Assembly (NCBI RefSeq): GCF_003704095.1
Contig: NW_020845410.1
Span: forward strand, 868,001 to 932,000
Length of the DNA: 64,000 nt
From: Pocillopora damicornis
Lineage: Eukaryota
Direction of reading: 5' to 3'
In this document: in pieces, positions 1-64,000 of the stretch
How positions within the stretch are numbered: position 1 is the stretch's first letter
How the letters are laid out: each line of letters starts with the position of its first letter
Program-made: the position numbers and the translations under genes
Notes under the pieces: model-generated
The model's database searches: none
Seen by the model: the letters and a program-made list of their open reading frames with translations, nothing else
Told to the model about the DNA's origin: nothing

Positions 1-12090: not shown

Positions 12091-15000
12091 TCATAAATGA
12101 AACTGTTCAGGTGTGCTTGAATCACTATCTCGTGACCCTCTTGTTTGGGTATTGCTGAGACTCAAGCGGCAGACAGGGCAAGAATCATGCTGAAAAAAGG
12201 AGAAAACTTTACATTTAGTATAAAAATAAACCAACTATAGGTATTATCTTTAAGGCAAAGGTTTGAATCCTGTTGAAGTCTGAATTTTTCAAGCTCTTCT
12301 TTCTGCTATTTCTTTAATAGGCCATTTCTGAATTACTTTTGGCCTTTTTTTTCAAAACCAGGCTTGGTGCTTTGATTTGCATGAAAATGAGTTTAATTTG
12401 CATGTGAATGAAAAATTATTGTGATATGAAAGGATGAGCATCTACACTCGCTTTGAAAAAGAGCCCAAAGATAATTTGGAAATGGGCTATTGCAGTTTAT
12501 CTACGAGGATCATGCCTTCCTTTGGAGTCATCCACAGGTCAAATATTTAATCTGTTTAATTTATTTGTGATCACCTTATAGACATAACAAAGAACCAATT
12601 AAAATTTGCCTTGCTCCCAACATGGTTGTTTTTCTCCTGAAGTGAAATATAACTAATTGTTGATTCTAAATTTTAGCCAAGCACAAAGCCTTTGTCAAAC
12701 AACAGAAAAAGGAATAACATTATGCTTTTGAGTGTATCATTATATTGGAATTATTAGGATTTTTATACTTCTTATGATTTTTTTAGTGTTACATAGTAAT
12801 TCTGTATTTTTCTTAAGGGCACACTTAATTTGGAGTGTTATTCTGTCGTGGGTCCCACAGCTTTGTCCTTTGTCTCTCATTCTTGTGACTTCTTCAAATG
12901 TATTTCTTCTTCCTTGTCTTATTTTAGCATTGTGATCATGGTGAAAACCATTAAATAAATAAATAATAATAAAATTATATACCTACTAAAATATGTACTC
13001 ACCATTTTTAACCATGGTTTTATACAACCAAAATGGAATATATGACTACAGGGTAATCTCCTAACATCCTCATCTTTTGAACACTGTTCTTTGCATACAG
13101 CACAAAATTTATCAGACTCTAGACAAAAAAAATAAGAAAGAAAAGGTAAAAAATGTTAAGGTACACAATAATATTTGAGGAAGGTGATCCTATGGCACAG
13201 CTGTCTGTGAAATCAAAGAGAAGGGATGCTCTGATGGAAACACAAACCTAGAACCTAGTGAATGCTGAAGTGTATTCCTGCTTTACATACCAGAATGGAA
13301 TAAACCTGTCTAGTAACTGTTATGTTCTCTTACCTGCTGAATCTTCTGTAACTTCTACTTTTTGAAGATCTTCTATCTTTTTGGAATCTGCAGGGGGTGG
13401 TCCTGCTCCATCCATCTGGTTTAGAAGCTGTGGAATGGATATTATAATTACTGCTCTGAACTGTTCATCCATCATGAGGCAGAAATTGGCTTCTTTGTGT
13501 TAATGCTTTTTGAGATCAGTTTTCATGTTTTTGCACTCACAATGTAGAGTTTGGTTTTGGTATCTGCTGCCATTTTGGGTTTTTCCCTTTATTGACAGCT
13601 GGTTTTCAGTTTCACGAATGAAAAAAGGTAATTTTCTTTTCTTTTTTTTTTTATTGACATGTCTCTTGCATAATTTTTTTCATTTGGGATCATACACTAG
13701 CCCATAGTTTTTTTCAGTTTTGAGAGATTTTCATTTCATTTTTGTTTTGCTTTTTTTCTAGTTGCAATACTTCCTTTTACTACCATTCTAGTTATTTGGG
13801 GTCAAACCAGTGACAAAGTATTAACACTTAAAAGAACTTTTTCTTTTCACTGTTCTCTCACCTGTGTTATTATTGAATCCAATCCCTCTGCACCCCAGGC
13901 ATAATCAGCAGGGTTCCCATGAAGACGCAACAAGTTGCTATTAGATAAAAAAAAAAAAAAAAAAAGAAGAGTCAGATAAAAAGCTGGAAGATTCATTGTA
14001 CTGGAGCTTATTGTACTTTGATAGCATGCAGTAACAAGGAGTATCATTATTTCCCCCTGGATAGGACCACAGTCCCTTGTAGGGTTTCCCCTTCCCATTT
14101 ATATTCAGGGTGGAGAGTGGCACTGTGAAAGAAAGTGTCTTTGCCATGTGATGGAGAGATGTCCATGGGAAAACTTTTGATCAGAGTCCAGTAGGGTAAT
14201 ATAGCCACAAGGCAACTGCCTTGCCCACAAAAGAAACGTACCAAAAAAATGTACAGTGAAGTCTTAAGAATAAATGTCTAACATTAATGTCCCATGTGAT
14301 ATGAAAGACACAGCAGCAGACAAGTAATATCATTGATTCAGGATTATGAGTCTGGCCAATCTTTTTATGTTGTGTTAAGGGCTGATAACTCGTCAAAATA
14401 GCATCATCCATGGGTAGTGATGACAATTCTAAAATAAATTGAACTTAAAAGTTGCGTAAATTACATATCACCATCTACTAATATTGAAATGGTTAAAAGA
14501 TAATAATACTTACAATGGAAATCCCATATTTCCAGATGTTCCTGCTCCATCTTCACTTGTATTACTACCTTGAATAAGTATAAAAACAGCAGCAAATCAA
14601 AGAGACACTATGGTGAACTTGTGGATATACTGTGTAGAATATAATGATTCCAATAATCAGAATTGAGCTATACCTTCACAATCATATAATATATGAAAAG
14701 ATAAATCAAACAAGCAAAATACCTGGTGATGCTAATCCACCAAAAAGATTTTGAAGAATTCTGTAAAACAAAAGAATTACAATATGTAATAGTACTGGCA
14801 CATAGTACTTCTCAAGATGTTTTAGATCATAGCTAACAACTTACACATCAATTGCTGCAGCAGTTGTGGCATTGGCAGCATCTCCTCTTTCTCCTGGCCT
14901 TTGATTGGTACGAATACTTATTCTTGTTCGTGGTCTACGGGATCGTCTCCTTCCTTCATCTAGAGAGTCCAAATTTCCAGCTTCAGTGGACATTATGAAA

Positions 15001-18000
15001 TTAATCATAAATTAATATTACCACTATTTCCTCTGATTCATTAAAGAATAATGCTCAAATGAGAATAATTTTCTATAACCACTTTATATGCTGTAATTAA
15101 TTTTTTCTTGGTTAATAATTTTTGTAACCAGCTGTGTTGATATTTAGTTAACTTTGCTTTGTATTCGATAACATATCCAAATTTAATACTTATCATCTTT
15201 CTAAATTTCTCTTATTACCTGGCAGTTGTCCAAACAAACTTCTGTGAACCAACTGAAAATGAATTGTAATGAAATATTAATAAGACAATAATGATATAAA
15301 AAAAGAGTGTTGAGACATGTTGAGGAAAATGGGATTCTCTTTCCTGGGGCTGGCCTGTCTGTAATTACAATAACCAATCTAAGTCAAACTTTATTAAATA
15401 CATGGGTTGTAGTAAAAGACAGGCACTTCCCTTATTTGGACCTGCAACCTATAACAATACTAAAAAAAGACACATTTTTGTCTAGTCACCAGCCTTGGAC
15501 AAAGAAAAAGTTCTGAGTCCCCATGAGAAATTGAACTCAGACCTTTGAATATTGTGCTCTGATGCTCTACAACTGAGCCACAGAGATTTTAGAAGGCCAT
15601 AACTAAGTTCATGTGTGACAGGTGTCCGGCATACTGCTACAGTCTGGAATGTCCATAACATCATGTTTGTAAATAGAATAAGAAATATGTCATATATTGT
15701 GTGTCACACCACAGAGGTTTGCCAGATTTCACCAATAAATATTGAGTCGTTGAGCAGTAAAGGCAACATATATGTTCAGTCAATTTTAGTGGATGAAGTC
15801 CACATGTACTTCTCACCTCTGCAAAGTGGGTGGCTGGGTCTCTTTCAGCTTCTGCTGTACTTTCTTCTTCTCCATTGCTGTTAAGAGTTTAGCACTCAAT
15901 AAGTAACTCACTCAATCAGGCTCTTGGGAATACAGTTGGTCAAATGTTTAAACTCTTGAACAAAGGAATTTTGCAAGTTACATATCCAAGCTTAAAAATC
16001 ACTTCTGCCACCAGTGGGAGTTATACAAACAGACAGTCAAAGAAGAAATTTCCTTTATTATCAATGATTCTGAGTCTTGATATGTTAACCAACCACTGAC
16101 CATCAAACCTGTGGACTCTGAGCCTCTATATAATGACCAACAACTGACCATAGTACATCTGTGGACTCTGAGTATTAGACTTCATTAGACATTGATTTTT
16201 CATTCCCAGAGATCAAACACTATTGAACATATATGTACCAATAGATTATCAAAGTATATTATTATAATCTAAATTAATTACCAACAGTTCCTTCCTCAAG
16301 CTGCAATGAAAAATGGTATAGAAACAATGAATGTATTCAGGACAATTTAAAGGGCATGTAAACTCAAAAAACGTTCATTTTCTTTTCACATAGATGTTTA
16401 GTAAATATATCAAGTACACCAAAGGTACCATTCGTTTTTTCTCAAAAGTCCATTTTCACTTTGAAAAAGCTCTTCCAAATTCAAAACATTCGCCATTTTG
16501 AATGGCGCCATCTTTCCTGTGATGTCATGGGTGGAACTTCCAAAGTTTCGTTTAATAATCGCATGAGACACAGAGTCTTTTCCACAGCCGTTGTTTGCCG
16601 GTCTCGTCATGATTTTTTTACTCACAGTTTGCTTCAATATACTCAGTTTTTTCATAATGGTAAAGTGTTGTGTCGTCCAGTTTTGTACTGATTTAAACAA
16701 AACGGCATACAATGCAAATATTTCCAAATGATGCAAATTTGAAGCCACAATTTGCGAAACTTGTTCAAATGAAAATAGCCGATTTCGTCGAGCCGTTCAA
16801 ACATTCTGTTGTTTGTAGCAGTCATTTTTCTTCCTGGTGTTGTACCGACAATTCAGGCCCTACCAGAAGCAAATTATTCGGAACTATAAACAGCTAGCTG
16901 TAGTACTGTATTATTAAATCAATGACAGAAACAACTCAAGCAAATCGATCTCAAAATGTAACAAAACAGATGAAACGGAAAACATTTAGCTTACTCGTTT
17001 CCGGTGTGAGTCTCTGTGCCTTACTGCTGCCTGTACACGTAATAGGCCTTCTCCAGCACCCAGAAATCGAGGCAAATTGACTAAAACCTGGATACTCAGT
17101 GATACAACTTATCTGGGTTTCAGACCCTCGCTCCTCTACTTTTTGCCACAATTGCCCGATTTCCAAACGACAAACACTTTCACAAGTTGTTGGCATTGGT
17201 TGACAAGTTCCACACTCGTACCTTTGACAATTTTATATAAAACACCCTTGGAAGCTCAGCAGGTTTAAAAAATTTCTGTTGCATTCTTTTAGATTGTGCC
17301 CTTGCTTTATTGGATTTTCATATCAAATACAAGTAAATCACACAGTGAATTAGATACCAGTCTGAGTTTCCGAGGAGGTCGCATCACTGTCAACACTGTG
17401 TTCGTGCGGATTGCTTCGGTGAACCCTACGCAGCTCGTATTGTTAAGGACCTGGCCCAGACTCTCCTAAAGATTCTAGATCATCCCCATCGCCGTCATAT
17501 ACTAAGCTAAGGGCATTCGAGTCGCTATCTTCTGAAAAACATCTTCGAACTACCGCAACTTATATGAGCTACCAAACCAGTTCTACTAGGAAATATGTGT
17601 TGCACAATATTTTAGTTCCACCACTTACGTCACGATTCTCGCTATTGTTTTTACCGGCAATGGAATTTCAAGCGAAAATGCCGATTTTCTCCTAAAATAA
17701 GTCAAATTGGACAAAACGAATTTCAGATTCATTCTCTACGCCACTTTTTACATAGTATGAGAAAAACATGTATTTTTGGGTTTACATGCCCTTTAAGGTA
17801 ATCATGCACTTAATTATCATTTGTTAACTTTCCTAACTGTTACAATGTAATTGATCTGTTATCATATAGCAACCTACCTGTCACTTAACTGTTCAATAAA
17901 TTCTCCCTGGCATTGTGAACAAGTAAAATCCTACAAGAACACAAGAAATAAATTTGAAACATAACTACTGAACCAGTCAGCTCATTAGAAGGAAGCTATG

Positions 18001-19085
18001 TCATTTCTAATTGTATAATATTTATTGCCAAGTATTGATTGATAATTATTACAAGCTATGACCAGGGTTTACTGATTTTTAACAAGTTAGGACTGTAAAA
18101 TCAAATCCCCTTTTCCATCAGATCTGTATACTTGTTGAAAATTTTAAATTTTTGCATCTTTCTTATACTTTTTGCATACTTATTAAGAAGTAATGTTATC
18201 ATCTGAAGACAATCTTACACCTATGCCTTAAAACAGCTGCCATCTAAAAAAAACTTGCAGCATCTAAGCAAAAATGGGGTAAATGTAGAGTATATTCCAT
18301 TAAAATTCCTCTGAATAGTTTCTTAATCTAAATACCAGGATTATATCATAAGACAGATGCTTTTCTGGAGTGCATATCGAGACATGCAAAAGTGAAAATA
18401 ACCATCCATTACATTGAAAAAAATTAGTCTATGTAATCGATGCATAACTACGAATCTGGACTTCGGTCAAGTACTCCTCGATTACGTCGTTGCTACCAAG
18501 AAACTTTTACTCCATTGCACAACACCGTGCTTCAAATTTACGGTAAACGATTAAATTGATTCACAGAAAGTTTCTTCGACAGCTGATGCATAGTTTACAC
18601 AGCTTGATAGCCGAATTTCCATTTTTCATCGGCTCTGAACAAAAACTTTCGGTAAATCAGAAAAAACAATCGCACAACAAATACGCCTTTATGTGGTACA
18701 AACTATTATCGTGGTTTTCGTGGACATGGCGGAAGCGATTTAGTTCACAAAAGGACTCAACTTTTTCCCTTTAAAACGATGGTCACCGACTTAACCATAA
18801 CTTCAATTTAACACACTCTTATCGTAGCAGCGTTAGCTGACACTTATAATCCCAATAAAGGAAATTTGGGTTGCTAAAACTGATCACTCATTTGATAAAG
18901 TTAAAATGGTAGAATTACGGTTCCATATCGAGTAAGTACGTGATTGCAACGCTGATTCCAACGAAAAATCCACTCTTTGCAAATCCATACAAACTAACAC
19001 TTACTGGTAAATTCAGAGAAACTTCTCGATTGCACTCATGGCAATAAAATCGTTCACTTGCTCTTTCGACTGTGGCTTCGGCCAT
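12091..19085 (-). CDS. RNF126: RING-H2 E3 ubiquitin ligase, RNF115/RNF126 family (~11 exons)
   Basis: N-terminal zinc ribbon MAEATVERASERFYCHECNREVSLNLP (19085-19005) + DFTCSQCQGEFIEQL (17930-17878); [34 protein letters not shown] (~13940-13333); RING-H2 [31 protein letters not shown] ending TGA at 12093-12091. Probable co-ortholog of RNF115 and RNF126. Confidence 0.93.
12316..12491. mobile_element. MITE nested in a decayed tRNA-derived SINE
   Basis: TIR aataggccatttctgaatta / taatttggaaatgggctatt; flanks (~12255-12315, ~12492-12530) join into a sequence like the SINE body at 35860-35950. Confidence 0.7.
13975..14226 (-). mobile_element. decayed SINE-like element
   Basis: Minus strand ggcaagacacttt..cacagtgccactctccaccctgaatataaatggg..atccaggggga..tactcc..catgcta resembles a cnidarian SINE core (recognised from memory). 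Confidence 0.55.
15480..15680 (-). mobile_element. tRNA-derived SINE-like remnant
   Basis: Minus strand tggctcagttgtagagc (A box) ... gagttcaatttc (B box-like), followed by a non-tRNA tail. Confidence 0.55.
16086..16173. repeat. ~50-bp imperfect tandem duplication
   Basis: accaac(c/a)actgaccat...ctgtggactctgag occurs twice. Confidence 0.7.
16657..16850 (+). pseudogene. THAP zinc-finger remnant (transposase N-terminus)
   Basis: MVKCCVVQFCTDLNKT / frameshift / HTMQIFPNDANLKPQFAKLVQMKIADFVEPFKHSVVCSSHF: C2CH THAP pattern; conserved W lost; no DDE domain follows. Confidence 0.8.
17020..17510 (-). pseudogene. KolX / P2X7 C-terminal (ballast)-like Cys-rich remnant
   Basis: P*QYE..LGNSDW, an intron, then YECGTCQPMPTTCESVCRLEI..ISCITEYPGF / frameshift / ICLDFWVLEKAYYVYRQQ*; resembles the WCxCGxCxxMPTxxExxCCxE..CITxHPGF..CL..WVLxxA pattern. 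Confidence 0.7.
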
Positions 19086-21995
19086 CTTGAGAATTCAACA
19101 GACATTTCTTCCTACCATTTTTGGGGGGAATGACGTCATCAAAAAGAGGACGCTACAGGTAGTCTTACATCGCATTTCAACTTCTTCTTTTTCAGATTTT
19201 AGGAACCCTTCCCTAAGACTAACTTATCGAAGCACAATTTCGAGGCTAAAATATCGTTCAAAGGAAGAAAAATTTGTTACCTGAAGAGATTTCACAAACC
19301 TCCTTTTCTCTTCCGTTTATTCGTTTGAGGAAACAGCTTCTGACAGGCATTCAGTTCGAAGGGAAGATCGATATGCGGGCGCTGGAAAAGCGAGAATGGG
19401 GTCTTATAAAGGCGTCAAAAACTTAGGATCGTTTTTGTTCATACTTTTTTAGTTTGTTTTTTGCTATTTTTCAGCAAGTGCTGACGAATGGAAAGCTGCC
19501 GCGCGCTCTTTGATTTGCTTGCAATGAGTTGAACAACCCGGCCGGGGTAGATATCGCACTTGATACAATTTACGACAACCCTGATTCTATTACTATTATG
19601 TTTGACGTCTTGAGCGCTGTATAATTTCATTTATAGACTGGAAACGAGGTTAAAAGGTATTTATGTTACCCACTATTTTAAGGAAAATTTACGTGATCCA
19701 ATAACTTATCTGTGAAATGACGTCAAAAGTTCTATTTTTAGTGATACAGGCAACCGTCACTGTAATTTGATCAACGTAAAAGTGGGCCTTGTGTGAATAA
19801 AACTACGTAATAACTCCCAAATTTTTCGTTAAAATTTGCAAAACAATGGATGGATGGTCCTAAAGGTCTCACTAAGGTCTTGAAACTCCGATCACTATCA
19901 TTATAAGAAGAAAACGTTCATAGCCTCCCTAAAAAATGTGAATAAACAGCAACAAAAATTTTTTATCTTAACTTCCTTGTAATTTCTTAAGTTTTATTTA
20001 TTAATTTTTTATCCCTACGCTCTTCTTGATTTTTGAACTTTTCGTCATTGTCTGTGTTTGTTCACCTGCTAACAAGCTCCAAGTTCTGTGTGGTTGTCAA
20101 GATACAAAGATAACGCATGCGATAATGGTGTCATAGTTCTATTTGATTAAAAAAGCTGTTTCATTCATGGGAATATGCAAATTCTGTCCCCTGTTCAATA
20201 TATGTAATATCACCATCGAGGAAGAGGTCTGACAAACATGTTTATCTCTGATGCGGTCATTTTACGATTCACGGACAGTTGATTAGCGATGTTAACATAG
20301 TCTTGTAAGATTCAGTGCATTTCAACTGCGCGTAACACACAAAAAGATAACTTTGACATCGCAAATTATTCTGGAAATGGCCTAGAAAGGGTTTGATAAG
20401 GTACGTTGGTGGAAATTCTCAGATTTTATCCGTTGACTCACTGATTTCTTCATTTTCTTACCCAATGATTTGTTCGAAATTCGAGCTTCAGTTCTTGAAG
20501 AAATAATAGCGGAATTTTGTCGACTATCAAAAAGACTCTCGACCGTAAGTAATAACTGTAAATGCAGTTACTAGTAGATCAACAAGAATGAAGCCAACGA
20601 TTTCGACTCAAGCGGAAAATCTTGACTTCACTATAGAAGTAATACCATCCTCTGAGAATTATGGGGAAAATTTTTATTACACATTTTGTAAAGTAGCCAG
20701 ATCTCAAATCGAGTTTATGTTAAATCAATGAGTCATTAATTGGGATAAGGTTCGCTTCTGCGCATATTAAATTGCATTATTTCCTTAAGTGTTGGCTCTG
20801 TTTGTTTTCTGATAGCTGATTTACAAATTAATCGAGGAGAACTATTTTATGTTTGTAAATTTTAATTTTGTAGCTTTTGGAAATTAAGTGGCCATAACAT
20901 CATGATGACGGAGGTTAATCACATCCCTCGAGCGTGCTTAAACTATGCTTATCTCATTTTCGGAAAGTCAGCATTTCGAGAAACGTTGTGCATACGGGGA
21001 AAAGGTACGTCCTGCTCTGTATTTTTTTGTTAATACGGTTCAAATTTAATTACTAACCTTAAAACGACAAAGGCAAACCTTTCTTTGAAAGATGTTTCTC
21101 TGGCTAGCACTATGTCAATGTCTCACATGGTATCAAATGTCAGAAAGCTCAGCAGTTAGCGTCAGTTTTTCAAGTAAGATCCCCTTTTTCTGAACAAGGG
21201 GAACTCAGTAAAGCATGTGATATTATAGTATTTCACAGTTGCGTCATTAAAACATATTTTAAATCAGACAGTTCAGAAAGGCAAAACCATAACGTGGTTC
21301 TTCTACGGAGTAAGGCTTTAGAATTCAACGAACGCGCCTGCCGACAGAGCTCTAGGTTCCACCCGGAAAAAATGAGATGGCTATAGATGACCGACGAGCT
21401 GCCTGAGATGAGCTCATGATAAACGGATAACTACAGAAGTGAGAGCCTATCAAAATACAAGTTATTTTAAATATCTAAATGAAGTCACATCTTGTTGCGT
21501 TATCTTCTTACTAAGGAAGTATTTGATGATTGGAATTTGAAGAAAATATTCTTCTCTACAATATCTAGAGGTGTGTTTACGTTTTTCATAGGTAGTTTTT
21601 CGGTCCAGCTGGTCTTAAAATAGCTTTAATTGCTAAAGATTTCCGTTGATTATGGAATATTGTCCGATAGCGCGCGGTAAAAGCCAAGATTTGATCTCTG
21701 TTAAATGGCCGGTCCTTTTTATATGTATATGTACTAGACCTGATTTGCAATTCTGATACCCCACAAATACCGAACGAAAGACGCAGTGGCTAGCTGGAAA
21801 CAACTTACTGCAAATATTTAAAGGGGGATTTCTTCTCTTGTCGTCTTCTAAGCAAATTAAATACAGTTTCAGAATCAAGAACGAGGAAATTGCTTTGTCT
21901 ATGACCTTTTGCACCAGGGCGCGCGTGAACTCAGACTGGAATAAGGTTCGCAAATTAACTATTGGACTGATAAGGAAACACAGCCACAGCCTACA

Positions 21996-22779
21996 GGAGT
22001 GTCTCAATGCCTTTTACGGGTAAATTCTGGCCATTTTACGGCTAAAGGTCAATTTCTCTTCGTTAAGGTTAACAGAAATTTTAAAAAGTAATTTTGATTG
22101 TATTTAAAAAGTTAAAGACCAATTCTACTGCTCTAAAAGGCATTTACAACTGATCAGTTTCGGGATTGAAAAAAGACACAAACAAAGTAATACGGTACTA
22201 GAAGAATAATAATTAATAATAGTAATAATTTATTAGTTGTATAGCCCTATTTACATGTACAGATCTATAGTGCTTTACACTGAATAAAAATTAAAAACCT
22301 TATATATCTAAATAAAATTTACAATAGTAATGGTAGCTAAAAATATATAAGAATAAATTATTTTAATGTAATATATCTGAGTAAATGATTACAAAAAGCT
22401 TCATTAAACAGAAACGTTTTAATAGCTTTTTTAAATTTATACAAACACTTAATCATTCTAGTTTCATGAGGAAGTCTGTTCCATAAGTATGGTGCTGCTG
22501 CCTGAAAAGACCGATCTCCAAATGTCTTGCCAAATGATGGACACATATGGCATACTTCTTCAGTAATCTTTAGCGACTTGAGCCAAATGTCCTTGTTTTC
22601 GTTAATTACTGGGATAAGTGTGTAAGTCGTAACCGACGAGATTCCAAAAGATTTTGACACTTTCAAAATAACACAAAGTAGATTTAAAATATTATAATTT
22701 TACGGTAAACTTTTTTTTACGACTAACGGTTAAACTTAATTAATATTTGCCGTTTCACGGATAAAACCATTAAGACTCT
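21996..22779. mobile_element. TIR element hosting a LINE fragment
   Basis: Loose inverted ends gagtgtctcaatgcctttta / taaaaccattaagactc; internal ttttacgg repeats. Confidence 0.45.
22200..22545 (-). mobile_element. 3' end of an L2/CR1-type LINE
   Basis: KTFGDRSFQAAAPYLWNRLP..FKKAIKTFLF is the typical ORF2 C-terminus; followed by a 3' UTR and a (TTA)n-like tail. Confidence 0.75.
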
Positions 22780-23712
22780 TGCATAATTATTGCTGCCGTG
22801 ATTGTTGTTGTTATTTTTTTAACTTCGGGAAAGTAATACGTTTTCCGTTGAGGGAATGGTGTCGATAAAACACCTCTGTATAGTACTTAACAATTCGAAA
22901 TTTTAAGTACCGATCTTTAAATTCTTATCAAATTTGAAATTATTATTATCATCGTCATTAAATTTATCGTTAAGTGATGCAATGAAATTTTTAAAGAAAT
23001 GTCTTAAAATTGTCCTAGTTTATGTCGTAAAATAGGTTGTGTTTAGTAGCTCGTGGTATACGTAGATATCGGATGTGGTCGCGATCCACATCAGAAGTGA
23101 TCGCATTGAGAGACAAAAGATTATATTTCTCTTTTGAAATTGTCCTGGTTGTTGAAATGCATTAGTTGCAACTTGTTTTCACGAGTCAGTGGCCTTTTCC
23201 TGTTTGTCTGAGATTTCACCTCGTGAAAATGCACGTGAGTTATTAGTTACAATCGGGAGCGAAAAAAAATATTCCGTCAATGTTTTTTATCGCAGTTCCA
23301 CTATAACCGGAAAAGTCTTAAGAAGTTTTTACATACTTAACCTGTGTTGATTTGGTACATGACTTTAAGTAATCTCACCTAGAGGATGATAAATTGCATT
23401 CACGCCCTGTGTTTTTCATTCACGAAGTTCTTTGAACAGTTTATCGTGACTAATGAGTGAAACATACCAGCTAAGTAGTTTTACTACTGAGATTGTCAAG
23501 TTAAGAGTTTGCCTCCACCCCTACCCCCGTAAGTTTCTGAATCCCGCCGTGACGTCAACGTTTATAGTAGTCGGTTGTTCATTTCGAGTCAATGTTTGAC
23601 AGTCAGAAGCGATGAGTGAACTATACTCGAAAACAACCACGGACCCTCATCAAAGGGTTGATTTTTTGACAGGATAGTACAGAAATCATTAAGTATTACT
23701 TAGGAACTAGGC

Positions 23713-44454
<20,742 letters not shown>

Positions 44455-46237
44455 TTGTCAGGAATTTATCGCTAAATTATAAGATTACCTATGCTCGTAT
44501 TTATTTATCATAGTTTTGCCGTAAAACGATGTAGACAAAATTGAAGCCCAATGTTATGAATTATTCTGTAAGTTTCAGTTATGTCTGATATTCGGATGAA
44601 TAGAGAAATTTTGGAACTTACTTAATAAATATATGCTGGCCATAAGAATTTTTTTTACAATTTAATATATAACATAACCGACAAAATAGGACAAAAATAA
44701 ACAGTAAATTGATTCCTATTATTGAATTTATTGTTTCATTCATTTAAAAGTCATGATTTGTCTGATTGGATTGCTCCTGTGTGGACGTTATTTCTGGAAA
44801 GCATGGAAGTTATGTAAATATTTGCGTAGTGCTAACTTATGATAAACATGCTAAGGGAATTTTTGGCGGATCTTCAAATATTTGATGGCATCGTAATGTC
44901 GTAAACTTCCAGTATTGACATTGGTTAGGTGGAATGTATTTAAATTGTAACTAGAATGTAGTTGAGATTTAGAGAATTATCCTAACATTTCCTCTTATAT
45001 GTGAAGTATCCTTCATATTAAGATAGTTCTGCAGTACTTAAAGCTGATTGTATAAATTTGGAAAAAGTCTGCACAAAGTTACGAAAATGACTGTCGATAG
45101 TAATCTGGGATAGCGTTGGTTTTGTTTCATTACGGTCTCTGATTAGTCGAGAAATTTCACTAGACCCTCTCAGTCAATAATACGTTAAAATAATGGCCAA
45201 TCAGGAGTTGGTTACTTTTGCTTTTTGATGGGTGGAGGTTGTGGTAGGGTAGGTGTGAAATCACGCGAGGGAATGTTTCCTCTCTCGCAGATGCTCGCAC
45301 AAGTTGCGCTTTGGTTTCACACCCCAAAAGTGTTCTCCATCGTCAAGTTCTGATTTACAGGAAATTTTGTTAACGAACTGCAGGTTGGCAATTTACTGTG
45401 TAAGAAACGTCGCCCATGAAAATTATATAACTAAATTCAGGAAAAATGAATCTTGAAAGTGGTTTTCATTGTCACTCACGCAACCACACCTTTTAGACGT
45501 ATGGCGTGTTTGCACCGCTGCGATCAAATATTCGACTGTACCGACTAAAATTCGTCCACGATTTCTGCGTTCGAATTTTCTTAACAGCCTGTGTACAGCA
45601 ACCCCCTACCCTCTAAAAGATAATCGGAGTTTTAATCTACTTTTGGTAGGTAGGGGGGCGTTTTTATACAGACTAATTTTGAGTGGCTAGGTGTATAAAT
45701 TTACGAACGGTTAGCAAAGTACCGCATGAGCAGAATATCCAAACGCAAGAACCTTGAACCAGAAGGAAATTAATATAGTGTTGTTGTAACTCAGCTTAAA
45801 GAATTTCCTGGTGCAATTATAGAAGTACATCAGTTTAAAGACATTAAGGGAGATATATATCGTAGTTAGTACCGTAAGGCTTAGACACAGGATAAAATAA
45901 TGATTGTCCAATGAAGTGGACATTTACTATCTAGAAAAATTATTATGCTCCAACTTTGTGTTTTAAAATTCATTAATTTTCGATATAAGTAACTTCTGTG
46001 AGTTAATTATTTCGGGTTGGATACGTTTTCCAGTTGTACAGAAGGGCGTTATTTTTGATAGTGGAGAATTGAATAAAAGAAAGTTGACGTAGATGTTTTC
46101 TTTTAATTAGACTTTGGGTTTGTTAGCAACTCCAACTGAGAGTATTTTATGCCACTTTCAGTGGCATAAAATACCTGCTAGTGCCCATGCACCCACCCCT
46201 TAATAGCACCCCACCCATTTTCTCTAGTACCCATGCA

Positions 46238-46385
46238 NNNNNNNNNNNNNNNNNNNNNNNNNNNNNNNNNNNNNNNNNNNNNNNNNNNNNNNNNNNNNNN
46301 NNNNNNNNNNNNNNNNNNNNNNNNNNNNNNNNNNNNNNNNNNNNNNNNNNNNNNNNNNNNNNNNNNNNNNNNNNNNNNNNNNNNN
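46238..46385. other. assembly gap next to a poly-C run
   Basis: 148 N followed by a C homopolymer. Confidence 0.99.
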
Positions 46386-47628
46386 CCCCCCCCCCCATCC
46401 CTTATTTTCTAACATAGTAAGGATACAAAGAAAACCTGATTCTATTGCCACTTTATTTAAAACTTTTTATGCTTCAACTACAGTGGGATCAGTATAAGAA
46501 AATAATGAGCACCCCCTCTATTAAGCACCCTCCCTCAGAAGTGCCCCTCCTATCAGCCAAAATTTTAAATAAGCACCCAGGCTCTTATTCAAAGAAATAC
46601 AGTATGTTTGGAGTACATTGACATTTGTGCAAGGGCTACCAGCATGTAGCCAGCACATCACAAGTGGGATAATCTCTCTGCTACCCAAGCTGTCTATGAA
46701 ATCTGTGCTTATGTCTAACTATCCTGACAATATCATTAGAATTTATAATTTCACAAACACAGACCTTTCCTCTACAGTGTCCTTTATTTCAGATAGGCAA
46801 GTCTTAATTTCTGTTTACAAAATCAATACAATACCAAGCATTTAAATTTAAGATGATTTAAAATCCAACTAAAAACCACACACTTGGATGCACCAGAGTG
46901 GAAATAGTGCAGCTGATGATGGTCACTACTTAAAATTAAAGATTCATTGTTTAAAACAAGTTTTTCTGTTCTTGTTGCTGTTAATTTGAGATGAACAAGC
47001 AAAATTGTGGGGACATTACTAGGAAAACCAATACTTTTAGACCACCAGGGCCCAGTTCTCAGAAGGGCAAATAACACTATTCAATGGATAAATATCTGTC
47101 CAGCAGGTATGTGCCTAAAGATTGTACTGGACAATCCACCAGAGAGAGATTTATCCAGTGGATAGCTTTATCCACTCTTCAAACTACATGGAGGCAGATG
47201 TCAGTGACATTGGGGTCGAGATATTCAAAGAGAGACTAAAATAATGAGAATCCAATGGAAGTCAGAAGGGGCATGATATCAAAATAACAGAAAGTTTAGA
47301 ACATTTGGGGAAATAGAATTCACTAAGGTACCCTGGTGGTGGTTCAAAACAATGTCACACTTATCGGAGACGACCATGTGTGAAACAAGCCCGTGACTTA
47401 TGTCCTTAAGGTGATTGTAGACACAAAAATGAGTACTTATTATTGTGTTCACTTTAAAAATAAATATTAGTTTGTGTTAGTTCAACTATTCACTGTTGAT
47501 TACGACACACAGGAATTTCTAGTCAAAGATTGAGTCTGCAACCTCACAAGAATGATGTATTTTTACACAAACATGTTGACGCTCACAGGTAATAAAAATC
47601 TCATAATTCTACTCAGCCTGAGCTGTGT

Positions 47629-49853
47629 CTAGTCTGGTGGGCTGTATTCCTCATCATTATCCAATCTTTTGGCCTTTCTTGATGGATTTAGTTCTGTGGT
47701 TTCTGGCAGATCAGCACTATCCACATCACGTTTTTTACCAGATTGGGTGTTCTAAAGTCAAAACAAAAAATATTGTGAGTTAAATCTGAATGAACTGTAA
47801 GCATGAATTGTGCAAAGTGCTTAAAACGAGTGAACTTTGGTTCCAATAATTTGGGAACCTCTACAAAAATAAACTAAGTTTCAAATTAATCTTTCCTGAC
47901 TTATCAAAAGCCTTATTTACACTGGTGTCTATATTTTCAAAACAACAATAATGATTACAGTCTTAGATTTCTCCACTGTCTGTTTCAGTCTTTGCAAAAT
48001 ATTTACTAGACGCAGGTTATCTGATTATTTCCAGTTTAATAAGTTTAAAGCTGTCCTGTTTTGACTATGATTGACCACATCAAACTTTCATCTGGCTTGA
48101 GATAACCTTTCATTAACTCAGATTTAATAAGCTTGAGTTCTAAATATTTCTTTTTCATCTTCGCTTAGCTCATTTAACACTTAAAGTAAATTTACTGAAA
48201 ATAACAAATGTAATAAGATCAAAACCCAAATGTTTTGCTTTGAAATTTCAATTCCCAATTAAAGGATGTTCCTTGAGACAAGCCCAGGTATATGTAGCAG
48301 TGCATCATTTTGCTAAATTTGCCTCTAATATCCACTGATGTTAAAGTGTTCCAGCTTATTTTAAATATGACAGGTGGAATAAATTAACTAATAAAGCAAT
48401 CTTTCACCAGTTGAATTTTCAAGAATTCCAAGCAATTTTAGAGGATAATAAGAAGTATTACAGGTGGTAAATTTTACCAGCTATTGCCTATAAAGGAGCA
48501 CATTGATAATACCAACATCACTTGTTTTAAAAAACAAAGTTTTCTTACTTCAACTTCCCACTGCTGGTGTAGATATCTCAACAAAATATTTGCTTTATCT
48601 GTAACAATGACTAAAATAAGACAGAACAAAAACTATTCTCAAAATCATTCACCCACTAGCACAACGATCACTACTGATACTTATCTCACAATATATAAGC
48701 TTGTAATCATGGTCACGCCCTAATTATTAACAGTGCAGCACGAGTGCACCCCCCTTCCACTCTCCCTCCTACCCTCTGCAAGAAGTTCCTAGTATTTTTG
48801 TTGTTATTATTCATTGTGCTATTATTGCTGGTGATCTTATTTGTAATACTGATTATGATCACCATGATGGATAATAATGAGGTGGAGGGGGTGGAGGGGG
48901 TGGATGGGGTGAAGGGGGTGAAGGGGGTGAAGGGGGTGGAGGAGGTGGATGATGACAATATCACTAAAGCCCCAGTGCTTACAGTGGCTGGGTAAAATGG
49001 GAAAAAGGCACCCAAAAGTTTATGGTGTTATGTCTCAGTGAACACCAAGAAACAATGTTCCCTTCCCTTTTCAAGATCTAACATAATCGAAAAATATGAG
49101 CATTTTTTTAAAGAATTCTTTCATTACGAACAAAGGTGTTCCTCGTATTGTACCTTGTTCAGCTGCTCCATCTTCTTTAGTTGGCAAGTACACAACAGGC
49201 CTACGGTTCTAATGAAAAAAAAAACGTCCATGAAATTTTTGATAGATCACGTATTACAAGAAACTATATAATATTTAATCCAAAAAAAAAAAGTATTCCT
49301 AGCGAGTTAGAATATTAATAATGTACATACACAAGAGGCTACCATATTTCGATCGGCAGTATTCGGTTACCGAGTATCTTTCACCGTGATCATCATTGAT
49401 GAGATGTTAAAATGAACCAAACAAGAAATTACAAATGTCAAGAATTCGAAACACGTTTCTTGCTTCCTTTATAAATTTTACGTGTATTTATTTTTTTACA
49501 TTTGTTAACGTTGTCGTTGCCTACTTCAGACTTAGTTTGCGCACCACAGTCAAACTTTTCAAGTAAAATAAAAAATACAATCATTCCTCTTGAAGATTTG
49601 CTACTGAAGAAACAAAATTTAGAACAATCGTGAAGAAAGAGAAGTTAATTTCAAGCAATCAAAATTCAAGAATTAACGAGGTTTACACCTACCGTGGGCT
49701 TGGAACTAGAATCTGTGCAATATTTTGAAAAATTGCGCTGATTAAATGATGGTAGTTCCTTTAGGAGGTCGCCCTAAACACAAATGAACAGATTTCCTCA
49801 GATAAAGGCTAATAGTAAAAGCACAACTGTGAGAATATTTAGTTACACACCAT
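47629..49853 (-). CDS. DDA1: DET1- and DDB1-associated protein 1 (107 aa, 5 exons)
   Basis: ATG-only exon 49853-49851 (atg|gtgtgt, inferred), then 49773-49693, 49208-49154, 48610-48549, 47751-47629: [76 protein letters not shown]...SPPD*. Confidence 0.92.
48880..48952 (+). repeat. G-rich 9-bp tandem repeat (ggtg[ga]aggg)n in a DDA1 intron
   Basis: About 7 units; explains the spurious GVEGVK and TPFTPS ORFs. Confidence 0.85.
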
Positions 49854-50008
49854 GCTATCTTCGCGAAATTTCCAACATGTATTTACAAAAGTATCTGCGC
49901 AATTTTATTTATAGATCTGTTGTTACGCGCATCCCTTTTGAAAGTCATTCGTGTTGCCGAGTCGCGGGCGCCATTTTTTGGTATCCAGGCAACGCTTAAG
50001 GAAGCAAA
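49854..50008. promoter_or_regulatory. very compact bidirectional promoter DDA1/EFCAB2 with RFX X-box
   Basis: 155 bp ATG-to-ATG; GTATCCAGGCAAC at 49981-49993; opposed AAAATGGCG motifs at 49969-49977(-) and 50006-50014(+). Confidence 0.65.
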
Positions 50009-51380
50009 ATGGCGGACGTTAGTTCACCAAATCCAAGTAGTGAACCCGAAAAACCTACCATAGAATCGTCTGATTCGTCTGCTGCAGAGTTGCAAAAGAG
50101 AATTTCAGATTCTTTTGATATATTTGATCACGAATCTAACAAAACTGTCGACGTTAGGTAAGAAAGTCACAATAATATTTCATATCTAACTGGCACCTTC
50201 ATTTGATAAGTTTTTATGTTTCTCAATATCTAACTGTGATCTTGTACATTTTAAGAGAGGTTGGGACGATTGTAAGATCGCTGAAGTGTTGTCCTACTGA
50301 GGGAGAGCTTCATGACATTTTAGCCGAGGTATGTGAAACACTGATTTTCTTTATCAGGGGTAAGTTTCAAATGAGAGTGATTAGAAATATGCCTAATTTG
50401 CCTTTTTCAATGATGTTGAGGTTCTATGCTTATTTGTTATAGGTAGAGGAGGAAGAACCAACAGGATACATAAGATTTGAAAAATTTGAACCTGTTATGT
50501 TAAAAACTCTTCTGGAGAGAAGGTAACTTAAGGAATGTTCTAAAATTGATGGAGTGTCATGTCTATTTTAACTCTTGAAATTAACCTGTTCCTTTTCCCA
50601 CCAGGGAAAAAAGAAGATGCTCCTTTTTGGCTTAGTCCACACCCAAGTTAATTCTCAATTTAATTTTTGATAGATACAAACCAGCACCTGAGGACCAAAT
50701 TATGAAAGCATTTGAAGTTTTAGATCAAGAAAACAAAGGCTACCTTACTACAGAAGAACTTACAAAATACATGACTGAAGAAGGTACATGGAGCTTTAAA
50801 ATGGAGTTAGTAGTTGGAACATCATGTTTTCACCTTCCTGTTTTGTTTCCCAAGGATATCTCACATGTTTGTTATGTTTATGCCTGTTATCTCACAGATA
50901 ACAAGAGTGTAGATAGGATTCTCCCATTGGGGGTGGGTAAGGGGGGGTTGAGCTGTACACTTGAGTCTTACTGTCATTGGGAAATCATTAGGTTGTACAT
51001 AACCTCGTTTGTGCCTTTTTGGTATTATGGGTACACGTGGTCAGATGCATCTTTTGACCCCCTCCCCCCCCCCAACCACACTCTGCATAGCTCAATTGAC
51101 AGTAACACCCAACTAGTAACTGGAGAGGAAGGATTCAAATCTTGTCAATCAAAGCCTGTGTTTTTTCAAATGTCTTAATGTAGTCCTGTGAGGATCATTT
51201 CTGTACTTGTACATTAAAGAGGTGTTCAATTGATGACCTGTATCATCTTTTATGTTCACAACAGGTGAACCTTTCACACAAGAGGAAATGGAGGAAATGC
51301 TTTCTGCTGCTGTTGACCCAGACAAAGGGATTATATTTTATAAGGATTTTGTTTCAATGATGGTAGTAGATGACTTGTAA
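50009..51380 (+). CDS. EFCAB2: dynein regulatory complex protein 8, EF-hand (5 exons)
   Basis: ISDSFDIFDHESNKTVDVR-EVGTIVRSLKCCPTEGELHDILAE-VEEEEPTGYIRFEKF..ERR-YKPAPEDQIMKAFEVLDQENKGYLTTEELTKYMTEEG-EPFTQEEMEEMLSAAVDPDKGIIFYKDF; TAA at 51378-51380. Confidence 0.93.
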
Positions 51381-52109
51381 CAGGACAGAATTGCAGAAAT
51401 TTCATTTAACCGTGCAGGGTTGTCTATTTTCATGCCAGTTTTGTATAGATAGCTTAGATTTAATTTATTGTGTGATACCAAAATGCCATAGCTTCTCAAA
51501 GACACTTCAGTTTTTTAAGTTTGACTGATACCAAAAGATTTTTGTCTTTGTCTTGAATAAAAGGAAAATATGTACCTATACTACAAGATACATTTAAATC
51601 TAATGATGGCACTGTAGTTATGTATAAATATTTTGAATTTGTATTAAAAGGAACACTTTCATTTAAATCTTCAACTATTTTTCATTTGAACCTTGGCTGG
51701 CTAGGGTGGGGAATTTTAACCAGAAGTGAACTCTTGTTCATTGAGTAGAAAGTCACAGTTGCTGATTTTTCCATAAATTGACCATCAAATCTGGCACTGG
51801 GATAGGGCATTTGAATGCAATTTTGGCCCAGTGTAAAAGGAATATGAACAAACCAATCTTTAAAAGTTAAAATGCTGAGGAAGTTGCCCAATTAGCTGGA
51901 TGGGTCCTTGATTGATGGTGGGTTTATTAATTAAAATATTTTTCTAAGCCCCCCTAAAAATGTTGAGGGGAGAGATACAAAATCATGGCGACGAACGACA
52001 ATTATTGCTGCCAAAGAAGATTTCACCTCATTCTTACCTGCAGTCAGTCACACAATTTGTTGTTGTTTTTTTTAATGAGCGTTGCGTGACAATCGTGACT
52101 GTTTTGTTG

Positions 52110-52122
52110 TTTGGCGCGCGAA
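52110..52122 (+). promoter_or_regulatory. E2F-type site
   Basis: TTTGGCGCGCGAA directly before the ATG at 52124. Confidence 0.55.
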
Positions 52123-52123
52123 C

Positions 52124-53521
52124 ATGGCCTCCGCGGAGGGAGAAAGCGAATGCACGGAATTACTCACAGAAGCTTTGATTAATGCACAAATTCATAACAG
52201 CTACACCATGGATGAATTTAAAGAACTATTTCCCAGAAAGTACCGGTACGTTTTTTCGAGAACCTTGGTTGATTCGCATAGCTTTAAGAAGAGACAATTA
52301 AGATCTCCTCGTTATTTCGTGTCAGGGACCATAAAGATGTGAAGGTTTTGTACGAAGCCTATCAAAGAAAGCGAAAACAAACAAGAGACAGAGTCCGGAA
52401 GAATATAAGATCGTTTTGTAGGCAACGTGATCAACAGGTGAAGTTCTCAGTTACTATCCATAAAGTTTTTAACCGTTCAGTACTTAGTAGGCTAGCACAA
52501 ATCTTGATCTTGACAGTTCTCAAGCTCTCTCCTAACCTTTGCGATAATGTAATAAAACAATTTCTTTAAGTATCCCACTAAAATTTTTTTACGTTCTTCT
52601 ATTTGTCAGGACGATGCATATGATAGTAAACATGAGGATGAAGCGTGGGAATTAGAACAAAGAGAGGTGGTCCTGCAAGAGGTTTGTGAATTACACAAAA
52701 TTGATTTTATCTTTCAAAGTCTTAGTGATGTCAGCGCACATGTCAGCGGACTTGTTATTGTTAGGCCGCCATGTTGATGTTGTTCAGTATGTAAGCACGA
52801 GGTCCTTTTGAATAAAGCCTCAATTGTGCAAGGATCGAACTTCTATTTCATTACATGTATATTCTCCATACTGTTCTCTATACATTTACTGAGGTACTCA
52901 CAAGGAGAATTTGTTTATTAATCAAGAGCTAATTAACCCTTTAACTCCCATGAGTGACCAAGACAGAATTTCTCCTCACCAAATCAATACAATATCAAAC
53001 AGAAAAGTGATGAGAATAAAGAAAAATATCGCTTAGGGGATTATTAGTTGACTCAATACCAAATTCTCAGATTTAGCACCATAAAAATTGTATAGAAGAC
53101 AGTAAAGAGAATTATTGACAAGATCTTGGGAGTGAAAGGGTTAAAAAGTAAGTGACCATTTACCTCAATGCTTGATTCAGGGGTGATTTTTTTATGAAGA
53201 AATTAGGTGCTAGTCACTCTTTGGAGTCAAAAGGTTAATCATGGAACTGAATTTTGTTTATTTTCACATCATTTCAGGAAATAAATTCAATGCAACAATA
53301 TATTGATGAACTTCAAGACAAACTTGGGAGGTGAAAATCCTTATTACACTGTTCCTTTTTTTTTTAACTTCCTCATTGTCTAAATTTTCCGCAGACCTTT
53401 AACATAACTGGTTCAATTTTTTTTTTTCAGTTGTGCAGATGCCTTGGAAAAGAGAAAGTTCTTTTCTGGCTTGCATGCAACAGATTTTGATGTCAACAAA
53501 TTTAAGGAGAAAAATTGGTGA
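52124..53521 (+). CDS. 149-aa helical protein, probable Cnl2/Nkp2-family inner-kinetochore protein (5 exons)
   Basis: Exons 52124-52245, 52326-52437, 52610-52681, 53278-53330, 53431-53521 (450 nt, GT-AG, phases consistent). MASAEGESECTELLTEALINAQIHNSYTMDEFKELFPRKYRDHKDVKVLYEAYQRKRKQTRDRVRKNIRSFC..., then a coiled coil. Gene model is strong; the family call comes from a remembered motif. Confidence 0.75.
52937..53140. mobile_element. TTAA piggyBac-like MITE nested in a second-subfamily MITE
   Basis: TTAA at 52933-52936 and 53141-53144; flanks join into the 30837-type element. Confidence 0.85.
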
Positions 53522-54549
53522 AACATGGACAGATAAAGCTAAAAGGATTTTGAAAATCATTCACTATAATTTCTCTTTGAATTTCATCTTTTTGTAAATA
53601 ATGCTAGCCGATACAAACTGGTACATAATGTTAATGGAAACTTTGTTTTCTTTGTGCTTGGCCTTTTTTACCCTTAGATCAGTGTGCATATTCTCCATAC
53701 TGTTCTCTATACATTTCCTTAGGAGCTTACAAGGAGATTTTGTTTCACAATTAAGTGTTTCTCCAATTGATGATCATTTCCTTCATTCCTTTGACCATAA
53801 TGTGTGATTCAGAAGTGATATTGTAAAGAGAAATTAGAGACTATAGCCACTCTTAGGGGCTAAGGGACAACAAAGACAAATACCACTGGTTTGTAAAAAA
53901 AAAAATTCTTAAACACATCACTTTAGTGAATATTCCTTGTAAACAACAAATAAAATAAAGAAATATTTTTTAATCTACCTCTAAGCTGCTCTCCTATTTA
54001 CAATGTATAATTGTTTCACCTGAAGATTTGATATACATCACTTTTTTTTTACTATCTTTTAAAACTGCTTCTTTCTATATATGAAGTTGATATATTGAGT
54101 TCAAAATATGAACTCACATGTTCATCAAAATCTCTAAGATTCAACAAAAGAGAACTGTTATCGTAATTTTTTGGTAAATAAATGATATTGTCCTGGTTGA
54201 GCAGGACGCCCTGGAATCATTTTGGCAGAACAAGAAAGAATGAGAGCAAATTTGTCCACCATTAGTTATCAAATAAACAAGCAATTCAGACGCTCAAGTC
54301 ATGAGTCAATAAAAGATCTAATTCTGATCTCCAAAGGGACTCAAACATGTAACTGGTGCTAAACTGGTTAGTGCAAAATCAGGGTACTCATTCCATTTTG
54401 GGACTCAGAATTGACTCTCAATTGTTAAGACTGAATTTTGGATATTTTTGGTCTACATAATATCCAAATAAATTTGTTTCCTTAAATACTAAATATATAA
54501 ACTCTGAAAGAATCTTTTTTCTAAATAAACATAAGATGAACCAAGTTAA

Positions 54550-57368
54550 TCAAAGGCCATGAAATTGTTGTTGAGGATTGCTCTGAATCCTTTGTTCCCC
54601 AAGAGCTGGTAATTGTTGAATTCCACTTCTTTTTCGTCCTTGTACACCACTAAGATTTGGGAAAGACTGTAAGAAAAACAAAAAACAGAAAAACTCTATT
54701 GTTTTAAAACAAACAAAAAATATCCCCAATATAAGAGTCCCATCTGATGAGAAGAGAAATCATGGTTTGCATGTGTCTGAAGGCTTGATAACCAAATGCT
54801 GTTTGGAAAATTAACTTGTACTCCAGACTTACTTGGGTGGTGGAAATCAAGCCTGGCATGAACGTTGCTTTCAAGTTCTCTCCTTTGATTCTCAAAGCAA
54901 GCTTACTTACAGAAACCTCAAGGTGTCTGAGGTATCTTATTTATATCTGAATACAATAAACTTTTCCTGAAGCCTCAGGCCTTCAGTGATGGAATAAGAA
55001 ATGGGAAACACAGAATCAAGGCAGCTGTAGTGTAGTGGGAAAGGCCAATGTAAAGGAAGGAATTTTTTATTAAAAGAGGATGTCAACCCTCAAGACATTT
55101 GAAATTACCTCCCTTGACCCTTTATTTCCCAGAAGTGATAAACATGCAACTTCTCCCTGTAATATCTGTAAATTATCCATTAAACAGGTAATGAGAATTC
55201 TGGATCAATATCAGTATCTGGGCAACTGCCCACCTACCCCTCCCCTAACCCAACATTAACCCTAACTTGTTATCAATTGACTGTCGTTGAGTTAGGGAAG
55301 GGGTAGGTGGGCAGTTGCCCAGATACTGATATTGATCCAGAATTCTCAACCTCATCTTTGGTAAAATTTGCCATCTTGATCCAACACCAAATTCTTGTAA
55401 CTCATTAACAAGGAAATGTCTAGCAGCTAGTAAGGAGAATTAACAATGGGAGTTGAAGTTGAAGGGTTTATTCTAGACAACTTATAGCCGTCAGTTGAGT
55501 CTTAAAAGTGAGGTCACCTCTATCCAACAGTCACCCCTCTAATATGGACACTTAGCTTTGTCCTTTCTGTCTAATGTCTATGTCAGAAATAGGTCACTAA
55601 CCAAAAAAATCAATGTAACTCAATTACTTATCATTGGTTGCCATATCAACTCTACTGTTACTACTTACATTGTCGTGAACAAGATTAGAGGATGTTTTCC
55701 TTCCTTTTGCATCAACAATGACAGGTTTATGATCAGTAAACATTCGATTGAAGCTCATTTCCCTGTTGCTCAGCTCCAGACGATAACGCTGCACTTCTCG
55801 TCTGAGACGTTCAAGCTCATCATCTCTCTAAAGTGGATACAGACCAAGCCTAAGTACAAATTTGATAACAATTAAAATATTCCCCCCCCTCCCCCCTTCT
55901 CCTCAACACTTGAGTCAGATAAGTAATAGATAGCCTAAATCAGTCCATACTCCAAATTAATGAGATAAATTTTTCGCATTTGATTTTAAAATTTCCTTCC
56001 CTCTTTGGTTTCAGATACATGTAATTAATTCTCAAATTCCAAGGCTTTGGGCTTAAGCTAAGAACAAAAGAAATGAATTCATCAAAACATGTGAGCACAA
56101 AAAGAAATATTTTGGAAGGGAAAGTAGTAATTAGGAAGACCAAACATATTTTTTTATCCATTGTTTTAGTGTGAACAAAGACTGAAAATCTTGGAAATCT
56201 AGCTAAAATTTTCTAAAGTGGTGTTGTAATAACACTGTAATAACACTGCAATATCAACCCTTTCACTCTCGAAATCTCATCAGTAATTCTCCTTACTGTC
56301 TGCCCTACAATTCTTGTGGCATTGGTTTAGAATCTGATTTTGGATCAATTCATGATCTCATTTATATTTTTCTTTTTTCTCATCACTTGTCTGCTTGATA
56401 TTGTAATGATATTGTAATGAGAAATTCTGTTTTGGTCACTCATGGAAATCAAAGGGTTTAACAAAGTTCTAAACTTAACATACATCAATTGGCGATGGTC
56501 GGGGTACTTCAGGACTTCCTTTAGTCACTGATCTTGGGGATCTTTTTGCTTCCTTTCTTTTGTTCCTCTCGTCAACATATTGTTGAATTCTAAGTTCTAA
56601 CTGATGTTTTTCATCTTCAAGCTCCTTTACTTGTTGATTCAACTGTTTATTTTTCCATTCAAGTTTTTCAGCCCTCATTTGGTCTTCTCGTTGCTGTTTT
56701 GTGTATTCTGCAATTTTCTGACCAAGTCTCTCAATTTCATCCTGCCAGTCTCCTTGCAAGCCATCAACACTTGCTTCAAGCCTCTGCTTTTTTTCCAATA
56801 CATCTTTTAATTCATCCTCCAATGTTTTTACTTTTGATTGAAGATTATCAACTTGATTTTGGCTCTTCTTTATCTTGTCACTTTTAACCTTGAGTTTTTC
56901 TTTCAAGTTATTGTTCTCTTTCTTTACATTTTCCAGTTCAACTGACAAATGATCATACCCAGAGTTTACATTATCCATAAGGCTTTCTTTCAATTCTACA
57001 ATTTGTTTTTCAGCAATCATTAAAAGTTGATCTTTATGCTCTAACTGAGTATTTAATTCTGCCTCCCTATTTTGAAGATCTTGGATCTGCTCTTTGTCTT
57101 TCTCAATCTCTGTATTTTTCAAGTCCAACAAAACACGGTATTTTTCTAGTTCATCAAGTTGTCCCTCCAACCACGAAATTTTTCCTTTTGCTTCTTCAAG
57201 AATACCTCTTATCTCATGTTCATATGCAGTTTTCAATGATTCTACTTCAATCTCGCGCTCGTGGTTTCTCGTAAACAGCAAGTGAATGACCATAGTGAGT
57301 TCAGCTATCTTCCGTGATAGTTTTCCCTTCAAGTCGAGTTCACGTTCTTTATCTCTGTGGTGAGCCAT
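54550..57368 (-). CDS. short FAM184-like coiled-coil protein (~386 aa, 3 exons)
   Basis: Exons 57368-56484, 55827-55669, 54666-54550. N-terminal LSRKIAELTMVIHLLFTRNHEREIEVESLKTAYEHEI and C-terminal RYRLELSNREMSFNRMF resemble the two conserved FAM184 blocks. Confidence 0.8.
55118..55466. mobile_element. diverged TTAA-family MITE hosting a palindromic insertion
   Basis: ccctttatttccc...gttgaaggg; body aligns to 1876-2585. Confidence 0.7.
55201..55339. mobile_element. near-perfect palindromic MITE with 6-bp TSD
   Basis: ~49-bp inverted arms tggatcaatatcagtatctgggcaactgcccacctacccct...; GAATTC at 55195-55200 and 55340-55345; older copy at 62885-63009. Confidence 0.9.
56258..56456. mobile_element. 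TTAA-family MITE copy
   Basis: Aligns with 32950-33153; further copies ~59128-59338, ~40440-40615, ~28385-28588. Confidence 0.75.
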
Positions 57369-58610
57369 TTTGGATTATTTGTAGACAGCCACACAGATGA
57401 GAACTGGTTTCTCGAAACAGATGATATTTGTACGATATGACATCCAATTATTTCAATCGTGCAAATTAAGCTTAGGCCGAAAACATCGAATTCATCACCT
57501 GAGTTCAAATTGGCGAAGGTTATGTTTGATGAAGAAGAAATCCATACCTTTTTTTCCACGTCGAAGGCGAACTGTAACGTGAAATGCAACTCATACTGCG
57601 ATCACAGCGACAGCCGTTTGATTAACTGCCCTTTAGCTCTCCGTTTTAAATTGGGCAAACTCGACCATGTTTAGTACGTCAACAGATTCAACTTTCTAAC
57701 GTCGCTCCAAAAATCTTTCTGCCAATTTTATTGCGCGTGCTGTTGATCTCTTGTCAGTGATGTGTTGAAAAAGATCGACTGGACTGTTTGAATTTTCACA
57801 GCTTGTGTCCTTTGAAAAACAGACCAAAGTGTTGATTAATAAATTCAAGAGAGAGCAATGGACCAACACATATGTTGCTAAGACGTAGTGGGAGGAACGT
57901 TTTGAGCTTCATTTGCATGACAATTGCCCAAAGTTGGAATGCTACATAGGTGCAAATTAGGTCCAGTTACCTATTCGTTCACATAAATCCGCTGTCCCGG
58001 CAACAAAAGTTAGCTGCCCGCTCTGTTTACACAAGAGTTGATGAGTTTTCAAAGCAGAAATAATGACTCTGAGTGTCCGCCATGTTGGACGCTCGGCGTC
58101 GTAAGCCTGGCCCTAGTTGTTTTGGTAAACAGATGAAGGGGAGGGGACAAGATGAAAAGGAACCAAGACATGGAAAGGTTGTTGTCTCAAAATGAAAGAG
58201 AAAAGGTATAACGGTACGACATGTTATGTAACGACTCCGTATAAATATCAAAACTTTAACAGAACCAGAAGAAACTATGAAAAATTACGTGAAAGCTGAA
58301 AAACGAGTCAAAAAATATTGTAAAGTGGTACCTGAGTACTTGTGAAAGTATTTAATTGAATTCACTCCTTTCTGTTACTTTGTGATTTGAAAAAATAATC
58401 GGAAGAAATCAGGGGTAAGGGGGACGTTTCGCCTAACCGCGCGGAGATTGGGAATAGTAATAGAGGTCTCATACAGTTACTTACACAACGTAGAAACCAA
58501 AAATTTTTGAAAAATGGCGGAATTTTGTGAATTCATCGCTGTGTCGTTTTCAAGGTATTGGAGCCACAGATAGCGAGTGAATATCTTACTGGTAATTTAA
58601 TCTGGTGTAA

Positions 58611-61600
58611 ATGGGGCTGAGTGACGGAATTTTGGTAGTTGTTTCGGTTCTTGAAGGTAAGTTTGTCAGAAAATCCTTCAATTTTCGTCTAACTTCAGGG
58701 TTGAATTGACCATATTTTAAATTTGTTAAATGTTTGTTATGCGAAAATTTTGTGATACATTCAGGGCGAAGATTTCCTAAACGACCACGACACAAGATCA
58801 TTGTCGAAACAAAGTTTGATGGAGAAACTCTGACGACAGATCCCATTGATCATGTGGAAACCCCAGAGTTCACAACTGAACTTGCTTGGGAATTGAACAA
58901 AAAGTCTTTGCATCAGCATCGCTTGCAGAGAACACCAATCAAAATCCAGGTAAAATATGTGCAACACAAGTGAATTGTATTTTGACAGGCTTACAGATTA
59001 TAAAATATTTCGTTATTGCATCGTTTTTGTTTGTTCGTTTGTTTGTTAATGATAGGGTGGAGTGTAGGGAGTTGATCTTGCACTGTTATAATGTGAACCA
59101 AAATGAGATGTTGTAACTTAACCGCTGTTAACCCTTATGTTTCCAAGATCTTGTTTATAATTCTTCCTTCCCGCTGCTACACATTCCCTTATAAATAAGT
59201 TACAATAATTTGGTGTTAAATTAAGATAGCTAACTCTACCTGATAAGTTTGAATATTCTCAGAGCCTGTTTGCTGGATAATGTATGGATATTATAGAGAG
59301 AAGTTAAATGTTGATCATTTCTGAGAGTTGAAGGGTAACGAGAAAGAAAAGGAAAGATTTCCATATAACCACATACTATTCTTAAGCAAAGCTGTTTTTC
59401 TACAGGTAATCTGTTGTTTCACCTTTAGTTTCTTCTATCCAAGTATTGTGGCATAATGAAGTATGGGGTTACGCAGAAATCTTTCCAGACAAATGTGCAT
59501 CTCTTTTACATTAGTTACAATGTCGAGCTACTTCATTGCCAAATTTACTCAACTTAATTTGTCATCTTTTCCTTTACTGATTTCAATATGTTCCTAAATT
59601 TGCTGGTTATCTATATTTTGGACAGTGTTATGCTCTGGATACTCTGTCATCTCAGAAGGAAGCTGTTGGATATGTGATCCTAGATTTGCGGACAGCACAA
59701 CAAAAACCAGTGGCAAGTATTCAGTGTCATTCAATTAAAGACCTTTAGAAATAACAACATTTAGAGATTAAAAAATGCATGCAAAGTAATAATTCAAGAG
59801 ATTGAAATGCTATCAGAGCATGGTGAAATAAAAATTACAATTTTTATTTTAGAGAGCACAATGGTATTCCCTCCTGAGTACAAAGTACCAAAGAATGAAA
59901 CCAGAGTTGAAGTTGATGTTGTCATTAGAAGATGACACTCAGTCTAAACAGACTGAACAACAGTCACAACAAGAAGATGAGAGTAAGTTAAAAAAAAAAC
60001 AAATGAGAAATGATTTTTTTGACTAGAGATAAGGTTGAACTGTTTTAAGTAAATCTTTTCCCAAGGAACAAAACCTCAGTTTTACAAACAACATTTTTCA
60101 GCCTAATTCAATAGTCTCATTGTCATCCTTTGATGTTGGTATCTAACTTCTAAATATCAGTAATTTGGAACGATTGTTAAGAAGGGTAGAAGTGGAATTA
60201 TTGCTTCACCATTTCATTGTTTTAGTTACTATTAAGAATTAATGGGATGTCACAATCAATGACCGTAAATCATTTATTAACTAACCACAATTTTGTTTTT
60301 TTTAAAGCCTGTCTACATGTACCAGTAAATACCAATAAAATTTAAATTTCATTGAGCATGAAATATACCTAAATGCGTTCAAGGTGTTGCTTAGTTATCA
60401 TCTCATGCAAACTGTTTTATTATTGACATTTAACTTTCTAAATTTGACAAATATTTCAAACTAATTAACAAATTTTGCTAATGGCTGGACATGTTTTTTC
60501 TCTATGCCTTCCAAAGGGCAACACCCAAGACCCTCTCCACCAAGAAAACCAGAATCTGATGGGATACAGTGTCTGCTTAATGAAGATCAAGGGTATTATG
60601 AAATTGGACCACAACATGAAGATGACAAGATTTTTATTTTGTCCGTTACAATTGGACTTGCCTCTAATTTAGCTAAGGTAGATTTGCTTAATAATTAATG
60701 TAAATCTCTGACATTTTGATCATAAGTCATAAATGATGCCCTTAATTCTACAAATTTCATGTAATTATGACTTACAATAGAGGAAACTAATTATTTGATG
60801 AGTCACCAATCTCCCTTTATGCGCCATTGCATAGCTGGTCACCAGCCCTTCTCATTGCAGAGAACAGGTTGTCCAAATAGTAAATGTAAAAATTTGCTCC
60901 CTAGACATATTAAGAGATGAATTATCTACAACAGTGCCAGTCTGACATTAGAGTTCCTACCCAGGAATCCACTTCTGCTATGAACAATAAAACAAGACAT
61001 TCCCTTTGAAATAATTGATTTACACTTTTTATCATTGATTGGGTTTTTTTTTTTAATTTATTACTTTTTTCCCTTTAGTTGGTACCATCTAGCTTTGCTT
61101 TGCCAGATCCAAACCTTGGTGGTGGATTTTATTTTTATTACTCATTACTGAGCAATGATGTGACAAATGAAGTCTTTCATGATCTTCTTCAACCAAACTT
61201 TCCTGCTGAGCGAGCTTCAGTGAGAATAAGAAGTAACTTGGAACTTCTCAGAACATTTTTCACCCAACATTCAGGGCTGGAGGTAGATCTTATGCATACT
61301 AATTCATATAACAATTAATTTTTAAATCCTGAGATCTTTCATCAACAAAATCCACATTGATGATTAAACAATTATTTGTTATCCATTTGATAGTTTTATA
61401 GTTTTTCTTGATGAAAACCTTGCCACAATGTAATGGACTAAAAAGTTGTCAATGTGATTTTGGCTCCTCATTCCTGACTGAGAGGAGATTGTTTTTACAA
61501 TCTTACAGATGAATGTATTGCTAACAGGACTAGAAACACAGAGATGTTAAAATGACCAAAAAAACCTTAATGAATGTAGTGCTAACAAGACTGGAGTCAC

Positions 61601-64000
61601 AGAGATGTTATAATGACAAAAAAACACCTTAATTTTTTTTCCAGTACAAATGTAAGAATATTTTCTTACAGGTCTATTTGTGTTGTGGGGACCAGTCCTT
61701 AGGCAAAGCTGTAGTCTCTTTTCAAGGCCTTCTCAATGAGCAGCAAAACTTAGCATCACCAACTGTAATTGAAGGGCTATTTCCATTAATTGCACCTGGT
61801 CGTAGTCGCCAATCTTCAGGAGCAGTAGATGACTCTGAGCCAGCTGTTGGTGTGTCTGTGTCTTTAAGACAAGAGCAGCAGGAGACAATGGGAAATGTCA
61901 CAAGTTCCCCCTCGCCAATTGTTGCTGCAGGAGGAATGGGAAGACAGGTATACTTTGTCTGTGGCTCATGATAATGATAATATTGATAATGTTGATGATA
62001 ATGATAATAATGATGACGATGATAACACTACAGATGTACAAAGATATCCTCCAAATTCTTTTTAGCAGTCAATGCTTGTTCATTATTTTGTGCCCAACCA
62101 TGTTTTTAAATGACATTTTCAGAGGGTACCTGAAGTAGACAGCCTGCCATATGGAAGCAAATCTCCAGCTAAACAGCTTTCAAGCTCCCCTTTTAGAGGA
62201 AAGCAGAAAGAGCCTGGTAAAGGGTCAGAGACAGAGATTACTGGAGAGCACCTCAAGGGTACACCACCTCGACCACAATCCAGCACTCCACACAGTGGCC
62301 CAGAAAAACTAGGGTTAGAAGGTGGGGTCACTTTGGGAGCTCAAAAGGTACATATGTGGTTGTTTTGTTGTTAAATCAGAGCAGAGCAGTGTTAAATCTA
62401 AACGACTCCAAACAAATTTCATTTCTTTCAGAACTCTCCTTCAAAGAAATCAAAGACAGCCCAGGCTTCTCAACCACAAATATCAGCTCCAGGCCCCAGC
62501 AGCACTGTTCCTTTACTTGGAACGAGGCTACCAATTGATCCAGGAGCACACCACTTCTGTTTTTCTATTGACCTGCGCAGTATTTCCAATCTTGATGTAA
62601 CATCTCCTGTTAACTGTTTCCTCAGGTTTGTCTGTCAAAAATTGACCAAGTTTGTACTAAGTAGACCATAACCAATGGAATGAATAAGATGTTTATTCTC
62701 CCTCCAGGTACACATATCCTTTCTTTGGCAGTGCTGCACCTGTTATCACTAGTCCTCCTGTACAAGTCCAACGCAACATGGAAGTTCTTCTACCAAAATC
62801 ATTCTGTGCCTTTGACTTTGCATCATCGCCAATACTTCTTCAACAAACTCTCACAAGGTTAGCAAAGATGTCAGCTCTTTGAATTAGACCAATGTCAGTG
62901 CACCTACCCCTCTCCTAACCTCATGAGAGTCAACTGATAACAAGTTAGGGTTAATGTTAAGTTAGGGAAGAGGTAAGTATGTAGTTGTTGAGATACTGAC
63001 ATTGATCCATGAAATTTAAGTTTGCAATCAATTGTCAATAAAACAAAGCTAAAGTAACCAATGGTGACCAATCAGTGAAGAGATTGGCATCACAGGGAGC
63101 CAATGACTGAGCTGAAGCGTGGGAAGACCCTATTGATCAAATGGGGATTGGTTTTTCTTTGGCATCTGATTTTTTGAGAAGACAGACGTGTGTTCCTGAC
63201 AGATCACTTTGTGTAGTTAATCAAAAGCAGTTCAGTCCTAGATTACTTGGATTACTCTCAATTTGTTTTTGTTTTACAATAGAGTTCCCCTTGTGATTGA
63301 GGTGTGGCATAAAGACAGCATGGCTGGAAATCTTCTGATTGGAGTCTCCAATATGTTACTGGCCTCTGTCCTAAGTGCCAATAAAGTTCAAGTCTTGTCG
63401 CAGGTGAGAGTCAAGTTTAAATTATTTGATAGAAAATCGGTTTGTGCTTCGTCAAGGCATGATACACTAGCACAATTTTCAAAGCACAGCTCAAGTGTTT
63501 TCAATGAAAAAAAAAAAAAAAAAAAAGAAAGGGGGGGCAGCGATCTGATACATTTTTTCTCACCTTGACAGCCATTGCTAAATTTTTGCATTTGTCATAT
63601 TTATATTTCGTGTGGTAAGGGTAAAGAAGTGACTGGCTACAGGCAAATTTATAACGAGAGGGTGATAATCTTTACTACAGAAAAGTAAGTGCAACAATTT
63701 TGTATAGACTCAATAGATAGTTACAGAGTTTGTACAGACCAAAGCTTTCTTTATACATCATTTAATTCAGTTGACGTTGCAGTGGGCGAGAGGCTGGGAG
63801 GGGTCTGGCTCGAATAATTTCTTTTTCATGCCAGAACCCTCGTAGACCTTTCGCACGCTCACAACCATTATAAAAATCAGAATAGTGTTTTGTTTGGTGT
63901 GTTTGTTTCTTTTTATGTTTCTTTTTTAATCTTCATTTAACGATGATGACAATAAACCTCTTTCTCAGGCCTGCTCGGAGAATCGGTGAGCTTCATGTGG
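58611..64000 (+). CDS. CEP120: centrosomal protein CEP120 (5' part; runs off the window)
   Basis: [82 protein letters not shown]; C2[37 protein letters not shown]; C2[43 protein letters not shown]. Confidence 0.95.
61509..61632. repeat. ~61-bp tandem duplication, 2 copies
   Basis: atgaatgta(t/g)tgctaaca..cacagagatgtta..atgac..aaaa..ccttaa occurs twice. Confidence 0.85.
62885..63009. mobile_element. decayed copy of the 55201-55339 palindromic MITE
   Basis: cacctacccct..cctaacc / gttaggg..gatactgacattgatcca. Confidence 0.75.

What the first reader, a model, noticed from the sequence alone, without database searches (positions are those of the whole stretch)
16347..17796. Kolobok-type transposon relic carrying both THAP and P2X7-ballast-like (KolX) genes, convergent, inside RNF126
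Seen: TTAA TSD, AGGG...CCCT termini, a frameshifted THAP ORF on + (16657-16850) and a two-exon Cys-rich remnant on - (17510-17020); the catalytic region between them is deleted. Knowledge: a TTAA target with purine termini and a THAP-transposase plus an accessory ORF defines Kolobok. The accessory remnant resembles the cytoplasmic ballast domain of vertebrate P2X7 (recalled motif). Inference: this copy shows the ballast-like domain as transposon cargo in a cnidarian and gives a probe for the autonomous parent.
Basis: partly seen in the sequence, partly recalled or inferred. Interest (0 to 1): 0.7.

Follow-up and report, generated by a model that had tools for sequence, protein, structure and literature searches.

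The report
Dead coral Kolobok transposon in intron
This is a shortened, gene-dead copy of a known type of cut-and-paste jumping gene (Kolobok, Kol0 group) sitting in an intron of a coral RNF126-like gene, likely moved there by a full-length relative's enzyme; the likeness of its second gene to the tail of the P2X7 receptor is real but already published, so it is ordinary.

Summary
Observation confirmed. A 1,442-bp element (16351-17792) with AG...CT ends and inverted repeats sits between two TTAA copies in intron 2 of an RNF126/RNF115-like gene of a Pocillopora coral. Sister copies are TTAA-flanked at 41 of 47 ends. RNA contigs from 3 of 8 runs laid show the empty site with one TTAA. It keeps a broken THAP exon (+) and two broken KolX exons (-). 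The latter match a Stylophora protein that hits Pfam P2RX7_C and P2X7 structures. It arose by two deletions: the DDE core was lost in a 2.4-kb form, then about 965 bp more. Both genes carry lesions shared by all readable copies, so the family spread as a non-autonomous element and KolX here is dead baggage. Using it as a probe found about 4.3-kb full-layout relatives with the same ends in metagenome contigs; none is shown intact. The host intron splices normally and no splice into KolX was listed. KolX as the P2X7 ballast relative, and Kol0 in cnidarians, are already published (Kojima and Bao 2022). The scan noted this kind before on other genomes. New member of a known kind; low interest.

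The parts
16347..16350 (.). Left TTAA target-site copy
   Evidence: empty site with a single TTAA in RNA contigs of X17, X19, X20 (joint 16347 to 17794)
16351..16370 (+). Left terminal inverted repeat (starts AG; 20-nt core, imperfect extension to 16383)
16657..16856 (+). THAP exon remnant of the transposase: own 2-nt deletion near 16703; family-wide deletion of about 62 nt near 16828 with frameshift
   Evidence: Pfam THAP; alignment of copies and comparison with L065; reads of other samples
16885..16892 (.). Junction of the second deletion (about 965 bp: linker exon, transposase C-terminal exon, KolX exon 3); short A-rich microhomology
   Evidence: BLAST break at element position 542-544; junction sequences; 3 of 19 matches span it
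16888..16994 (-). KolX intron 2, donor kept, acceptor lost with the deletion
   Evidence: sequence against the longer copy L021; splice sites inferred from GT/AG and protein match
16995..17221 (-). KolX exon 2 remnant (Cys-rich, ballast-like): first Cys changed to Tyr, 1-nt deletion near 17083, stop near 17022; 4 of 7 ballast-position cysteines left
17222..17357 (-). KolX intron 1 (GT...AG)
   Evidence: sequence; gap in tblastn against P0001 and P0017; inferred
17358..17575 (-). KolX exon 1 remnant (acidic N-terminus): start codon likely lost, 2-nt deletion near 17540, family-wide TAA stop near 17443, family-wide 1-nt frameshift near its end
17773..17792 (-). Right terminal inverted repeat (ends CT)
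17793..17796 (.). Right TTAA target-site copy
15878..17877 (-). Host intron 2 of the RNF126/RNF115-like gene; the element begins about 80 nt downstream of the donor
   Evidence: RNA joint 15877 to 17878 listed in X15, X17, X19
12094..19085 (-). Host gene, coding span: zinc ribbon plus RING-H2 E3 ligase, RNF126/RNF115-like
   Evidence: Pfam, 100% RING-exon match to Pocillopora proteins P0166-P0168, best PDB hit RNF126 RING E 1.5e-18 plus RNF126 N-terminal domain E 4.4e-5

Best explanation
This is a non-autonomous, internally deleted copy of a Kol0-type Kolobok DNA transposon with both genes broken, lying at a TTAA site in intron 2 of a Pocillopora RNF126-like gene, and likely inserted there by a transposase supplied by a full-length relative. 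Shown: ends, TTAA duplication, empty site, THAP and KolX remnants, two nested deletions, shared lesions, normal host splicing. Inferred history: (1) a parent of about 4.3 kb carried a spliced THAP-DDE transposase gene and a convergent three-exon KolX gene; (2) a derivative lost the DDE core and gained stops and frameshifts in both genes, giving the 2.4-kb form; (3) one lineage lost about 965 bp more, giving the 1.45-kb form; (4) both forms were copied because the terminal repeats stayed intact, the transposase (and KolX, if it is needed at all) coming in trans; (5) this copy now decays neutrally and is spliced out with the intron.
For: Family: 64 matches (lower bound), 35 exact ends against 0 control, TTAA at 41 of 47 ends. 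Empty site with one TTAA in 3 of 4 RNA runs. Longer copy L021 holds the missing 965 bp with the transposase C-terminal motif and KolX exon 3; a sister's exon 3 scores over the P2RX7_C cut-off (26.8 bits). Shared lesions: KolX TAA in 9 of 10 rows covering it (the tenth has a deletion there); THAP deletion in 10 of 10 readable rows. The junction is shared by 3 assembly copies, which group with a fourth at 100/99 support. Metagenome contigs L065, L066, L075, L076 carry the transposase core motifs in order; L065, L066 and L076 also carry the same 23-nt end. The motifs resemble rows Kolobok_2_DR_1p and Kolobok_1_XT1p of Data S5 by eye. Decayed core fragments joined to the same left end exist in the own genome (C1100, C406). 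Intron 2 is spliced whole in X15, which carries the insertion.
Against: No intact parent was shown. The full-layout relatives are only about 67-77% identical in DNA, so they are a sister subfamily, and none of 5 passed a stop-free splice test (one junction failed in all five, possibly because my splice rule was too tight). The window's own KolX frame fails Pfam and PDB on its own; the ballast link runs through homologues. Placement in Kolobok0 was not tested with a tree. Six of 47 ends lack TTAA, and some ends (L022/L023, the two in L028) look like segmental duplicates and are not independent.
Confidence: 0.93

Rival explanations
1. The empty allele is not ancestral: the element inserted early and was later cut out without a footprint, restoring one TTAA. 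The element's identity is unchanged; only the history of this site differs.
For: The copy has 38 private substitutions in 1,450 bases, 24 outside CpG, while the empty-site contigs differ from the window flanks by only 5-7 letters in about 590-610, so the element looks older than the split of the haplotypes.
Against: Contig depth suggests roughly 10-15 copies of the junction per genome (rough) but only 3 are in the assembly, so the true source copy is probably unsampled and private changes are overcounted. Filled haplotypes are closer to the window (0 of 543 in X15; 2-3 letters in about 650-695 in X1, X4, X6) than empty ones, as expected if the empty ones belong to a sister lineage that never had it.
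Confidence: 0.12
2. The KolX exons, on the same strand as the host gene and with splice sites left, are being spliced into RNF126, an early stage of the kind of capture that built P2X7.
For: Same strand; KolX intron 1 keeps GT and AG; capture of KolX by a host gene has a published precedent.
Against: None of the 8 joints listed for 4 RNA runs links a host exon to the element, and only X15 of these carries the insertion. Exon 2 is frameshifted, has a stop, keeps 4 of 7 cysteines, and exon 3 is gone. Contigs drop rare variants, so low-level splicing is not excluded.
Confidence: 0.02
3. It is a piggyBac derivative, since piggyBac also duplicates TTAA and a few piggyBac families encode a KolX-like protein.
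For: TTAA target; KolX-like proteins in a few piggyBacs.
Against: Ends are 5'-AG and CT-3', the Kolobok rule; the second gene of relatives keeps all 7 cysteines, which the piggyBac ones mostly lack; the core of relatives hits PF20700 and resembles Kolobok rows.
Confidence: 0.01

Closest known systems
Kol0 (Kolobok0) lineage of Kolobok DNA transposons, type family Kolobok-1_XT (Kojima and Bao 2022, PMC9587614; seen: abstract, parts 1-2 of 6 of the text, section 10, keyword passages, and supplement hits in files 2 and 3)
   Same: TTAA duplication, 5'-RR...YY-3' ends, DDE transposase plus KolX in the full-layout relatives; Kol0 is reported from cnidarians.
   Different: This copy lacks the catalytic core and both genes are broken. 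The Pocillopora family was not found in print ('Kolobok' + 'Pocillopora': 0 papers); Repbase and Dfam could not be searched.
Kolobok_2_DR_1p (row of Data S5, same paper)
   Same: Motif order and wording around the first D, second D, DxxH and final E are close to those of L065, L075, L076 and own-genome C640 (by eye).
   Different: No alignment or tree was run with it; identity not measured.
P2X7 cytoplasmic ballast domain, Pfam P2RX7_C PF20478; Nanor-like proteins (Rump et al. 2020, PMC7016195; seen: keyword passages only)
   Same: The family's KolX protein is a sequence relative (P0001: Pfam E 2.3e-13, PDB E 3.3e-4).
   Different: Here it is a stand-alone transposon gene, not fused to a channel, and this copy cannot encode it.
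Stylophora pistillata 'P2X purinoceptor 7-like' protein (P0001)
   Same: 78% identical to an open sister exon 2; same extent as KolX.
   Different: Annotated as a host receptor-like gene; it has no channel domain and is likely a KolX gene of a related element (its DNA context was not seen).

Membership tests
Kolobok superfamily | TTAA 4-bp target-site duplication | tested here: met
   Both ends; 41 of 47 family ends; single TTAA at the empty site
Kolobok superfamily | 5'-RR and YY-3' termini with inverted repeats | tested here: met
   AG...CT; rule from PMC9587614
Kolobok superfamily | DDD/E transposase with C/DxxH motif (in the parent family; this copy is a deletion derivative) | tested here: met
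   Absent from this copy and from the 2.4-kb form. Present as ordered motifs in L066, L075, L076 (L065 has Q for H) and in part in own-genome C1100 and C640; PF20700 E 3e-6 for L075
Kolobok Kol0 lineage | Second gene KolX related to the P2X7 ballast | tested here: met
Kolobok Kol0 lineage | Seven conserved cysteines of the ballast fold | tested here: inconclusive
   7 of 7 in P0017 and L065, 6 of 7 in P0001, 4 of 7 left in the window copy (read). Which seven are the zinc ligands is recalled, not from a call
Kolobok Kol0 lineage | N-terminal THAP domain and KolX on the opposite strand (recalled as typical; not stated in the passages read) | tested here: met
   THAP E 6.5e-15 in L065, sisters over cut-off; convergent layout in window, L021, L065
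Kolobok Kol0 lineage | Transposase groups with Kolobok0 in a tree | not tested
   Only a by-eye comparison with Data S5 rows
KolobokP | Long terminal direct repeats of about 450 or 660 bp | tested here: not met
   No long direct repeat in 15000-19500
piggyBac | Termini unlike Kolobok's RR...YY (pyrimidine-first ends, recalled) | tested here: not met
   Ends are AG...CT
RNF126/RNF115 E3 ligases (host gene) | N-terminal zinc ribbon plus C-terminal RING-H2 | tested here: met
   PF14369 and PF13639; RNF126 is the best PDB hit, and its N-terminal domain also matches. RNF126 versus RNF115 was not resolved

The most novel reading that the evidence does not exclude
The empty allele in other Pocillopora samples is a footprint-free excision of this element, which would mean Kol0 Kolobok cuts out precisely at TTAA as piggyBac does, and that a working transposase of this family acted recently in wild corals.
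Probability: 0.12. Interest if true: 0.45.

Novelty: new member of a known kind. Interest (0 to 1): 0.15.

Why it matters
Little on its own. It adds a coral Kol0 family with a traceable deletion series (about 4.3 kb, 2.4 kb, 1.45 kb) and shows that a working KolX gene is not needed on the moving copy, since KolX was already broken when the family multiplied. It suggests that coral genes annotated 'P2X purinoceptor 7-like' without a channel domain can be transposon genes. The filled-versus-empty site could serve as a simple presence/absence marker among Pocillopora lineages. If the empty allele proved to be a clean excision, it would bear on how Kolobok elements leave a site.

Tried and rejected
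Direct Pfam and PDB searches with the window's own KolX frame: no P2X7 hit (three septin rows at E 0.5-0.6 rejected as noise). Open sister exons alone were weak (P2RX7_C E 0.6 and 0.026). Genome search with the zinc-ribbon family PF14369 found nothing because the domain is split by an intron; single host exons found nothing useful in the PDB. Search for long THAP homologues returned 11 proteins of 169-217 aa and no full transposase. PF20700 search of the genome gave 59 matches; only 10 were fetched and the fragments closest to this family came instead. No intact parent in the assembly: best protein matches carry stops or are short; absence is not shown, as the assembly is fragmented and only top candidates are scored. 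Stop-free splice test of 5 metagenome contigs: none passed. No empty site in 4 DNA runs: flank contigs run into the element ends. Supplement searches for KolX motifs found no Kol0 KolX sequences as text; Figure S6 gave only its title, so I could not compare with the published KolX alignment. Paper searches: 1 paper each; 11 listings, none on coral Kolobok by title; 160 papers, 15 listed, no Kol0 excision study seen in the listing; 0. No structure prediction or complex job was run; sequence evidence was enough.

Full report
Observation. The window reads TTAA at 16347-16350, then AGGG..., and ...CCCT then TTAA at 17793-17796. The two ends form the top inverted repeat of the region: 37 nt, 81% complementary. 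A search of the own genome gave 64 matches, a lower bound since 40 of 57 candidates were scored. The 20-nt end pattern occurs exactly 35 times against 0 for the reversed control. Among fetched own-genome loci, 41 of 47 distinct ends have TTAA directly outside; the rest are CTAA (2), TTGG, GTAA, TTAG and GATA. Some ends look like segmental duplicates, so not all are independent.

THAP remnant. The ATG is at 16657. The frame after a 2-nt deletion near 16703 hits Pfam THAP at E 7.8e-4, below the cut-off. Three sister copies without that deletion pass it (27.6-29.6 bits). All 10 readable copies also share a deletion of about 62 nt relative to L065, which shifts the last THAP motif out of frame.

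KolX remnant. An open exon 2 from a sister copy found a 204-aa Stylophora protein labelled 'P2X purinoceptor 7-like' (P0001, 78% identical). P0001 hits P2RX7_C at E 2.3e-13 and P2X7 residues 471-594 in 8tr5 and 6u9v at E 3-4e-4. It matches the window at E 9e-32. To avoid leaning on one close relative I built a profile from 83 of 89 full-length homologues, keeping those under 50% identical to P0001. It scores the remnant at E 2.3e-13 and 2.9e-6 in two frames, and the next best place in the window is E 0.71. Exon 3 of a sister copy passes the P2RX7_C cut-off directly. The link is real. The copy keeps 4 of the 7 ballast-position cysteines. A TAA stop in exon 1 is present in 9 of 10 rows, the tenth having a deletion over it, and a 1-nt frameshift near the end of exon 1 is inferred in all 10 by comparison with P0001.

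Deletion series. Matches break at element position 542-544. A 2.43-kb copy (C1362, L021) fills the gap with about 965 bp holding a linker exon, the transposase C-terminal motif and KolX exon 3, but no catalytic core. The window's junction is shared by 3 of 19 matches. These three and C901 form a clade at 100/99 in a tree of 10 copies over 411 columns; 7 of the 17 aligned copies were left out of the tree because they do not cover that stretch. The window copy differs from its clade mates by 4.5-5.6% and from the others by 7-12%. The contig spanning the junction is about 10, 14 and 12 times deeper than flank contigs in X1, X4 and X9; the tool warns that depth is no copy number, so this is a rough hint that the short form was itself amplified.

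Parent. A scan of metagenome contigs with P0001 gave 15 loci. L065, L066, L075 and L076 hold a multi-exon transposase gene facing KolX, with motifs in Kolobok order; L065, L066 and L076 also reach an end with the same 23-nt sequence. Pfam gives THAP, PF20700 and P2RX7_C for their frames. The motifs resemble the rows Kolobok_2_DR_1p and Kolobok_1_XT1p of Data S5 by eye. No single contig has both ends; about 4.3 kb is estimated from L065. DNA identity to this family is about 67-77%, so these are a sister subfamily. None of five passed a stop-free splice test; one junction failed in all five, which may be my rule, and L065 has two further breaks. In the own genome, C1100 and C406 join the same left end to decayed core sequence, and C640 holds the core's end. 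No intact parent is shown.

Host. The RING exon is 100% identical to proteins labelled Pocillopora meandrina and P. damicornis, whose best PDB match is RNF126. RNA joints define minus-strand introns, and the element lies in intron 2, 15878-17877. X15 carries the insertion (contig 15852-16394, no differences) and splices the whole intron. None of the 8 listed joints links a host exon to the element. Four DNA runs have flank contigs running into the element ends and list no empty joint; in X9 only the right side reaches it. RNA runs X17, X19 and X20, three studies by code, have an intronic contig joining 16347 to 17794, the empty site with one TTAA. So 5 of 8 runs look filled and 3 of 8 empty. 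Whether this is variation within a species or between sister species cannot be told.

Mechanism. The ends are intact and both genes were broken before the copies diverged. The simplest reading is a non-autonomous cut-and-paste element moved in trans by a Kol0 transposase (inferred from established knowledge of DNA transposons). KolX on the moving copy is not needed. This copy now decays: 38 private substitutions, 14 at CpG, against 0-4 CpG changes in the 16 other copies, which would fit methylation in a gene body (inference). The private changes exceed the roughly 1% flank difference to the empty alleles, which leaves open that the empty allele is a clean excision. An unsampled source copy explains this as well, so I give excision 0.12.

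What is known. Kojima and Bao 2022 (PMC9587614) state the TTAA and RR...YY rules, that Kol0 encodes KolX, that KolX resembles the P2X7 ballast, and that Kol0 occurs in cnidarians. Rump et al. 2020 (PMC7016195) list ballast-like proteins in corals and anemones. Figure S6 of the first paper could not be read as text, and the store of supplements gave no answer, so only the four mirror files were searched. The scan's own notes hold eight similar findings on other genomes and none under 'Kolobok' in this genome. Verdict: correct reading, new member of a known kind, interest 0.15.

Noticed in passing
window 16351-17792: 14 of 38 private substitutions are CpG transitions, against 0-4 in the 16 other copies; may reflect methylation of the host gene body.
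   Followed up: partly
L069:1197-3246, L071:3978-5862, L078, L079 (metagenome contigs): A 1.9-2.0-kb TTAA-flanked derivative of the sister subfamily that also keeps THAP and KolX and lacks the core, likely an independent deletion with the same outcome.
   Followed up: partly
L022:6830-7479 and L023:8041-8693 (G000 C3082): A foreign insert of about 650 bp near the start of KolX exon 2 in two copies, with a 116-aa open frame of unknown kind.
   Followed up: no
G000 C2862:108148-109937 (L051): A second, distant Kolobok-like pair: KolX-like frame on + facing a PF20700 transposase frame on -; no TTAA-flanked inverted ends found in the fetched stretch.
   Followed up: partly
G000 C1527:17305-17562 (L045): A KolX-like match inside a 171-aa open frame with no intron between the two conserved halves; could be another element or a host-kept gene.
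   Followed up: no
window 14959 and 14980 (minus strand): Two alternative splice acceptors in the RNF126-like gene, 21 nt apart; the shorter form matches P0168 and the longer P0167.
   Followed up: no
window 16066-16172: Short imperfect direct repeats (38 nt and 14 nt, about 50 apart) in the host intron outside the element.
   Followed up: no
window about 1-9800, 25000-44500, 50600-51200, 56500-57400, 61600-63600: Exons of neighbouring host genes seen in the ORF list. They look like CHAF1A, an Unc13-type protein, an EF-hand protein, a coiled-coil protein and CEP120; these names are recalled and untested.
   Followed up: no
L078:4494-6720: Frames resembling another, unrelated DNA transposase next to a Kolobok derivative; family not tested.
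   Followed up: no
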